The notes beneath the pieces were generated by a model that saw nothing but the letters and a program-made list of their open reading frames with translations, made no database searches and was not told the DNA's origin. Below are positions 1 to 64,000 of a stretch of 64,000 nucleotides of DNA, piece by piece. Made by a program: the position numbers and the translations under genes. The DNA lies in the NCBI GenBank assembly GCA_965249175.1, contig OZ252227.1, positions 2,556,900 to 2,620,899 of the forward strand. The letters run 5' to 3'. Origin of the DNA: Vicinamibacterales bacterium. GTDB taxonomy: Bacteria; Acidobacteriota; Vicinamibacteria; Vicinamibacterales; UBA8438. Each line of letters begins with the position of its first letter. The stretch's first letter is position 1.

Positions 1-937
1 CACCGGTATCGGCGTTCAGCGCGAGCGTCGAATTGTGATAGAGATGCGCGAGCCCGGTGCCGCCAAGCATGAACTTCGGTGCTGGTGATGTCACCGACGT
101 GCCGATGTAGATGAGGTTCAACGCCGGATCGTAGCTCGGCGCCATCCAGGTGCCGACGTGCCGGCGCTCTTCGTCTGGCACGCCACCCCACGTCTCATCG
201 CCAAGCTCACCCGGCGCGGGGATGGTTCGGCGACGCCACAGTTCTGTCCCTGTTCGCGCGTCGTGCGCGGTGATAACGCAGGCGTCCGGTCCACCGCTGG
301 GCATACAGCTCCGGCCCGAGATTACCTTGCCATCGGCGATGATCGGTCCCGAGCTCTGGTTGGCCGGATGGACCCGGTAGTCGAGAATCTGCGTTTCCCA
401 CACCAGATCCCCAGTCGTCGCATCGAGCGCGAAGACGTAGTCGTCGACGCTGGTGTCGATGATGAGGTTGTCGTAGATGGCCAGGTTTCTGTTTGTCGTG
501 CAGACGCCAGGGATCAGGAACTCGCACACATCGTCGGGCAGCGACCGACGATATTCCCAGATGAGGTCGCCGGTCACGGCGTCGATGGCCTGGATGACGT
601 CGCTTGGATTCGGCATGTACATCACGCCGTCGTACACCAGCGGCGTGCCTTGTTGCCGGCCCGGCGTATGCAGCCCGCGTGACCAGACCAGGCGGAGGTC
701 CCCGACATTCGTCCGGTCAATCTGGTCGAGTGGGCTGTAGCCCCATCCGTCGAGCGTCCGTCGCCACATCAGCCAGTCATCGGGCGAGGGCGCCTGTAAC
801 GTCGCGTCGGTGACGGGGACGAACGTCGTTGTGGACTGCGCGTGCACGGCGGGCCGCGTGACGGCGCATGCCGCGATTACGCCGGCGACGACGGCAACAA
901 TCAGGCAGCCGCGTGCATCACTACGCTTCGTCTCCAT
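1..937 (-). CDS. PQQ-dependent dehydrogenase (quinoprotein beta-propeller), N-terminal part; the 3' end runs off the window start
   Basis: Absent from the ORF track because it is open at the edge. The reverse complement from ATG 937..935 reads METKRSDARGCLIVAVVAGVIAACAV (signal peptide). It continues DWLMWRRTLDGWGYSPLDQIDRTNVGDLRLVWS...GTPLVYDGVMYMPNPSDVIQAIDAVTGDLIWEY...VFALDATTGDLVWETQI, which is typical of the PQQ quinoprotein N-terminus. The frame stays open to nt 1. Confidence 0.75.
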   Translation of the reverse strand, partial: METKRSDARGCLIVAVVAGVIAACAVTRPAVHAQSTTTFVPVTDATLQAPSPDDWLMWRRTLDGWGYSPLDQIDRTNVGDLRLVWSRGLHTPGRQQGTPLVYDGVMYMPNPSDVIQAIDAVTGDLIWEYRRSLPDDVCEFLIPGVCTTNRNLAIYDNLIIDTSVDDYVFALDATTGDLVWETQILDYRVHPANQSSGPIIADGKVISGRSCMPSGGPDACVITAHDARTGTELWRRRTIPAPGELGDETWGGVPDEERRHVGTWMAPSYDPALNLIYIGTSVTSPAPKFMLGGTGLAHLYHNSTLALNADTG

Positions 938-1140
938 GGCGTTGCGTCCTCGGCGGCCAGCGTACCGCAGGTCGTCGGCTGGTTCAATGCGTCCGGACGC
1001 CGGTTCGCCGGGGATCGCCGAGCCGGGTGCGCCCGCGAGCGGTGCTTGTCGTGCCCGGAGTCGGTCGGCAGCGGACGCCGAGTGGCATACTCACCTAGAA
1101 TGACGGGGGCACTGGAGCCGTGTTGAGTCGAGGTGAATCG

Positions 1141-2466
1141 ATGGATCTGACGCCAACGTGGATGGCGAGCACGCGCCCGGCGGCAGTGGTGCTCGGTCTC
1201 GTCGTGATCTCGGTGGCGATCGGGGCGGGGCGTGCTCCGGCGGATCTCCCGGAGATGGAGGGCGTGCCGACCGCAGCGCCGGAGGAGGTCGGCCTGTCAT
1301 CGACGCGCCTGGAGCGGCTGGACCAGGCGATGCAGGCGTACGTGGACCGTGGCGACGTCGCGGGGGTTGTGTCGCTCGTCGCGCGTCGCGGCAAAGTCGT
1401 GCACTTTTCGGCGTTCGGCGACCGCGAGGTCGACGCGCGCGCGCAGATGACGCACGATGCGATCTTTCGCATCGCCTCGATGACGAAGCCAATCGCGTCC
1501 GTGGCGTTGATGATGCTCTACGAAGAAGGCTACTTTCAGCTCCGCGATCCGATCGCCAAGTGGCTGCCGGAGTTCGCCGAGATGGAGGTGGCGTCGCCGG
1601 CGACGTATCAGGAGCTGGGACGCGGTCGATACAAGACCGTGGCGGCGTCTGGTCCGATTACCGTGCAGCATCTGCTGACCCACACGGCCGGCCTGCCGAA
1701 TACCTACCGTGGGATCACCAAGCCCGACTTCGACGAGATCGCGTCACAGCGTGAACCGGGGGATACGATCGGCGCGTTCGCCACGCGGCTCGCGACCCTG
1801 CCGCTGAACTTTCATCCCGGCGACGCATGGGAGTATGGCCGGGCGACCGATCTGGTCGGCCGGCTGGTGGAGGTGATATCCGGCCGCCCGTTCGACCGGT
1901 TTCTCGATGAGCGGGTGTTCGGGCCGCTCGGGATGAGCGACACGCACTTCTACCTGCCCGAGGCCAAGCTGCATCGGTTTGCGGGGCTCTACCGCCCGGA
2001 TGACGCCGTGGGGCTGGTGCTGACTGAAGGACCGACCCGTGAGAGCCGGTTCGTCCGCGCGCCGCACAGCTACTTCAGCGGTGCGGGAGGGCTGGTCTCG
2101 ACGGCACGCGACTACTTCCGTTTCCACCAGATGATGCTCAACGGCGGCGAGCTCGACGGTGCGCGGATACTCGGCCGGAAGACCGTGGAGCTGATGACGA
2201 TGAACCACATCGGCGACAAGGAGGTCTGGCTGATCGGTCCCGGCTATGGATTCGGTCTGGGGTACGCGGTCGTCGACGACCCGGGTGCAGCGGCGATGCC
2301 CTATTCGGTGGGGTCCTACTTCTGGTGGGGCGCGTTCAACACGACCTTCTGGGTCGACCCCGACGAGGAGCTGATCGGTATCCTGATGACCCAGCTCCGC
2401 CCATACACCCACCTGAACATTCGTCAGGATCTTGCGACACTTGCGTATCAGGCCATTGTCGATTGA
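1141..2466 (+). CDS. Serine hydrolase, beta-lactamase (class C / PBP-like) family
   Basis: SxxK motif in FRIASMTKPIASVALMML and an N-terminal TM/signal segment. The track ORF starts at 1120; ATG 1141 is preceded by GAGGTG. Confidence 0.8.
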   Translation: MDLTPTWMASTRPAAVVLGLVVISVAIGAGRAPADLPEMEGVPTAAPEEVGLSSTRLERLDQAMQAYVDRGDVAGVVSLVARRGKVVHFSAFGDREVDARAQMTHDAIFRIASMTKPIASVALMMLYEEGYFQLRDPIAKWLPEFAEMEVASPATYQELGRGRYKTVAASGPITVQHLLTHTAGLPNTYRGITKPDFDEIASQREPGDTIGAFATRLATLPLNFHPGDAWEYGRATDLVGRLVEVISGRPFDRFLDERVFGPLGMSDTHFYLPEAKLHRFAGLYRPDDAVGLVLTEGPTRESRFVRAPHSYFSGAGGLVSTARDYFRFHQMMLNGGELDGARILGRKTVELMTMNHIGDKEVWLIGPGYGFGLGYAVVDDPGAAAMPYSVGSYFWWGAFNTTFWVDPDEELIGILMTQLRPYTHLNIRQDLATLAYQAIVD

Positions 2467-2485
2467 GTGGATCGAGGAGGACGAG

Positions 2486-3583
2486 ATGAACCAGCGATGT
2501 CAGATAGCCGCCCTCATCGCGCTGACCGCGATGCTACTGCCCGGTTCCGCCAGCGCACAGGGGGCACGATCCGTGTCTGGGGCTGATACGAGCATCGCCG
2601 GGCTGCTTCCTCCGAGCGAGGACACCGCCCTCCCGCGGACGCCGTGGGGGGATCCGGACCTGGTAGGTGTCTGGAACAACTCGACCCAGATTCCCTTCGA
2701 GCGGCTCACCGAAGAAGAGCAGGCACGCAGCAATGCGTCGCAGCAGGCAGTGCGCGAGGCGACCGGCGGCACCGGCGCCGGCTGGCTCGAGCAGGCGACC
2801 GGACGCGAGCGGCCGTCGCTCATCACCGATCCGCCCGACGGACGCATCCCACCGCTGCGGCCGGATGCGATCGCACGGCTCGTCGCTCGTGAGCACGCGC
2901 GTGCGGGTCGTGGGGAAGGTGACTCGTGGCTCGACCGCAACAGCTGGGAGCGATGCATTTCGCGGACGCTGCCCATCGCGATGATCCCGAACATCTACAA
3001 CGCCAACTACCAGATCTTCCAGACCGAGGACCATGTGGCGATCGTGATGGAGATGATCCACGAGACGCGGATCATCCCGCTGGACGGCCGCCCGCATGTC
3101 GGTGACGGCATCCGCCAGTGGCTGGGCGACAGCCGAGGCCGTTGGGAGGGGGACACCCTCGTCGTCGAAACGGCGTTGTTCCACAACCGGCTGGATGGCG
3201 GTGACTATCAGCCCTCGCACATCATCCAGACGACCCACCGCGGCCCGGGGGGCACGCTGCGCCTGGTGGAGCGGTTCCACCTCGTCGACGCGAATCGGAT
3301 CGAGTACGAGTTCACAGTCGAGGACCCGAGCACGTATACCCGGCCGTTCACCGTGTCGATTCCGATGACACGGCGCGACACGCGCGACCCACTTAACCAC
3401 CTCTTCGAGTACGCCTGCCACGAGGGGAACTACGGGATGCTCAACCTGCTCACCGGGGCGCGCGCCGACGAGGATCTGGCGCTCGAGGCCGCGGCGCGTG
3501 TATCGCAGCAGCGGATCGATGGCGGGCACCCGGGGCTTCGGGAGCCGGCCGTGCCGATCGTGGACGCCGACCCCCCGCGGTAG
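2486..3583 (+). CDS. Secreted hypothetical protein
   Basis: ATG 2486 lies 5 nt after GAGGAGG. Signal peptide MNQRCQIAALIALTAMLLPGSASAQ. Conserved-looking C-terminus EYACHEGNYGMLNLL. I did not recognise a family. Confidence 0.6.
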   Translation: MNQRCQIAALIALTAMLLPGSASAQGARSVSGADTSIAGLLPPSEDTALPRTPWGDPDLVGVWNNSTQIPFERLTEEEQARSNASQQAVREATGGTGAGWLEQATGRERPSLITDPPDGRIPPLRPDAIARLVAREHARAGRGEGDSWLDRNSWERCISRTLPIAMIPNIYNANYQIFQTEDHVAIVMEMIHETRIIPLDGRPHVGDGIRQWLGDSRGRWEGDTLVVETALFHNRLDGGDYQPSHIIQTTHRGPGGTLRLVERFHLVDANRIEYEFTVEDPSTYTRPFTVSIPMTRRDTRDPLNHLFEYACHEGNYGMLNLLTGARADEDLALEAAARVSQQRIDGGHPGLREPAVPIVDADPPR

Positions 3584-3592
3584 CAAGACCCG

Positions 3593-3622
3593 GCCACGGC
3601 GCGCTTACCGGCGCGCCGTGGC
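3593..3622 (+). terminator. GC-rich hairpin downstream of the 2486..3583 CDS
   Basis: Perfect 12-bp stem gccacggcgcgc / gcgcgccgtggc with a 6-nt loop and no U-tract. A second hairpin ccgcaca/tgtgcgg followed by ttt lies ~50 nt further on. Confidence 0.45.
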
Positions 3623-3742
3623 TCCCCCGCAGCACGACACCGACCCACCAGTGATTCGACCGCACACCGCACCCTGTGCGGTTTGGCCCAATGTTCCGTT
3701 CTATGAAGTACGGGTTCTTCGCCCAGACGTACGGTATCAGGC

Positions 3743-5171
3743 GTGGACAGGGACAAAGTGATGCGATCCATCGCCACGAACGCGAGCGTGCGCTTCGTCC
3801 GAGCGATATGGTCGCGCGCCTTCGGCGATCGGAACGGGCGCTCTGGTCCTGACGGGTCTCGGCCGCGATCCGCGGATCTCGAGTGCCTCCAGCGCGAGAA
3901 TGCCCGCCTCTCGCGTGCGGTGGATGAGCTCGTGCTACTCAACGAGCTCGCCAAGGAGATCGGCGGCACGCCCGACTCGACCCGGATCCTCAAGAAGATC
4001 ACGAGCCGGGCACGACGGTTCGCGCGCGCCGAGCAGAGTGCCATCTATCTGATTGACCCAGGGGAGGCCGGCACGAAGACCCGTGTCCGCGTCGCCTCCA
4101 ACCCCGACAACCGGCTCCGCGTGCATCTCCAGGACAGCGTGGTCGGTTGGATGGGACTCCATCGAGAGACCCTGCTCGTCGATGATTGCCGGCGCGACTC
4201 GCGATTCCGGGTCGAGGCACGGGCCTCCGATGTCCGGTCGTTGCTTGCCGCGCCGCTGCTGCTGCCGCCCGACGCATCCAGCGCCCAGCCGCGTCTGCTC
4301 GGGGTGCTGATGGCCTCGAACAAACGCGACGACCAGTGCTTCACCGCCGAGGACGCGCAAATGATTGTTCGACATCCTCGCGTCCCAGACAGCCCAGGTC
4401 ATCGAGCGCGCCCGGCTCTACGACGAGGAGCGCGAGCTCGACGCGTGGAACAAGGAACTGGTGGTGGCCGGGGAGATCCAGCAGCGGCTCGTGCCGATCG
4501 AGCCTCCGGCCGTCGACGGCTACGACGTCGCCGCCATCACCCGACCCGCGCAATCGGTCGGCGGCGACTTCTATGACTGGGTCCATCCCACTGGCGGGCC
4601 GCTCACGTGTTATCTCGGCGACGTCGCCGGAAAGGGACTGTCAGCGGCGCTGTTGATGTCGAGCGTGCTGGCGACCCTTCGAGGACAAGCCGTAGCGCGC
4701 GTGTCCCCGGGCGAGTGCTTGGAGCGCGCGAACGACCTGCTGAGGCGCAGTACCGCTCCCGAGCGCTTCGCAACGCTGTTCTATGCGTCCATCGACGTGT
4801 CGCAGCACACGGTGCGGTACGCAAACGCGGGGCACAACTACCCGTTTCTTGTCGCAGCCGACGGTCGGGTTCGACGGCTCCGGTCGACGGCGCCGCTGCT
4901 CGGCGTGCTCGAGCGGTGGACGACGCCACTACCGGAGGAGACGCTCGGCGTCGGGGACCTTGTCGTGGTCTTCTCCGACGGACTCCCTGACGCCTTGGAT
5001 GGCGGAGGGCGCGAGTACGGGGAGACGCGTCTCGAGTCCGTCATACGCGCTGACCGCGATCTTCCGCCGACCGCGCTGACGCAAAGGATCGTGGCGGACG
5101 TGTCCGCGCACTCGGCCGGCACCGATCAGACGGACGACGTGACGGTGATGGCGATCCGGCGAACGGCGTGA
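3743..5171 (+). pseudogene. GAF-domain PP2C/SpoIIE-type (RsbU-like) serine phosphatase, interrupted by a 1-nt frameshift near 4367
   Basis: Frame A (3743..) encodes a GAF domain ending ...CFTAEDAQMI. Frame B (from 4365) continues FDILASQTAQVIERARLYDEE... into the PP2C core (GGDFYDW, GDVAGKGLSAALLM, DGLPDA, DDVTVMAI). The last GAF helix is split between the two frames. After the shift, frame A reads Arg-rich nonsense. Confidence 0.7.
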
Positions 5172-8100
5172 CGTTGCCCGCCGTGGTTGCAGGTACAATC
5201 ACGCGATCGCGGTCGGGACCCCAGCACGTGGCAGAACCGGTCACCATCGGGCAGACGATCTCGCAGTACACGATCGTCGCCAAGCTCGGTGGCGGCGGCA
5301 TGGGGGTCGTGTACGAGGCGCGGGACACGCGGCTCGAGCGGCGTGTCGCGCTCAAGTTCCTTCCCCCCGAGTGGAGCCACGACGACACCGCGAAGCAGCG
5401 GTTCATCCGCGAAGCCCAGGCCGCGTCGGCCACCGACCATCGAAACGTCTGCACGATTCACAACATCGAGGAAACCGACGATGGCCAGCTCTTCATCGTC
5501 ATGGCCCGCTATGAGGGGCAGACGCTCAAGGCCCGGCTCGCAGACGGGCCGCTGCCGGTCGAGGAGGCGCTCGACATCGCGACACAGGTGGCGGAGGGAC
5601 TGGCGAAAGCACACGCCCAGGGTGTCATTCATCGAGACATCAAGCCGGGCAATCTCATCCTGACGGACGACGGCGTCAAGATTCTCGATTTCGGGCTCGC
5701 CAAGTTCAAAGACGCGCTCCGTCTGACGATGGAAGGGTCGACGCTCGGCACGGTCGCCTATATGTCCCCGGAGCAGACCAAGGGACTCGACGCCGACGCG
5801 CGGAGCGACGTCTGGTCGCTCGGGATCGTGCTTTACGAAATGCTGACCGGGCAGCCGCCGTTTCGCGGGGCGTATCCGGAAGCGACGATGTACGCCATCA
5901 AGCAGGAAACACCGCGACCCGTGCGCGAGGCGCGGCCGTCGCTGGTCGAGCAGCCGGAATTGGTGGACGGGGTCGAGGCGTTGGTGTCAGCGGCGCTCCA
6001 GAAGGACCCGGAGGCGCGTCTTGCGAGCGCGAACGCGCTCGTGCGCGAGTTGCGGCAGCTGCTGGGCCGGAGCCTCCCGCTCGAGTTTCATCCCGGCGCG
6101 ACCGGGGCGGTCGTGCCGGGGGGAGACCGCGCCAGCGCGAAACGACCCCGGTGGCGCCAGGCCGGAAGTGTGATCGCTGCCACTGTGACAGTGCTGGTGC
6201 TCGGCGGCGTGACGGCGTTCTTGTGGTTGAGCCGCCCGGTGGTGCGGATTCCGATCGTCGTGGCGACGGTATCGAACGAGACCGGAGATCCGAGCCTCGA
6301 CGACTACCGAATGGCGCTTACATACGAGTTGGTGACCCAGCTCACTGGCTCGCCCAACGTGCGAGTCGTCCAGTATCGTCGTGTGTTGGAGATGCTGCGC
6401 GGGTTCATCGACGACGGGCGGGATGTCTCGAACCCCGAGGCGATGCAGGTCCTGGCCGGAGGCGTCGGCGCCGAGTTCGTCATTGTGCCGACGATCATTG
6501 CGGACGGCGGCGGATGGCGCGCGGAGGCACAGGTCCGGGACGCCCGAACAAGTACGTCGGCAGACCTCGTCGACACGGACGCGCGGGCGTCCGCTCTCCC
6601 CAGGCCGACTGCCTACCAGCTCATCGTGGAGCTGGCGAGTAGCATTCAGGACCATTTCGAGGAGAACGGTCCGGGGCGGTCGTATGCCCCCAGGCCGGCT
6701 GGGAGTCGGCCCCGCACGCTGGAGGCAGTTCGGGCACTGGAGGCCGGCCTCAACGCGTACGACACCCTTGAGTTCGCCGCTGCCGAGCGAGCGTTCACGC
6801 GCGCCGTCGAGGAGGACCCGCAACACGCCCTTGCCCATGCATGGCTCAGTCGAGTGCAGCTTGCCCTGGAGCGTGATGGCGAGGCACACGCCTCCGCGAG
6901 GCAGGCATCCGGGTTGGTCGTGGAGGAAACACCCGTCGACGATGCGCTCTTCGTCGATGCGGTGCTGGCCGAGGGCCTGCAGGACGATGCAGCCGCAGAG
7001 GCGGCGTACGGTCGGTTGATCGCACGGTATGAGGACGAATCTAACTGGCCGATGCAGCTTGGAGCGTTTCGAGGCCGACGCAACAACAACGCGGATGCGG
7101 TCAACGCGTACCACGAAGCGCTTGTCCTCGAGGACGCCCTGGTGCGACCTCATCGGGAGCTGTGTGTGTTGTACACGAGGCTCAGCGAGTATGCGTTGGC
7201 CGAGAAGCACGGCACGCTTGCGTTGGAACGCTATCGTGCCACCGGGAACCGCGGTGGCGAAGGACAGTCCTTGCTCTGCCTCGCGGACATCGTTCGCACC
7301 CAGCGCGATCGGGAACGTTGGCCCGAGGCGCGCGCGCAGCTCGATGCGGCGAGGGAGATCTTCGAGGACCAGAACGACGCGTACAACCTGGCGAGAACCC
7401 ACCACTACCTCGGTCTGGTTGCCACGACAGACAGCATGGAAGCGGCGCTGGAGCTCTTCGAGCGCGCGTTGGTCGAGAGTCGCGACTCCGGCAACCGCGC
7501 GCTCGAGCCACTCGTCCTGATGAACCTCGGCGTCGCCCATGGCAACCTCGAGAACCGGTCCGACGCCGTCCGGTATCTCCGCGAGAGCCAGGAACTGTAT
7601 CTGAATTACGGCGATGAGCGGCGGGCGGCAGAGATTGACACCAATCTGGCCGAGGCGCTCGTCGAATACGGTCTTGATCTTGAGGATGGCCTTCGTCGCG
7701 CGACGAACGCCGCACGCGTGCACGACAGCCTTGGTGACAAGTACTTCGAGGTCATCGCGCGGCGGACCATCGGCGCATACCATCGGTACACCGGGCGACC
7801 CAGCCAGGCATTGACCGAGCTGAACCGCGCGCTGGCGATCGCGCGCGCTGCTGAGCTCCGGGATTACGTCGCGGCCCTCGAGGTCGACATCGGGCGTGCG
7901 CATCTGTTGCTGCCGGACTATGACGCAGCTCGAACGACCCTGGGAAGCGCAGTCGAGACGGCCATCGGTCCAGCGCGCGCGGCGGCGTTCATCGAGCTTG
8001 GGCGAGCTCAACTAGGGGCCGGCGACGGTGACGCCGCTCGCACGTCGCTCGACGTGGCGATGGCGGCGATCACGGAACACGAAATCCGGGCTCTGCTGCC

Positions 8101-8242
8101 GTCGCTCCACACGGCGATGGGAGCGCTGGGATACGAGGCGGGACGTCCTCCGGTAGGAACTTCAGCGCCACATCGCGCGGGAGCCGATCATCCGTGGCTT
8201 CGTAGACGATCCCCATCCCGCCGATGCCGAGCTGGCGGGTGA
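5168..8242 (+). CDS. Hanks-type Ser/Thr protein kinase with TM segment and long TPR-like C-terminal domain; the 3' end is disrupted
   Basis: Kinase motifs GGGGMGVVYEA, VALKFL, HRDIKPGNLIL, DFGLAK, APE. GTG 5168 overlaps the phosphatase stop. The last ~33 codons (8144..8242) are the antisense reading of a second kinase-gene fragment. Confidence 0.85.
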   Translation: MTLPAVVAGTITRSRSGPQHVAEPVTIGQTISQYTIVAKLGGGGMGVVYEARDTRLERRVALKFLPPEWSHDDTAKQRFIREAQAASATDHRNVCTIHNIEETDDGQLFIVMARYEGQTLKARLADGPLPVEEALDIATQVAEGLAKAHAQGVIHRDIKPGNLILTDDGVKILDFGLAKFKDALRLTMEGSTLGTVAYMSPEQTKGLDADARSDVWSLGIVLYEMLTGQPPFRGAYPEATMYAIKQETPRPVREARPSLVEQPELVDGVEALVSAALQKDPEARLASANALVRELRQLLGRSLPLEFHPGATGAVVPGGDRASAKRPRWRQAGSVIAATVTVLVLGGVTAFLWLSRPVVRIPIVVATVSNETGDPSLDDYRMALTYELVTQLTGSPNVRVVQYRRVLEMLRGFIDDGRDVSNPEAMQVLAGGVGAEFVIVPTIIADGGGWRAEAQVRDARTSTSADLVDTDARASALPRPTAYQLIVELASSIQDHFEENGPGRSYAPRPAGSRPRTLEAVRALEAGLNAYDTLEFAAAERAFTRAVEEDPQHALAHAWLSRVQLALERDGEAHASARQASGLVVEETPVDDALFVDAVLAEGLQDDAAAEAAYGRLIARYEDESNWPMQLGAFRGRRNNNADAVNAYHEALVLEDALVRPHRELCVLYTRLSEYALAEKHGTLALERYRATGNRGGEGQSLLCLADIVRTQRDRERWPEARAQLDAAREIFEDQNDAYNLARTHHYLGLVATTDSMEAALELFERALVESRDSGNRALEPLVLMNLGVAHGNLENRSDAVRYLRESQELYLNYGDERRAAEIDTNLAEALVEYGLDLEDGLRRATNAARVHDSLGDKYFEVIARRTIGAYHRYTGRPSQALTELNRALAIARAAELRDYVAALEVDIGRAHLLLPDYDAARTTLGSAVETAIGPARAAAFIELGRAQLGAGDGDAARTSLDVAMAAITEHEIRALLPSLHTAMGALGYEAGRPPVGTSAPHRAGADHPWLRRRSPSRRCRAGG

Positions 8243-8273
8243 CCCGATAGTGGGTGACGCGCTGACCGATCAC
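8142..8273 (-). pseudogene. Remnant of a second Ser/Thr kinase gene (first ~44 codons only)
   Basis: The minus strand reads VIGQRVTHYRVTRQLGIGGMGIVYEATDDRLPRDVALKFLPEDV (glycine loop plus the VALK lysine). Kinase similarity stops at ~8142, where the + strand kinase's TPR domain abuts it. Confidence 0.7.
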
Positions 8274-8486
8274 TCCATCCCACGGCCCGGCCGTCGGACC
8301 GCCTCCGCGTAGACGGTACCGCGCTGAGGCTGGCGGCGCAATCCTCCAGGTCGGGGACTCCGGCCATCCGCCGGGTCGGCTCGTGTTCGGTTCGGCGGGA
8401 CAGGTCGTTAATAGATAGCGACGACGGCATGCGGCGTGTGTACAGACGGGACGAATAGAGAGGGAGGTCCGGTGGAGCGAAGCTCG

Positions 8487-8729
8487 ATGGCGGACGTGGT
8501 GGACTTTGCTGCGTGGACGGCCCTTCGACCGGCGCGGCGGCGTGAGGATGTCGTGCCGAGTGAGCGGCGGGTCCTGCCGTATGGCGTCTTCGACTTCGAA
8601 TTGTGGGCCGCGTGGCAACGCGCGCGCTCCGGGTCGGGGGAGCGGTTAGATCTCACGTGGGAGGACAGCTATGATCACTGTGCGGATGACCGAGCCCAAG
8701 CCGCCCAGCCTGCCGGACGCCACCGCTGA
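8487..8729 (+). CDS. Small hypothetical protein upstream of the ECF sigma gene (uncertain)
   Basis: ATG 8487 lies 9 nt after GGAG, and the first ~60 codons have high GC3. The 3' end overlaps the sigma start by 59 nt. No recognisable domain. Confidence 0.25.
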   Translation: MADVVDFAAWTALRPARRREDVVPSERRVLPYGVFDFELWAAWQRARSGSGERLDLTWEDSYDHCADDRAQAAQPAGRHR

Positions 8730-9332
8730 TGCGGCGTACGCCGATGGGAGCCCTTCAATTCAGGGAGACGAGCCGACACTCGAGCTCGTCGTGCGGGGCA
8801 AGGCTGGCGACCGCGCCGCGATCGAGGCGCTGCTCGAGCGGTGTCTTCCCCGACTGACGCGGTGGGCGCACGGCCGACTGCCGTCCTATGCCCGCGGCCA
8901 TCTCGACACCGGCGACATCGTCCAGGATGCCACGCTGCAGTTCGTCAAACGACTCGATTACTTCGAACCGCAGCATGTCGGAGCCGTCCAGGGCTATCTC
9001 CGCCAATCGGTGATCAACCGCATTCGTGACGAGTGCGCCGTGTGTTATGGCAACCCACAGCGGTCGAGTTGCCGCGAGACCCGGTGGACGCGACGACCGG
9101 TCCGCTCGAGGTGGCGATCTCGCGGGAGAGCTATGCCCGATACAGCGCGGCGCTACGGCGCCTGCGACCGGACGACCGCAAATTGGTCATCAGTCGCATC
9201 GAAATGCAGTGGAGCTACGCGGAGATCGCCGCGCGTCTGAAGAAACCGACTCCGGATGCCGCCCGGATGGCGGTGCAGCGCGCACTCCAACGGCTCACCG
9301 GGCTGCTCGACGCACGGCCCTCGTCAGCGTGA
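8671..9332 (+). pseudogene. ECF-type sigma-70 family factor, interrupted by a 1-nt frameshift at ~9033
   Basis: Frame A encodes region 2 (DIVQDATLQFVKRLDYFEPQHVGAVQGYLRQSVINRIRDE). Frame B (from 9033) encodes RRVLWQPTAVELP... and the region 4 HTH (WSYAEIAARLKKPTPDAARMAVQRALQRL). Restoring one base gives the typical ...IRDE-x-RRV. A strong RBS GGGAGGA lies 5 nt before ATG 8671. Confidence 0.7.
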
Positions 9333-9389
9333 GGTGCGGCCCCCCCCCGGCACGCCGCCCCGTTCGCCTGGGCGCCGTCGCCCGCCGAC

Positions 9390-9743
9390 TTACCCGCTGA
9401 GCCGAGTTGCGAGACCCGACCGTGATCCTGGTCCATCCGGTGCCACGCCGAATTCCGGCAGCAGGTGGGTGACCGCCAGCAGATTCCGGAGGCGGGTCGT
9501 CACACCCTGGAGCAACAGCTCTCCCCCGGCGCCCCGCAGCGTGGCACGTGCCAGGATGAGCGCGCCCAGTCCGGTGCTATCGACCTGCGTCACGTCGGCC
9601 ACGTCGAGGATCAGGCGCCGGAATCCGGAGTCCACGAGGCGCCGGACCTGATGGTCGAGCGCGAGGTGAGATCCGTCCGACACGAGCCTGCCGCTGAGCG
9701 TGACGACGACCGCGCCCTCCACCGTCCGTTCTGTGAGCAGCAT
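9390..9743 (-). CDS. STAS-domain anti-sigma-factor antagonist (SpoIIAA/RsbV-like)
   Basis: 117 aa. It has the phosphorylatable-Ser motif VDSTGLGALI. AGGAGG RBS upstream. Confidence 0.85.
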   Translation of the reverse strand: MLLTERTVEGAVVVTLSGRLVSDGSHLALDHQVRRLVDSGFRRLILDVADVTQVDSTGLGALILARATLRGAGGELLLQGVTTRLRNLLAVTHLLPEFGVAPDGPGSRSGLATRLSG

Positions 9744-9765
9744 CTCGCCTCCTTCCCAGGTGCTG

Positions 9766-9817
9766 GCTATTGCGCGCTATCAAGTACAACGGCTATCGCC
9801 CGCTATCAAGTACAACG
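9766..9817. repeat. Tandem 26-bp direct repeat x2 (24/26 identical) in the STAS/gcvT divergent intergenic region
   Basis: gctatTgcGcgctatcaagtacaacg followed by gctatCgcCcgctatcaagtacaacg. This gives four GCTAT pentamers at 9766, 9776, 9792 and 9802. Confidence 0.9.
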
Positions 9818-9887
9818 ATGTCCCAGCGAACTCCGAACACACGCCGGGTATGTGGCCCGTGCTGGTCGCCCGCGCGGCCGTGGTTTC

Positions 9888-9916
9888 TTGACCCACTGGC
9901 ACGCGCATAGTACGGT
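9888..9916 (+). promoter_or_regulatory. Putative sigma-70 promoter of gcvTHP
   Basis: TTGACC - 17 nt - TACGGT. The -10 ends 18 nt before ATG 9935, so the leader is very short. Confidence 0.4.
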
Positions 9917-9934
9917 TACCCGCTTTTCAGCGTC

Positions 9935-11053
9935 ATGACCCAGTCCCCGCCCGACAGCCTCAAGAAAACGCCGCTTGACGCTCGGCATCGCGCCCTCGGC
10001 GCGCGGATGATGCCGTTCGGCGGGTGGGACATGCCAGTGGAGTACTCGAGCATTGGCGACGAGCACCGTGCGGTGCGTACGGCAGCGGGACTGTTCGACG
10101 TCAGCCACATGGGCGAGATCGAGCTGGCGGGCAGTGACGTGGTCGAGGCGGTGCAGCGCATGACGAGCAACGACGCGAGTCGACTGCAGATCGGGCAGGC
10201 GCAATACTCGGCCCTCACGACGCCACGCGGCACACCTGTCGATGACGTGCTCGTGTATCGTCTGGCGGCGGAGCACTTCCTGCTGGTGGTCAACGCCGCG
10301 AACATCGCCAAAGACTACGCGTGGATCGTGGCCGAGGCGGCGGCAGTGGGGGACGCCGTCGCGGTCAACGCCAGTCGGCGCTACGCGCTCGTGGCGCTCC
10401 AGGGGCCCCTGGCATGCGCCATTCTCCAGGACGTGACCGGCGTGGAGCTTGACGCTATCCGGTCCTATTGGTTCGCCACAGGCGAGGTGGCCGGCGTGCG
10501 TGCGACGATTTCGCGAACGGGGTACACGGGTGAGGATGGATTCGAGCTCTTCGTAGCACCGCAGGCAGCCGACACGCTGTGGACGGCCCTGCTCGACGCC
10601 GGCGAGTCACGCGGGCTCCGTCCGGCCGGGCTCGGCGCCCGCGACACGCTGCGGCTCGAGGCGGCGATGCGGCTCTACGGCCAGGACATGGACGAGACGA
10701 CCACGCTGCTCGAGGCCGGACTCGGATGGATCGTCGGCTGGGACAAAGACGAGTTCATCGGTAAAGCGGCGCTCGCCGAGCAGCGGGCCGCAGGAGTGAC
10801 GCGGCGCCTGGTCGGGTTCGAGATGATCGATCGTGGTATCGCGCGTCACGGCTATGACGTCTGTCTCGGCGCCGAACGGGTCGGCCGGGTCACCAGCGGA
10901 ACGCAGACGCCGTTTCTCAAGAAGGCCATCGGCATGGCATATGTCCCGACCGCTGCGAGCGCGCCGGACACCGAGCTGGACATCGACGTGCGTGGCCGCC
11001 GCCTCCGTGCTCGAGTCGTCCCGATGCCCTTTTACAAACGCGCGAGGAGCTAG
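9935..11053 (+). CDS. gcvT: Glycine cleavage system T protein (aminomethyltransferase)
   Basis: 372 aa with the typical N-terminus KKTPLDARHRALGARMMPFGGWDMPVEY and ...SRTGYTGEDGFE. Confidence 0.95.
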   Translation: MTQSPPDSLKKTPLDARHRALGARMMPFGGWDMPVEYSSIGDEHRAVRTAAGLFDVSHMGEIELAGSDVVEAVQRMTSNDASRLQIGQAQYSALTTPRGTPVDDVLVYRLAAEHFLLVVNAANIAKDYAWIVAEAAAVGDAVAVNASRRYALVALQGPLACAILQDVTGVELDAIRSYWFATGEVAGVRATISRTGYTGEDGFELFVAPQAADTLWTALLDAGESRGLRPAGLGARDTLRLEAAMRLYGQDMDETTTLLEAGLGWIVGWDKDEFIGKAALAEQRAAGVTRRLVGFEMIDRGIARHGYDVCLGAERVGRVTSGTQTPFLKKAIGMAYVPTAASAPDTELDIDVRGRRLRARVVPMPFYKRARS

Positions 11054-11223
11054 TGTCCTACAACAGTGATTCGCGAGCACATTCCCAGGCGGGGCATCCC
11101 GCAATGGTCGGTGCTGAACCACCTGTCAGCGGGGTCACATTTACCCGAGATGTTCCTACGTCGCGCCTTGCCAGTCGGGCGCCTCGCCAGGGACTGCGTC
11201 CACGAATGACTGTTACAGGACTC
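11053..11223. mobile_element. 171-bp MITE related to the IS630-family element at 23155..24341
   Basis: The ends are gtgtcctacaacagtgattcgcg... and ...cacgaatgactgttacaggactc, forming ~25-bp TIRs. The left end matches the reverse complement of the IS right end (gtgtcctgtaacagtgattcgcg) at 21 of 23 positions. It is flanked by TA (11051-52 and 11224-25) within a reconstructed CTAG and has no ORF. Confidence 0.85.
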
Positions 11224-11229
11224 TAGTCT

Positions 11230-11601
11230 GTGTACCCGCCAGAGTTGAAGTACACGAGGGACCACGAGTGGATTCGGGTCGACGGCGCCGAGGGCCGGAT
11301 CGGCATCACCGACTACGCGCAGCAGCAGCTGGGCGACGTTGTCTACGTCGAGCTCCCGGACGTCGGGCGGACGCTCAGCCAGGGCGAGCAGTTCGGGTCG
11401 GTCGAGTCAGTCAAAGCCGTCTCAGATCTGTACTGCCCGGTGTCCGGCGAGGTCATCGACATCAATCGGGCGCTGGCCGACCACCCGGAAGCCATCAATC
11501 AGGAACCGCACGGCACCTGGATGATCGTCGTTAGGCTGGCGAATACTGGTGAGCTGACTGCATTACTCGACGCGACGGGCTACGGCGCGCACATTGGGTG
11601 A
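11230..11601 (+). CDS. gcvH: Glycine cleavage system H protein (lipoyl carrier)
   Basis: 123 aa with a GTG start and the lipoyl-lysine motif [11 protein letters not shown]. Confidence 0.95.
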
Positions 11602-14542
11602 CGTGGCCCTCGACGACCAGCCCGACTGGGTGACATCGTCCGCCGCTGAGTCCTTCCAGGACCGGCATATCGGTCCGCGGCCGGCGGACCGTGTTCGCAT
11701 GCTCACGGCCGTTGGCGCGACGTCGATCGATGCCCTCGTCGACCAGGCCGTCCCGGCAGGCATCCGGCTGGGGGATGCCCTCGCGCTCCCGGACGCGGAA
11801 TCGGAGGCGCATTTCCTTGACAGGCTGCGCGACGTGGCCGAACGGAACGAGGCGTGGCGGTCGTTCATCGGACAGGGTTACTACGATTGCGTCACCCCGA
11901 GCGTGATCGCGCGCAACGTGCTCGAAAACCCCTCGTGGTACACGCCGTACACCCCGTATCAGGCGGAAGTCGCACAGGGACGCCTCGAGGCGCTGATCAA
12001 TTTCCAGACAATGGTCGAGGACTTGACGGCGATGGACGTGGCGAACGCGTCGCTCCTCGACGAAGCGACCGCTGCAGCCGAGGCAATGACGCTGGCACAT
12101 CGAATCCGGGCCCGGCGCCCCGGAGCGGCCAATCGGTTCGTCATCTCGTCGAACTGTCTCTCGCAGACCATCGCGGTGGTCCGTGGTCGTGCCGAGCCAC
12201 TCGACATCGAGATCGAGGTCGCCGACGCGGGGTCACTCGAAGAGGCGATTGGCCGGGCTGGTGAGGCGACGTTCGGCGTGCTCGTCCAGTCGCCCGACGC
12301 GTTCGGGGCCGTTGGCGACCTGGATGGGATCATCAGGTGTGCGCACGAGGTGGGGGCGCTGGCGGTGGTTGCCAGCGATCTCCTGGCGCTGACCCTGATC
12401 CAGCCGCCGGGCGAGTGCGAGGCCGACGTCGTCGTGGGCAGCGCGCAGCGCTTCGGGGTGCCGATGGGGTACGGCGGGCCACACGCGGCGTTCTTCGCGA
12501 CGCGCGAGCGGTATGTGCGCCAGATGCCGGGTCGGCTGATCGGCGTCTCGGTCGACGCTCACGGCCGCCGCGCGTATCGCATGGCGCTGCAGACTCGGGA
12601 GCAGCATATCCGGCGGGAGCGCGCCACCTCGAACATCTGCACGGCGCAAGCGCTGCTGGCGAATGTGGCGGGGTTCTATGCCGTCTATCACGGGCCCCAT
12701 GGGCTGGCCCGGATCGCGACGCGCGTGCACGGTCTGGCCCGAGGGCTCGCCGATCGACTGGTGGCGCTCGGGTTCGAGCAGCGGAACGATGTCTTCTTCG
12801 ACACCATCAGGGTCGTGGCCACCCGTGGTGCGCGCCTCGACGGTCTCAGGCCGTTGGCCGAGCGAGCGCGGATCAATCTGTGGTACCACGCGACGGGTGA
12901 TGTCGGGGTCGCGCTCGACGAGACGACGACCGAGGAGGATGTCTCGGCGATAGTGCGGCTGTTCGCCGAGGCGGCGGGGGTTGCGCCGCCACCAATCGAC
13001 GCCGGCGGCGCGGCGACCCCAGCGCTGCCGACGCAGGCTCGCCGCACCACGCCGTTTCTGACGCATCCCGTGTTCAACAGCCACCACTCCGAGCTGCAGA
13101 TGATGCGCTATCTGAAGCGGTTGGAGCGGAAGGACATCGGGCTCGACACGTCGATGATTCCGCTCGGGTCCTGCACGATGAAGCTGAACGCGGCGACCGA
13201 GATGCGACCACTGACCTGGCCGCGGTTCGCGGCGCTGCACCCATTCGTGCCGGTGCGCCAGGCGGCCGGCTACCGCCAGGTGCTCGAGGACGTCGAGCGT
13301 GCGCTCTGCGCGATAACCGGGTTCGACGCCGTGTCGCTGCAGCCGAATTCCGGTGCGCAGGGCGAGTACGCGGGCCTGCTGGTGATCCGGGCATATCAGC
13401 GCGACCGCGGTGAGGAAGGCCGCGATGTCGTCCTCATTCCCGCATCGGCGCACGGCACCAACCCGGCGAGCGCGGCGATGGCCGGTATGCGCGTCGTTGT
13501 TGTGACGTGTGATCGGCACGGCGACGTCGATCTCGACGATCTTCGGGCCAAGGTGCAGGAGCATCGCGAGCGCGTGAGCGCGCTCATGATCACGTATCCG
13601 TCCACGCACGGCGTCTTCGAAGAGGCCATCGAGGAGATCTGCGCCGTGGTGCACGCGCACGGCGGCCAGGTGTACATGGATGGCGCCAATATGAACGCGC
13701 AGGTCGGCCTGACGAGCCCCGCGCGGATTGGTGCCGACGTCTGCCATCTCAACTTGCACAAGACGTTCGCGATCCCGCACGGAGGTGGTGGACCGGGGAT
13801 GGGTCCGATCGCGGTCGCCAAGCACCTGGCGCCCTATCTGCCGGGGCACCCGGTGGTCGGCTCGGGCGCGACATCGACGTCGTCCAAAGCGATTGGCGCC
13901 GTGTCCGCCGCGCCGTGGGGCAGCGCGAGCGTTGTGCTCATCTCATACGCGTATATCCGGCTGCTGGGGCGCCAGGGTCTGACGGACGCGACCAAGGTTG
14001 CCATTCTCAACGCCAACTACATCAAGTCGCGCCTCGAGGCGCGATACGACGTGCTGTATACACGCGCGAATGGGCGGGTGGCGCATGAATTGATCTTCGA
14101 TCTGCGGCCCTTCAAGGGGACAACCGGGGTGACCGAGGAGGACGTCGCCAAGCGCCTCATCGACTACGGGTTCCACGCGCCAACGGTGTCGTTCCCGGTT
14201 CCCGGCACGCTGATGGTGGAGCCGACCGAGAGCGAACCGCTGGACGAGCTCGACCGGTTCTGTGAGGCGATGCTCTCGATTCGTGATGAGATCCAGGCCA
14301 TCGCCGATGGCGGCGCCGACCCCGCGGACAACGTGCTCAGGAACGCGCCGCACACCGCCGCCGACGTGTCGGCCGACGACTGGCCGCATCCCTACAGCCG
14401 GCGCGTCGCGGCGTACCCGCTGCCCTTTGTCGAAGCCAACAAGTTCTGGCCTCCCATCAGTCGCATCGACAATGTGTACGGCGACCGCCACCTCATCTGC
14501 GCGTGCCCGCCGGTCGACGCGTACGTGGAGCGTGCTGATTAA
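11594..14542 (+). CDS. gcvP: Glycine dehydrogenase (decarboxylating), single-chain P protein
   Basis: 982 aa. It overlaps the gcvH stop by 8 nt. PLP-lysine region [16 protein letters not shown]. Confidence 0.95.
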
Positions 14543-14582
14543 CCCCAGAGTCTATGTGGGTCAACCCACGTGAACTCGGGGA
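14543..14582. terminator. Imperfect long hairpin filling the 40-nt convergent gap (candidate bidirectional terminator)
   Basis: Outer arms cccc(a)gagt ... actcgggg enclose inner arms tgtgggt / acccacg. There is no clear U-tract. Confidence 0.4.
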
Positions 14583-15464
14583 TTAGACGGGGCTCTGCCC
14601 CGACCGCTCGCGCGCCATCCTGGAGAAGGCCGTAGCCAGCGAACGCGTGATGGGGCCCGGCGTACCACTACCGACCGCACGGTCAGCGACGGTCGTCACC
14701 GCGATCACCTCGCGTGTGGTGCCGGTGAGGAACAGCTCGTCTGCGGTCTCAAGGTCGGCGACGCGCAGTGTCTGCTCGCGCACGGGAATCCCGACCTCCG
14801 CGCCTACCTCGAACACGAAATTCCGTGTGACGCCTTCCAGCAAGCCGGTCGCGAGGGGTGGCGTCAACGCCTCGCCATTGCGCACGAGAAAGATGTTGGA
14901 TTGGGCACACTCCGCCAGTTCGCCCGTGTAGCTGCACATCAGCGCCTCATCCGCGCCGGCGCGCAAGGCCTCCTGCATGGCCAGTGCGTTGTTGAGGAGG
15001 TTGTTCGACTTGATCCGCGGGCTTACCGCATCCGGGTGGTTGCGAAGGACGGAGGACACGACGATCGTGACACCCCGCGCCGCGATATCGGGTGGCGTCT
15101 CGTCGTGGGGCCGAACGATGATCACGACGGTCGGCGTGGGACACGTGGCCGGGTCGTAGCTCAGCTCACCGACGCCGCGCGTGAGGAGAATTCGGATATA
15201 GCGCTCGCCGGGTCCGTCGACCGCGGCCATCGTGTCGCGAATCGACGCGCCGAAGGCCAGGTCGTCCATCGGGACGGACAGGGCGATCGCGGCCGCGGAC
15301 GCGCGCAGGCGCGTGAGATGTCGGTCGAGGAGGAACGGGCGGCGACTGTACGTGCGGAGTGTCTCGTAGACGCCTTCGCCGTACAAGAAGCCATGATCGA
15401 ACACCGAAATTGACGCGGCACGGTCGTCGGTCAGGACACCGTTGACGTTGACGGCTACGAGCAT
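14583..15464 (-). CDS. Class IV (fold type IV) aminotransferase: branched-chain / D-amino-acid aminotransferase or ADC lyase family
   Basis: 293 aa; VFDHGFLYGEGVYETLRTY...RHLTRL is typical of the IlvE/PabC/Dat family. The subfamily cannot be resolved by eye. Confidence 0.8.
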   Translation of the reverse strand: MLVAVNVNGVLTDDRAASISVFDHGFLYGEGVYETLRTYSRRPFLLDRHLTRLRASAAAIALSVPMDDLAFGASIRDTMAAVDGPGERYIRILLTRGVGELSYDPATCPTPTVVIIVRPHDETPPDIAARGVTIVVSSVLRNHPDAVSPRIKSNNLLNNALAMQEALRAGADEALMCSYTGELAECAQSNIFLVRNGEALTPPLATGLLEGVTRNFVFEVGAEVGIPVREQTLRVADLETADELFLTGTTREVIAVTTVADRAVGSGTPGPITRSLATAFSRMARERSGQSPV

Positions 15465-15515
15465 GCGCTATTCGTAACATAATTCAGTCGGGAGGGTTGT
15501 CACAGGTCGTCGATC

Positions 15516-17062
15516 ATGCGAGTGCTGAACGCCGAACAAATGCGCGCTGCCGATCGTCTGACGATCGAAGAGATCGGCATTCCGTCCATCGTGCTCATGG
15601 AGAACGCGGGGCGGCAGGTCGTCGCCGCGATCGAGGCCTCATGTGCCGACCTTGCGTTGACGCGCGTGGCGGTGCTCTGCGGGCGCGGCAACAACGGCGG
15701 AGACGGGTTCGTGGTGGCGCGCGCGATGGCGGAGCGCGGCCTCGAGGTGGTCGTCTTCCTCGCCGGCCGGGCGGCTGATGTTCATGGGGATGCGCGCACC
15801 AACCTCGATATCGTGCGACGACTTGGCGTGTCGGTGGAAGAGGTGCCTGACACGGCGGCGTGGGAACGACACGGCCCCGAGGTGGCCGTCTGCGATGTCG
15901 TCGTCGACGCCCTGGTCGGCACGGGCCTGACCGCTCCGCTCACGGGGCTCCTCGAGACGATCGTGACCGACATCAACGGGACGGGACTTCCCGTCGTGTC
16001 CATCGACCTGCCCTCGGGTGTCTCGGCCGACACGCCGCAGGTCCTTGGGGCGTGCATCCGTGCGCGCGTGACCGTGACCCTCGCTGCACCAAAGATCCCG
16101 CTCGTGCTCGCGCCGGCCGCCGATCACGCCGGTGAGCTCGTCGTGGCCGAGATCGGGATTCCCGCTCGGGTGGTCGACGAGCTGCCGGGTCCACGGCTCG
16201 AGCTGCTGACGCCGGAGCACGTGCGATCGCGGATTCCGATCCGCGCGCGTGATGCGCACAAGGGTGAGTGTGGCCGCGTCGTGCTGGTGGCGGGGTCGCC
16301 TGGAAAGACCGGCGCGGCGCGTTTGGCGGGGCTCGGTGCCCTCCGATCCGGCGCCGGGTTGGTCACCGTGGCGACCCCAGCGTCGTCGGCGAGTCTCGTG
16401 GCATCGGTGCCGGAGTACATGACGGCGGCGCTCGTCGAGACCGACGTGGGGACGGTCGGGCCAGCCGCGCTCGAGGCAGTGCTCGCGCTGCCGGCCGATG
16501 TGCTCGCCGTTGGGCCAGGGCTGGGTGTTGGCGACGGGCCGCGGGCGCTCGTGCGGGGACTCGTGGAGCGAACGCCGGGTCCGCTCGTGCTCGACGCCGA
16601 CGCGCTGAACGTCCTTGCGGATGATCCGACGGTCCTCGGCGCCCGTCGTGATCGCGAGACGGTCGTGACGCCGCACCCGGGCGAGATGGCGCGGCTCGCG
16701 GGGACGACGACCACCAATATTCAGGGGAACCGGGTCGACTACGCCCGCGCGTGTGCGACCGAGCATGGCGTGCACGTCGTGCTCAAGGGCGCGCGCAGCA
16801 TCCTCGCGACGCCGGACGGCGCCGTGTTCATCAATCTGACCGGCAACCCGGGAATGGCCACCGGCGGCACTGGCGACGTGCTCACGGGGGTGGTCGCGGC
16901 GTGGTGGGCGCAGGTGCGCGACCCGGTGGCCGCGATGACCCTCGGCGTGCACCTACATGGCCTCGCCGGCGATTTGGCGGTGGAGCGGGTCGGGGAGACC
17001 GCCCTGACGGCGGGCGACCTCGCCGCGCAGCTCGGCGCCGCGGTCACCGCACTGACGAGGTC

Positions 17063-17066
<4 letters not shown>
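15516..17066 (+). CDS. nnr: Bifunctional NAD(P)H-hydrate repair enzyme (epimerase/dehydratase, YjeF)
   Basis: 516 aa. The N-terminal YjeF_N part has GRGNNGGDGFVVAR, and the C-terminal carbohydrate-kinase-like part has GTGDVLTG. Confidence 0.9.
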
Positions 17067-21937
<4,871 letters not shown>

Positions 21938-22140
21938 CAGGGTGTTGGAGGCCGAGCGCAGCCGAGCGTGCCGGCAAGCCCCGTCCGTCCTATTTTACGC
22001 GACCGCGACGCACGGCGCGCGGGGGTCGGTGTCGGAACCGTTGGCCAAGGCGCGCACAGCGCGCCTCGCGGCCGCGGAGTTGGGCTCTCGTGGTCCCCCG
22101 CGTGGCGGCCGCGGGGGTTCGGGGCGCAGCCCCGTCCAAG

Positions 22141-23058
22141 TTAGTTCGCAGAGACCGGACGAGATTCGGGGAGGAGCCGCAGCGGGTTGATCGTTCGACC
22201 GTTGGCCCGGACCTCGTAGTGCACGTTGTAGCCCGTCGCGCGGCCCGTGTCGCCCGCGTAGCCGATGACGTCTCCACGCTGCACGGTCTCTCCCGGGCGA
22301 ACCGCGAACTCAGAGAGATGGCCGTAACGTGTACTGAGACCGAACCCGTGGTCGATCTCAATCAGGTTGCCGTAATTGCCGCGCCGGCTCGCCGCCAGCA
22401 CCCGGCCCACCGCGGTCGCATAGACCGGCTGACCCCGGCGCGTGGAGATGTCGACAGCCGGGTGAAACTCGCGCTCACCGGTGAACGGGTCGCTCCGGTA
22501 GCCATAGGCCGCCGACAGCCATCCGTCGGCTGGCCACATCGTCGGGGTGGCGTCGGCCAACGCCTCGCGGCGCGCGACGCCAAGCTGCACGACGCGTAGT
22601 CGGTGATCCAGGGTGCCGAGGAGATCGCTGAGCAGGCCAAACGCGCGGCCCGGCGCCAGGCGAGCGGCGCCACCGAGTCCAACGGCGGCGACGCGCAGCG
22701 GCTCCGGCAAGCGGTCCACCGAGCGATCCGCGCCGGCACCGCGCGCGGTGCGGGCCGACAGGTTGGTGATGGCGAGCTGGAGCGATGCAATGTCGCCAGT
22801 CAGCTCCGTGGCGGATGCCCGGTAGCTCGAGTTTTCCACCTCGAGCCGCGCGTTTTGCAGCTGCAGATCGGCGATGTCGGCCTCCGCGGACCAGCGAGTG
22901 TGTAACGTCCAGCCGATCGGGAGCGCCATGACGGCGGCGATCACCGCCGCGACGGGGCGCACCGGCATCGTGAAGCGGTGCATGACACCACTGGCTCGGT
23001 CCGCGACGATGAATGAATAGCGTCTCGGGATCATGCCTACGGTCGCGCTGCACCCCAA
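22141..23058 (-). CDS. M23 family metallopeptidase (EnvC/LytM-like murein endopeptidase)
   Basis: HPAVDIS...GNYGNLIEIDHGFGLSTRYGHL...GDTGRATGYNVHYEV. N-terminal TM segment plus a coiled coil. The start may be 23034. Confidence 0.88.
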   Translation of the reverse strand: MGCSATVGMIPRRYSFIVADRASGVMHRFTMPVRPVAAVIAAVMALPIGWTLHTRWSAEADIADLQLQNARLEVENSSYRASATELTGDIASLQLAITNLSARTARGAGADRSVDRLPEPLRVAAVGLGGAARLAPGRAFGLLSDLLGTLDHRLRVVQLGVARREALADATPTMWPADGWLSAAYGYRSDPFTGEREFHPAVDISTRRGQPVYATAVGRVLAASRRGNYGNLIEIDHGFGLSTRYGHLSEFAVRPGETVQRGDVIGYAGDTGRATGYNVHYEVRANGRTINPLRLLPESRPVSAN

Positions 23059-23154
23059 AAAAATCGGGAAACTTTACCATATTTCTGTACATGGCGTGTT
23101 CGTGCTTGTCTAAATGCGAACATAAGGCGAATGTTTGGCGCGGCGCTGATGCTA

Positions 23155-24341
23155 GCGTCCTGTAACAGAAACAAGTAAACGGTTATGGCGACCTCGGCGG
23201 ATCCCTCGATAGGAGGTGCACGTGAGAGGTCCTGCCCCGGTGACAGTCACAGTGAGTGAAGACGAACGGCAACGGCTCGACTCGTGGGCCCACCGGTCGC
23301 GGAGTGCCCCGCAGGTGGCGCGGCGCGCCCGCATCATCCTGGCCTGTGCGGCCGGCCGGTCGACGACCTGCATCGCCAGACGCCTCCACGTCTCGCGGAC
23401 CACCGTGTGCAAGTGGCGCACGCGCTTTCTGCGCGACCGGCTGGAGGGGTTGATCGACGAACCGCGCCCGGGCACGCCACGGCGGATTACCGATGCGCAG
23501 GTGGAGCAGGTGGTGATTGCGACCCTGGAGACCACGCCTCGTGGGGCGACGCATTGGAGCACGCGCGATATGGCGAAGGCGACGGGCCTGAGTCACATGA
23601 CCATCCAGCGCATGTGGCAGGCCTTTGGGTTGCAGCCGCATCGCAGCGAGACCTTCAAGCTGTCGCCAGACCCGCAGCTGGTCGAGAAGGTGCGCGATAT
23701 CGTCGGGCTGTACGTCAATCCGCCGGACCATGCCCTGGTGCTCTGCGTGGACGAGAAGTCGCAGATTCAGGCGTTGGATCGGACGGCCCCCCTGCTGCCC
23801 ATGCAACCCGGGCAGGCCGAGCGGCGCACGCATGATTATCGGCGGCACGGCACGACCTCGCTGTTTGCGGCCCTCGACGTCAAGACGGGCGAGGTGCTCG
23901 CCGCCATGCACCAGCGGCATCGCTCGATCGAGTTTCGCACGTTCCTCGATGCGATCGACGCGCACGTCCCCGCCGACCTGGACGTGCACCTGATCGTGGA
24001 CAACTACGGGACGCACAAAACCGCGATCATTCACCGCTGGTTGGCCAAGCGTCCGCGATTCCACCTGCACTTCACCCCGACCTATGGGTCCTGGATGAAC
24101 CTGGTCGAACGGTGGTTCGCAGCGCTGACGACTACGCAGCTACGCCGCGGCGTCCACCGGAGCGTCGCGGCCCTCAAGCGCGCCATCCAAGCGTTCATCG
24201 AGGTCACGAATGAGCAACCGAAGCCGTTCGTCTGGACCAAGAGTGCCGACGAGATCCTCGCGAGCATCGCCCGGTTTGCTCACCGAACGCTGGCCGCACA
24301 TCCAGCATGAACTCTGTTCGCGAATCACTGTTACAGGACAC
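23155..24341 (+). mobile_element. IS630-family insertion sequence (1187 bp), complete
   Basis: IRL is gcgtcctgtaacag and IRR (reverse complement) is gtgtcctgtaacag. It is flanked by a TA/TA duplication (23153-54 and 24342-43) inside a reconstructed CTAG and carries a single DDE transposase ORF. Confidence 0.9.
23216..24310 (+). CDS. IS630-family DDE transposase
   Basis: N-terminal HTH; DDE triad regions [21 protein letters not shown] and [15 protein letters not shown] at 23211-16 favours GTG 23222 as the true start. Confidence 0.92.
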
Positions 24342-25870
24342 TAGCGATGCCCGGTCATCCGATACTGGAGCGCCTCGGCGACGTGTGACACGTCGACTCG
24401 GTGCGCATCGGCGAGATCAGCGATCGTTCGTGCCACTTTCAGCACCCGGTCGTAGCTCCGGGCGCTCAGCGGCAAGCGCTGCGCGGCTGCGGCGAGGAGT
24501 CGCGTTCCCTCAGTGTCAAGGGCACAATGCAGGCGTAGCGTCTGGCCCGCGAGATCCGCATTGACGTACGGCGTGTTTCCGAAGCGCCCCTTCTGACGTG
24601 CGCGCGCGGCTGACACCCGAGTGCGGACCGACGCCGAGGCCTCCCCGGTTGGATCGCCGACGAGCTCCTCGATGGAAAGCGCCGGAACCTCGACGACCAG
24701 GTCGAGGCGGTCAAGCAGCGGACCTGACATCCGGCTCTGGTAGCGCTCAACCTGGAGAGGCGTGCAGCGGCAGGGGCGGCGACGGTCGCCGCGGTAGCCG
24801 CACGGACAAGGATTCATCGCGCCCACGAGCAGGAATCGAGCGGGGAAGCTGACGGTGCGCGCCGCGCGGGCGATCCGCACGACGCCCTCTTCGAGCGGTT
24901 CGCGCAACGCCTCCAACGCCCGCCGATCGAACTCGAGCATCTCATCGAGAAAGAGGACGCCGTTGTGGGCCAGGCTGGCCTCGCCCGGACGCGGGTCGCT
25001 GCCGCCCCCGACCAGCGCGGCTCCCGACACGGTGTGGTGCGGTGCGCGAAAGGGACGCGCGGCGAGGAGCCCGGTCGAGCGCGCGAGCAGTCCGGCTACA
25101 GAGTGAATCGACGTCGTGGCCACCGCTTCGTCGAAGCTCGGCGCGGGCAGGAGACCCGGGAGCCGTCGCGCGAGGAGCGTCTTGCCCGCGCCCGGCGGGC
25201 CAACGAAGAGGATATTGTGCCGTCCGGCGGCGGCCACTTCGAGCGCGCGTCGCGCGACGATCTGACCCTTGACGTCGGCGAGATCGGGGGATTCGCACGT
25301 CGCCGATCGAGCGGGTACGGGCGCGACGGGGCGCGATGTCGCCGGTGCCCGGCCGGCGAGCACCTCGACCATGCTCGCGAGCGTGTCCACGGGGACAATG
25401 TCGAGGCCCGGTACGACGGCGGCCTCCAGCGCATTGACCGTGGGCACCACGAGTCGCATGCCGTGTTGGCGGGCGGCGAGCGCGACGGGGAGCACGCCCG
25501 GCGTTGGCTGGATCCCGCCGTCGAGCGAGAGCTCCCCGATGACGAGTGCGTCACGAAATGCGTCGGGTTCCACGTGCCCGGACGCGGCGAGGATGCCGAG
25601 CGCGACGGGCAGGTCGAAGGAGGCGCCGGTCTTGCGGACGTCGGCCGGAGCCAGGTTGACGGTGACCCGGTGGTCGGGAAACGCCCACCCGGAGTTCCGG
25701 ATCGCGCTGCGCACGCGGTCGCGGCTCTCGCGCACGCTCGAATCGGGCAGACCGACGACCACGAACTGCGGCAGTCCGAGGCCGACATCGACTTCGACAT
25801 GAACGACCGACGCATGAACGCCGTCGAGCGTCGCCGATTGCACACGAGCGAGCACGATACTGGACCCCAC
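24341..25870 (-). CDS. comM: YifB/ComM family Mg-chelatase-like AAA+ ATPase
   Basis: N-terminus LARVQSATLDGVHASVVHVEVDV; Walker A GPPGAGKTLLA; LFLDEMLEF. The start is uncertain (GTG 25870 or 25855), and the track's upstream extension looks non-coding. The stop TAG overlaps the IS target TA. Confidence 0.88.
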   Translation of the reverse strand: MGSSIVLARVQSATLDGVHASVVHVEVDVGLGLPQFVVVGLPDSSVRESRDRVRSAIRNSGWAFPDHRVTVNLAPADVRKTGASFDLPVALGILAASGHVEPDAFRDALVIGELSLDGGIQPTPGVLPVALAARQHGMRLVVPTVNALEAAVVPGLDIVPVDTLASMVEVLAGRAPATSRPVAPVPARSATCESPDLADVKGQIVARRALEVAAAGRHNILFVGPPGAGKTLLARRLPGLLPAPSFDEAVATTSIHSVAGLLARSTGLLAARPFRAPHHTVSGAALVGGGSDPRPGEASLAHNGVLFLDEMLEFDRRALEALREPLEEGVVRIARAARTVSFPARFLLVGAMNPCPCGYRGDRRRPCRCTPLQVERYQSRMSGPLLDRLDLVVEVPALSIEELVGDPTGEASASVRTRVSAARARQKGRFGNTPYVNADLAGQTLRLHCALDTEGTRLLAAAAQRLPLSARSYDRVLKVARTIADLADAHRVDVSHVAEALQYRMTGHR

Positions 25871-26136
25871 ATCAACCCACGTGAACTCGTGGGAGAGACA
25901 GCAAGGGACGGTCCAGCGTACGGAGCTGCGTGAGGCAAGACGTTTTTCGCGCTGGTGCCGGGCGCGCGGTGCAGATCCTGCCATGCGGTCGCGTGACCCG
26001 AGGCCCGGGAACTGCACCCTTTCGACACAGCCTGCGGGCGTCACGGTGCCGCCGAGTCCCGCGGGTATGATGTACGCCGTCCAGTTGCCCCGACGAGGTC
26101 GTTAGGGGGCGCGAATGAGAAGTATGGACGCGTCAC

Positions 26137-26814
26137 ATGCGGCTATCGATCATCATTCCGGTGTTCAACGAGTGCGCCACCATCCGAACGGTGCTAGAAC
26201 GAGTCGCGGCCGTCGATCTCGACACGGAAGTGGTCGTCGTGGACGACGGTTCCACGGACGGGACTCGCGAGGTGCTGGCGGAGCTGGACGGGAACGGACT
26301 GACCGTCGTCTTACATGACACGAACCGGGGCAAGGGTGCCGCATTGCGGACGGGCGTCCGCCATGTCACTGGCGACTATGTGGTCGTCCAGGACGCGGAC
26401 CTCGAGTATGACCCGGCGGACTATCACAAGCTGCTGGCTGTGGCGGAGGAGCGCCAGGCGGACGTCGTGTACGGCTCGCGCCTTGCCGAGACGCGCCCCA
26501 CGATGGCGCTGCGTCACTGGCTCGGCAACCGGCTCCTGACCGGGTTCACAAACCTGCTGTTTCAGTCTGCACTCACGGATATGGAAACGTGTTACAAGCT
26601 GCTTCGTCGCAGTGTGCTGGCCGACATCGACATCGTCTCGAATAGCTACAACGTCGAACCGGAGATCACCGCGAAGTTACTCAAACGCGGGTTCGTCATC
26701 CACGAGGTTCCTATCAGCTACACGGCGCGAAGCCTGGCCGAAGGCAAGAAGATCCGATTGGTGGACTTCGTGTCTGCGGTCTGGACGCTCGCCAGATACC
26801 GCGTGTCGGCGTGA
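26137..26814 (+). CDS. Family 2 glycosyltransferase (polyprenol-phosphate sugar synthase-like)
   Basis: LSIIIPVFNE...VVVDDGSTDGT...VVVQDADLEYDP. Confidence 0.85.
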   Translation: MRLSIIIPVFNECATIRTVLERVAAVDLDTEVVVVDDGSTDGTREVLAELDGNGLTVVLHDTNRGKGAALRTGVRHVTGDYVVVQDADLEYDPADYHKLLAVAEERQADVVYGSRLAETRPTMALRHWLGNRLLTGFTNLLFQSALTDMETCYKLLRRSVLADIDIVSNSYNVEPEITAKLLKRGFVIHEVPISYTARSLAEGKKIRLVDFVSAVWTLARYRVSA

Positions 26815-26823
26815 CCGGGCCAA

Positions 26824-28614
26824 TCAGCGCCCGGTGAGCCCCGTCTCCACCAGCACGCCGCGCGTCGTGCCGAGATCGCGCGCCGATGGCGTGACGATCG
26901 TCCGGTCGTCGATCAGGATGGAGCGTTCCTCGTCAATCGCCGCGCGAACGTCCGCCTCGCACACGAACGCCGCCGGCGTGGCGGGCGGCGTCGGTGACGG
27001 GATCACTGGCGGGGCGGGCAGCGTCGGTGACGGGATCGGCATCCGTGATGGTTGCGCCGGCTTGGAGAGTGTTGTGCGCCTGGTCGCCGGGACGCGCGTG
27101 CCGCGCGCGGCGAGGAAGGCGTCGATGCGCGTGGCAAGCGCGTGCGGATCGAGCGCAGCCGGTGCGGCATGATGACGCGGTGCCGCCGGGAGGTGCCGCG
27201 GCGCCGCTGCGCCGGTGGCATCGGGACGCGGCGCCTGGCGGATCCCGTACGCGACACGCTTGATGTTCAGCAGGTGGCGCGGCGTGATGTTGTCAGAGGT
27301 GATGTTGCCGCCGTGGCCGCCGCACCCGAGTGTCATCGCCGGCTCGAGACCCGTCGTCAACCCGATCGAACCGAGGGTCGTGGGCGTGTTGACCACGATC
27401 CGAAACGCGGGCTTCTTCAGGCCGAACTCGAGGACGATCGCATCGTCGCGAGAGTGGATCGCCATCGTGTGCCCCAGACCGCCGTATCCGAGGATCTCCT
27501 TGCACCGCTCGCAACCGGCGCGCCAGTCGTCGACCACATAGAACGCGAGCACCGGACAGAGCTTCTCGATTGACAGCGGATGATCGCGTCCAACACCCGT
27601 GAGGGGCGCGATCAGCACCCGTGTCTCGGGCGGCACGTCGATGCCCGCCTGCTGAGCAATCTCGACGGCGCTCTTGCCGACGAGGGCAGGATTCGGGAGT
27701 CGCTGCGGGGTCACGAGCGCCGCCGCGACCCTCGCACTCTCCGATGTGCTCATGAAGTGCCCACCGGCGGCCTGAAACGCGCGTCGCACGTCGTCTGCAA
27801 TGGCGGCATCGACGACGACGGCGTTCTCGGCAGAGCACAGCACGCCGTTGTCGAAGGTCTTGCCGGTCATGATGTCGTCGACGGCCTTCGGCACGTCCGC
27901 CGATCGCTCGATGTAGGCGGGCGCGTTGCCCGGTCCGACGCCATATGCTGGCTTGCCCGCGGAGTACGCGGCGCGGACGAGCCCGAGCCCGCCGGTCGAC
28001 AGAATGAGGGCGATCTCGCGCCGCTTCATGAGGGCCTGGGTACCGGCGAGCGTCACCGTCGTCATGCATCCGATGGCGCCGTTCGGCAGACCGGCCGAGG
28101 TGGCCGCGCGCGACATCAACTCGACCGTGCGAGTGATGCTACCAACGGCCGCGGGATGCGGGCTGACCACGATAGCGCAGCGCGCCTTGATTGCGATCAG
28201 GAGCTTGTAGATAGCGGTCGATGTGGGGTTTGTGGATGGCACGATTGCCGCGACGACCCCGAACGGCTCCGCGATCTCCACGACGCGCCGGTCGTCGTGC
28301 CTGGCGATGACACCGACCGTCGCCATCGGGCGGATGAAGTCGTATACGGTGCGGGCCGCGAAGAGGTTTTTCTGGACCTTGTCCGCGACGACCCCATAGC
28401 CCGTCTCTTGAACGGCCGCCGCTGCAAGCGGCTCGGCCTGGTCGGCGGCCACCCCGGCCATCGCGCCGACGATTGCGTCGATCTGCGCCTGCGTGAGCTC
28501 CGTGAGTCGCTGCTGGGCTTGTTTGGCTCGCTCGGCGAGCCGCGTGGCCTCGCGAACAGCGAGGTCATCTCGGTCGGACGCGGCCGTCACGTCAACCATG
28601 CAAGGCAAGGACAC
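26824..28614 (-). CDS. CoA-acylating aldehyde dehydrogenase (AdhE N-terminal-domain type) with a Pro-rich, helix-containing C-terminal extension
   Basis: Residues 1-457 resemble the AdhE ALDH half: catalytic [37 protein letters not shown]. Residues 458-596 comprise a P/A linker, the helix [18 protein letters not shown], a second Pro-rich linker and a 48-aa terminal module. Confidence 0.85.
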
Positions 28615-28628
28615 CCGAACGCGGGCCG

Positions 28629-28913
28629 CTAGGCGTCCTTGGGCGCGGGAAGTATCTGTTCGACTTCGTCGTGCGGTCGTGGGATGACGTGCACCGACAC
28701 GAGCTCACCAACGCGACGCGCCGCAGCGGCGCCAGCGTCCGTCGCGGCCTTGACGGCGCCGACGTCACCCCGGACCATCACGGTGACGTAGCCAGAGCCG
28801 ATGTATTCTTTGCCGATCAGCACCACGTTCGCGGCCTTGACCATGGCATCGGCGGCTTCGATCGAGCCGGTCAGACCCTTCGTCTCGATCATGCCGAGCG
28901 CTTCGAGTGTCAT
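28629..28913 (-). CDS. Bacterial microcompartment shell protein, BMC-H (single BMC domain, PduA/EutM/CcmK type)
   Basis: [61 protein letters not shown]... GGGAG lies ~10 nt upstream of ATG 28913. The track's N-terminal extension was rejected. Confidence 0.9.
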
Positions 28914-29008
28914 GAGACGTGAGCTCCCACGGGTGGGCGACGGTGAGTACAAGCCGAGACGCACCCTAGCATATTGCTTTCGCTGCGGCAACACGCTACT
29001 GTCCCCGG

Positions 29009-29896
29009 GTGGTGCGTCGCGTGATCCACCATAGCCGTTTCACGACTGCGTGCCTGCTCGTCGTCGGCGGGTCGATCCATGGGGCCTGTGCCGACTCTCC
29101 CGCCCCAATCGCCACACCGACCCTGGGCGTGAGCCGTGCGACCGTTCCGCTCGGAGGTCCGCTGGAACTCAGTATCCGGTTCGATGTCGCGCCCACCGTC
29201 GCGCCATTGATGGAAGACTATCGGGTGCTGCTGCATTTCCTGAACACCGACGCGGATCTGCTATGGGCTGAAGACCACGATCCGCCCGTGCCGACCTCGA
29301 CCTGGGAGCCGGGCCAGCGGGTGGAGTATACGCGTCGGATGACGGTTCCGATGTATCCCTATATCGGTGAAGCACTTGTGGCCGTTGGGCTGTATTCGCG
29401 GGAGACGGACGAGCGATTGCCGTTGGCAGGGGACGACCTCGGTCAGCAGGTGTATCAGGTCGCACGCGTCGCCCTGGTGCCCCAACCGGAAAGCAGCTTC
29501 ATGGTGCACGACGAGGGCTGGCACCCGGCCGAGTTCGAAGGGGACGGCCGTAACGATTGGCGTTGGACGACCGGGCGTGCGGTGCTCTCAGTGCGCAATC
29601 CCGGCACGGACGCGTTGCTCGTCATCGACCTCGAGGGGCGGCCGGACATGTTCGACGGACCACAGACGGTGTCGCTCGTGATCGCGGATCGAGTCCTCGA
29701 GGACATCGTGATCGAGACGAACGATCGTATCAACGTCGAGCGAATCCTGACGGCCGACGATCTTGGATCAACCGAGATTGTGGACATCGAGTTGCACGTG
29801 ACCCCGACCTTCGTTCCGTCCGAGCGCGGTGGCTCGGCGGAGGACACGCGCGAGCTCGGCGTGCGCGTCTTCTACACGTTCTTCGAACCGACGTAA
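29009..29896 (+). CDS. Hypothetical lipoprotein / secreted protein
   Basis: Signal peptide with lipobox-like SIHGAC. No recognisable domain. Confidence 0.55.
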
Positions 29897-29979
29897 CGTA
29901 GATGGGGCTGCGCCCCAAACCCCCGCGCCCGCGCCCGCGAGCGTTGTGCGCTCGTCGGTACGTGTGTTACGTTGGGCGG

Positions 29980-30645
29980 ATGCCTTCCGGCCGATGGTCC
30001 TTGCCGTGGTGCGGCGTCGTGTGGTGCCTGGTGGTACAGCCGACCTCCGCGCCCCCCGTGGCAGAGCGCGTCTATTTCACGACCGGGCAGGTGCTGGCGA
30101 CCGTGGGTCACGCGGTCGAGGGGCGCGGGGTCCGACTCCGTCTGCGCGATGGCGGGGAGATGCTCGTCGACCCGCGCCTCGTCGTGCGCATCGAGTCTGA
30201 CGCCGAGCCTGTTCCGGCGCATGCGCTGACCGCCCGCGTGTCGAGGCCGCGTCTGCCGGCGAAGCCGTACGCGGATATCGTCGCCAGCGCGTCGGCGCGT
30301 CACGGTGTCGACGCCCGATTGGTGCACGCACTGATCGAGGTTGAGTCGGGATACCGGGCCAATGCGCAGTCATCGAAGGGCGCGATGGGGTTGATGCAGC
30401 TGATGCCGGCGACCGCGGCACGATACGCGGTCGGCAACCCGTTCGACCCGGGCGCAAACATCGACGCCGGGACCCGCCATCTCAAGACGCTGCTGGAGGA
30501 GTTTGGTACGCGGGGGGCTCTCGCCGCTTACAACGCCGGCGAGGGCACGGTGCGTCGTTTTCGCGGGATTCCCCCGTATCCCGAAACCCGTCGGTACGTG
30601 AGCCGCGTGCTGGAGATCGTGGACGCGGCCGTCGGCCAGCACTGA
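29980..30645 (+). CDS. Lytic transglycosylase (SLT domain)
   Basis: IEVESGYRANAQSSKGAMGLMQLMPATA...AYNAG. The probable start is ATG 29980 (MPSGRWSL...), inside the track ORF that begins at 29902. Confidence 0.85.
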   Translation: MPSGRWSLPWCGVVWCLVVQPTSAPPVAERVYFTTGQVLATVGHAVEGRGVRLRLRDGGEMLVDPRLVVRIESDAEPVPAHALTARVSRPRLPAKPYADIVASASARHGVDARLVHALIEVESGYRANAQSSKGAMGLMQLMPATAARYAVGNPFDPGANIDAGTRHLKTLLEEFGTRGALAAYNAGEGTVRRFRGIPPYPETRRYVSRVLEIVDAAVGQH

Positions 30646-30717
30646 CGGCTACCGCGCACGGCGTCGCCTCCCACGGGATCAAGATAAGTCCGTGTGTCTC
30701 AATGGGTTCTGGCCCTC

Positions 30718-30726
30718 TGGTATAAT
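30718..30726 (+). promoter_or_regulatory. Extended -10 promoter element TGGTATAAT upstream of pilC
   Basis: A perfect TATAAT preceded by TGn, 60 nt before ATG 30786, in a locally AT-richer intergenic region. Confidence 0.45.
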
Positions 30727-30785
30727 TCCATTGGGTGACCAGCCGATAACGTACACGCTGATGCCGTCGTTCTGGCGCCGCCCCT

Positions 30786-31994
30786 ATGGAGTTTCGCTGC
30801 CGACTCGGGACCGACACCGGTGAGATTCTCGAGGGCGTGTATGTCGCCGACAACGAGGCGAAGCTGCGCCAGGATCTCGAGGAGAAGGGTCTCTATGTCC
30901 TCTCGCTGCGCCAGCGCGGCACCCTCGGCTGGCAAGGGCTGACGCTTCCGAAGCGGCAGCGCATCGCGACCCGCGATTTCATCATCTTCAACCAGGAGCT
31001 CGCGGCGCTGCTGCGCGCCGGCATGCCTCTGGTGCAGTCGCTCGATATCCTGCGACAGCGCGTGGAGAACGCGGTGTTCAAGTCGGTGCTCGATGACGTG
31101 CACGACCGGGTACGGAGCGGCTCGGCGCTCTCCGACGCGTTCGCGGCCCACGGTGCGATGTTTCCCGGCGTGTACACCGCGTCGATCATGGCCGGCGAAA
31201 AGAGCGGCAGTTTGGAGGAGGTGCTTCGACGGTTCATCAGCTACGCGCGTCTCGTCACGGGCGTCAGGCGCAAGATGCTCTCGGCGCTCATCTACCCTGC
31301 GATCCTCCTCACGCTGGCGTTGGTTGTCGTCCTCATCATCGTGCTCCTCGTCGTGCCCGAGTTCGGGAACTTCTACGATGGGATGGGTGCCGACCTCCCG
31401 CTCGCCACCCGTGCGCTCACGGCGGTCTCGGAGACGCTGCGGGAGACGATCCTGTTCATCATTGCCGGCGGTATCGCGGGTGGCGTGGGTCTCTGGGCAT
31501 GGCTCAAGCAGCCCGGCCGCCGCGCCACGATCGATCGTGTGCTGTTGCACGTGCCGGCGGTCGGCGCGATCGCGGCGAAGTTCGCGACGTCGCAGCTCGC
31601 GCGCACGCTCGCCACTCTGCTCGGCGGCGGAATTCCGCTCGTCAACGCCATCGATGTGGCGACGCGATCCGTCGGCAACCAGCACGTCTCGCGCCAGCTG
31701 ACGCGGATCTCCCAGGAGGTGCGCGAAGGGCAGGCGCTCTCCACGTCCATGTCGGCACGCGGGGTGTTTCCGGCGGTCGCCGTCAAGATGGTGGAGGTGG
31801 GCGAGTCGACGGGGGCGCTGCAGGACATGCTGAACAACGTGGCCGACTTCTTTGATGAGGAGATCGAAACGACGCTGGGGCGCGTCGTGACGCTGGTCGA
31901 ACCGGTGCTGCTGGTGGTGATGGGCATTGTGATCGCTGCGCTGCTGCTGGCACTGTACTGGCCGCTGCTTCAGCTCGGGGCCGTCGTGGCATGA
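30786..31994 (+). CDS. pilC: Type IV filament platform protein (PilC/GspF family)
   Basis: 402 aa with two T2SSF repeats and three TM segments. Confidence 0.9.
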   Translation: MEFRCRLGTDTGEILEGVYVADNEAKLRQDLEEKGLYVLSLRQRGTLGWQGLTLPKRQRIATRDFIIFNQELAALLRAGMPLVQSLDILRQRVENAVFKSVLDDVHDRVRSGSALSDAFAAHGAMFPGVYTASIMAGEKSGSLEEVLRRFISYARLVTGVRRKMLSALIYPAILLTLALVVVLIIVLLVVPEFGNFYDGMGADLPLATRALTAVSETLRETILFIIAGGIAGGVGLWAWLKQPGRRATIDRVLLHVPAVGAIAAKFATSQLARTLATLLGGGIPLVNAIDVATRSVGNQHVSRQLTRISQEVREGQALSTSMSARGVFPAVAVKMVEVGESTGALQDMLNNVADFFDEEIETTLGRVVTLVEPVLLVVMGIVIAALLLALYWPLLQLGAVVA

Positions 31995-33679
31995 CCGATA
32001 TCAAACCTGCGGATGCGGTCGCGATCCCGACTCCCGAGTCTGCCGAGGCTTCCGGGGAGCTGTCTGTCGCGGCTGGAGCGTCGGAGGCGACGCCAGATGT
32101 CGCCGCTGAGGTCGCGCGCGCGCGCCGGCTCGCGAAGCGCTACCGCCTCGACTTCGTCGACATGGAGCACTTCTACATCGACCAGGAGCTGTTCCGCGCG
32201 ATCCCCGCCGACCTGATGCTTCGCTATGGCTTTGTCCCGCACCGGCGCGACGGTCAGGCGCTGGTCATCGTCGTCTCCGATCCGACGGATCTGCCAATGA
32301 TTGACGAGCTGGCACTGTTGCTCGGCACGCCGATCACCGTGACGGTTGGGACGCCCTCGACGATCGAGTCGATTCTCAAGAAGAGCGAAAGCTCGCAGCG
32401 CGTGCTCGACGAGGCGACGGAGGGTTTCCAGCTCCAGCTGCTGCGCGAAGACGAGGAAGGCGAGGAGAGCCTGACCGTCGAACGACTGACGAGCGACACC
32501 AGCCCCGTGATCCGGCTTGTCGACTCGATAATCTACACCGCGATCCAGCGGCGGGCGAGCGATATTCACGTCGAAACGCAGGACGACGCAGTCCACGTCA
32601 AGTACCGCATCGACGGGGTGCTGCAGGCGGCGATGCAGCCGATCGACAAGCAACACCACAGCGCCGTGCTCTCTCGGATCAAGGTGATGGCGGAGCTGGA
32701 CATCGCCGAGAAACGGGTCCCGCAGGACGGCCGCTTCAAGCTGAGGATGCCAGGCAAGACGATTGACTTCCGCGTCTCGATCATGCCGAGCGTACACGGC
32801 GAGGATGCGGTCATTCGGATCCTCGACAAGGAATCAATCAGCGAGCAGTTCAGCGAGTTGCGCCTCGACATCCTCGGGTTCCCGCAAGACGAGCTCCAGC
32901 GTTTTCGACGCTATATCGCCGAACCGTACGGCATGGTGCTCGTCACGGGGCCGACCGGCAGCGGCAAGACGACGACGTTGTACGCCGCACTGTCCGAGAT
33001 CAAGAGCACCGAGGACAAGATCATCACGATCGAAGACCCCGTGGAGTATCAGCTCAAGGGCATCACCCAGATTCCGATCAACGAACGCAAGGGACTGACC
33101 TTCGCCCGGGGCCTGCGGTCAATCTTGCGGCACGACCCCGACAAGATCATGGTCGGGGAGATCCGCGATCCCGAGACCGCGCAGATTGCGATCCAGTCCG
33201 CGCTCACCGGCCATCTGGTCTTCACGACGGTGCACGCGAATAACGTCGTGGACGTGCTCGGGCGTTTTCTCAACATGGGTGTGGAGCCGTATCAGTTCGT
33301 GTCGGCACTCAACTGCGTGCTTGCGCAGCGGCTGGTCCGTACGATCTGCGCCGACTGCAAACGCCCCGCGCCGATGACCGAGAGCGCGCTCGTCGAGGCG
33401 GCAATCGACCCCGCGACGGCTGCCGGCCATACGTTTTACGAAGGTGGCGGGTGCATCGAGTGCGGTGGCACCGGCTACAAGGGACGCACTGCGATTTGCG
33501 AGCTGCTGGATCTGAGCGACGGAATCCGAGAGATGATCCTGGAGCGCCGCCCCACGTCGGAAATCAAGAAGGCCGCGCGCGAGGAAGGGATGCGCTTTCT
33601 CCGCGAGTCGGCGGTCGAGCAGGCATTCGTCGGGACCACGACGCTGCGCGAAATCAACAAGGTGACCTTCGTTGAGTAG
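31991..33679 (+). CDS. pilB: Type IV filament assembly ATPase (PilB/GspE family)
   Basis: T2SSE N-terminal domain; Walker A GPTGSGKTTT; Asp/His boxes; tetracysteine CADC...CIECGGTG. Confidence 0.93.
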   Translation: MTDIKPADAVAIPTPESAEASGELSVAAGASEATPDVAAEVARARRLAKRYRLDFVDMEHFYIDQELFRAIPADLMLRYGFVPHRRDGQALVIVVSDPTDLPMIDELALLLGTPITVTVGTPSTIESILKKSESSQRVLDEATEGFQLQLLREDEEGEESLTVERLTSDTSPVIRLVDSIIYTAIQRRASDIHVETQDDAVHVKYRIDGVLQAAMQPIDKQHHSAVLSRIKVMAELDIAEKRVPQDGRFKLRMPGKTIDFRVSIMPSVHGEDAVIRILDKESISEQFSELRLDILGFPQDELQRFRRYIAEPYGMVLVTGPTGSGKTTTLYAALSEIKSTEDKIITIEDPVEYQLKGITQIPINERKGLTFARGLRSILRHDPDKIMVGEIRDPETAQIAIQSALTGHLVFTTVHANNVVDVLGRFLNMGVEPYQFVSALNCVLAQRLVRTICADCKRPAPMTESALVEAAIDPATAAGHTFYEGGGCIECGGTGYKGRTAICELLDLSDGIREMILERRPTSEIKKAAREEGMRFLRESAVEQAFVGTTTLREINKVTFVE

Positions 33680-34658
33680 GCGTGCCGCGCGGTTGCCCGC
33701 GCTGCTGTCAACGCCCGGTCCCACTGTGGCTGTCGCGCTGGCCGTCGACGGCGTGACCGCCGTGCAGCTCGCGTGGAGTCGAAGTCGACCGACGATTACC
33801 GCTCACGCGAGGGTCGACCTGCCGGCCGGGGCGCTTGCGCCCGGAGTTGCCGCTCCGAATGTCGTGGATGCGAAGGCGGTCACGGACGCGCTCGGGCAGG
33901 CGCTCGGTCGGCTCCCGCGGCGCCCTTCGCGCGTGGCGCTGGTCGTGCCCGACAGCGCGGCAAAAGTCTCGTTGGTCCACTTCGACAAGGTCCCGTCGCG
34001 GACGACCGACCTCGAGCAGCTCATTCGGTGGCAGATGCGCAAGGCTGCACCGTTCCGGTTGGAGGACGCGCAGATCGCCTATTCGCCGGGCGCGGCGCTC
34101 GAGGGCGGCGGGCGCGAGTTCGTGATCACACTGATGCGGCGCGACGTCGTCGAGGAGTACGAGCGTGTATGCATGGCGGCGGGCGCGCACCCGGGGCTCA
34201 TTGACCTGGCGAGCTTCAACGTGATCAACGTGGCGCTGGCGGCGGCCAACGGGGCCGCTGCGTCCGACTGGCTGCTCGTGCATGTCGCAGCCGGATACAG
34301 CACGCTTGCGATCATCCGTGGTGGGGAGCTCATCTTCTTCCGGACTCGCCCGTCGGATGGTGACGGCAACCTCGCCGATCTCGCGCATCAGACCGCCATG
34401 TATTACCAGGACCGTCTGGGCGGTGGCGGGTTCGGTCGGGCGCTGCTCGCCGGTGAGCCGCAGTTGGAGGCCCCGGGCGGCGGTCCTGGAGCGGTACGGC
34501 GGGCGCTGGAAGAGCGGTTGGACACCGGTCTCGAGTCCATCGCGACGGTGATGCGCGCGCCGGTCAAGGATACGACCGGCGCCGATGCGGCGCTCCTCGA
34601 CGCGCTGGCTGCGCCGGTCGGGCTCCTCGTACGCGACCGTCTCGTGGCCGGGTCGTAG
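33672..34658 (+). CDS. pilM: PilM-like actin-fold assembly protein
   Basis: 328 aa. ALVVPDSAAKVSLVHFDKVP...LIRWQMRK is typical of PilM. It overlaps the pilB stop. Confidence 0.8.
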   Translation: MSRRAARLPALLSTPGPTVAVALAVDGVTAVQLAWSRSRPTITAHARVDLPAGALAPGVAAPNVVDAKAVTDALGQALGRLPRRPSRVALVVPDSAAKVSLVHFDKVPSRTTDLEQLIRWQMRKAAPFRLEDAQIAYSPGAALEGGGREFVITLMRRDVVEEYERVCMAAGAHPGLIDLASFNVINVALAAANGAAASDWLLVHVAAGYSTLAIIRGGELIFFRTRPSDGDGNLADLAHQTAMYYQDRLGGGGFGRALLAGEPQLEAPGGGPGAVRRALEERLDTGLESIATVMRAPVKDTTGADAALLDALAAPVGLLVRDRLVAGS

Positions 34659-34679
34659 CTGGTAGGGGTGGGGCACTCC

Positions 34680-35270
34680 ATGTTGACGACGAATCTCTCC
34701 ACGCGGCCGTTCTACAACGAGCGGGCCGTGCACCTCGCGCTCGCGGTGCTCGGGATCGCGGCGGTGAGCGTGCTGGCGGTGTGTGTCGTGTGGCTCGTCG
34801 ATCTGGCACGGTCCAACACCGCGCTGACGGCGACGGCCGATGAGAACGAGCGTGACGCGGCAGGTGTCGCGGCGCAGACGGCGACGATCCGTCGCGGGAT
34901 CGGCGACGCCGAGCTGGCGGAGCTGCGAGACGCCGCATCCGAGGCTAACCAACTCATCGACCAGCGGGTATTCTCCTGGACCGAGTTCTTCAACCGCATC
35001 GAGCGCACGCTGCCGGCGGACGTGATGCTCACTTCCGTCCGACCGGATCACGGCGAGTTCGGCGTCACCGTGTCGGTCGGGGTCATCGGGAAGAGCGTCG
35101 CCGACATCGACGAGTTCATCGAGCGACTGGAGGCCACCGGGGCGTTCGCCGACACGCTGGCGCGTCGAGAGGAAATCACGGAAGAGGGGACGTATCGCGC
35201 CGAGTTACGAGGACGATATCTTCCGGACAGGGGAGCGGCGCCGTTGCCGGAGACGGGGGGGGCGCCATGA
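34680..35270 (+). CDS. pilN: PilN-like bitopic assembly protein
   Basis: N-terminus MLTTNLSTRPFYNER followed by a TM segment. Confidence 0.8.
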   Translation: MLTTNLSTRPFYNERAVHLALAVLGIAAVSVLAVCVVWLVDLARSNTALTATADENERDAAGVAAQTATIRRGIGDAELAELRDAASEANQLIDQRVFSWTEFFNRIERTLPADVMLTSVRPDHGEFGVTVSVGVIGKSVADIDEFIERLEATGAFADTLARREEITEEGTYRAELRGRYLPDRGAAPLPETGGAP

Positions 35271-35842
35271 CGCTCGTGACCCGCGTCCTGCGCGAAAAGC
35301 GACTCCTGGTGTTGCTCGTCGTAGCGGCGATCGCCGTCGACGCGGGACTGTATGCCTTCGCCGTCTATCCGTGGTCGCTCAAGGTGCGAAACGCGGCGGA
35401 GCGGGCGGTGCGTGCGGAAGCGAGCCGCGACATGGTGCGGCAGAGCTTTGGCGCGGCCCAGGCAACGCTGGAAGGGAAGACGCAGGCGGATACCGAGCTG
35501 CGCCGGTTCTACGAGGAGATCCTGCCGCGGGACCTGGCGGGTGCGCGTGGGATCACGGCGCTGCGACTGGCCACCCTGGCAGCGGAGCACCACTTGATTC
35601 TGGAGCGCCGCAGTACGACGCCCGACCGTGATGACGACAGCCAGTTGGCGCGGCTGCGCATGACGATGCTCCTAGAGGGGGAGTATCGCAACATCCGGCA
35701 ATTCGTCTACGCGCTCGAGACCGCGCCGGAGTTCATCGTGATCGAAGAAATCGTGCTGAGCGAAGGGGAGGAGGACGACTCGGTGCAGGTGTTGACGCTC
35801 GGACTCGCCACCTACTATTGGGCCGAGCAGGATGTTTCGTAG
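35267..35842 (+). CDS. pilO: PilO/GspM-like bitopic assembly protein
   Basis: N-terminal TM segment, a coiled coil and a C-terminal ferredoxin-like region. There is a 4-nt overlap with pilN. Confidence 0.7.
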   Translation: MTLVTRVLREKRLLVLLVVAAIAVDAGLYAFAVYPWSLKVRNAAERAVRAEASRDMVRQSFGAAQATLEGKTQADTELRRFYEEILPRDLAGARGITALRLATLAAEHHLILERRSTTPDRDDDSQLARLRMTMLLEGEYRNIRQFVYALETAPEFIVIEEIVLSEGEEDDSVQVLTLGLATYYWAEQDVS

Positions 35843-36410
35843 GCGCCCGTTGGTCGTTGTCGCGTTGTTGCACGTCTTGGCACTCTCGGTTCCCGCCTGC
35901 CGGCCGCAGGCCCCGTCGCCCGGCGTGGGCGTCGGTGCTCCATCCGGGCCCGGCATGAATTCCCCCCAACCTGCCGATACATTGGACGGACAGTCTCTCG
36001 ACGTGCGGATCGAGGGGGTGACCGGCGACAAGCCGGCTGCGGCCGACGACCCGCGCAACCCGTTTCGCTTCGGCCCCGGAACACCGACCGGCGGCGAACG
36101 AGAGCCGGCCGACGTAGCGTTGACCCCGGTCCCGGCGGGGCGCGGTTCTGACGACCGCGTGCCGGCCGCACCGTCGCCCGGTGGCGCCCCTGTTGTGGGC
36201 GCGGGCGGTTTGACGTTCATCGGCGTCCTCGAGGCGCCGGAGAGCGTGGGTCTGATCGCGGTCCTGAGTGACGGCGATTACGTCTATCACGGGCGGGTCA
36301 ACGAGGTCATCGAGGGGCGGTATCGCATCGTTCGAATCGACGTCGCGTCGATAGAGATCGAGTTTCTGCAGGGTGGGGGCCGTCAGACGCTTCGGCTGGC
36401 GGGATCCTGA
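35832..36410 (+). CDS. PilP-like lipoprotein
   Basis: Signal peptide ending VPAC, a Pro/Gly-rich linker and a C-terminal beta domain (LTFIGVL...YVYHGRVNEVIEGRYRIVRI). Confidence 0.6.
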   Translation: MFRRRPLVVVALLHVLALSVPACRPQAPSPGVGVGAPSGPGMNSPQPADTLDGQSLDVRIEGVTGDKPAAADDPRNPFRFGPGTPTGGEREPADVALTPVPAGRGSDDRVPAAPSPGGAPVVGAGGLTFIGVLEAPESVGLIAVLSDGDYVYHGRVNEVIEGRYRIVRIDVASIEIEFLQGGGRQTLRLAGS

Positions 36411-36438
36411 CTCCTCACCCGGTCTGGAGCGAGCCACG

Positions 36439-38856
36439 GTGTGTCGTAGCGACTGGACCTCGGGTCTGTGCCGTCTGGGTGCCGTCTTGACGCTGGGCGG
36501 CGTGCTGGCGTCCGGGTGCGCTGCCGGTCAGGCGTTTCGCCAGGGCGAAACGGCCGCGCTGAACGGCGATTGGGACGCCGCCGTCGAGTACTACCAGCGT
36601 GCGATGCAGGAGGACCCGGATCACCCGGCGTACCGCATCGCGCTCGAGCGTGCAATGGTCACGGCGGGGCGAGTGCATTTTGCCGCTGCGCAGGATCGCG
36701 AGTCGCGTGACGATCTCACGGGGGCACTCCTGGAGTACAGACGCGCCAGCGAGCTTGACGCGTCGAATGGAATGGCCGCGGTCAAGGTCGCCGCCCTCGA
36801 GCGCGCCATTCGGGACCTCGTCGAGGCATCGCGCCCGCCGCCGCCCATTGAAGCTCTCCGGGCGCAGGCCCGGCTCGAAACGCAGCCCCCGCTGCTGAAC
36901 CCGGGCTCACGCGAGCCGTTGCGGCTCGCGTTCACGGATGCCAGTCTCCGCGACATTATGGACGCCCTCGGTGGCGCCAGCGGGATCAACGTCACCTACG
37001 ACGAACAGTTCCAGGACCGGTCCTACACGGTGGAGCTTGGCGGCGTGACCTTCGAGGAGGCGCTCGCTCAAATCCTGTCGGCCAACAGCTTTTTCTACAA
37101 GGTGGTCAACGACACGACCATCATCATCGTTCCCGATACGCCGCAAAAACGCGCGGCGTACGAGGAGCAGGTGATCCGCACGTTCTTCGTGTCGCACGCC
37201 ACCGTCGAAGAGCTCGTGCAGCTGTTGACCACGATTGTCCGCGTGCCCCAGATGGCCGTGCAACCCCAGTTCGTCGCGAACGCCCGGGCGAATACCATCA
37301 CTGTCCGCGCAACGACGGCCGTTGCGGGGGTGATCGAGAAGGTCATCGCCGCCAACGACAAACCGCTTGCCGAGGTCATCATCGACGTCGAGATTCTCGA
37401 GGTCAATCGAGAACGGGCGAAGCAGTTTGGCCTCGACCTGACGCAGTACGCCCTCGGCGCCGTGTTCTCCCCAGAGCTTGCGCCTCCGAACGAGTCGACG
37501 ACGCCGTCCGGCGTGTCGTCGCCGCCGCCGTTCAATCTCAACACGATCTCGCAGGGTGTCAGCACCGCCGATTTCTACATGTCGGTGCCGGCCGCGGTCG
37601 TCAGGTTCCTCGAGACCGACTCGCACACGACCCTCATTGCCAAGCCGCAGCTGCGGGGCCAGGAGGGCACCGAGCTCACCCTGAACCTGGGCGAGGAGAT
37701 CCCGGTGCCGGCGACCGCGTTTACCGCCATCGCCACTGGTGGCGCGGCCGTGAATCCGTTGACGTCGTTCAACTATCGTCCGGTTGGGGTCAACGTGGTG
37801 ATGACGCCGCGGGTCACGTATGAGAACGAGATCGTCCTCGATCTCGATGTCGAGAACAGCACGGTCGGTCCGAGCATCAACGTGGCGGGGTCGCTCCTGC
37901 CGACATTCGGTACGCGCCGGGTCGTCACGCGACTGCGTCTGCGTGACGGGGAATCGAATCTCCTGGCCGGGCTGTTGCGGGAGGAGGATCGCACGCTCCT
38001 GCGTGGCTTCCCAGGCATTCTGAACCTGCCGATCATCAAGCAGCTGTTTTCGGCGAACGACGAGTCCGTGCAGCAGACAGATATCGTCATGTTGCTGACC
38101 CCCCGGATTGTTCGCACGCACGAGATCACGCAGGAAGATCTCAGCCCGATTCACGTTGGCACGCAGCGCAACATCGGGCTGACCGGGCCACCGCCGCTGA
38201 TCGCGCCGGTACCTGAAGCCGGAACGCCAGATGCCGACGCCCCCGTGCCCCCGCTCGACGCCGAGACGCTCGAACCCGACGCCGCCGCCGCGGACGTCGA
38301 GCCCGAGACGCCCGCGGCTGTGGATGCCGCGACGGAACCGGCGACCGAGCCCGACGCGGTCGTTGATGACGTGCGCGACCTGCTCAGCGAGCCCGTGGAC
38401 ACCCCGGAGTTCCCGGAGCCGCCCCAGCCGCAACCGGTGGCCGGCACGCAGGTCCTCATCACGCCGCCCGGGCAGGAGTTCGCCGTGGGCGCCGGACCGT
38501 ATACGGTCCCCATCTCGGTGACGGGCGCATCACAGCTCTCGACGCTCACGCTGAGCGTGGCCTACAACCCGTCGGTGCTCCGTGTCAGCACGGTGCAAGA
38601 GGGGAGCTTCCTGCGTCAGGGCGGCACGGACGTAGCGTTCACCCAGCAGGTCGACGCGATCAACGGACGGATCGACCTCACGCTGTCCCGGGTCAACGAC
38701 CCCACGGGCGCGTCGGGCGCGGGTCTGCTGGCCGCCATCCTCTTCGAGCCGATCGCCCCCGGTACCACGCAGCTCTCGCTCAGCGGCATGGGACTGACCC
38801 CGGGCGGCGCCGCGCTGGCGCTCGACCTCGGGACCGCGACCGTCACTGCGCGATAG
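36439..38856 (+). CDS. Secretin (PilQ/GspD family) lipoprotein with N-terminal TPR and C-terminal cohesin-like domain
   Basis: Lipobox LASGC; TPR (AVEYYQRAMQEDPDHPAY); N0/N1-like domains; secretin core (VIIDVEILEVNRERAKQFGLDL ... DIVMLLTPRIV). These are followed by a ~110-aa acidic/Pro linker and a ~140-aa cohesin-like domain. The start is GTG 36439 (GGAG 9 nt upstream) or 36373. Confidence 0.88.
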   Translation: MCRSDWTSGLCRLGAVLTLGGVLASGCAAGQAFRQGETAALNGDWDAAVEYYQRAMQEDPDHPAYRIALERAMVTAGRVHFAAAQDRESRDDLTGALLEYRRASELDASNGMAAVKVAALERAIRDLVEASRPPPPIEALRAQARLETQPPLLNPGSREPLRLAFTDASLRDIMDALGGASGINVTYDEQFQDRSYTVELGGVTFEEALAQILSANSFFYKVVNDTTIIIVPDTPQKRAAYEEQVIRTFFVSHATVEELVQLLTTIVRVPQMAVQPQFVANARANTITVRATTAVAGVIEKVIAANDKPLAEVIIDVEILEVNRERAKQFGLDLTQYALGAVFSPELAPPNESTTPSGVSSPPPFNLNTISQGVSTADFYMSVPAAVVRFLETDSHTTLIAKPQLRGQEGTELTLNLGEEIPVPATAFTAIATGGAAVNPLTSFNYRPVGVNVVMTPRVTYENEIVLDLDVENSTVGPSINVAGSLLPTFGTRRVVTRLRLRDGESNLLAGLLREEDRTLLRGFPGILNLPIIKQLFSANDESVQQTDIVMLLTPRIVRTHEITQEDLSPIHVGTQRNIGLTGPPPLIAPVPEAGTPDADAPVPPLDAETLEPDAAAADVEPETPAAVDAATEPATEPDAVVDDVRDLLSEPVDTPEFPEPPQPQPVAGTQVLITPPGQEFAVGAGPYTVPISVTGASQLSTLTLSVAYNPSVLRVSTVQEGSFLRQGGTDVAFTQQVDAINGRIDLTLSRVNDPTGASGAGLLAAILFEPIAPGTTQLSLSGMGLTPGGAALALDLGTATVTAR

Positions 38857-38956
38857 CCCCTGATCGTCAGGCTGTGATTCGGACGGGCGGTCGCACCCGG
38901 CTGCTATGATGCCTACGGGGATGCCGCGTATACCGACCAGCGAGCACGTGTCGTGG

Positions 38957-39433
38957 ATGCGCCGGTTTCGTCGAGCGCGCGGGTATTCCCTCGTCGAGCT
39001 CCTCGTCGTCACGGTCATCATCCTGATCCTCGCATCCGCCATCGTGCCGCTGAGCCGGGTCACGATTCAGCGTCAGCGTGAGACAGACTTGCGTCGCTCT
39101 CTACGGGAGCTGCGCACCGCGATCGACGGGTACAAGGACGCGGTTGATCTCGGCGTGATCGGGGGGACAGCCGTTCAGGCCGGCAGCGAGGGGTATCCTC
39201 CGGACCTCGAGGCGCTCGTGGAGGGTGTCGAGAAGCTCAATGATGCGACAGGGACCAAGCTCCGGTTCCTGCGGCGCATTCCGATGGATCCCTTGACACG
39301 AGACCGCGAGTGGGGGCTTCGCTCGTATCAAGACGACCCCGACGCCAATTCGTGGGGCGGCGACAACGTCTACGACGTCTACACGCAGGCGAGGGGCACG
39401 GCGCTCGACGGGACGAGGTATCGGGATTGGTGA
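38957..39433 (+). CDS. GspG-type major pseudopilin (prepilin N-terminal methylation motif)
   Basis: RARG/YSLVELLVV with Glu+5. The C-terminus ...YDVYTQARGTALDGTRYRDW is T2SS-G-like. Confidence 0.85.
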   Translation: MRRFRRARGYSLVELLVVTVIILILASAIVPLSRVTIQRQRETDLRRSLRELRTAIDGYKDAVDLGVIGGTAVQAGSEGYPPDLEALVEGVEKLNDATGTKLRFLRRIPMDPLTRDREWGLRSYQDDPDANSWGGDNVYDVYTQARGTALDGTRYRDW

Positions 39434-39831
39434 GACGCCGCCGCCCGAGCGGCCACGGTGGCTGGACGCTGGTCGAGTTGACCATCGTGATGATGCTGAT
39501 CACGATTCTCGCCGGCATGGCGATGGCCGGGTACCAGTCGGCGATCGTCCGGTCGCGCGAGGCCGTACTGAAGGAAGACCTGTTTCGGATGCGCGACGCG
39601 CTCGACCAGTACTACGCCGACCGTGGGGAGTATCCGAGCGGTCTTGGCGGCCTCGTCAGCGAGGGGTATCTGCGCTCGGTCCCCGACGATCCATTCACGA
39701 ACTCCCCTGATACCTGGCAGACCGTGCTGGCAGACCTCGACCCGGCCAACCCGATCGCTCAAGGCGTTTTCGACGTCAAGAGCGGCTACGACGGGACCGC
39801 GCTCGACGGGACCCCGTATACGGACTGGTAG
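39430..39831 (+). CDS. GspG-type pseudopilin paralog
   Basis: GTG 39430 overlaps the upstream stop. GHGG/WTLVELTIV; the C-terminus is ...GYDGTALDGTPYTDW. Confidence 0.85.
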   Translation: MRRRRPSGHGGWTLVELTIVMMLITILAGMAMAGYQSAIVRSREAVLKEDLFRMRDALDQYYADRGEYPSGLGGLVSEGYLRSVPDDPFTNSPDTWQTVLADLDPANPIAQGVFDVKSGYDGTALDGTPYTDW

Positions 39832-40037
39832 CGGGGCCTGGTCACGTCCGTTCGCCTGGGTCTTCGCGCGGCCCCCCTGCCCGCGCGCCCCCTAGTCGGT
39901 AGCCTGCAGCGCACGTCGCCCTTCCGTCGAAGCGGCCGAGGGAGCAAGGATTGCAGGTCGGGAAGGGCGTGCTCGTCGCGGCGGGTCACGTGGCGAGCGT
40001 CACGTCCGCCGTCAGGCCTCGTCAGCGGGTGCCTCCG

Positions 40038-41801
40038 CTACGGGCGGACGGTGACGGAGGTCTCGGTAGAGGTGCTGGTGGCATCTATCGCCTTGGTCGC
40101 CGTGACCTTGACGATGAATGTCGTCGAACTCGGCAGGCCGGCCGCCGACGCGAACGTGTGGGTCGTGGTGTTGCTGCTCGTCGTCACAGCCGCGGTGCCG
40201 TCGCCGAAATCCCACACGTAGTCGCTGACAACAGTGGTCTGGGGGTTCACCTGCGCGGTGAACGTCACGAGGGTGGTGGCATCTGGTGAGGCCGGGCTGA
40301 AGGTCAAGGATACGGAGAAGACGCTCGGCGCGACCACCAAGGCAATCTGCGTCGAACCGGTGTCACCGTCGGTATTGGTCACGGTGACGCGTGGCAGCAC
40401 TTGTCCGGGCGTCGAATAGATGTGGGTCACGGTGTTGCCCGTGGTCGTCACGGACGTGCTTCCGCCGATATCACCGAACTCCCAGAAGTAGGTCGACACC
40501 GGCACCGTGCTGCCAGTCACGGCCGCAGTCAGTAGTACGACTTCATCTTCCGTTGCTGGTGACGGCGACGCCGTCAGGTTGACGTTGATCGGCGTCGATG
40601 GCTGGATGTTGATGTTGATGACGCCGGTTCCGGTGCTCTCGTCGGCGGCCGTGACGGTGACGCTCGCCGTCTTCAGCCCGCTCGATGTATAGACGTGGGT
40701 CGTGCTGTTGCCGTTCGTGGTGACGGTCGCGCCATCGCCGAAACTCCATGCGTATCGGTCAATCGTCGTGGTCCCGGACGTCGGCGTCGCGGTGGCGGTG
40801 AAGATGACCACCTCGTTGACCTGGAGTGTCCCGGATGTCGAGAGCGTGACATCAAGGGGTCCGGCACTCAGCACGACGACCGACGTCGATGTCGTGATCG
40901 ATTGACCTTCGGAGTCGACCACGGTGAGCGTCGCGACGTACGTTCCCGGTGAATCGTAGATGTGGCTGGGGGATGTGCTCCCGGTTGCGGCTCCGAGCGA
41001 CTGCGACTGGCCATCACCGAAGTCGAGCGTGACGGCGGTCACCGGATTACTGCCGGCGTTCACGGTCACGGAGAAGATGGTGGGCTGACCCGAGGTCGGT
41101 GTCGTCGACGTGACGCTGAGTGTCGCCGTCGGGGCAGCATCGACCTCGACCGTGGCCGTGGCGGTTTGGCCGCCCGCGTTGGCCGTGACCTCGGTTTGGC
41201 GGCTCGTCGTCAGGGTCGATTGCGCCTCCCCGTTCCCGTCCGTGATGTCGTTGGTAGCGGAGAGCGAGCCCGCTGACGCGGTGAATGACACCGGCACGCC
41301 GGGGAGGCTGTTCCCACTCGCATCGGTGACGATCGCCACCAGGTTCACGGAGCCCCCCGTCGCTGGGACGGTGCCGGGGGTGGCGTTCAGGAACACCGCC
41401 GCAGCGGCGGCGGCGCCAATCTGGATCATCACCGGCTCGGCGACCGCACCTCCCGAAATCGCGCCGACCTCCGCGGTTCCAGATTGGCCCCCGGAGCGCA
41501 GGCGGGCGGTCGCCGTGCCCCCCCTTGTTCGCCCCTCGACCGGGTCGAGCACACCGAGCGTGGTCGTGAACGTGACCAGGGTTCCGTTATGGACAGGCGT
41601 GCCGCTCTGCTCGACCAGGGTCGCGCTGATGGTGGCCTCTCCGTCTATTGGCAGGATGACCCGGTTCGTCGACACGACGATGGTCGACTCGGTGGGGGCC
41701 AGGAGCGGGACGCTCTCACAGGCCGCAGCCAGCAGCGCGGTGCTGGCGCAGAGCCCCGCAGCAAGCCGCATCCGATTCGTCGTCGTGAGCCGTGTTAACA
41801 T
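40038..41801 (-). CDS. Lipoprotein with Ig-like (Big) and at least four PKD repeats
   Basis: Lipobox LLAAAC. Repeated (W/L)xFGDG...THxY PKD signatures: YVWDFGDG, YFWEFGD, YAWSFGDG, LDFGDG. The likely start is at MRLAAGL (41771). Confidence 0.85.
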   Translation of the reverse strand: MLTRLTTTNRMRLAAGLCASTALLAAACESVPLLAPTESTIVVSTNRVILPIDGEATISATLVEQSGTPVHNGTLVTFTTTLGVLDPVEGRTRGGTATARLRSGGQSGTAEVGAISGGAVAEPVMIQIGAAAAAAVFLNATPGTVPATGGSVNLVAIVTDASGNSLPGVPVSFTASAGSLSATNDITDGNGEAQSTLTTSRQTEVTANAGGQTATATVEVDAAPTATLSVTSTTPTSGQPTIFSVTVNAGSNPVTAVTLDFGDGQSQSLGAATGSTSPSHIYDSPGTYVATLTVVDSEGQSITTSTSVVVLSAGPLDVTLSTSGTLQVNEVVIFTATATPTSGTTTIDRYAWSFGDGATVTTNGNSTTHVYTSSGLKTASVTVTAADESTGTGVININIQPSTPINVNLTASPSPATEDEVVLLTAAVTGSTVPVSTYFWEFGDIGGSTSVTTTGNTVTHIYSTPGQVLPRVTVTNTDGDTGSTQIALVVAPSVFSVSLTFSPASPDATTLVTFTAQVNPQTTVVSDYVWDFGDGTAAVTTSSNTTTHTFASAAGLPSSTTFIVKVTATKAIDATSTSTETSVTVRP

Positions 41802-41830
41802 GCCTAGAACAGGTTAACCATCTTATCGGC

Positions 41831-42577
41831 ATGTACTTAGACCATCAACAGGCCCTTCTCGGCGCTCGTGACCGCGGCTTCGCCATGGCGGGGCTGCTCG
41901 TGAGCCTCTCGGTCATGGGGTTGATGATGGCGATGGCGCTGCCTGTCTGGAGCACGGCCGCGAAGCGGGAGCGGGAGATCGAGCTCATCTTTCGAGGCGA
42001 GCAGTACGCACGGGCGATCGAGCTGTACCAGCGCAAGGTGGCCGGCGCGTTTCCCGCGGACCTCGACATGCTGGTCGAGCAGCGCTACCTCCGCCGGATC
42101 TACGAGGATCCGATGACCGAGGATGGGGAGTTTCAGCTCATTCTTCAGGCACAGATGGCGGCGGCTGGCGGGACGCCGGAGACTGCGGCCACACCGGGTC
42201 AACAAGTTGGTCGGACGCCCGAAACCGGAAGCAGCGGGGGTGATCGGCTGGCATTCGGCGAGATCGTCTCTGGCCCCGGCACTCCGACCGCCGGGGCGCA
42301 GGGCGGCATCGTCGGGGTGGTGAGCAAGAGCACAGAGGAAGGGCTCCGGCAGTACAACGGTCGCGAGCGGTACAACGAGTGGGTATTCATGCCGGTGCAA
42401 GCCGCGGCTCAGCCCGGTGGCGGGGCCGGTCAACCGGGCGCCCAACCGTTCGCGCAACCTGGCCAAGGCGGGGGCCTAGGTCAGGGATTCGGGACCGTTG
42501 GCACCGGCCAGCCGGGCACGAACCGATCCCCCGGCGCGGGCGGCGCCGGGGGTCGGAGCGGCGACTCGCCGCGCTGA
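41831..42577 (+). CDS. Atypical pseudopilin-like protein (prepilin-like N-terminus without Glu+5) with a Gly/Gln/Pro-rich tail
   Basis: DRG/FAMAGLLVSLSVMGLMMAMALP is followed by a GspG-like helix (REIELIFRGEQYARAIELYQ). The last ~80 aa are low complexity. Confidence 0.6.
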   Translation: MYLDHQQALLGARDRGFAMAGLLVSLSVMGLMMAMALPVWSTAAKREREIELIFRGEQYARAIELYQRKVAGAFPADLDMLVEQRYLRRIYEDPMTEDGEFQLILQAQMAAAGGTPETAATPGQQVGRTPETGSSGGDRLAFGEIVSGPGTPTAGAQGGIVGVVSKSTEEGLRQYNGRERYNEWVFMPVQAAAQPGGGAGQPGAQPFAQPGQGGGLGQGFGTVGTGQPGTNRSPGAGGAGGRSGDSPR

Positions 42578-42584
42578 CGGGCGG

Positions 42585-44321
42585 CTAGCCCGTTTCACTG
42601 GCCAACTCTCGATAGAGCCAGCCCGCGGCGATCGTCGAGACGGCGATCGGCAGTGTGGCGTCCCCGACCGATCTGAACAGCAACGCGCCCGAGCCCCACA
42701 ACGCCCCATAGACGAGCACGCAGCCGGCCACCCAGCGGAGCAGCGGCCGCGTCACGGTGGCAGGCTTCGAGTCGCCAGCAACGGCCGCGACATGTCGCCA
42801 GCCGGGCCCCCCCGGCCGCGCACGTCGGTAGAACGCCACAAGATGGGGCATCGGGTCGGCCGGCGTGAGCCACGTCGCAGCGAGCCAGCAGACTGTCGTC
42901 CACGGCACGAGGTAGAGCAGGGTCTCCGGAAACACCAGTTCGGTCCAGCCTTGTACGTAGACGAAGCCGACGCCGGCGGCCACAACCGCCGCGATCTCGG
43001 ATGTCGCGGTGACGCGCCACCAGTACCAGCGCGCGATCAACACCAGGCCGATGCCAGCGCCCGACTCGAGCACGAACTCCCACGCCTGTTGGACGCTGTC
43101 GAGATACAACGTCAGGACCGCGCTCGCGGCCATCACGCCGATCGTCAAGGTGCGTGAGACCGTGACGAGATGCCTGTCAGTCGCGCTCGGGCGCACGAAA
43201 CGGCGGTAGACATCGTTCACCAGATACGACGTTCCCCAGTTGAGCTGCGTCGAGACGGTCGACATGTAGGCCGCGAAGAACGCGCCGACGAGGAGACCCC
43301 GCCACCCTGACGGGAGATGGTCGCGCATGACGAGCGCATACCCGGATTCGCGATCCGACAGGTCGGGGTAGAGCACGAGCGAGGCGAGCGCGACGAGGAC
43401 CCAAGGCCATGGTCGCAGGCAGTAGTGGGCGACGGTGAACCAGAGCGTCGAGAGCACGGCCTGGCGCTCGTTGCGCGCGGACATCATGCGTTGCGCGATG
43501 TAGCCCCCCCCGCCTGGCTCCTGGCCGGGGTACCAGCTTGCCCACCACTGAACGCCCAGATATGCGACAAACGACGTGAAGGGCAGGACGAGGCTCGGGA
43601 CGGGGACCGCCGCGCCAGTCGCGGGTTCCGCCATCGCGGGCCAGAGACGGAACGTGGATTCCGGGAGCTGCGTGAGGAGCCCCTCGATGCCCCCAACGGC
43701 CGGGAGTCGTAACGCGAACACCGCCAGGGCGAGGGCACCCAGCATGGCGATGCCGAACTGCAGAAAGTCGGCGACGACAACCCCGCGCAGACCCGCAAGG
43801 GCGGCGTAGACACCGCTGGCGGTCAGTCCAACGAGCACGCCGGTGAGCCGATCCCACCCGAGCGTGACTGACAGCACTTTCGCCAGCGCGAGGTTGACCC
43901 ATCCGATGACGAGGCAGTTGACGGGCAGACCGAGATACAAGCCGCGGAGCCCACGCAGCAACGCGGCGGACCGGCCGGTGTATCGCAGCTCAACGAATTC
44001 GACGTCGGTCAGGATCCCGGCGCGGCGCCAGAGGCGCGCAAACAAGAAGACGGTGAGCATGCTGCCGAGCGCCCCGTTCCACCACAACCAGTTGCCGGCA
44101 ATCCCGTTGGCGCCGACGAGGCCGGTGACGACGAGCGGCGTATCCGCTGCGAATGTCGTCGCGACCATCGAGGTGCCAGCCAGCCACCAGGGGAGATCCC
44201 TGCCCGAGAGGAAATACTGCGTGAGGCTGGAGCCGGCGCGGCGCGCGTACCAGGTCGCGACGGCGAACGGCATGGCCAGCGTCAGCGTGAGGGCGATCCA
44301 GTCGAGCGCCGTCAAGGACAT
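42585..44321 (-). CDS. Sodium:solute symporter (SSS) family transporter
   Basis: ATG 44321 (MSLTALDWIALTL...). Multi-TM protein with YFLSGRDLPWW. The 151-aa Arg-rich N-terminal extension of the track ORF was rejected. Confidence 0.85.
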   Translation of the reverse strand: MSLTALDWIALTLTLAMPFAVATWYARRAGSSLTQYFLSGRDLPWWLAGTSMVATTFAADTPLVVTGLVGANGIAGNWLWWNGALGSMLTVFLFARLWRRAGILTDVEFVELRYTGRSAALLRGLRGLYLGLPVNCLVIGWVNLALAKVLSVTLGWDRLTGVLVGLTASGVYAALAGLRGVVVADFLQFGIAMLGALALAVFALRLPAVGGIEGLLTQLPESTFRLWPAMAEPATGAAVPVPSLVLPFTSFVAYLGVQWWASWYPGQEPGGGGYIAQRMMSARNERQAVLSTLWFTVAHYCLRPWPWVLVALASLVLYPDLSDRESGYALVMRDHLPSGWRGLLVGAFFAAYMSTVSTQLNWGTSYLVNDVYRRFVRPSATDRHLVTVSRTLTIGVMAASAVLTLYLDSVQQAWEFVLESGAGIGLVLIARWYWWRVTATSEIAAVVAAGVGFVYVQGWTELVFPETLLYLVPWTTVCWLAATWLTPADPMPHLVAFYRRARPGGPGWRHVAAVAGDSKPATVTRPLLRWVAGCVLVYGALWGSGALLFRSVGDATLPIAVSTIAAGWLYRELASETG

Positions 44322-45388
44322 GAGTAGCCCATGGCCGCCATGACGGCGTCGTGGAATGCGGGTCGGACGGCGAGGATGGCGTCGTTCGTGCGTGTGGGGT
44401 GGACGCGGTTCGTGAGCAGGACGACGTAGACGTCCGCGCGTGGGTCGATCCAGAGCGACGTGCCGGTGAATCCGGTATGACCGACGGCTGCCGGCGACAT
44501 GCGGGTGCCACACGAGGACGTGGGCCGCATGGTGTCCCATCCGAGCGCACGCGAGCTTCCTGGCACTGTGGTGGGCTTGGTGAACCCCGTCATTGTCACG
44601 TGTGAGACGAGAGGCCCCAGGGGTGAAGACTCGCCACGCATGACGCAGAGCACGTCTCGTGCAAAACGGCCCACGGCGGCGGCTGTCCCGAAGAGGCCCG
44701 CGTGCCCGGCGACGCCCCGGAGCGCCCACGCGTTCTGGTCGTGGACTTCGGCGACTGCCAATCGTCCGCGCCACGGGTCAAGCTCCGTCGGCGCCGTGCG
44801 CGGGCGCCACTCGCTGGGGGGACGATAGCGAAGCTCGCCCCATCCCCGCGCGTCCGCGAGCGCCGAGAACTGCCGGTCGATCGGTTGGTGCCCCGCGTCA
44901 CCGTCGGCCAGGATGAAACCGAGGAGGATGAAGCCGAGATCGCTGTACACGGAGCGGGTCCGTGGCGAATACTCGAGGGGCAGCGTGCAGATCGCGTGCT
45001 CGAAGTCGGCGCGACCGACGTGGTCACGAAAGAACGGGAGGTGCGCGGTCAAACCGGAGGAGTGCGCAAGGAGATCTGCAAGCGTGACCATCTCTCGGTC
45101 CGTCCCGCGCCAGGCGGGTAACCAGTGATTGACGCGGTCGGGGACCGTCAGGCTGCCGGCTTCCACTCCCCGCATGGCGAGGGTGGTGGTGGCGATGACC
45201 TTGGTCAGCGACGCGAGGTCGAACAGCGTGCTCCGGGTTGTCGGGCGCGTCGGGTCCGCGTCAAGCGTACCGAACGCGCCTTCCCATGCCGGGCCCTCGT
45301 GTGTGCCCACCTCGGCAACCGCTCCCGGAAACGCGCCGTCGCGCACCGCCTGTGTCAGGAGCCCGCCCGCCGCGTTCAACTCAGCCAT
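44312..45388 (-). CDS. Class C beta-lactamase-fold serine hydrolase (positional analogue of E. coli YfeW/PBP4B)
   Basis: SxxK in FDLASLTKVIATT. It overlaps both flanking transporter genes. Confidence 0.75.
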   Translation of the reverse strand: MAELNAAGGLLTQAVRDGAFPGAVAEVGTHEGPAWEGAFGTLDADPTRPTTRSTLFDLASLTKVIATTTLAMRGVEAGSLTVPDRVNHWLPAWRGTDREMVTLADLLAHSSGLTAHLPFFRDHVGRADFEHAICTLPLEYSPRTRSVYSDLGFILLGFILADGDAGHQPIDRQFSALADARGWGELRYRPPSEWRPRTAPTELDPWRGRLAVAEVHDQNAWALRGVAGHAGLFGTAAAVGRFARDVLCVMRGESSPLGPLVSHVTMTGFTKPTTVPGSSRALGWDTMRPTSSCGTRMSPAAVGHTGFTGTSLWIDPRADVYVVLLTNRVHPTRTNDAILAVRPAFHDAVMAAMGYSCP

Positions 45389-46943
45389 GGCCGCGGTCTC
45401 TCGCGTGCGGCGCGCGGATCCTCTGCGCGCTCCATCCCACGCCCAGCGTCGTCAACGATCCGATGAGCGTGTACCACTGGTACGACACTGCAGTGAACAG
45501 GGCCAATGAGAGTGTGGCCACGAGGCCGGCGCCGAGGCCGGTTGCGGCGGCGGCAGGCGACCGAGTCGTCATGAGGGCGCCCATCAGGAAGACGCCGAGC
45601 AGCAGTCCGCCCGTGAAGAACTGGACGGCCAGCACTTCATCGATCAGACGGCTCGACAGTTGGATGGCCACGAGCGCGACAGCGACCTGCAGCGCCCCCC
45701 ACCCGATGGTTGCCAGACGGGCGACTCGGAGATAGTCCGCGTCCGATCGACCACGTCCAGCCCACGGCATATAGAAGTCGCCGACCGTCGAGGCGGCGGA
45801 GGAGTTGAGCGATGACGAGAGCGTGGACATCGCGGCCGCGACGATGGCGGCGACCATCAACCCGCGCACGCCGACGGGCAGGTGCGTCATCAAGAACAGC
45901 GGAAACACGCGGTCGGCCTGGATCTGATCACCTACCACGACCGCGTCGAGCAGGCCGGGCGCGTGTGCCGTGTAGTACACCCAGAGCATCACGCCGATGG
46001 CGAGAAACAGTGCGAACTGCACGAACACGACGGCGCCGCTGACCACGAGCGCGCGGCGGGCGTCACGAGACGAGGAGCAGCACAGATACCGCTGGACGAA
46101 CATCTGATCGGTGCCATGCGTGGCGGCCGTCAGAAACGAGCCCCCGACGACCGCCGACCAAAACGTGTAGTCCTTCGTGAGTGTCCATGTGAGGTCGAGC
46201 ACGGTGAGCTTGCCGGCTGCGTGACCGCTGGCCATGACCTCCGTCCAGCCGCCCGGGATGGTCTCGATCAACAGTGCTGCCGCGATAACCGAGCCGCCGA
46301 GATAGATTGCGAGTTGCGCCACGTCGAGCCAGACGACGGCCAGCATTCCGCCGAGCCAGGTGTAGGCGAGCGTGACTAGGGCGATGACCGCGATGGCGGC
46401 GACCAGCACGATCGTCTCCGACGCCGTGGAGGCGAGCAGCCCAAGCGTGTCGGGCGCCGCGTTGGCCAGGACCATGCGTGTGGGCTGCCCGGCGGGGCGC
46501 GTCAACACAGCGGCCGCCAGCACCACGCCCGTCGCGAACAACCGAAGACCGTCCGAGATATTGCGGGTCGCGAGGAACATCACCGCGGTCACACGGGCAA
46601 TACGGCGGTCGAATCGCCGCGCCAGTAGCTGATAGGCGGTGACGAACTCACCGCGAAAGTATGGCGGGATGAGGACGAGCGCGACGAAGAAGCGGCCAAC
46701 GACATACCCGGCGGCGAGCTGCAGGAACGTCAGATCGGAGCCGAACGCGTAGCCGGGGACGCTGATGAGCGTGACGGTGCTCGTCTCGGTCGCGACGATG
46801 GAGCCCATCACGGCCCACCAGGGCACGCGATGACCGGTCAGAAAGTAGTCGCGCACCCCGGTCTGGCCGCGCGACAGCCGCTTGCCGAGCCAGACCGTGG
46901 TGACGAGGTAGGCGGCGACGACGACGAGATCGACCGCGTGCAT
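45381..46943 (-). CDS. Sodium:solute symporter (SSS) family transporter
   Basis: 520 aa; multi-TM; YFLTGHRVPWW. Confidence 0.85.
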   Translation of the reverse strand: MHAVDLVVVAAYLVTTVWLGKRLSRGQTGVRDYFLTGHRVPWWAVMGSIVATETSTVTLISVPGYAFGSDLTFLQLAAGYVVGRFFVALVLIPPYFRGEFVTAYQLLARRFDRRIARVTAVMFLATRNISDGLRLFATGVVLAAAVLTRPAGQPTRMVLANAAPDTLGLLASTASETIVLVAAIAVIALVTLAYTWLGGMLAVVWLDVAQLAIYLGGSVIAAALLIETIPGGWTEVMASGHAAGKLTVLDLTWTLTKDYTFWSAVVGGSFLTAATHGTDQMFVQRYLCCSSSRDARRALVVSGAVVFVQFALFLAIGVMLWVYYTAHAPGLLDAVVVGDQIQADRVFPLFLMTHLPVGVRGLMVAAIVAAAMSTLSSSLNSSAASTVGDFYMPWAGRGRSDADYLRVARLATIGWGALQVAVALVAIQLSSRLIDEVLAVQFFTGGLLLGVFLMGALMTTRSPAAAATGLGAGLVATLSLALFTAVSYQWYTLIGSLTTLGVGWSAQRIRAPHARDRGHG

Positions 46944-46946
46944 CCA

Positions 46947-47891
46947 TCACCGCGCGCGCGGCGACCGAGGGGGGGCAGACCCGGTGTCCTCCCCGAGCGC
47001 CGACCTGACGACGTCGTGGGCTCGTTTCAGTCGAGCGAGCGCCGCGGCGTAGCTGTCGCCGGTTCTCTCCATGACGATCGCCGCTTTGACGTTCCATCGG
47101 GCCCGTCGCAGCAGCAGCCCCGCGGCGTCGTAGTCGAGGCCCGTCACGGTGGTGATGATGCGACGCGCGCGATCGCGTGCCTTGTCCGAACCCGTCTTCA
47201 CATCGACCATGAGATTGCCGTAGGTCTTGCCGATGTGGACCATCGCGATGGTCGTCAGCATGTTGAGCACCATCTTCGTCGCGGTGCCGGCTTTGAGACG
47301 GGTCGACCCGGCGATGACTTCCGGTCCGACGGCTGGCGCGATCACGACATCCACGAACGTCTGGAGCTCGGTGCCCGGCCAGCAGGTGACAAAGACGATC
47401 TTGACGCCGGCACGACGCGCGCGCGTCAATGCACCGCGCACGAACTGGGTCATCCCGCTCGCGGAGACACCTATGAGCACGTCCTTCCTGCTGGGGCGAA
47501 GTCTGGCGACCGCCCGGCCGCCTTCGTCATAATTGTCTTCGGCGCCGTCTTTCGGATGAAAGAACGCCGAGCGACCGCCCGCCATGATGGCCTGCACCAG
47601 GCGCGCGGGCGTGCTGAACGTCGGGACCATTTCCGCGGCCTCGAGCACGCCGAGTCGACCGCTGGTGCCCGCACCGACGAAGATGACACGGCCTCCGCGA
47701 CGCAGCGCCGCGGTCAGCAGCTCGGCGCCCGTCGCGATCGTGGCTTTCTCGTGCTGGACCGCGGTCAGGACCTTGCGGTCCTCGCTGAGCATGAGCCGGA
47801 TGAGGTCGTCGGTGGACGCCCGGTCCATGGTGAGTGTGTTGGGATTGATCGCCTCGGTCGGCAGGTCCTTCCATTTCGATGATGTCGGCAT
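46947..47891 (-). CDS. murQ: N-acetylmuramic acid 6-phosphate etherase
   Basis: LPTEAINPNT; SIS motif GAGTSGRLGVLEAAEMVPTF; GSTRLKAGTATKMVLNM. Confidence 0.92.
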   Translation of the reverse strand: MPTSSKWKDLPTEAINPNTLTMDRASTDDLIRLMLSEDRKVLTAVQHEKATIATGAELLTAALRRGGRVIFVGAGTSGRLGVLEAAEMVPTFSTPARLVQAIMAGGRSAFFHPKDGAEDNYDEGGRAVARLRPSRKDVLIGVSASGMTQFVRGALTRARRAGVKIVFVTCWPGTELQTFVDVVIAPAVGPEVIAGSTRLKAGTATKMVLNMLTTIAMVHIGKTYGNLMVDVKTGSDKARDRARRIITTVTGLDYDAAGLLLRRARWNVKAAIVMERTGDSYAAALARLKRAHDVVRSALGEDTGSAPPRSPRAR

Positions 47892-47938
47892 CCGACCTGG
47901 TCTGCTGCGGGCGCTCCGGACCGTGGCCGCGCGCCTGT

Positions 47939-47968
47939 TTGACTTGCCTCAAACGGACAAGGTATAAC
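47939..47968 (+). promoter_or_regulatory. Putative sigma-70 promoter of the hom operon leader
   Basis: TTGACT - 18 nt - TATAAC, ~70 nt upstream of the leader-peptide ATG. Confidence 0.5.
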
Positions 47969-48037
47969 TGTCGATTATTCTAGAGCCTACGGGCCCACAT
48001 GCGCAGCATCAGTCTCGTAACCACTCGTTGCTCGACC

Positions 48038-48094
48038 ATGACGTTGACGCCGACGTCGACCCGTCCGACCCGGTCTCGGGCCGGTGCTGGATGA
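48038..48094 (+). CDS. Thr-rich leader peptide (18 aa), thrL-like
   Basis: atg acg ttg acg ccg acg tcg acc cgt ccg acc cgg tct cgg gcc ggt gct gga tga = MTLTPTSTRPTRSRAGAG*. There are five Thr codons in the first 11. The stop lies inside the antiterminator arm. No obvious SD. Confidence 0.55.
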   Translation: MTLTPTSTRPTRSRAGAG

Positions 48095-48123
48095 TGTAGC
48101 CGTCGCGAATCAGTGATTCTCAC

Positions 48124-48161
48124 GGGCCATCATCCATCGCCGGATGATGGCCCTTTTCTTT
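48124..48161 (+). terminator. Intrinsic terminator of the hom-operon attenuator
   Basis: Perfect 12-bp stem gggccatcatcc / ggatgatggccc with the 6-nt loop atcgcc, followed by ttttcttt. It ends 8 nt before the annotated hom ATG. Confidence 0.8.
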
Positions 48162-48168
48162 AGGTGTC

Positions 48169-49455
48169 ATGGAGTCAGTGGAGTCAGTGCTCAAGATCGC
48201 GCTCGTGGGCTTTGGGACGGTGGGGCAGTCCGTCGCGCGCATTCTGTGCGCGGGCACGCATCCGCGGCTGCGGCTCACCCATATCGCGAACCGCAACGTC
48301 GAACGCAAGAAGGCCGACTGGGTGCCGGCGGACGTCATCTGGACGGACCAGGTCAGTCATGTGGTCGCGTCCGAGGCCGACGTGGTCATCGAGGTGATCG
48401 GCGGCGTCGACCCGGCAGCGGACTGGATTCAGCAGTTTCTCCGCGCCGGGAAATCAGTCGTGACGGCGAATAAGCAGGTCATTGCCCTGCATGGTGCCGA
48501 GCTCATGGCGCTGGCTCGGGAACAACGGTGCCATGTGCTCTTCGAAGCGGCTGTTGCGGGGGGGGTGCCCGTCGTGCGGGGCGTGCGCGAGGGCCTTGCC
48601 GGCGACCAGCTGTGCCGGGTGCATGGTGTCTTGAACGGCACCTGCAACTACATCTTGACCCGCATGGAGACGGCCCAGGTGTCGTTCGCCGAGGCTCTGA
48701 CCGAAGCGCAATCGCTCGGGTACGCCGAAGCTGATCCGACAGCGGACGTCGACGGCGCCGACGCGCAGGCCAAGCTCGCTATCCTGTCGATGGTGGGACT
48801 TCGTCGTCAGATCGAGGCCACGACGATTCCGCTCGCGTCGATCCGCCCAATTGAGCCGATTGACTTCGTGTATGCGCGCCGGCTGGAGTGCACGATCCGG
48901 CAGGTGGCGCGCGCGGAGCTCGTGAGCGGCGACCGCCGGGTGCTGGCGTCGGTGATGCCGGCACTCGTCCCGTTGGCCTCCACGCTGGCCCGTATCGAAG
49001 GGAACCAGAACGTCGTCGTCGTCGAAGGTGCTTTCGGTGGCGAAACGGCGTTCTCCGGTTACGGGGCCGGTGGCGACCCGACGGCCGTGGCGGTGGTCTC
49101 AGACCTCGAATCGATCGCGCGTGGTCATGAAGACGCGGCCGCGGACTGGCGGATCGACCGCGCGGAGCGTGTCGAGCGCGAGTTCATGGCGCCGCATTAC
49201 GCCCGATTCATCGTCGCCGATCGGCCCGGTATCATCGCCGCGCTGGCGGATGTCTTCTCGCGACATGGGGTCAACGTCGATGCAGTGCTGCAGGAACCGG
49301 GGTGGTCGAAGGCCGAGCTGCCGTTCGTCGTGACACTGGAGTCGTGCAGTTCGACGGCCGTCAATGCCGCACTGGTCGAGATCGAGGCGTTGGACTTTCA
49401 CGCGCAACGGCCCGTGTGCCTGCCGATTCTCGCGCGAGGACAGCGTCGGTCATGA
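48169..49455 (+). CDS. hom: Homoserine dehydrogenase (with C-terminal ACT domain)
   Basis: LKIALVGFGTVGQSV; ...NGTCNYILTRM. The start is ambiguous (ATG 48169, or GTG 48178/48187 after duplicated GGAG). Confidence 0.92.
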   Translation: MESVESVLKIALVGFGTVGQSVARILCAGTHPRLRLTHIANRNVERKKADWVPADVIWTDQVSHVVASEADVVIEVIGGVDPAADWIQQFLRAGKSVVTANKQVIALHGAELMALAREQRCHVLFEAAVAGGVPVVRGVREGLAGDQLCRVHGVLNGTCNYILTRMETAQVSFAEALTEAQSLGYAEADPTADVDGADAQAKLAILSMVGLRRQIEATTIPLASIRPIEPIDFVYARRLECTIRQVARAELVSGDRRVLASVMPALVPLASTLARIEGNQNVVVVEGAFGGETAFSGYGAGGDPTAVAVVSDLESIARGHEDAAADWRIDRAERVEREFMAPHYARFIVADRPGIIAALADVFSRHGVNVDAVLQEPGWSKAELPFVVTLESCSSTAVNAALVEIEALDFHAQRPVCLPILARGQRRS

Positions 49456-50711
49456 GCTTCGTCACCGGTCTCCAGTGTTCGTTGTGCCGGACCCCGTTTC
49501 CTCCCGAGGCGCTCTACGTCTGCGATCAGTGTCTCGGGCCGCTCGAGGTGACCTACGATCGCGACGCCATCCGCCGAGTGCTCACGCGAGAGGTCATCGC
49601 ATCTCGGCCGCCCAATTTGTGGCGGTATCGGGAGTTGCTTCCGATCGACGGCGACCCGCGCACCGGACTCCAGTCGGGGTTCACGCCGCTCGTGCGCGCG
49701 CATCGGCTGGCGGCTGAGCTCGGCATGCGTGAGCTGTGGATCAAGGACGATTCCGTGAATCACCCGACGCTGTCCTACAAGGATCGAGTGGTGCCCGTGG
49801 CGGCCACACGAGCGGTCGAGCTCGGGTTCACGGTGTTTGGCTGTGCGTCGACGGGGAATCTCGCGAACAGCGTTGCCGCGCATGCCGCGCGCCTCGGGCT
49901 GGCCTGTTACGTCTTCATTCCCGACACCCTCGAGCGGGGCAAGATCCTGGGATCCGCGATCGCCGGACCGCACGTCGTGGCGATCGACGGGACCTACGAC
50001 GACGTCAATCGGCTGTGTACGCAGGTGGGGGAACGATATGGCTGGGGGTTTGCCAACATCAACCTCCGAAGCTACTACGCCGAAGGCGCGAAGACCCTCG
50101 GATTCGAGATCGTCGAGCAGCTCGGCTGGCGGTTTCCACGCCACGTCGTCTCGCCGGTGGCCGGCGGAACGTTGTTGCCGCGGATCGGGAACGGATGTCG
50201 GGAGCTGCGGGACGCGGATCTGGTGGAAGGGGATCTGCCGCGGATTCACGCGGCTCAAGCGGCAGGGTGCGCGCCGGTGATTCGCGCCCTCGAGTCGGGA
50301 GCCGAGTATCCCGAACCGGTCAAACCGGACACCATTGCCAAGTCGATCGCGATCGGAAACCCGGCGGACGGGTTCCACGTGCTGCGCACCGTGCGCGACA
50401 CCGGGGGGTCGGGCGCGAGTGCCACCGATGACGAAATCATCGATGCGATCGGCTTGCTGGCGCGGACGGAGGGTATCTTCACGGAACCCGCCGGCGGCAC
50501 GACCCTCGCCGTGACCATTAAATTGGTCACGGAAGGCGTCATCGAGAAAGACGAATCAACGGTGATGTGCATCACCGGGAACGGATACAAGACCCCCGAG
50601 GTGGTGGCCGCGACAGTGCGGGAGCCGACACGGCTCGCCCGATCACTGCGCGACGTCGAGGACTTCGTTGCCGAGCAGGACGCGCGGCACCGGCGTGAGG
50701 GGCGGCAGTGA
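49452..50711 (+). CDS. thrC: Threonine synthase (with N-terminal Cys4 zinc-ribbon)
   Basis: The ATG overlaps the hom stop (ATGA). CSLC...CDQC, and the PLP-lysine region HPTLSYKDR. Confidence 0.9.
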   Translation: MSFVTGLQCSLCRTPFPPEALYVCDQCLGPLEVTYDRDAIRRVLTREVIASRPPNLWRYRELLPIDGDPRTGLQSGFTPLVRAHRLAAELGMRELWIKDDSVNHPTLSYKDRVVPVAATRAVELGFTVFGCASTGNLANSVAAHAARLGLACYVFIPDTLERGKILGSAIAGPHVVAIDGTYDDVNRLCTQVGERYGWGFANINLRSYYAEGAKTLGFEIVEQLGWRFPRHVVSPVAGGTLLPRIGNGCRELRDADLVEGDLPRIHAAQAAGCAPVIRALESGAEYPEPVKPDTIAKSIAIGNPADGFHVLRTVRDTGGSGASATDDEIIDAIGLLARTEGIFTEPAGGTTLAVTIKLVTEGVIEKDESTVMCITGNGYKTPEVVAATVREPTRLARSLRDVEDFVAEQDARHRREGRQ

Positions 50712-51973
50712 CCCATCCGGAGCTCGGCGTCATTGTCGAGGCGGAGGGGCACTTGATCGACTCGCAGTTGCTCAACGCCATCTTCGACAAGGTCATCGAG
50801 CGCCGCGCGACGTTCGAAGTGCTCGAGTTCGCGATCGGTCGGACGAACGACGAGTTCTCGCGGCTCACACTCCGAGTGACCGCCCCGGATCGCCCCCGCC
50901 TGGTCCAGTTGCTCGAAGAGCTGATGCCGCTTGGCTGCCACCCGGCGCCGGAGCGCGAGGTCGTGCTGAAGGCAGCGGACGTGGACGGATGCGTGCCGGA
51001 CGATTTCTACGCCACAACCAACCATCGAACCCACGTGCGTCATGGAGGGGCGTGGATCGAGGTCGGAGATCAGCGGATGGACGCCGTCATCGTCGTGACC
51101 CCGACCGGCGCAGCCTGCTGCAAGCTGCGAGACGTGCAGGCGGGCGACGCGGTCGTGTGCGGCGTCGATGGCATCCGCGTGGCGCCCGCGTTTCGCGAAC
51201 GCGATCGGCTCGGCTTTGCGTTCATGACCAACGACGTGTCGACCGAGCGACGTGTCGAAGTCACGGTCACCAAGATTCTGGCGATGATGCGGGAGGTGAA
51301 GGCGGCCGGCGGCCGCATCGCGTTCGTGGCCGGCCCGGTCGTCGTTCACAGCGGAGGTGGCGCTTACTTCACCGAGCTCATCCAGCACGGGTTCGTAGAT
51401 GTGCTGCTGGCGGGGAACGCCCTTGCCGTACACGACGTCGAGCACGCGATGTTCGGGACGTCGCTGGGCATCGACCTCGACGCCGGTGTCGCCGTCGAGG
51501 GGGGGCATAAGAACCACATGCGGGCGATCAACGCGATCAACCGTGCCGGCGGTCTGCGCCCTGCGGTCGCGACCGGCGTCCTACGGTCGGGGATCATGCA
51601 CGAGGCGATCACGCGCAAGGTCGACTACGTGCTCGCCGGGAGCATTCGTGACGACGGGCCGTTACTGGACACGATCATGGACCTTGTCGACGCTCAGGAC
51701 AGATACGCGGCGGCGCTCCGCGACGTCACCATGGTCGTCATGCTGTCGACGATGCTCCATAGCATCGGCGTCGGCAACATGCTGCCGTCCTGGGTCCGGG
51801 TCGTGTGCGTGGACATCAACCCCGCGGTCGTGACGAAACTGTCCGATCGGGGTTCGTCTCAAACAGTTGGCGTCGTGACCGACGTCGGTCTGTTCCTACA
51901 CCAGCTGAGCGTGCAGCTGCGTGATCCGGCCCGGGTCGCGGCCCCCGCGACACTCGAGGGGACACACGGATGA
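50708..51973 (+). CDS. TIGR00300 / LOR-SDH conserved-domain family protein (archaeal-type ornithine cyclodeaminase family); the function in this context is unknown
   Basis: 421 aa. The N-terminus GHLIDSQLLNAIFDKVIE... and central FVAGPVVVHSGGG...LLAGNALAVHD...HKNHMRAIN match my memory of this family. It has 4-nt overlaps with both thrC and lysC. Confidence 0.6.
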   Translation: MTHPELGVIVEAEGHLIDSQLLNAIFDKVIERRATFEVLEFAIGRTNDEFSRLTLRVTAPDRPRLVQLLEELMPLGCHPAPEREVVLKAADVDGCVPDDFYATTNHRTHVRHGGAWIEVGDQRMDAVIVVTPTGAACCKLRDVQAGDAVVCGVDGIRVAPAFRERDRLGFAFMTNDVSTERRVEVTVTKILAMMREVKAAGGRIAFVAGPVVVHSGGGAYFTELIQHGFVDVLLAGNALAVHDVEHAMFGTSLGIDLDAGVAVEGGHKNHMRAINAINRAGGLRPAVATGVLRSGIMHEAITRKVDYVLAGSIRDDGPLLDTIMDLVDAQDRYAAALRDVTMVVMLSTMLHSIGVGNMLPSWVRVVCVDINPAVVTKLSDRGSSQTVGVVTDVGLFLHQLSVQLRDPARVAAPATLEGTHG

Positions 51974-53232
51974 GTGCGGCCGTGGGCGAACCGATTGTCG
52001 TGCAGAAGTACGGTGGCACGTCCGTCGCGACTGCGGATCGGATTTGCGCGATTGCAGACCGCATCGCGCGATGCGTGCCGGACCATCCACGTCTCGTGGT
52101 CGTGCTGTCCGCGATGGGGAAGACCACCGATGGCCTCGTGGCCCTCGCTCACGAGGTGGCGCGCCAGCCACAGGGACGGGAAATGGACCTCCTGCTGTCA
52201 ACGGGTGAACAGGTGTCCGTGTCGTTGCTCGGGTTGGCCCTTCAGGACAAGGGGATGGCTGCGGTCTCGTTGACCGCTCCACAGTGCGGGATCCGGACGG
52301 ACAGCGCCTTCAGTATCGCGCGGATCGAGTCCATCGACACGCGGCGTATTCTGGGCGAGCTCGACGAGGGTCGCGTCGTGATCATCGCCGGGTTCCAGGG
52401 TGTGACCCACGATCACGAGGTGACGACGCTCGGGCGCGGTGGGAGCGACATCACGGCCGCCGCGGTGGCGGCGGCGCTCGACGCGCGCGTGTGCGAGATC
52501 TGTACGGATGTCGACGGCGTGATGTCCGCCGACCCGAGCACAGTCCCGCATGCCACGCGGTGGCGCGCCATCAGCTACGAAGAGGCCGTGGAGATGGCCT
52601 CGAGCGGCGCGAAGGTGCTGCACCCACGTGCGGCCGAGGTCTGCATGGCGTACGGCATTCCCATTCATGTGCGCTCGAGCTTCCACATGGATGAGGGGAC
52701 GTGGATTCGCGGAGGCGACGACATGGTGATGGAACAAGCGGCCGTGGTTGGTGTGAGCAGCGACAAGCAGATCGCCAAGGTCACCCTGCTGGAGGTGCCG
52801 GACAGACCCGGGATGGCCGCCCGGGTATTTCAGGACCTCGCGGCTGGCGGGATCAGCGTGCGCCTCATCATCCAGAGCGCAAGCTCCGAAGGTCGAGGGC
52901 GAATCACGTTCGTGCTCGATGCCGAGTACGCCGATGGCGCGGCCACCCTGATCGACCACTGGAAGGCCGAAGGCGTCGCGAGTGCGGGGACCGTCGAGCG
53001 CGACGTGGCGAAGATCTCGATTGTCGGTTCGCGCCTCGCGTCGACACCTGGGCTGGCCGCGCGGATGTTCGCCGTCCTGGCGCGTGAGGGCATCAATATC
53101 GACTGCATCAGCTCGTCCGAAATGAAGGTCGCGTGTGTCATCGCCTCGGCCCAGGTCGACCAGGCCGTGCGCGCTGTCCACGACGAATTCTTTCCGCAGG
53201 CGGACCCGGTGGGGTCCGGGTCGACGGGGTAG
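51970..53232 (+). CDS. lysC: Aspartate kinase (two C-terminal ACT domains)
   Basis: VVQKYGGTSVA...VVVLSAMGKTTD...GRGGSDITAAA. Confidence 0.93.
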   Translation: MSAAVGEPIVVQKYGGTSVATADRICAIADRIARCVPDHPRLVVVLSAMGKTTDGLVALAHEVARQPQGREMDLLLSTGEQVSVSLLGLALQDKGMAAVSLTAPQCGIRTDSAFSIARIESIDTRRILGELDEGRVVIIAGFQGVTHDHEVTTLGRGGSDITAAAVAAALDARVCEICTDVDGVMSADPSTVPHATRWRAISYEEAVEMASSGAKVLHPRAAEVCMAYGIPIHVRSSFHMDEGTWIRGGDDMVMEQAAVVGVSSDKQIAKVTLLEVPDRPGMAARVFQDLAAGGISVRLIIQSASSEGRGRITFVLDAEYADGAATLIDHWKAEGVASAGTVERDVAKISIVGSRLASTPGLAARMFAVLAREGINIDCISSSEMKVACVIASAQVDQAVRAVHDEFFPQADPVGSGSTG

Positions 53233-53238
53233 GGAGCA

Positions 53239-54285
53239 ATGGACGGTCGACTCGACGTCGGGATCCTCGGCGCGACCGGTACGATCGGTCAGGAGTTCAT
53301 CGCCGAGCTCGCGGCGCATCCCTGGTTCAACGTGGCGTGGCTGGCTGCCAGTGAGCGATCCGCGGGTCGGCGTTACGGCGACGCGACCGAGTGGCGGCTC
53401 CCGTCGGTGTTGCCCGCGTCGGTGGCCGACATGGTCGTGCACCCGTGCGAGCCGGCCGGCGCACCGAGCCTGGTGTTCTCGGGACTCGATGCGTCGGTGG
53501 CTGGCGATGTCGAGACCGCCTTCGCGTCGGCCGGTCACACGGTGGTGAGCAACGCGCGCAACCATCGCATGGCGGGGGACGTGCCGCTCCTGGTGCCCGA
53601 GATCAACCCCGACCACCTGCAGTTGCTCGCACGGCAGCGACGCGTTCGGGGATGGTCGGGTCGGATCGTCACGAACGCCAATTGCTCGACGATTGTGCTC
53701 ACGATGGCGCTGGCGCCGCTGTGTCGGTTCGGCTTGCGGTCGGCCACGGTGTCGACGCTGCAGGCGGTCTCGGGCGCCGGGTATCCGGGCGAGGCCTCGC
53801 TGGATATTCTGGGCAACGTCATCCCGTTCATTGCGGGCGAAGAAGAGAAGATGGAGTCCGAGACCCAGAAGATCCTCGGGTGTTTCGAGGACGATGCCGT
53901 GACGCCGCACGCGGTCACGATCAGCGCGCAGACCACGCGAGTGCCGGTGGTCCATGGTCACACCGAGCTGGTGTCGGTCGCGCTGGAGACCCAGCCGTCG
54001 ATCGACGACGTGAGGGAGGCGTTCCGCGGTTTCGCCGGGCGTCCGCAGGCCGAGCGCCTCCCGAGCGCTCCGCCGCACCCGGTGCTCTATCTCGCGGAGC
54101 CCGCACGGCCGCAGCCGCGGCTCGATGTCGATCGGGACGGGGGGATGACCGTGTCTGTCGGGCGCCTGCGTCCGTGTCCGGTGCTCGACTATAAATTCGT
54201 CGTGCTCGGACACAACACCGTGCGCGGCGCCGCCGGTGCGGCTTTGCTGAACGCCGAGCTGATGCGGGTGGATGGGCTCATGTAG
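53239..54285 (+). CDS. asd: Aspartate-semialdehyde dehydrogenase
   Basis: GILGATGTIGQEF...NCSTIVL (catalytic Cys)...GHNTVRGAAG. Confidence 0.92.
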   Translation: MDGRLDVGILGATGTIGQEFIAELAAHPWFNVAWLAASERSAGRRYGDATEWRLPSVLPASVADMVVHPCEPAGAPSLVFSGLDASVAGDVETAFASAGHTVVSNARNHRMAGDVPLLVPEINPDHLQLLARQRRVRGWSGRIVTNANCSTIVLTMALAPLCRFGLRSATVSTLQAVSGAGYPGEASLDILGNVIPFIAGEEEKMESETQKILGCFEDDAVTPHAVTISAQTTRVPVVHGHTELVSVALETQPSIDDVREAFRGFAGRPQAERLPSAPPHPVLYLAEPARPQPRLDVDRDGGMTVSVGRLRPCPVLDYKFVVLGHNTVRGAAGAALLNAELMRVDGLM

Positions 54286-54335
54286 CCAAGGCGCCTCAGC
54301 GTCCAGAGTTGGCAACCTTATTTCGATCAGGGTCC

Positions 54336-55748
54336 TTAGGGTCGCGCTGCGGGGCCGCCAGGTGCGGCCTGCCGCCCATCGAACACGATGCGGCCGTCAA
54401 CCACGGTCAGCAGCACTCGTGCGTCTCGAATGTCGGGCGAGGGTGCAGACAGCAGATTCGTGTCGAGCATCACGAAGTCGGCCAGCTGCCCAACCACGAG
54501 GCGGCCCTTCGTAGCTTCCTCGAATGAGGCGTACGCGCCGGTCAGCGTGTACGCATCGATCGCCTGGGCAATCGTCACCCGTTCGGTCGGGATCCATCCG
54601 CCGCTCCCGCGCCCGTCGAGCGGCCGGCGCGTGACAGCGGCGTAGAGCCCGTCCATGGGGTTGACCGGTGAGTAGAACCAATCGGTCCCGAAGGTGACGC
54701 GTGCGCCGCTGTCGAGCAGAGACCGGATGGGCAGGGCGGTCGTGTCGCGATGCTGCCCGACCAGCGCGTCGATCAGCGACGCGTCGTACAGCAATCGTGC
54801 GGGTTGCATGCTGGCGACGACGCCCAGACGGCCGAGGCGGTCGACGTCCGCCGTGCGGAGATGCTGGGCGTGCTCGATTCGAAACCGCCGGTCTCGCCGA
54901 CCGTTCTCTCGAATCACGCGGTCATACGTGTTCAAGACGAGGTGGGTGGCGCGGGCGCCGATGGCGTGCATAGCCACCTGGAGTCCGGCCCGGTCGGCGG
55001 CGGCAGTCCAGGCGTAGAGCTGGTCCTCGTCGTAGAGCAGCATGCCGCGGTCGCCCACCGAACCGGGATAGGCCTCGTCCAGCGCCGCGGTTCGCGTATC
55101 CAGCGTGCCATCGACCAATCCCTTGACGGCGCCGACGCGGAGCCAGGCGTTGCCGCGGCCGTCCGGGCCGCCGAAGGTGCCGCTGGCGATCTCGTCCCGC
55201 AGGCGGGGCCACGTCGCGAGCGGCACCGCGGCGTAGATGCGTGCGGTGAGGCTGTGTCTGGCCGCGGCAGTCTGGAAGGCCGCCACGTCCGACCAGCCTC
55301 CCATGTGGTGGACGGACGTGACGCCTCGGGCCGTCAGGTGGTCGAGTGCGGCGTCCAGTGCCGCTGCATCGCGATCCGCCGAACGCATCGACCGGGCGAC
55401 GGGCGTCACGGCCGGGTCGCGATCTCCCTCCTCGAGGAGTTGGTAACCGGCGTCGATGAGGTGGGCGTGCGAGTCGATGAAGCCAGGTAGGACCATGGCC
55501 CCGCCGGCATCGATCAGACCGTCATCGACGGCCAGCGCGGCTACAGCGACGCTGCTTCCGACTGCCGCGATGCGACCATCGGACACTCCAACCGCCTCGA
55601 CCACGGGATGCGCGGGGTCGCCGGTCCAGACCCTCGCATTCACGACAGCGAGGGTCACCGCTGGGATGGGCGATGGTGCCTCGACTCCGCAGGCGGCGCA
55701 GGTGAGAGCGCAGAGCGCGGTGGTCCACGTTGTGCGCCGACGGGGCAT
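54336..55748 (-). CDS. Amidohydrolase-family metallo-hydrolase (Amidohydro_3-like) lipoprotein
   Basis: The start at MPRRRTTW... carries the lipobox LTCAAC. Metal motif PGFIDSHAHL. The upstream part of the track ORF was rejected. Confidence 0.75.
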   Translation of the reverse strand: MPRRRTTWTTALCALTCAACGVEAPSPIPAVTLAVVNARVWTGDPAHPVVEAVGVSDGRIAAVGSSVAVAALAVDDGLIDAGGAMVLPGFIDSHAHLIDAGYQLLEEGDRDPAVTPVARSMRSADRDAAALDAALDHLTARGVTSVHHMGGWSDVAAFQTAAARHSLTARIYAAVPLATWPRLRDEIASGTFGGPDGRGNAWLRVGAVKGLVDGTLDTRTAALDEAYPGSVGDRGMLLYDEDQLYAWTAAADRAGLQVAMHAIGARATHLVLNTYDRVIRENGRRDRRFRIEHAQHLRTADVDRLGRLGVVASMQPARLLYDASLIDALVGQHRDTTALPIRSLLDSGARVTFGTDWFYSPVNPMDGLYAAVTRRPLDGRGSGGWIPTERVTIAQAIDAYTLTGAYASFEEATKGRLVVGQLADFVMLDTNLLSAPSPDIRDARVLLTVVDGRIVFDGRQAAPGGPAARP

Positions 55749-56009
55749 GTCCCCAATGCGTCGCGGTGGAGACTCTGTGTTGTGCCGCGCGACGAGCAGC
55801 CCGTGGTGAAAGTCCCGCGGCATTCGACCGCCGATGCATCCCGCGTCACCGCGTTGCTCATCGGTCGAATACTCCCGGTATTCTCCCTCTTCGCGCCTTG
55901 TGAGACGGGCGCCTCGACGGTCTCGGTGCAACGCGGCACTTTGACCACGGGCTGCTAGAGGAACGGCGAGAGGGTCCGCGATCGGCACGGACTCAGCCAA
56001 TGGCGTGCG

Positions 56010-57257
56010 TTAGTTGTCGTTCGCTTGCCGGTCGCCACTCGCGTAGTCGACAAGCAGGCGGATGGGGGACGTGCTATCGGTCCCCAGGAGCGACGTGCCC
56101 GGGGTGGTGTCGGCGCCGGGCCGAAGCAGGGCGTGTATCTCGATCTCGGTGCCGCCAGGCAGATCCAGCGGTGCCTCGAACCAATAGCGCGTCGGCCACG
56201 AGGCATCCGGCTCGCGGAGAAACAGCATGGGTACCCGGTCGCCATTCGGTGTCACGGCCATCACCTGGACATCCTTCGCCTCGATGTCGATCTCGGGGAG
56301 CACCGCGAGCAGGCGTACGTCGCGTTCGATTGCGTGCGTAAACACGATGTCACGGCCCTCGAGGAGCGTCGGAGACGTCACCAGCATCGACTCGATCGCC
56401 GCCGCATCGCCGTCTCGGAAATGCAGGCCCACCTGAGTCTGGTCGCTGAACGATTCACCCTCGGTGATCCACGTCTTTTTGTAGTGGACCCGCAGCACGA
56501 TGTCGGCGCCCGCGGGCAGCCGGTGGGCGATGCCGCCCTCGTGCAGGACTCGCTGTTGGCCCGGTGACCAGACCGCGATCGGTGGCGTCGTGGGAAAGGG
56601 CTGGCCGATGGGTTGCTCGAACCCAAGCCCGGTGTCGGTCGCTTGGAGGGCGGTCGCGGCACCGCTCGCGTCGACATACACGGCCACTCCGCGGACGACG
56701 GCGCCGGCGCCCGGCACCACGTCGACACCGGTGATCCAGCGCTCGGCATCGGCCCGGGAGGGCAGCACGAAAAAGCGCGTCGTTTCGCTCGTCCCGGCGT
56801 CCAGCACGAACGCCTCGGGCATGGTCAGCGTGAGCCCGGGCTCGCCGAGTGACCACCCGCTCGGGGCGGTCACCGGCTGTGGCTGTTTATCGCGTGGGCC
56901 TTGCGGGTACCCGCCGCTCGACCACTCGAGAATCATGTCCATCTCGTGGGCCGGGAGCGCATGCCCGTTCTTGAAGTCGCCGAAGCCGTCCTCGGCCTTC
57001 CAGGGCGGCATCCGCAATCCAAGGACTTCCTCTCGAATGGACTGGGCCCAGGGATACGCCTCTTGATACGTGACCAGCGACATCGGCGCAATGCCGCCGC
57101 TCCGATGACACGAGCCGCAGTTGTCGCGGAAGATGGGGAACAGGTGCTCGTTGTAGTTCCACCGGGATGCGATCGGTGTGTGACTCCGAGTCACGGGGCC
57201 GGTGCTCACCGCGAAACCGACTACCAGTAGGATCACGCCCCAGCTGTATCGCCGCAT
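56010..57257 (-). CDS. Secreted protein with an N-terminal CxxCH heme-binding motif and beta-sandwich-like C-terminal region
   Basis: ATG 57257 (MRRYSWGVILLVVGF). FRDNCGSCHRSGGIAPMSLVTYQEAYPWAQSIREEVLGLRMPPW. The family assignment is uncertain. Confidence 0.6.
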   Translation of the reverse strand: MRRYSWGVILLVVGFAVSTGPVTRSHTPIASRWNYNEHLFPIFRDNCGSCHRSGGIAPMSLVTYQEAYPWAQSIREEVLGLRMPPWKAEDGFGDFKNGHALPAHEMDMILEWSSGGYPQGPRDKQPQPVTAPSGWSLGEPGLTLTMPEAFVLDAGTSETTRFFVLPSRADAERWITGVDVVPGAGAVVRGVAVYVDASGAATALQATDTGLGFEQPIGQPFPTTPPIAVWSPGQQRVLHEGGIAHRLPAGADIVLRVHYKKTWITEGESFSDQTQVGLHFRDGDAAAIESMLVTSPTLLEGRDIVFTHAIERDVRLLAVLPEIDIEAKDVQVMAVTPNGDRVPMLFLREPDASWPTRYWFEAPLDLPGGTEIEIHALLRPGADTTPGTSLLGTDSTSPIRLLVDYASGDRQANDN

Positions 57258-57297
57258 GTGCCGTCTCCCAGTCGTGTCCACCGGCGCCGAACGCACG

Positions 57298-58551
57298 TTA
57301 TCGGGCGTCGGCCGCCGCGTAGACCCGGTTGATCTCGTCGACCGCCTCGACGAAGATGGCGTAGGCGTCGCCCACTTGCTGTTTGTTCCCCAGGTCGCCG
57401 TACCAGTCCAGTAGCCACGCAGCGCGCACGAGGCTCCGGATGGCGATGCGCACGTCGTTGCCCGCCCGCGCCGGCAGGTCGATCGCCCGGTCGTTGAGCG
57501 CCAGCGCCAGTTCCTTGGCCTGTAGGGCCGGGATGAAAATCTCCGTGAACGCACCCCGCGTCACCAGGTCGCCGATCTCCTGGTTGCGCCCGCCGATGCC
57601 GGTCACGATCTCGCTCGTGAGGTCTGGGATCCGTGGGCGAATCCGCTCGGCCAACGGCACCGCCACCGGAGCGGCATCCGCGACTGAGACGGGAGCCGCG
57701 TCCCCGGCCGCGGACGACAACTCCATGAATATGAAATCGAACCGGTCCTCCGGAAAGTCCTGGACCAAAAAGTCCTCGACCAACGTGAGCTTGACGGTGA
57801 TCTCGGCGGGCACGGCGAGGTCTCCCACCTCGGCTTCCAGATAGGCGCCGTCAGGGGACGGCAGCAGCGGGAACGCGACCACTTCGCGGAACTCGTCCGT
57901 CGCCTCGTCGTATTCCTCCTCGAGCACTGCCCGTCCCATCCACAGGCTCACGTCGACCGGCTCGCGATAGTTGTCGCTCGCGTAGACGCGGAAGCGGCCG
58001 CCCTCCGGGTACGCGCCCTCAATGTGGTGAAAACTGTCGGGCGCCATGAACACCGTCCCCCCGTGCCGCGGGGTGTGATCCATGTGCGCCCCCGGCGCGG
58101 CGTCGACGACGCCGCACGTCAACATCGTCGATCCGTAATAGGGATTCCGCACCGGTCCGTCGACCTGCACCCAATTGGACCCCCCGTCGTACATGGGGCA
58201 GTACGCCCGGGCGAACCCTGGCGGGAGATCCATCGCCGCGAGGAACTCCGACAGGGGCTTGAACTCGGCGCGCATCGTCTCGATACTGTCCGCTGCCGCT
58301 GCGATCCGGGTGAGTGGCCGCGTGACGTCGTCCGCAACCGTGAGCAAGGACTCAAGCGCAACCCGCGCGCCGTCGAAGTCATCCGCGGCCAACGCCTGCT
58401 GCGCCTCGACGTATGGCGCGAGCTGTGCGCTGAGATCGCCGGCGGTCGTCGGGGGGGCGGACGTGATATCGGGCGCCTGACGTGACGCGCAGGCGGACGT
58501 GGCGATGACCATGCCGCTGACCGCGGCAAGCACACTCAAGCGTGAAGCCAT
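57298..58551 (-). CDS. Lipoprotein with a DUF3347-like metal-binding region
   Basis: ATG 58551 (MASRLSVLAAVSGMVIATSAC). YCPMYDGGSNWVQVDGPVRNPYYGSTMLTCG resembles the DUF3347 C-terminal motif. It is followed by His-rich HMDHTPRHGG...FHHIEG. Confidence 0.55.
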   Translation of the reverse strand: MASRLSVLAAVSGMVIATSACASRQAPDITSAPPTTAGDLSAQLAPYVEAQQALAADDFDGARVALESLLTVADDVTRPLTRIAAAADSIETMRAEFKPLSEFLAAMDLPPGFARAYCPMYDGGSNWVQVDGPVRNPYYGSTMLTCGVVDAAPGAHMDHTPRHGGTVFMAPDSFHHIEGAYPEGGRFRVYASDNYREPVDVSLWMGRAVLEEEYDEATDEFREVVAFPLLPSPDGAYLEAEVGDLAVPAEITVKLTLVEDFLVQDFPEDRFDFIFMELSSAAGDAAPVSVADAAPVAVPLAERIRPRIPDLTSEIVTGIGGRNQEIGDLVTRGAFTEIFIPALQAKELALALNDRAIDLPARAGNDVRIAIRSLVRAAWLLDWYGDLGNKQQVGDAYAIFVEAVDEINRVYAAADAR

Positions 58552-58755
58552 GAAAATGATCCTGTCCTTGCAGAAGTATCGATCGAACAGAACATCGGAG
58601 TCTGGAGCGTGCACTCGATGCCGCAAGTATACAGTGTGCCGGGGCGGCCAGCAATGCCATGATGTGCCGTAACTCTTTATCGCCCATGGAGTAGCGGGCG
58701 TGCGCCTCCACCGTGTCGTGTTCACACGCCGGAAGACGCGGCCCACTCGGCCGTC

Positions 58756-59691
58756 GTGCTACTGTGGACCGTGGCCGAGCGCCGCACCGCCCGCGCGCGT
58801 GCCAATGCCGAGCTCGCTGACGCCTATCTCGACGAGCTCCGCGTGGCGCGCAGACTGGCCGACAACACGCTTGAGAGCTACGCGCGGGACCTGACGAGCC
58901 TGGCGCGTTTCGCCGACTCGGGTCGACAGCGCCTCGACGAGCTCACGAGACAGGATCTCGAGCATTTCGTGCGCGACCGACGCGCGTCGGGGCTCGCCCC
59001 ACGCTCGGTCGCGCGCATGGTCGCGTGCATCCGCGGTTTCTACCGTTTCCTCGTGACCGATGGGCACATCGCCGACAATCCGGCCGAAGATGTGCGAGCC
59101 CCGAGGTCGTGGCCGGCGCTCCCCAAGTTTCTGTCGCTCGAGGATGTCGACCGGCTGATCGAACAGCCGGACACGACGACGTCGATCGGCGTGCGCGACC
59201 GGGCGCTGATCGAGCTGCTGTACGCGACAGGGATGCGTGTCTCCGAGCTGGTGTCGCTCCGTCCGGGCGATCTGAACCTCGGGGCTGGCCACTTGACGTG
59301 CCTCGGGAAGGGATCGAAGGAGCGACTAGTTCCCATCGGGGCGCCCGCCGTTGACTGGGTGCGTCGATACGTCGCGTCCGGACGTCTGGCGCTCCTTGGC
59401 GGCAAGGCGTCGCCGTGGTTGTTCGTGAACGCGCGGGGCGGTGGACGATTGAGCCGCGTCGGCTTCTGGAAGATCCTCAAGAAACTGGCCCGCCTGGCGG
59501 GGCTGTCTCCAGAGCTGAGCCCGCACGTGCTGCGCCACTCGTTCGCCACCCACCTGCTCGAACGGGGCGCCGATCTCCGTTCGATTCAAACGCTTCTGGG
59601 TCACGCGGATCTCTCGACGACCCAGATCTACACGCACATTCTCGAAGCGCGTCTCAAAGCGGTCTACGACGAGTTCCACCCCCGTGTGTGA
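58756..59691 (+). CDS. xerD: Tyrosine site-specific recombinase XerD/XerC
   Basis: LADNTLESYARDL; the catalytic region HVLRHSFATHLLERGADLRSIQTLLGHADLSTTQIYTH. Confidence 0.85.
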   Translation: MLLWTVAERRTARARANAELADAYLDELRVARRLADNTLESYARDLTSLARFADSGRQRLDELTRQDLEHFVRDRRASGLAPRSVARMVACIRGFYRFLVTDGHIADNPAEDVRAPRSWPALPKFLSLEDVDRLIEQPDTTTSIGVRDRALIELLYATGMRVSELVSLRPGDLNLGAGHLTCLGKGSKERLVPIGAPAVDWVRRYVASGRLALLGGKASPWLFVNARGGGRLSRVGFWKILKKLARLAGLSPELSPHVLRHSFATHLLERGADLRSIQTLLGHADLSTTQIYTHILEARLKAVYDEFHPRV

Positions 59692-59721
59692 TTGACCCTT
59701 GAAACAGCGCTTTGCTATGGT
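59692..59721 (+). promoter_or_regulatory. Putative sigma-70 promoter of metK
   Basis: TTGACC - 18 nt - TATGGT, directly after the xerD stop and ~78 nt upstream of the metK ATG. Confidence 0.4.
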
Positions 59722-59798
59722 TAGCGGTTCGCCCGCCGGCACGGCTGGCTGGTGCGGCCGCGTTGCGAGAATCGCGATGATGAAGCACAAGGAGCAAC

Positions 59799-60950
59799 AT
59801 GCGCCGGACAGGCCAATACCTCTTTACCTCTGAATCGGTCACGGAGGGGCACCCTGACAAGATCGCGGATCAGGTGTCGGATGCGGTCCTCGATGCGGTC
59901 CTCGCCCAGGACCCCACCGGTCGCGTCGCCTGCGAGACGCTGGTGACGACTGGCTTGATCGTGCTGGCGGGTGAGATCACCACGAGCTGCACGGCCAACT
60001 TCAGCGATGTCGCGAGGGCGGCAGTTCGCGATGTCGGATACACGCGCGCAAAGTTCGGGTTCGATGCGGACACATGTTCGGTGCTGTCGGCGTTGCACGG
60101 CCAGTCGCCGGATATCGCCATGGGGGTCGATCCGGGTGGGGCCGGGGACCAGGGCATGATGTTCGGTTACGCCTGCTCTGAAACCGAAGAGCTGATGCCG
60201 CTGCCGATCATGATGTCCCATCGCCTCGTGCGGGCGCTCTCGGAAGTCCGTCGAGACGGTCGGCTGTCGTATCTGCGACCCGACGGCAAGTCGCAGGTGA
60301 CCGTCGAGTACGCGGACGACCGGCCCGTGCGCATCGACGCGATTGTCGTGTCCAGCCAGCACAGCGATGAGATCGCCACGGACCAGATCCGTCGCGACAT
60401 CGAAGCGCACGTGATCCGGGCGGTCGTGCCCGGTGCGTTGATCGACGAGCGCACGAAGATCTACGTCAATCCGACGGGGCGTTTCGTGACCGGCGGTCCG
60501 CACGGTGACTCCGGCGTGACGGGCCGGAAGATCATCGTGGACACGTATGGTGGGATGGCGCCGCATGGGGGGGGCGCCTTCTCGGGAAAAGATCCAACGA
60601 AAGTCGATCGGTCGGCCGCGTATATGGCGCGCTACATCGCCAAGAACTGCGTGACGGCGGGACTTGCCGACCGTGTCCAGGTCCAGTTGGCGTACGCGAT
60701 CGGCGTGGCGGATCCGGTGTCGGTGCTCGTCGAGACATTCGGGACCGGCAAGGTCGACGAAGCGACGATCAGCACATTGGTCCGTGAGCAGTTCGCGTTG
60801 ACGCCGAAGGGGATCATCGAGACGCTCGACCTGCGCCGCCCGATCTACCGCCAGACCGCCGCGTTCGGGCACTTCGGTCGAAGTGAGCCGGAGTTCACCT
60901 GGGAACGCACGGACAAGGCCGAGGGATTGCGCGCGGCGGCCGGGCTGTGA
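59799..60950 (+). CDS. metK: S-adenosylmethionine synthetase
   Basis: [25 protein letters not shown]; [12 protein letters not shown]; AAGGAG RBS. Confidence 0.97.
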
Positions 60951-60967
60951 TCGGATAAGAGTCCTCC

Positions 60968-62677
60968 ATGTCGCGCCCGGCGACACGCTATCTCGTGATC
61001 ACGATGACGGCGGCCATTGTGGCCGCCGTTTTGTTGTTTCTGGTGCTGCCGCCGCCGGCGCGGGTTGTCGTCGTCCCCGACCCGCCGGGTGCCGACGATG
61101 GAGCGGTCGTCGTGCGTGGAGCGTTTCACGTGCACAGCGATCGCTCGGACGGGAGCGGGTCGGTGACGGAGATCGCCGACGCGGCCCGACGGGCGGGCCT
61201 CGATTTTGTCATCCTGACGGATCACGGTGACGGCACACGTCCGCCGCGCTCGCCCGTGTATCACCATGGGGTGCTCTGTGTCGACGCGGTGGAGATCAGC
61301 ACGGACAGCGGCCACTACATTGCACTTGGCTTACCCGTGGCGCCCTATCCTCTTGGCGGCGACGCGCGCGGGGTCGTCGAGGACGTGGCGCGGCTGGGAG
61401 GGTTCGGCGTGGTGGCCCACCCGGCCTCGCCAAAACCCGCGCTCCGTTGGGAGGATTGGAATCTGCCGGTGGACGCCGTGGAGTGGATCAACGGCGACAG
61501 CCAATGGCGAGACGATAGCGTCGCCGCGTTGGCGCTCGCGGCGATGGGGTATTGGCTCAGGGCGCCGGAGAGCCTGGCGCGGTTGCTCGACCGTCCGGAC
61601 GCGGCGTTGGCGCGGTGGGATGCTCAGACCGCGGTCCGTCCCGTCGTCGGGATTGGTGGAATCGATGCCCACGCGCGGCTGGCGACCGGTGTCGGAGAGG
61701 ATGGCTACGAGGATGCGCTGGCGGTCAGCTTTCCGGGCTACGCACCGCTGTTTCGGGCGTTCGCGGTCCGCGTGGGCTTGGCCCGTGCATGGCGCGGCGA
61801 TGCAATGAACGACGCACGCGCGTTGGTGTCCGCCATCCGCGCCGGACGCACGTTCACCGCGATCGATGCGCTGGCGCGCCCGGTCTTCTTCAGCTACCAC
61901 GCGGAACACGAGGCGCAAATTGTCGAGATGGGAGGGCAGGTGCGCGCCACGGGGGCGGTGTCGCTTCGCGCCATGGTGGGTGGCCCACCGGGGACCGAGA
62001 TGGTTCTGATGCGCGACGGCCGCCCGGTCGCGCGCGCGCCGGCCGAACTGGAGTACCAGATCACGGCGCGGGCACCGGCGGCGGCGTACCGAGTCGAGGT
62101 GCATCTTCCCGACGCGCCGGGAACGCCCCCGGTCCCCTGGATCGTCGGTAATCCGATTTACGTCGGCGAGAGGGTCGTGGCCGTCAACGCCACGCCGCCG
62201 AGGCCCCCGACGGCCGTCGTCCCGCTCACGACACCCGACGGCTGGCACGCCGAGCAGGACACCGGCACCATCGCCGACGTGGACGCCGTCGGCACGCGCG
62301 TGCGCCTGCGGTTTCAGCTCGGCGAGGGACCGGGGCCGCACGCCGCCGCCGTGTACGAGGTCACCGCAGGGACGCTGGTCGCCTACGACCATCTCGCGTT
62401 CGATGTCGTCGCGAACCAGCCGGTCCGGGCATCGGTGCAGCTGCGGGTGGCGGGACGAGACGACGTGCGCTGGCGGCGGTCGTTCTACGCCGGACCCGAG
62501 ATGCGGTCCGTGCAGGTACGCTTCTCTGAGCTGACCCCCGTGACGCCGACGCTCGCCCCCCAGCCCGATCTTCGGCGGGTGGAAAGCGTGATGGTGGTGG
62601 TGGATGCGGTCAATACACCGCCCGGGACCGCCGGGACGCTGTCGGTGATCGCCCCACGTCTGCTCTCTTCCAATTGA
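60968..62677 (+). CDS. Membrane-anchored PHP-domain metallo-phosphoesterase family protein
   Basis: N-terminal TM segment; PHP motif GAFHVHSDRSDGSGS...DFVILTDHGD. The large C-terminal region is uncharacterised. Confidence 0.7.
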   Translation: MSRPATRYLVITMTAAIVAAVLLFLVLPPPARVVVVPDPPGADDGAVVVRGAFHVHSDRSDGSGSVTEIADAARRAGLDFVILTDHGDGTRPPRSPVYHHGVLCVDAVEISTDSGHYIALGLPVAPYPLGGDARGVVEDVARLGGFGVVAHPASPKPALRWEDWNLPVDAVEWINGDSQWRDDSVAALALAAMGYWLRAPESLARLLDRPDAALARWDAQTAVRPVVGIGGIDAHARLATGVGEDGYEDALAVSFPGYAPLFRAFAVRVGLARAWRGDAMNDARALVSAIRAGRTFTAIDALARPVFFSYHAEHEAQIVEMGGQVRATGAVSLRAMVGGPPGTEMVLMRDGRPVARAPAELEYQITARAPAAAYRVEVHLPDAPGTPPVPWIVGNPIYVGERVVAVNATPPRPPTAVVPLTTPDGWHAEQDTGTIADVDAVGTRVRLRFQLGEGPGPHAAAVYEVTAGTLVAYDHLAFDVVANQPVRASVQLRVAGRDDVRWRRSFYAGPEMRSVQVRFSELTPVTPTLAPQPDLRRVESVMVVVDAVNTPPGTAGTLSVIAPRLLSSN

Positions 62678-62679
62678 CA

Positions 62680-62698
62680 GGGCTTCGCCCCGAAGCCC
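62680..62698. terminator. Short GC hairpin in a convergent intergenic gap
   Basis: gggcttcg ccc cgaagccc (8-bp stem, 3-nt loop) between the PHP gene stop (62677) and the lptFG stop (62706). Confidence 0.35.
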
Positions 62699-62705
62699 CG
62701 TCTGA

Positions 62706-64000
62706 TCAGGTTCGGACCTTGAGCAGCAGATAGGCGGCGGAGCCGCCGAAGAGGACATTCGGGGCCCATGCCGCGAGTGCGGGTCCGAGCAAGCCCGCGC
62801 TACCGATGGCCGCGAAGACGCTCAGAATGACCCAGTAGCTGAACGCCAGCGCGATCCCGACGCCCACACCGTAGAGGGCGCCGCGCGGCCCGGTCGTGAC
62901 GGCGAACGGCACGGCGATGAGCGTCAGAATGAACGTCACGAACGGAAACGACGCCTTGCGGTGCAGATCGACGGCGAGGTCGACGACGTCGAAGCCCCTG
63001 GCACTCAACTCGTCGATGTATCGCTCGAGCTCCGCGAAGGTCATCAGCTCGGCGTCCGGACGCTCCGTCTGGAAGAACGTCGGAGGTTCGACGAAGGGCA
63101 GCGGTTGCGACGCCGCAAACGCATACGGTACTGCCGGGCCAGACTCGTTGGCGGGGAAGTCCCGCACCCAGACGTCGCGGCCGTTCCACTCGTCGGCGAA
63201 TATGGCGTGCGCGGCGAACGTTCGTCGGTTGAGTCGCCAGGGGCGTCCCTCGAACTCATAGACGGAGAGATTGCTGAGCTCGGTGGTGTCCGGATCGAAA
63301 TAGAGATAGTGATAGATTGCGCCGTCGCTGCTGACGGCCCATCTCCGGTTGAGCACGTCGAACGCTTCCATCGACCCGGTTCGAATCTGATGCCGGAGCG
63401 CCTCGGCCCTCCGGTTCGAGCGCGCGAGGACGCTTTCACTCAGGACGAAGAGGCACGCGCTCCAGGCCAGGCTGAGCGCGAAGATCGGGAGCGCGGTCCG
63501 ATAGAGGCTGATCCCGCAGGCCTTCATGACCGTCAGCTCGCTGGACTTCGTGATCAGGCCGATCGTGATCAGCGCCGCGACCAGCGCCGAGATGGGGAGG
63601 ACGAAATACATGAATTGCGGCGTCGCATTCCAGAAATACTCGAGCAGCATGGTGCCGCTGGTCTGTCCCTTGAACAGCTTGTCCGACAGGTCGATGAAGG
63701 TCGAGATGTAGAAAATCCCGAGCAGACCGACGAAGGAGACCATGACCCACCGAAGATAGAGCCTGGCGACGTACCAGTCGAGGAGTGTGAGACGGCGAAG
63801 ACCGCCCCGCGGGACGGTCATCAGAGGCGCGGGGGAGTTGTCTCGCTCCACCTGCGGCGCCTCGCTCGCGGTCGGCCGATACCGACGTGAGAGCAGCGGG
63901 ATCGCGACGCGCCGCTCGACCGAGTGCGAGCGCCACACGATGAGCCCGAGTCCGACGATGCCCAGCACGATGTTGGGCAGCCACATGGCCAGGTGGGGCG
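62706..64000 (-). CDS. lptG: LptF/LptG (YjgP/YjgQ) family LPS export permease. A complete LptG-like unit is preceded in frame by the C-terminal TM of another unit; the 5' end lies off the window
   Basis: LLDWYVARLYLRWVMVSFVGLLGIFYISTFIDL...VMKACGISLYR...AAWAPNVLFGGSAAYLLLKVR. The frame stays open upstream to nt 64000 (..PHLAMWLPNIVLGIVGLGLIVW). Confidence 0.8.
   Translation of the reverse strand, partial: PHLAMWLPNIVLGIVGLGLIVWRSHSVERRVAIPLLSRRYRPTASEAPQVERDNSPAPLMTVPRGGLRRLTLLDWYVARLYLRWVMVSFVGLLGIFYISTFIDLSDKLFKGQTSGTMLLEYFWNATPQFMYFVLPISALVAALITIGLITKSSELTVMKACGISLYRTALPIFALSLAWSACLFVLSESVLARSNRRAEALRHQIRTGSMEAFDVLNRRWAVSSDGAIYHYLYFDPDTTELSNLSVYEFEGRPWRLNRRTFAAHAIFADEWNGRDVWVRDFPANESGPAVPYAFAASQPLPFVEPPTFFQTERPDAELMTFAELERYIDELSARGFDVVDLAVDLHRKASFPFVTFILTLIAVPFAVTTGPRGALYGVGVGIALAFSYWVILSVFAAIGSAGLLGPALAAWAPNVLFGGSAAYLLLKVRT

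Follow-up and report, generated by a model that had tools for sequence, protein, structure and literature searches.

How is transcription into the hom-thrC-X-lysC-asd operon of a Vicinamibacterales bacterium controlled, and does the DNA in front of hom encode a leader peptide whose translation sets the outcome? Acidobacteria are abundant in soil and hard to culture, and to our knowledge their gene regulation is almost unexplored. In a 2010 survey, almost none of the attenuators predicted in Acidobacteria had an assigned function (PMC2965389). A preliminary description of the 64,000-nucleotide stretch analysed here (the window) proposed a classical attenuator in front of hom, with a threonine-codon leader peptide and mutually exclusive terminator and antiterminator structures. 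Our analysis favours, with a probability of roughly 0.7, a ribosome-mediated (leader-peptide) transcription attenuator of the operon that senses threonine. The preliminary interpretation is supported by complementarity across relatives and, in part, by the Thr codons.

The features of the locus are collected in Table 1. Pfam and NCBIfam assignments bear out the gene content ascribed to the operon. The leader occupies the murQ-hom intergenic region, and the neighbouring gene is divergent. Gene order is the same in L003, L005-L007, and L088-L097, as far as the fetched loci reach, and hom in relatives begins at the equivalent of GTG 48187. Every locus that carries the element has it upstream of aspartate-pathway genes, including L048, where it precedes a small ORF and lysC. 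As a counter-point, the operon also supplies lysine and diaminopimelate through lysC and asd, and sensing of threonine alone is not obviously useful there.

Table 1. Features of the hom leader and operon in the window
Feature	Position	Strand	Basis or remark
-35 hexamer TTGACT	47939..47944	+	read from sequence
-10 hexamer TATAAC	47963..47968	+	18-nt spacer after -35
Probable full leader ORF, MRSISLVTTRCSTMTLTPTSTRPTRSRAGAG, 31 codons + TGA	47999..48094	+	translation
Thr codons of the 47999..48094 ORF	48020, 48023, 48035, 48041, 48047, 48053, 48059, 48068	+	
18-codon ORF of the preliminary description, MTLTPTSTRPTRSRAGAG	48038..48094	+	TGA 48092-48094; in frame with, and 3' part of, the longer ORF
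Region 1, predicted anti-antiterminator strand	48051..48075	+	growing-transcript folds; overlaps Thr-codon cluster
Region 2, antiterminator 5' arm	48081..48103	+	folds, covariation, shuffles
Two-frame stop motif TGATGTAG	48092..48099	+	TGA 48092-48094 ends leader ORF; TAG 48097-48099 in other frame
Inner hairpin GAATC-AGT-GATTC, antiterminator loop	48107..48119	+	fold
Region 3, terminator 5' arm GGGCCATCATCC (48124-48135) and loop ATCGCC (48136-48141)	48124..48141	+	both join antiterminator
Region 4, terminator 3' arm GGATGATGGCCC	48142..48153	+	consensus scan, alignment
T-tract TTTTCTTT	48154..48161	+	expected 3' end of attenuated transcript; conserved across alignment A4
AGGTG Shine-Dalgarno-like sequence and hom ATG 48169	48162..48171	+	sequence
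hom	48169-49455	+	Pfam, NCBIfam
thrC	49452-50711	+	Pfam, NCBIfam
X, TIGR00300, nickel-pincer-nucleotide-dependent ornithine cyclodeaminase	50708-51973	+	Pfam, NCBIfam
lysC	51970-53232	+	Pfam, NCBIfam
asd	53239-54285	+	Pfam, NCBIfam

The promoter proposed for the leader is present, although our consensus scan did not call it in the window, for the sole reason that the scan rule requires T at position 6 of the -10 hexamer. The -10 hexamer of relatives reads TATAAC, TATAAT, TATAAA, or TATTAT, and of the 13 relatives whose promoter was recognised by pattern search, 12 have TTGACT or TTGACG with an 18-nt spacer. The pattern matched L097 with a 19-nt spacer, probably an artefact of pattern anchoring. 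Transcription would begin at about position 47975.

At the distal end of the leader lies the perfect 12-bp stem that had been described, followed by UUUUCUUU and ending 8 nt before hom, so that an intrinsic terminator stands just upstream of the first structural gene. The consensus scan recovered it with 12 pairs, 8 of them G-C. A strict scan of the whole 64 kb for hairpins followed by a T-tract found two canonical intrinsic terminators, this one among them. In alignment A4, which holds 17 distinct sequences, the terminator helix is 99.5% paired, and four of its pairs are compensatory or changed on both sides.

The competing structure was also drawn correctly in its main parts. The octamer GGATGATG at 48089-48096 is repeated at 48142-48149 and is complementary to CATCATCC at 48128-48135; the complementarity of GGAUGAUG with CAUCAUCC is thus present, as are the 4-bp extension (CCGT 48100-48103 with ACGG 48122-48125) and the inner hairpin (GAATC 48107-48111 with GATTC 48115-48119). 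The antiterminator as described was too short, however; it pairs 48081-48085 with 48139-48143, 48088-48096 with 48128-48136 (adding U48088-A48136), and 48100-48103 with 48122-48125. The leader folds at z = -3.8, and the minimum-energy structure of the full leader is the antiterminator, which is also the minimum-energy fold after region 3 and before region 4 emerges.

The upstream transcript contains a 9-nt perfect match to the terminator 5' arm and loop, equalled in 17 of 2000 dinucleotide shuffles, and the duplex energy of -24.3 kcal/mol (shuffles, -15.5 +/- 2.6) is reached by 6 of 2000. The antiterminator also covaries, at alignment columns 15-69 and 18-66. Columns 15-69 vary as C-G, U-A, and U-G, and because column 69 sits in the terminator loop, this pair speaks for the antiterminator only; columns 18, 66, and 79 covary three ways (A-U-A, G-U-G, G-C-G). 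The inner hairpin shows compensatory changes in close relatives (GAGTCC/GACTC, GAGTCG/CGACTC) and is lost in distant ones. The core of the antiterminator, mutually exclusive with the terminator, is conserved, and both structures are kept, with covariation, from 95% down to 56% Hom identity. GC-rich DNA commonly has hairpins, and every single-sequence fold has alternatives, so one might read the stem as a constitutive or leaky intrinsic terminator, or as a chance hairpin between murQ and hom, with no regulatory alternative structure. We regard this as very improbable: shuffles rarely match the complementarity in length or energy, both helices covary and are conserved, terminators of such quality number just two in 64 kb, and this one is unidirectional and lies between a conserved promoter and hom, next to a divergent gene.

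Thirteen other distinct sequences, all from Vicinamibacterales-like Acidobacteria and with Hom 56-95% identical, contain the same element; the closer relatives were retrieved individually, outside our genome and metagenome scans. The genome scan gave two loci, L001, whose leader is separated from hom by an IS200-like element, and L002, which is without the leader. The metagenome scan returned 80 loci, mostly distant (Hom at most 64% identical); the element is present in L008, L009, L030, L036, and L048 only, and apart from L020, which has a different-looking leader rich in Met, Thr, and Ile, the remaining loci of that scan contain nothing comparable to it. In the window, a covariance model of the element (R1) matches one copy only. 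The idea of a repeat family or REP-like element was rejected, GGCCATCATCC (with up to one mismatch) being no commoner than in shuffles.

We then come to the reading frame on which a ribosome-mediated switch would depend. The leader peptide had been placed in an 18-codon ORF with five Thr codons. That ORF exists, with Thr at codons 2, 4, 6, 8, and 11, but its proposed start, ATG 48038, is probably not where translation begins. Downstream of the -10 box, the earliest ATG is that at 47999, 30 nt away. Relatives with a recognisable promoter have a candidate start codon in the corresponding position, 16-47 nt beyond the -10 hexamer; it is ATG except in L097, which has GTG. Given this conservation, a leader of 31 codons with eight Thr is the likelier one, in which case ATG 48038 is an internal Met codon; it could still be an alternative start. 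ATG 48038 is kept in L001, L003, and L089, its likely equivalent in L094 is ATA (judged by eye on the peptides, STM versus STI), and its equivalent in L003 and L004 is the sole ATG in frame with the Thr codons. The caveat that no Shine-Dalgarno sequence precedes the leader ATG is borne out; reading the sequence, we see no clear one before either ATG 47999 or ATG 48038, while hom has AGGUG. Moving the start to 47999 may bear on this caveat.

The stop codons are conserved in the arrangement UGA-UG-UAG, which places two stops in two frames within the antiterminator 5' arm. TGA is present in 15 and TAG or TAA in 14 of the 17 sequences of alignment A4, and each sequence has at least one stop of the pair in the frame of its first-ATG ORF. 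In 12 relatives with the promoter pattern followed by an ATG, that ATG opens an ORF of 23-34 codons ending at the UGA or UAG of the arm. The distance from first ATG to UGA position is 93, 87, 96, 69, 82, or 97 nt; where it is not a multiple of 3 (L003 and L004, through an 11-nt deletion, and L088 and L090), the ORF stops at UAG, and in L088 and L090 the UGA itself is lost (it reads UGC). The leader stop therefore falls inside the antiterminator 5' arm in all relatives, by way of one codon or the other; in the window, UGA 48092 lies within 48088-48096, a placement at which a terminating ribosome would mask the arm. A short ORF between promoter and first biosynthetic gene is thus kept in start, frame, and stop. 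That the upstream ATG is merely conserved RNA is disfavoured by the frame-aware use of stops and by the change from ATG to GTG in L097.

A ribosome need not be the sensor if a trans-acting factor, whether RNA-binding protein, small molecule, or uncharged tRNA, binds GGNUGAUGUAGCC or the 5' leader and stabilises one conformer, the ORF then being incidental to a GC-rich sequence with few stops. The motif GGNUGAUGUARCC and the terminator stem are unusually conserved, in sequence as well as in pairing, down to 56% Hom identity; the leader is without a Shine-Dalgarno sequence; and RNAalifold allows a 3-bp hairpin whose loop contains UGAUGUA. Searches with the Rfam Thr_leader, T-box, Lysine, and SAM models, however, gave no match in the whole window at gathering score or in 47850-48250 at E <= 10; only sub-threshold chance matches were returned, to Rothia-sucC and ctRNA_p42d on the bare terminator. 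With no Rfam match, neither a Lysine (RF00168) nor a SAM-class riboswitch is indicated, and the sequence preceding the arm is variable and resembles coding sequence, not a T-box. The antiterminator loop and ORF region vary in sequence and length, with no conserved junction or bulge resembling a ligand pocket, and alignments A2 and A4 contain no conserved unpaired core of the kind that marks a metabolite-riboswitch aptamer. Without translation it is hard to account for the frame-aware indels, stops, and start (GTG in place of ATG) or for the preference of ACN and ATG for the ORF frame described below, and we consider a trans-acting factor distinctly unlikely.

If the leader ORF is read by a ribosome, its codons may identify the amino acid that is sensed. 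Of the 30 codons that follow the start of the window ORF, 8 encode Thr (binomial p = 7e-4 against the composition of window-encoded proteins), and each of the 8 AC dinucleotides in the extended ORF (47999-48094) is in frame. When leaders from eight lineages were pooled, with kin treated as independent, Thr was 2.0-fold enriched (p = 1e-4) and was the most significantly enriched residue; Met was 2.4-fold enriched (p = 4e-3), and Ile codons were not enriched. On the same pooled basis (eight lineages, kin again treated as independent), AC dinucleotides fall in the ORF frame in 32 of 46 cases (p = 6e-7) and ATGs in 13 of 14 (p = 6e-6). The enrichment of codons for an end product holds in the window and most relatives, with eight Thr codons in the window, six each in L001 and L089, five each in L092 and L096, four in L091, and three in L094. 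In most lineages it is the number of Thr codons that is kept, their positions having shifted. Given the enriched in-frame Met codons of the relatives, methionine may be sensed beside threonine in some lineages.

The expectation that the Thr codons would be conserved was thus met in part: their number is kept in most lineages, but their positions are not, and two groups depart altogether. The clade of L005, L006, L088, L090, and L097 keeps ORF and stop with just 0-2 Thr codons and no Thr enrichment. In L003 and L004 the 11-nt deletion puts the Thr codons out of the first-ATG frame, which is Asp-rich and, in L003, not enriched in Thr. The corresponding frame of the window, formed by GAC repeats at 48040-48070, reads DVDADVDPSD and ends at UAG. 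We rejected this Asp frame as a general signal because L089, L091, L092, and L096 keep in-frame ACN without GACG periodicity and because Asp is depleted in the pooled leaders.

These departures are what would be expected if the same switch were driven by leader-ORF translation without specificity for threonine, responding to general translation capacity, to transcription-translation coupling, or to a nascent-peptide or stop-codon signal, the Thr codons of the window lineage being incidental or modulatory only. ORF and stop position are conserved in all lineages whereas Thr codons are not (0 in the L003 first-ATG frame), and in the distant L009, L030, and L036 the ORFs are longer, hydrophobic, and rich in Leu, with just 2-4 Thr. 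Such a switch would leave unexplained why every AC dinucleotide of the window ORF is in frame, why Thr leads the pooled enrichment, and why its count stays high as its positions move between lineages; threonine is, moreover, a product of the operon. We judge the non-specific switch unlikely. A precedent nevertheless advises caution about the threonine-sensing attenuator: in the Streptomyces coelicolor ilvB leader, mutation of the candidate regulatory codons is reported to have left regulation unchanged (PMC1262725).

For the threonine-sensing attenuator that we prefer, folds of the growing transcript predict a helix between regions 1 and 2 that forms ahead of the transcription of region 3, with 7 of the 9 core-arm nucleotides paired to 48054-48061. 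The helix is predicted, to varying degrees, in most relatives and is not alignable across lineages; it would complete the classical 1:2, 2:3, 3:4 layout. Most of the Thr codons precede the core arm by 20-68 nt. The folds suggested for the two ribosome states gave the expected result for the most part: a footprint at the stop yields the terminator, and one at Thr 48023, 48041, 48053, or 48068 the antiterminator, but with the footprint at Thr 48047 or 48059 (2 of the 6 Thr-stall positions) the minimum-energy fold still holds the terminator. Since this is so, and since the two states are only a few kcal/mol apart, the outcome must be kinetic.

From these features we infer the following course of events. 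Transcription would begin a few bases after TATAAC, and a ribosome would load on the short 5' end, which lacks a Shine-Dalgarno sequence, and translate the leader ORF, most likely that of 47999-48094 with its eight Thr codons. With ample charged tRNA-Thr, it would reach UGA 48092 in the antiterminator 5' arm and cover the arm, so that the 12-bp terminator (48124-48153) with its UUUUCUUU forms and transcription ends 8 nt before hom. When tRNA-Thr charging is low, the ribosome would stall on the Thr codons at 48020-48068, melting the predicted 1:2 helix and freeing region 2 for the terminator 5' arm and loop, with readthrough into hom. With no ribosome, the prediction is that region 2 stays paired with region 1 and the terminator forms. 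The second stop, UAG, 5 nt on and in another frame, could serve as a fail-safe through which ribosomes in two of the three frames end on the arm.

A literature search returned no account of the hom leader element or of any acidobacterial leader peptide. It is possible, though we hold it doubtful, that the element represents the first leader-peptide attenuator family in Acidobacteriota, with bivalent sensing of threonine and methionine, a start near the 5' end without a Shine-Dalgarno sequence, and a conserved two-frame stop cassette. If so, two homoserine-derived amino acids would be sensed through in-frame codons, the UGA-UG-UAG cassette would keep the switch working after frame-shifting indels, and the UGAUG/AUGUAG arrangement could keep a ribosome on the arm while it terminates or re-initiates. 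The textbook E. coli-style design would extend classical attenuation to a further phylum and give the aspartate-family pathway of Vicinamibacterales-like bacteria a concrete unit of regulation. Thr-rich, Thr- and Met-rich, and Thr-poor leaders on one RNA switch form a natural series for the evolution of attenuator amino-acid specificity. For annotation, a translated small ORF overlooked by gene callers is predicted, together with a short terminated transcript.

The element had been said to mirror E. coli thrL. The likeness holds for design and not for homology, with no match to Rfam Thr_leader even at E <= 10; the hom leader is a functional analogue of thrL, not a member of Thr_leader (RF00506). 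Both have a Thr-rich leader peptide before homoserine dehydrogenase, aspartate kinase, and threonine synthase activities, a stop codon adjoining or within the antiterminator strand, and a G+C-rich intrinsic terminator just before the first structural gene, and the logic proposed here from sequence is the same, with stalling leading to readthrough and completion to termination. The E. coli thrL peptide ends in ...GAG, and so does the hom leader peptide. The two share no sequence or covariance-model similarity, and the phylum here is Acidobacteriota (Vicinamibacterales-like). The Thr codons of the hom leader alternate with other codons, whereas in thrL they run with Ile; the hom leader is enriched in Met and not in Ile, has a short 5' UTR without a Shine-Dalgarno sequence, and carries two stops in two frames within the arm. 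In its operon hom and lysC are separate genes, asd and an ornithine cyclodeaminase-like gene are included, and thrB is absent.

The four-region layout predicted here, with helices 1:2, 2:3, and 3:4 and region 1 carrying the regulatory codons, matches that of the classical attenuators of Proteobacteria (trp, his, leu, ilvGMEDA, pheA), and the same design is known from trp and leuS in Actinobacteria (PMC1262725) and the his leader in Firmicutes (PMC2965389); the hom leader differs from all of these in lineage and in the amino acid that it is proposed to sense. Like ilvGMEDA, it may be multivalent (Thr and Met). No RNA element was found upstream of the threonine operons of Actinobacteria (PMC1262725). 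With the T-box (RF00230), which occurs at Thr-related genes such as thrS in Firmicutes, it shares the choice between terminator and antiterminator and, under the proposed mechanism, a readout of tRNA charging. The hom leader has no Stem I, specifier loop, or T-box sequence and no Rfam match, and its proposed sensor is the translating ribosome, whereas in the T-box the tRNA is bound directly to the RNA.

The putative attenuator lies upstream of genes in the order hom, thrC, a TIGR00300 gene, lysC and asd; a divergent murQ-like gene is found upstream. The promoter, 18-codon leader ORF, perfect 12-bp terminator stem and T-tract upstream of hom named in the preliminary description are present where it had placed them, and the gene content that it gave as hom-thrC-X-lysC-asd was confirmed by family matches. 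A consensus scan also reported the terminator; it did not call the promoter, solely because its rule requires T as the final base of the -10 hexamer. The antiterminator-arm octamer recurs, as had been claimed, as the opening 8 nt of the terminator 3' arm (48142-49), and CATCATCC at 48128-35 is complementary to it; the further 4-bp pairing (CCGT 48100-03 with ACGG 48122-25) and inner hairpin (GAATC 48107-11 with GATTC 48115-19) can be read in the sequence.

Features of the leader region and their positions in the window
Feature	Position	Strand	Sequence or detail	Basis
-35 hexamer	47939-44	+	TTGACT	sequence
-10 hexamer	47963-68	+	TATAAC, 18-nt spacer from -35	
18-codon leader ORF	ATG 48038, TGA 48092-94	+	MTLTPTSTRPTRSRAGAG	sequence
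Antiterminator-arm octamer	48089-96	+	GGATGATG	sequence
Terminator stem	48124-53	+	GGGCCATCATCC / GGATGATGGCCC, loop ATCGCC	sequence, consensus scan
T-tract	48154-61	+	TTTTCTTT	sequence
hom ATG	48169	+	preceded by AGGTG	sequence

The hom start in the window is uncertain (ATG 48169 or GTG 48187), since relatives appear to use the counterpart of the latter. The hom 5' end carries a 9-nt tandem duplication (GGAGTCAGT x2; 48171-48188). Gene X (50708-51973, + strand) scores 517 bits (NCBIfam cut-off 410.8) against TIGR00300, the 'ornithine cyclodeaminase, nickel-pincer nucleotide-dependent' family. It lies 3' of thrC in all close relatives fetched and 5' of lysC wherever the locus extends there, an unexpected companion of aspartate-pathway genes.

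The leader exceeds chance expectation in its folding, complementarity, terminator rarity and single copy. Its folding energy is far under that of its shuffles (z = -3.8), the minimum-energy structure being the antiterminator rather than the terminator. The upstream transcript has a 9-nt perfect match to the terminator 5' arm and loop, the duplex being worth -24.3 kcal/mol; the match length was equalled in 17/2000 dinucleotide shuffles and the duplex energy in 6/2000. When the whole 64-kb window was scanned under strict criteria, only two canonical intrinsic terminators were found, that of the attenuator included, and strong ones seem to be uncommon in the genome. The other (61006-61030, + strand) has an 11-bp stem, GACGGCGGCCA...TGGCCGCCGTT, followed by TTGTTGTT. 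The element is not a repeat, as judged by a search of the window for further copies.

The nearest genome match is a Vicinamibacterales MAG (Acidobacteriota) with a Hom 95% identical. Loci whose Hom protein shares 66-86% identity with the query were taken from the homologue list, and 80 further, more distant loci came from a metagenome scan. Seventeen distinct copies of the element were assembled into an alignment, A4 (the window and relatives' loci L001, L003, L005, L006, L088, L090, L097, L089, L091, L092, L094, L096, L008, L009, L030 and L036). Gene order in close relatives is unchanged over the fetched extent (hom-thrC-X, plus lysC where the locus reaches it), and most also carry the divergent murQ-like gene. 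In the remaining 70-odd Acidobacterial loci, whose Hom is about 47-58% identical, model and sequence searches did not find the element.

Several loci show unusual arrangements. L048 has a 5'-truncated copy (L048:1-63) followed by a 59-aa ORF, an aspartate kinase gene (MKFGGTSV...) and, about 1.9 kb farther downstream, hom; the attenuator thus accompanies aspartate-pathway genes in differing gene order. The L001 leader (Vicinamibacterales MAG, Hom 95% identical), 96% identical to the window's, is separated from its operon by about 800 bp owing to an IS200-like element (L001:2208-3000; Y1 transposase, Pfam PF01797, E = 1e-37, ORF L001:2465-2893) exactly between T-tract and hom (equivalent to ~48164/48165). 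A conserved small acidic ORF of about 50-61 aa, ending ...EEAGYGYGV, preceded by a GGAGG-like Shine-Dalgarno sequence and without a match in a Pfam search, separates terminator and hom in the distant copies, at L009:1344-1529, L030:275-442 and L036:1816-2001. L002, from an uncultured Acidobacteriota MAG (Hom 55%), has no attenuator upstream of hom; a long tandem GATTAGG heptamer array (L002:~2500-2890) lies directly 5' of the gene. A dissimilar hom leader, L020:1700-1945, comes from a further Acidobacterial lineage with a Hom 53% identical; it has a TTGACT-18-CTTAAT promoter, the ORF MSTRCQIRTIVACRRPAMAMSMHMCTIRPTGAGFQQS (5 Met, 4 Thr, 3 Ile) and a terminator, AACCCATCGC...GCGATGGGTT plus T-run, 58 nt upstream of hom. 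It matches our covariance model of the element (R1) weakly (E = 0.13) and may be a Met/Thr/Ile attenuator.

The proposed terminator/antiterminator complementarity is conserved in relatives, with covariation. Across the 17 sequences of A4, 99.5% of terminator cells are paired, with two-sided changes in 4/12 pairs. The antiterminator core is conserved as well (columns 15-23 with 61-69, window 48088-96 with 48128-36), and two of its pairs are informative. Column pair 15-69 (C-G in 12 sequences, U-A in 2, U-G in 1) backs the antiterminator alone, because column 69 falls in the terminator loop. Three-way covariation links columns 18/66/79, with A/G in both the upstream arm and the terminator 3' arm tracking U/C in the strand that they share, the pattern that two mutually exclusive helices with a common strand should show; that the element is a plain terminator is highly improbable. 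Pairing of CC 48100-01 with GG 48124-25 is kept (C-G in 16/17 and 13/17). The inner hairpin covaries in close relatives (GAATC/GATTC, GAGTCC/GACTC, GAGTCG/CGACTC) and is missing from the distant aligned copies. The antiterminator loop is otherwise variable and A-rich, and the alignments reveal no conserved unpaired core in it.

The majority of the Thr codons are located 20-68 nt 5' of the core arm (48088-96). A ribosome stalled at them would leave this arm free, and one at UGA 48092 would cover it. With a 30-nt footprint blocked, folding gives the terminator when the ribosome is at the stop codon and the antiterminator when it is at Thr codon 48023, 48041, 48053 or 48068; at 48047 or 48059 the lowest-energy fold is still, narrowly, the terminator. 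In growing-transcript folds the antiterminator 5' arm (region 2) pairs first with the Thr-codon region (48054-61), then moves to the terminator 5' arm and loop (region 3) after 48137 emerges, the terminator 3' arm (region 4) being still untranscribed. Full-length folds of relatives comparably sequester region 2 with upstream ORF sequence, the terminator being present alongside. The 1:2 / 2:3 / 3:4 layout is classical; its 1:2 helix is predicted only.

The antiterminator 5' arm contains the motif GGNUGAUGUAGCC, in which UGA is followed five bases on by UAG/UAA in a different frame. Twelve relatives have an ATG following the promoter pattern. The first such codon (window equivalent 47999) comes 16-47 nt beyond the -10 box and opens a 23-34-codon ORF whose first stop is one of these two. 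Because the distance from first ATG to UGA position varies (93, 87, 96, 69, 82 and 97 nt), several indels must have occurred, each keeping the ORF end on the arm. L003/L004, with an 11-nt deletion, stop at UAG; L088/L090, where UGA has become UGC, have their first-ATG ORF in the UAG frame; L091, L092 and L094, without UAG, use the UGA frame; and L097 has GTG at the position of the others' ATG. This pattern is best explained by translation of the leader ORF. A factor- or ligand-binding switch working without translation is a distinctly less likely explanation, since frame-aware indels, stops and start are not expected of a riboswitch or protein-binding site.

The frame and stop of the 18-codon ORF are thus borne out; ATG 48038 is not favoured as its start. 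The conserved first ATG, 47999, adds 13 in-frame codons, giving MRSISLVTTRCSTMTLTPTSTRPTRSRAGAG, and if the ORF begins there ATG 48038 is an internal Met; the L094 codon that probably corresponds to it is ATA (peptides compared by eye, STM vs STI). The noted lack of a Shine-Dalgarno sequence at 48038 holds, and 47999 has none either. In lineages with an early ATG the 5' UTR would be about 10-25 nt only.

Counted from the first ATG, start codon included, Thr codons make up 8/31 in the window, 6/31 in L001, 6/29 in L089, 5/29 in L092, 5/32 in L096, 4/29 in L091, 3/29 in L094, 2/23 in L008, 2/32 in L005 and, from translations, L006, 0/34 in L088 and, from translations, L090 and L097, and 0/29 in L003 (5/18 from an internal ATG). 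The expectation that relatives would conserve Thr codons therefore holds for their number in most lineages, and fails in the L005/L006/L088/L090/L097 clade (0-2) and in the L003 first-ATG frame. Relative to window-encoded proteins, the window's ORF has significantly more Thr (p = 7e-4). Pooling eight lineages gives a 2.0-fold enrichment of Thr (p = 1e-4) and a 2.4-fold one of non-initiator Met (p = 4e-3), and a composition-independent control agrees, with 32/46 AC dinucleotides (p = 6e-7) and 13/14 ATG trinucleotides (p = 6e-6) in the ORF frame; these pooled p-values count related lineages as independent and so somewhat overstate significance. The window alone has 8/8 and 1/1 in frame. The pooled leaders are also rich in Gly, Pro and Arg, as expected of GC-rich paired RNA, and poor in Asp, Glu, Ile, Lys and Val. 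Thr positions shift between lineages while their number remains high, which points to selection on codons, not peptide sequence.

We consider ribosome-mediated attenuation sensing tRNA-Thr charging, and possibly Met, the best explanation, with a probability of about 0.7. Our foremost reservation concerns the L005/L006/L088/L090/L097 clade, which keeps promoter, ORF, stop position and switch with almost no Thr codons; the second is that the first ATG of L003/L004 opens an Asp-rich frame. Thr specificity would therefore be lineage-dependent. Both observations favour the chief rival, a switch that senses translation without specificity for Thr, which we regard as unlikely. The ilvB leader of Streptomyces coelicolor is a cautionary case: mutating its candidate regulatory codons left regulation unaffected (PMC1262725).

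A full-text search found no description of this element in the literature. Leader peptides were known in 2010 only from Proteobacteria and Actinobacteria, to which Firmicutes were then added (PMC2965389), and no RNA element was found upstream of Actinobacterial threonine operons (PMC1262725). The attenuation mechanism itself is textbook; what makes this case worth testing, and easily testable, is its phylum, a comparative signal that is clean and leader content that varies naturally. Rfam models do not match the leader; it is not a member of Thr_leader (no match at E <= 10), nor does it belong to the T-boxes or known riboswitches. In its design it is of the E. coli thrL type, distinctive in its two-frame stop cassette within the arm, its probable initiation without a Shine-Dalgarno sequence on a short 5' UTR and its in-frame Met enrichment.

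Follow-up and report, generated by a model that had tools for sequence, protein, structure and literature searches.

What is a gene of an ornithine cyclodeaminase family doing between the genes for threonine synthase and aspartate kinase, and does its product take part in the aspartate pathway? The question arises from a gene, here called X, in the window (the whole 64,000-nucleotide stretch of a Vicinamibacterales contig that was analysed), where it stands in the gene order hom-thrC-X-lysC-asd. The original prediction, made from the sequence of this stretch, saw X as occupying the place where thrB, encoding homoserine kinase, would be expected, and proposed for its product either a catalytic role in the Asp/Thr/Lys pathway or a moonlighting regulatory one.

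The operon and its gene junctions

The five genes of the operon were assigned as follows.

48169..49455, forward strand: hom, homoserine dehydrogenase with a C-terminal ACT domain (PF00742, PF03447, PF01842; NF004976, 396 bits)
49452..50711, forward strand: thrC, threonine synthase (TIGR00260, 251.8 bits against a cut-off of 167)
50708..51973, forward strand: X, a 421-aa protein with a GTG start, of the TIGR00300 family of ornithine cyclodeaminases (archaeal, nickel-pincer type)
51970..53232, forward strand: lysC, monofunctional aspartate kinase with two ACT domains (NF005155, 481.7 bits; PF00696 and ACT)
53239..54285, forward strand: asd, aspartate-semialdehyde dehydrogenase of the archaeal/eukaryal type (TIGR00978, 430.5 bits; NF006416, 467.6 bits)

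The claim that X is coupled to its neighbours on both sides is confirmed by the junctions: at GTGA (50708-50711) the start of X shares its TGA with the thrC stop, and at ATGA (51970-51973) the stop of X shares its ATG with the lysC start. A Shine-Dalgarno-like GAGGGG lies 5' of both the X and the lysC starts. The longest thrC ORF opens at 49302, and the TIGR00260 match begins at residue 51 of this long ORF. In the same frame, position 49452 offers an ATG that overlaps the stop of hom (ATGA, 49452-49455). The thrC start is probably this ATG, with hom and thrC overlapping through ATGA, and hom, thrC, X and lysC would then be linked in a chain by 4-nt overlaps. The spacing between lysC and asd is 6 nt.

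This coupling is common to relatives and is not a peculiarity of one genome. Across 34 related loci of the same gene order, the overlap between X and lysC is 4 nt in 22, and the gap from thrC to X is at most 2 nt in 20 of the 32 that could be scored. It had also been claimed that the operon contains no homoserine kinase, and searches with Pfam and NCBIfam profiles agree, finding only hom, thrC, X, lysC and asd and no thrB within it. A scan of the 64-kb window against Rfam gave zero matches.

Family identity of X

The assignment of X to its family, proposed from the sequence, is upheld by both the TIGR00300 and the PF04455 profiles. Against a TIGR00300 cut-off of 410.8 bits X reaches 517.4, with residues 10-405 aligned to positions 6-405 of the 407 in the model, and its architecture is complete: PF04455 at residues 10-106, PF21571 (ArgZ-like_C first region) at 108-187 and PF21570 (Rossmann-fold) at 189-400, all above gathering scores. 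The gene is present in a single copy in its genome. No kinase domain, whether GHMP or phosphoglycerate-mutase-like, was found in X by Pfam or NCBIfam, and X has no match to PF02423, the family of classical ornithine cyclodeaminase (OCD) and mu-crystallin.

Across the C-terminal cyclodeaminase module X resembles the cyanobacterial proteins AgrE (Anabaena Alr4995; 6lrf, 6lrg, 6lrh) and ArgZ (Synechocystis Sll1336; 6juy), with 57% identity in a 396-residue alignment to the cyclodeaminase domains of 6lrf, 6lrh and 6juy; the part of AgrE aligned with X is residues 287-691. AgrE and ArgZ are bifunctional arginine dihydrolase/ornithine cyclodeaminases, whereas X has no N-terminal dihydrolase domain fused to it, scoring 469.9 bits against NF052231 (cut-off 1025) and matching model positions 287-692 only. 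The conversion of ornithine to proline by AgrE has been described (PMC8262935), and a preprint (bioRxiv 10.1101/2023.08.31.555715, citing Burnat et al. 2019) identifies M. maripaludis MMP1218 as a TIGR00300-family enzyme. A full-text literature search for TIGR00300 by name found no paper.

X is accordingly predicted to convert L-ornithine to L-proline and ammonia. The same net reaction is that of classical OCD (PF02423, e.g. the Pseudomonas putida enzyme), a protein unrelated to X in fold and family.

Cofactor genes

The original prediction described the activity of the family as NAD-dependent, a description that needs revision. NCBIfam now names TIGR00300 the nickel-pincer-nucleotide-dependent ornithine cyclodeaminase, and PMC13524815 reports, after Desguin (2025, Int J Biol Macromol 330:147799), that the TIGR00300-type cyclodeaminase works with a nickel-pincer adenine dinucleotide, bound non-covalently, rather than with plain NAD. 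X would likewise use a tightly bound cofactor of the nickel-pincer nucleotide type, which the host LarB, LarC and LarE could supply: its genome encodes LarB (281.6 bits, cut-off 175), LarC (197.4 bits, cut-off 90) and a LarE-type protein (TIGR00268, 305.6 bits, cut-off 150), from genes that are dispersed and in no case adjacent to X. Because a LarA homologue is also encoded, X is not the sole possible user of such a cofactor.

We considered the co-occurrence of LarC and TIGR00300 as a test of cofactor dependence and found it uninformative. Of 81 genomes of the order, 70 encode LarC, with or without TIGR00300, and LarC has no match in four TIGR00300-positive genomes of one family (f16); being both widespread and missing from these four, it does not demonstrate dependence by its co-occurrence.

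Homoserine kinase and the thrB slot

In thr operons thrB commonly adjoins thrC, and a frequent place near thrC is the only likeness between X and ThrB, a GHMP kinase (TIGR00191). The original prediction suggested searching the genome for thrB and held that a canonical copy elsewhere, together with purely ornithine cyclodeaminase activity of X, would count against it. The genome, a single contig of 6.64 Mb that is 98.3% complete, does carry a canonical thrB outside the operon, at 6167556-6168473 (NF002288, 341.8 bits; TIGR00191, 230.9 bits against a cut-off of 168).

Two further genomes of the order locate the slot that thrB would occupy. The operon reads hom-thrB-thrC-X-lysC-asd in genome G011 of family f11 (thrB, 209 bits) and hom-thrB-thrC-lysC, with no X, in genome G055 of family f16 (thrB, 206 bits). 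In these two gene orders the slot for thrB falls between hom and thrC, and that of X, an inserted gene, one step further on, between thrC and lysC. X therefore does not stand where thrB would be expected, and the two genes coexist in G011. We rejected X as a substitute for thrB, given the canonical thrB in the same genome and the presence of thrB and X side by side in the G011 operon.

Distribution of the linkage

The genome loci closest to that of X belong to Vicinamibacterales (Acidobacteriota). We surveyed the neighbourhoods of 101 X loci. Either thrC or lysC, or both, is adjacent in 36, almost all of which have the full hom-thrC-X-lysC-asd order; X is unlinked in 64, and in the one other locus hom is the only adjacent linked gene. 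Among the GTDB families of Vicinamibacterales, the five-gene order occurs in the family of the window (f1) and in f11 and f12. With 34 related loci sharing it, the linkage is not unique to this genome; uniqueness had been named as an outcome that would tell against the original prediction. In three of four genomes of family f5, hom and X form a pair on their own, with unrelated genes on either side. This recurring association with hom is not something that pure hitch-hiking predicts.

Elsewhere the gene lies in other surroundings. Families f2, f4, f6, f9, f10, f13, f16 and f17 carry X at other positions, Blastocatellia also have it outside this operon, and further unlinked copies come from loci labelled Bacteroidota, Planctomycetota, Pseudomonadota, Bacillota and Obscuribacterales. 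Among the neighbours scanned at unlinked X are hydrolases, an M48 peptidase and two-component systems, and unlinked orthologues with 62-71% identity are found in unrelated contexts. With 64 of the 101 loci unlinked and among unrelated genes, we rejected a phylum-wide linkage; the association with aspartate-pathway genes that the original prediction wished to see surveyed across the phylum is confined to three Vicinamibacterales families, with hom-X alone in f5.

Conserved residues and phylogeny

We compared X with 29 diverse full-length representatives of the family (32-56% identity), among which 36 alignment columns are nearly invariant, taking invariant residues as a proxy for catalytic and cofactor sites. 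X keeps 34 of the 36 columns, including all of the polar invariant residues (D18, S51, Y101, T108, N237, D243, R314, D315, D325, D369, R381 and D392). Its two departures, A191L and P320L, are both hydrophobic. At position 191 the alanine gives way to Val, Leu or Ile only in family f1, and not in the linked copies of f11 and f12; no column is both fixed in the linked clade and rare elsewhere.

A maximum-likelihood tree groups the linked copies into a single 35-member clade (SH-aLRT 85) whose stem is short, at 0.029 substitutions per site. The f11 linked copy sits in a polytomy that the tree leaves unresolved, and one or two linkage events are therefore enough to account for the distribution. 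A search for a signal of neofunctionalisation in the linked clade turned up neither clade-specific residues nor a long stem, the change at A191 being tied to family f1 and not to linkage. Judged by these residues and this tree, X shows no sign of a changed function.

The leader upstream of hom

Upstream of hom we recognized two putative regulatory features.

47999..48094, forward strand: leader peptide ORF preceding hom, with Thr at 8 of its 31 codons (read from sequence)
48124..48163, forward strand: strong terminator-like hairpin (48124-48153) and T tract (attenuator terminator) just before hom, with a 12-bp stem containing 8 GC pairs, then TTTTCTTT

Leaders 5' of hom in the f1 and f12 loci contain 21% Thr, against 2.8% in other reading frames, an excess that is partly a selection artefact of picking the ORFs by their Thr count. 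Met reaches 10% in these leaders and 0.4% in other frames, and Pro codons, examined as a possible regulatory link, show no excess (11% against 11%). Since the leaders are rich in Thr and Met and not enriched in Pro, control of X would be tuned to homoserine-derived amino acids. Such regulation, as read from the leaders, does not appear to fit a proline gene. X would thus share its transcript, and be coupled in translation, with genes of the aspartate family behind a leader that senses Thr and Met, while acting outside their pathway.

Proline routes in the genome and in the order

Searches of the genome for other routes to proline found no match for proB (glutamate 5-kinase) or for the classical cyclodeaminase PF02423. 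The best match for proA (gamma-glutamyl-phosphate reductase) is a generic aldehyde dehydrogenase at 62 bits against a cut-off of 317, and a true ornithine aminotransferase was not found, the best match scoring 265 bits against a cut-off of 378. With no ProB, no ProA and no classical cyclodeaminase encoded, X is most likely the main biosynthetic source of proline in this organism. It need not be the only one, because proC and class-III aminotransferases are present and ornithine could pass in parallel through P5C to proline, by way of a promiscuous aminotransferase and ProC.

To place this genome among its relatives we used a census of 81 genomes of the order, each at least 90% complete. Of these, 49 carry TIGR00300 (47 over the cut-off and 2 fragments). 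proB is present in 6, all of family f7 and without TIGR00300, and the two are found together in 0 of the 81, an exclusivity that represents few independent events, as proB is limited to one family and the census genomes are related. Neither TIGR00300 nor proB is present in 26, of which 23 have a homologue of PF02423, a functionally mixed family, a point that limits how this figure can be read; all three are absent from 3 of the 81. The pattern fits three alternative routes to proline, X serving the genome studied here. A variant family, NF052526, was considered as the proline route of genomes without TIGR00300 and was rejected, as within the order it matches only the TIGR00300 genes themselves.

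Interpretation and alternatives

We consider it likely that X is a functional ornithine cyclodeaminase, probably the main route to proline, which owes its place to gene order and has no part in the aspartate pathway. Its position between thrC and lysC would go back to a single change of gene order, or to a few at most, in an ancestor of some Vicinamibacterales families. X is like other TIGR00300 cyclodeaminases of archaea and bacteria in its full-length match, its three-domain layout, its stand-alone length of about 410-420 aa and the Lar genes of its host. It differs from them in belonging to a soil acidobacterium and in lying in an aspartate-family operon under a Thr/Met leader, and it is not near arginine, proline or lar genes. 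The Asp/Thr/Lys-pathway role first proposed for it is not supported, given the thrB elsewhere in the genome, the gene order of G011, the restricted linkage and the lack of a functional shift.

A related idea keeps the fold and chemistry of the family but gives X an aspartate-family substrate (lysine, yielding pipecolate, or 2,4-diaminobutyrate or diaminopimelate), on account of which the gene would have been kept in the operon. The tight coupling to thrC and lysC, kept in most of the 34 loci, speaks in its favour, as do the renewed association with hom as a two-gene unit in a fourth family, a leader that does not sense proline and the substitution in f1 of an otherwise invariant alanine. We nonetheless judge it unlikely: every polar invariant residue is kept, no substitution is specific to the linked clade, the change at Ala191 is missing from the linked copies of f11 and f12, the stem branch is not accelerated, and close unlinked orthologues occur in unrelated contexts. 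Such a substrate would, moreover, leave the genome with no recognisable proline route save ProC fed by a side activity. Less probable still is a catabolic enzyme of the cyanobacterial kind, carrying arginine and ornithine nitrogen through proline to glutamate and not supplying proline for protein synthesis. AgrE and ArgZ, the best characterised bacterial relatives, are catabolic (PMC8262935), and the presence of proC suggests that proline has another source; X, however, has no fused arginine dihydrolase domain, its neighbours are thrC and lysC in a biosynthetic operon behind what would be an amino-acid-starvation attenuator, and proB and proA are absent, so that its role, in contrast to theirs, is probably biosynthetic.

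We regard as very improbable a moonlighting role in which X would be a partner of LysC or Hom, in regulation or in structure, for instance through its N-terminal PF04455 domain, with stoichiometric co-translation as the trait under selection. Only two things favour it: the overlap of 4 nt with lysC is conserved, and adjacency of hom and X recurs. Start/stop overlaps, however, occur at all gene pairs of the operon but lysC-asd, and most orthologues, in the order and beyond, lie beside neither lysC nor hom. Together, the Thr/Met leader and the hom-X pair of f5 leave a small probability for an aspartate-family-linked substrate or partner. In that event a cyclodeaminase would have been recruited to the homoserine/aspartate branch, to act on an aspartate-derived diamino acid (as in the conversion of lysine to pipecolate) or in concert with Hom or LysC. 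We think this unlikely; if true, it would explain both the coupling behind a Thr/Met leader and the separate hom-X pair.

The reading that we prefer, X as an ornithine cyclodeaminase that serves proline synthesis, corrects a tempting mis-annotation: the gene belongs to a recently characterised nickel-cofactor family, and encodes neither a non-orthologous homoserine kinase nor an unknown enzyme of the aspartate pathway. It also suggests that many Vicinamibacterales, abundant soil Acidobacteriota, make proline from ornithine, without ProB and ProA. Such a route would bear on metabolic models and on the gap-filling of genomes in this mostly uncultured order.

Leader peptide upstream of hom

The region ahead of the hom-thrC-X-lysC-asd operon, in which X is the TIGR00300-family ornithine cyclodeaminase gene, contains a short reading frame whose composition we compared with that of related loci, and a second small ORF lies at the other end of the operon:

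47999-48094 of the window, leader peptide ORF, upstream of hom
54750-55490 of the window, 246-aa ORF, downstream of asd

For the leader comparison we examined the regions upstream of hom in the surveyed loci L011-L017, L028, L039, L043, L048-L050, L092-L094, L106 and L107. In the loci from GTDB families f1 and f12, Met makes up 10% of hom-leader residues, compared with 0.4% in other frames, and Thr is likewise abundant. Because the hom leaders are Met-rich as well as Thr-rich, their composition suggests an attenuator ahead of hom that would respond to both homoserine-derived amino acids, Thr and Met. No similar leader was seen ahead of hom among the checked loci of families f2, f4, f5, f11 and f16.

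Gene content around the operon and its relatives

The 246-aa ORF has no Pfam or NCBIfam match. It is kept downstream of asd, at 37-39% identity, in the related linked loci L028, L068 and L094 (L028 and L094 are one genomic locus), and at 37-39% identity in an unlinked genome of family f4 (G020, L112), again downstream of asd. Elsewhere in the order, two genomes have the gene order thrB-thrC-thrC2, with 29-31% identity for thrC2 by tblastn and 33% in another comparison:

L113:4667-5806 and L116:4775-5992, thrC2, a divergent thrC-like PLP enzyme gene directly after thrC, in G068 (family f17) and G048 (family f6)

Within X itself, residue 191 (window 51278-51280), in the helix immediately ahead of the AGPVVVHSGGG Rossmann strand, is Leu; of 94 other family members compared, 93 have Ala at this position, and it is Val, Leu or Ile across all of family f1.

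Short tandem repeats lie on both sides of the isolated hom-X pair of the f5 genome G034 (L099:5940-6000 and L099:8500-8720), with units resembling GGGCAAAGGGCAGAG and CGACTAGCGACTAA on the upstream side and an 8-nt unit, CTCAAATC, downstream.

Proline-route genes and LarC in other genomes

In G050, which has no TIGR00300 gene, proB is found only as four neighboring pieces in differing frames (G050:C1:5332257-5333211; 134, 71, 55 and 26 bits), and it is probably a decaying gene. No homologue of proB, TIGR00300 or PF02423 was found in G005, G072 (f6) and G015 (f15), rated 96-99% complete.

Four genomes of family f16 (G016, G030, G067 and G079), one of them closed and rated 100% complete, yielded no match at E<=1e-20 to LarC, one of the nickel-pincer cofactor synthesis proteins; each carries a TIGR00300 gene over the cut-off. 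LarC is present in two further f16 genomes in a more divergent form (170-173 bits). In the genomes without a LarC match at this threshold, the TIGR00300 enzymes may depend on a different cofactor, or nickel may be inserted by a different protein.
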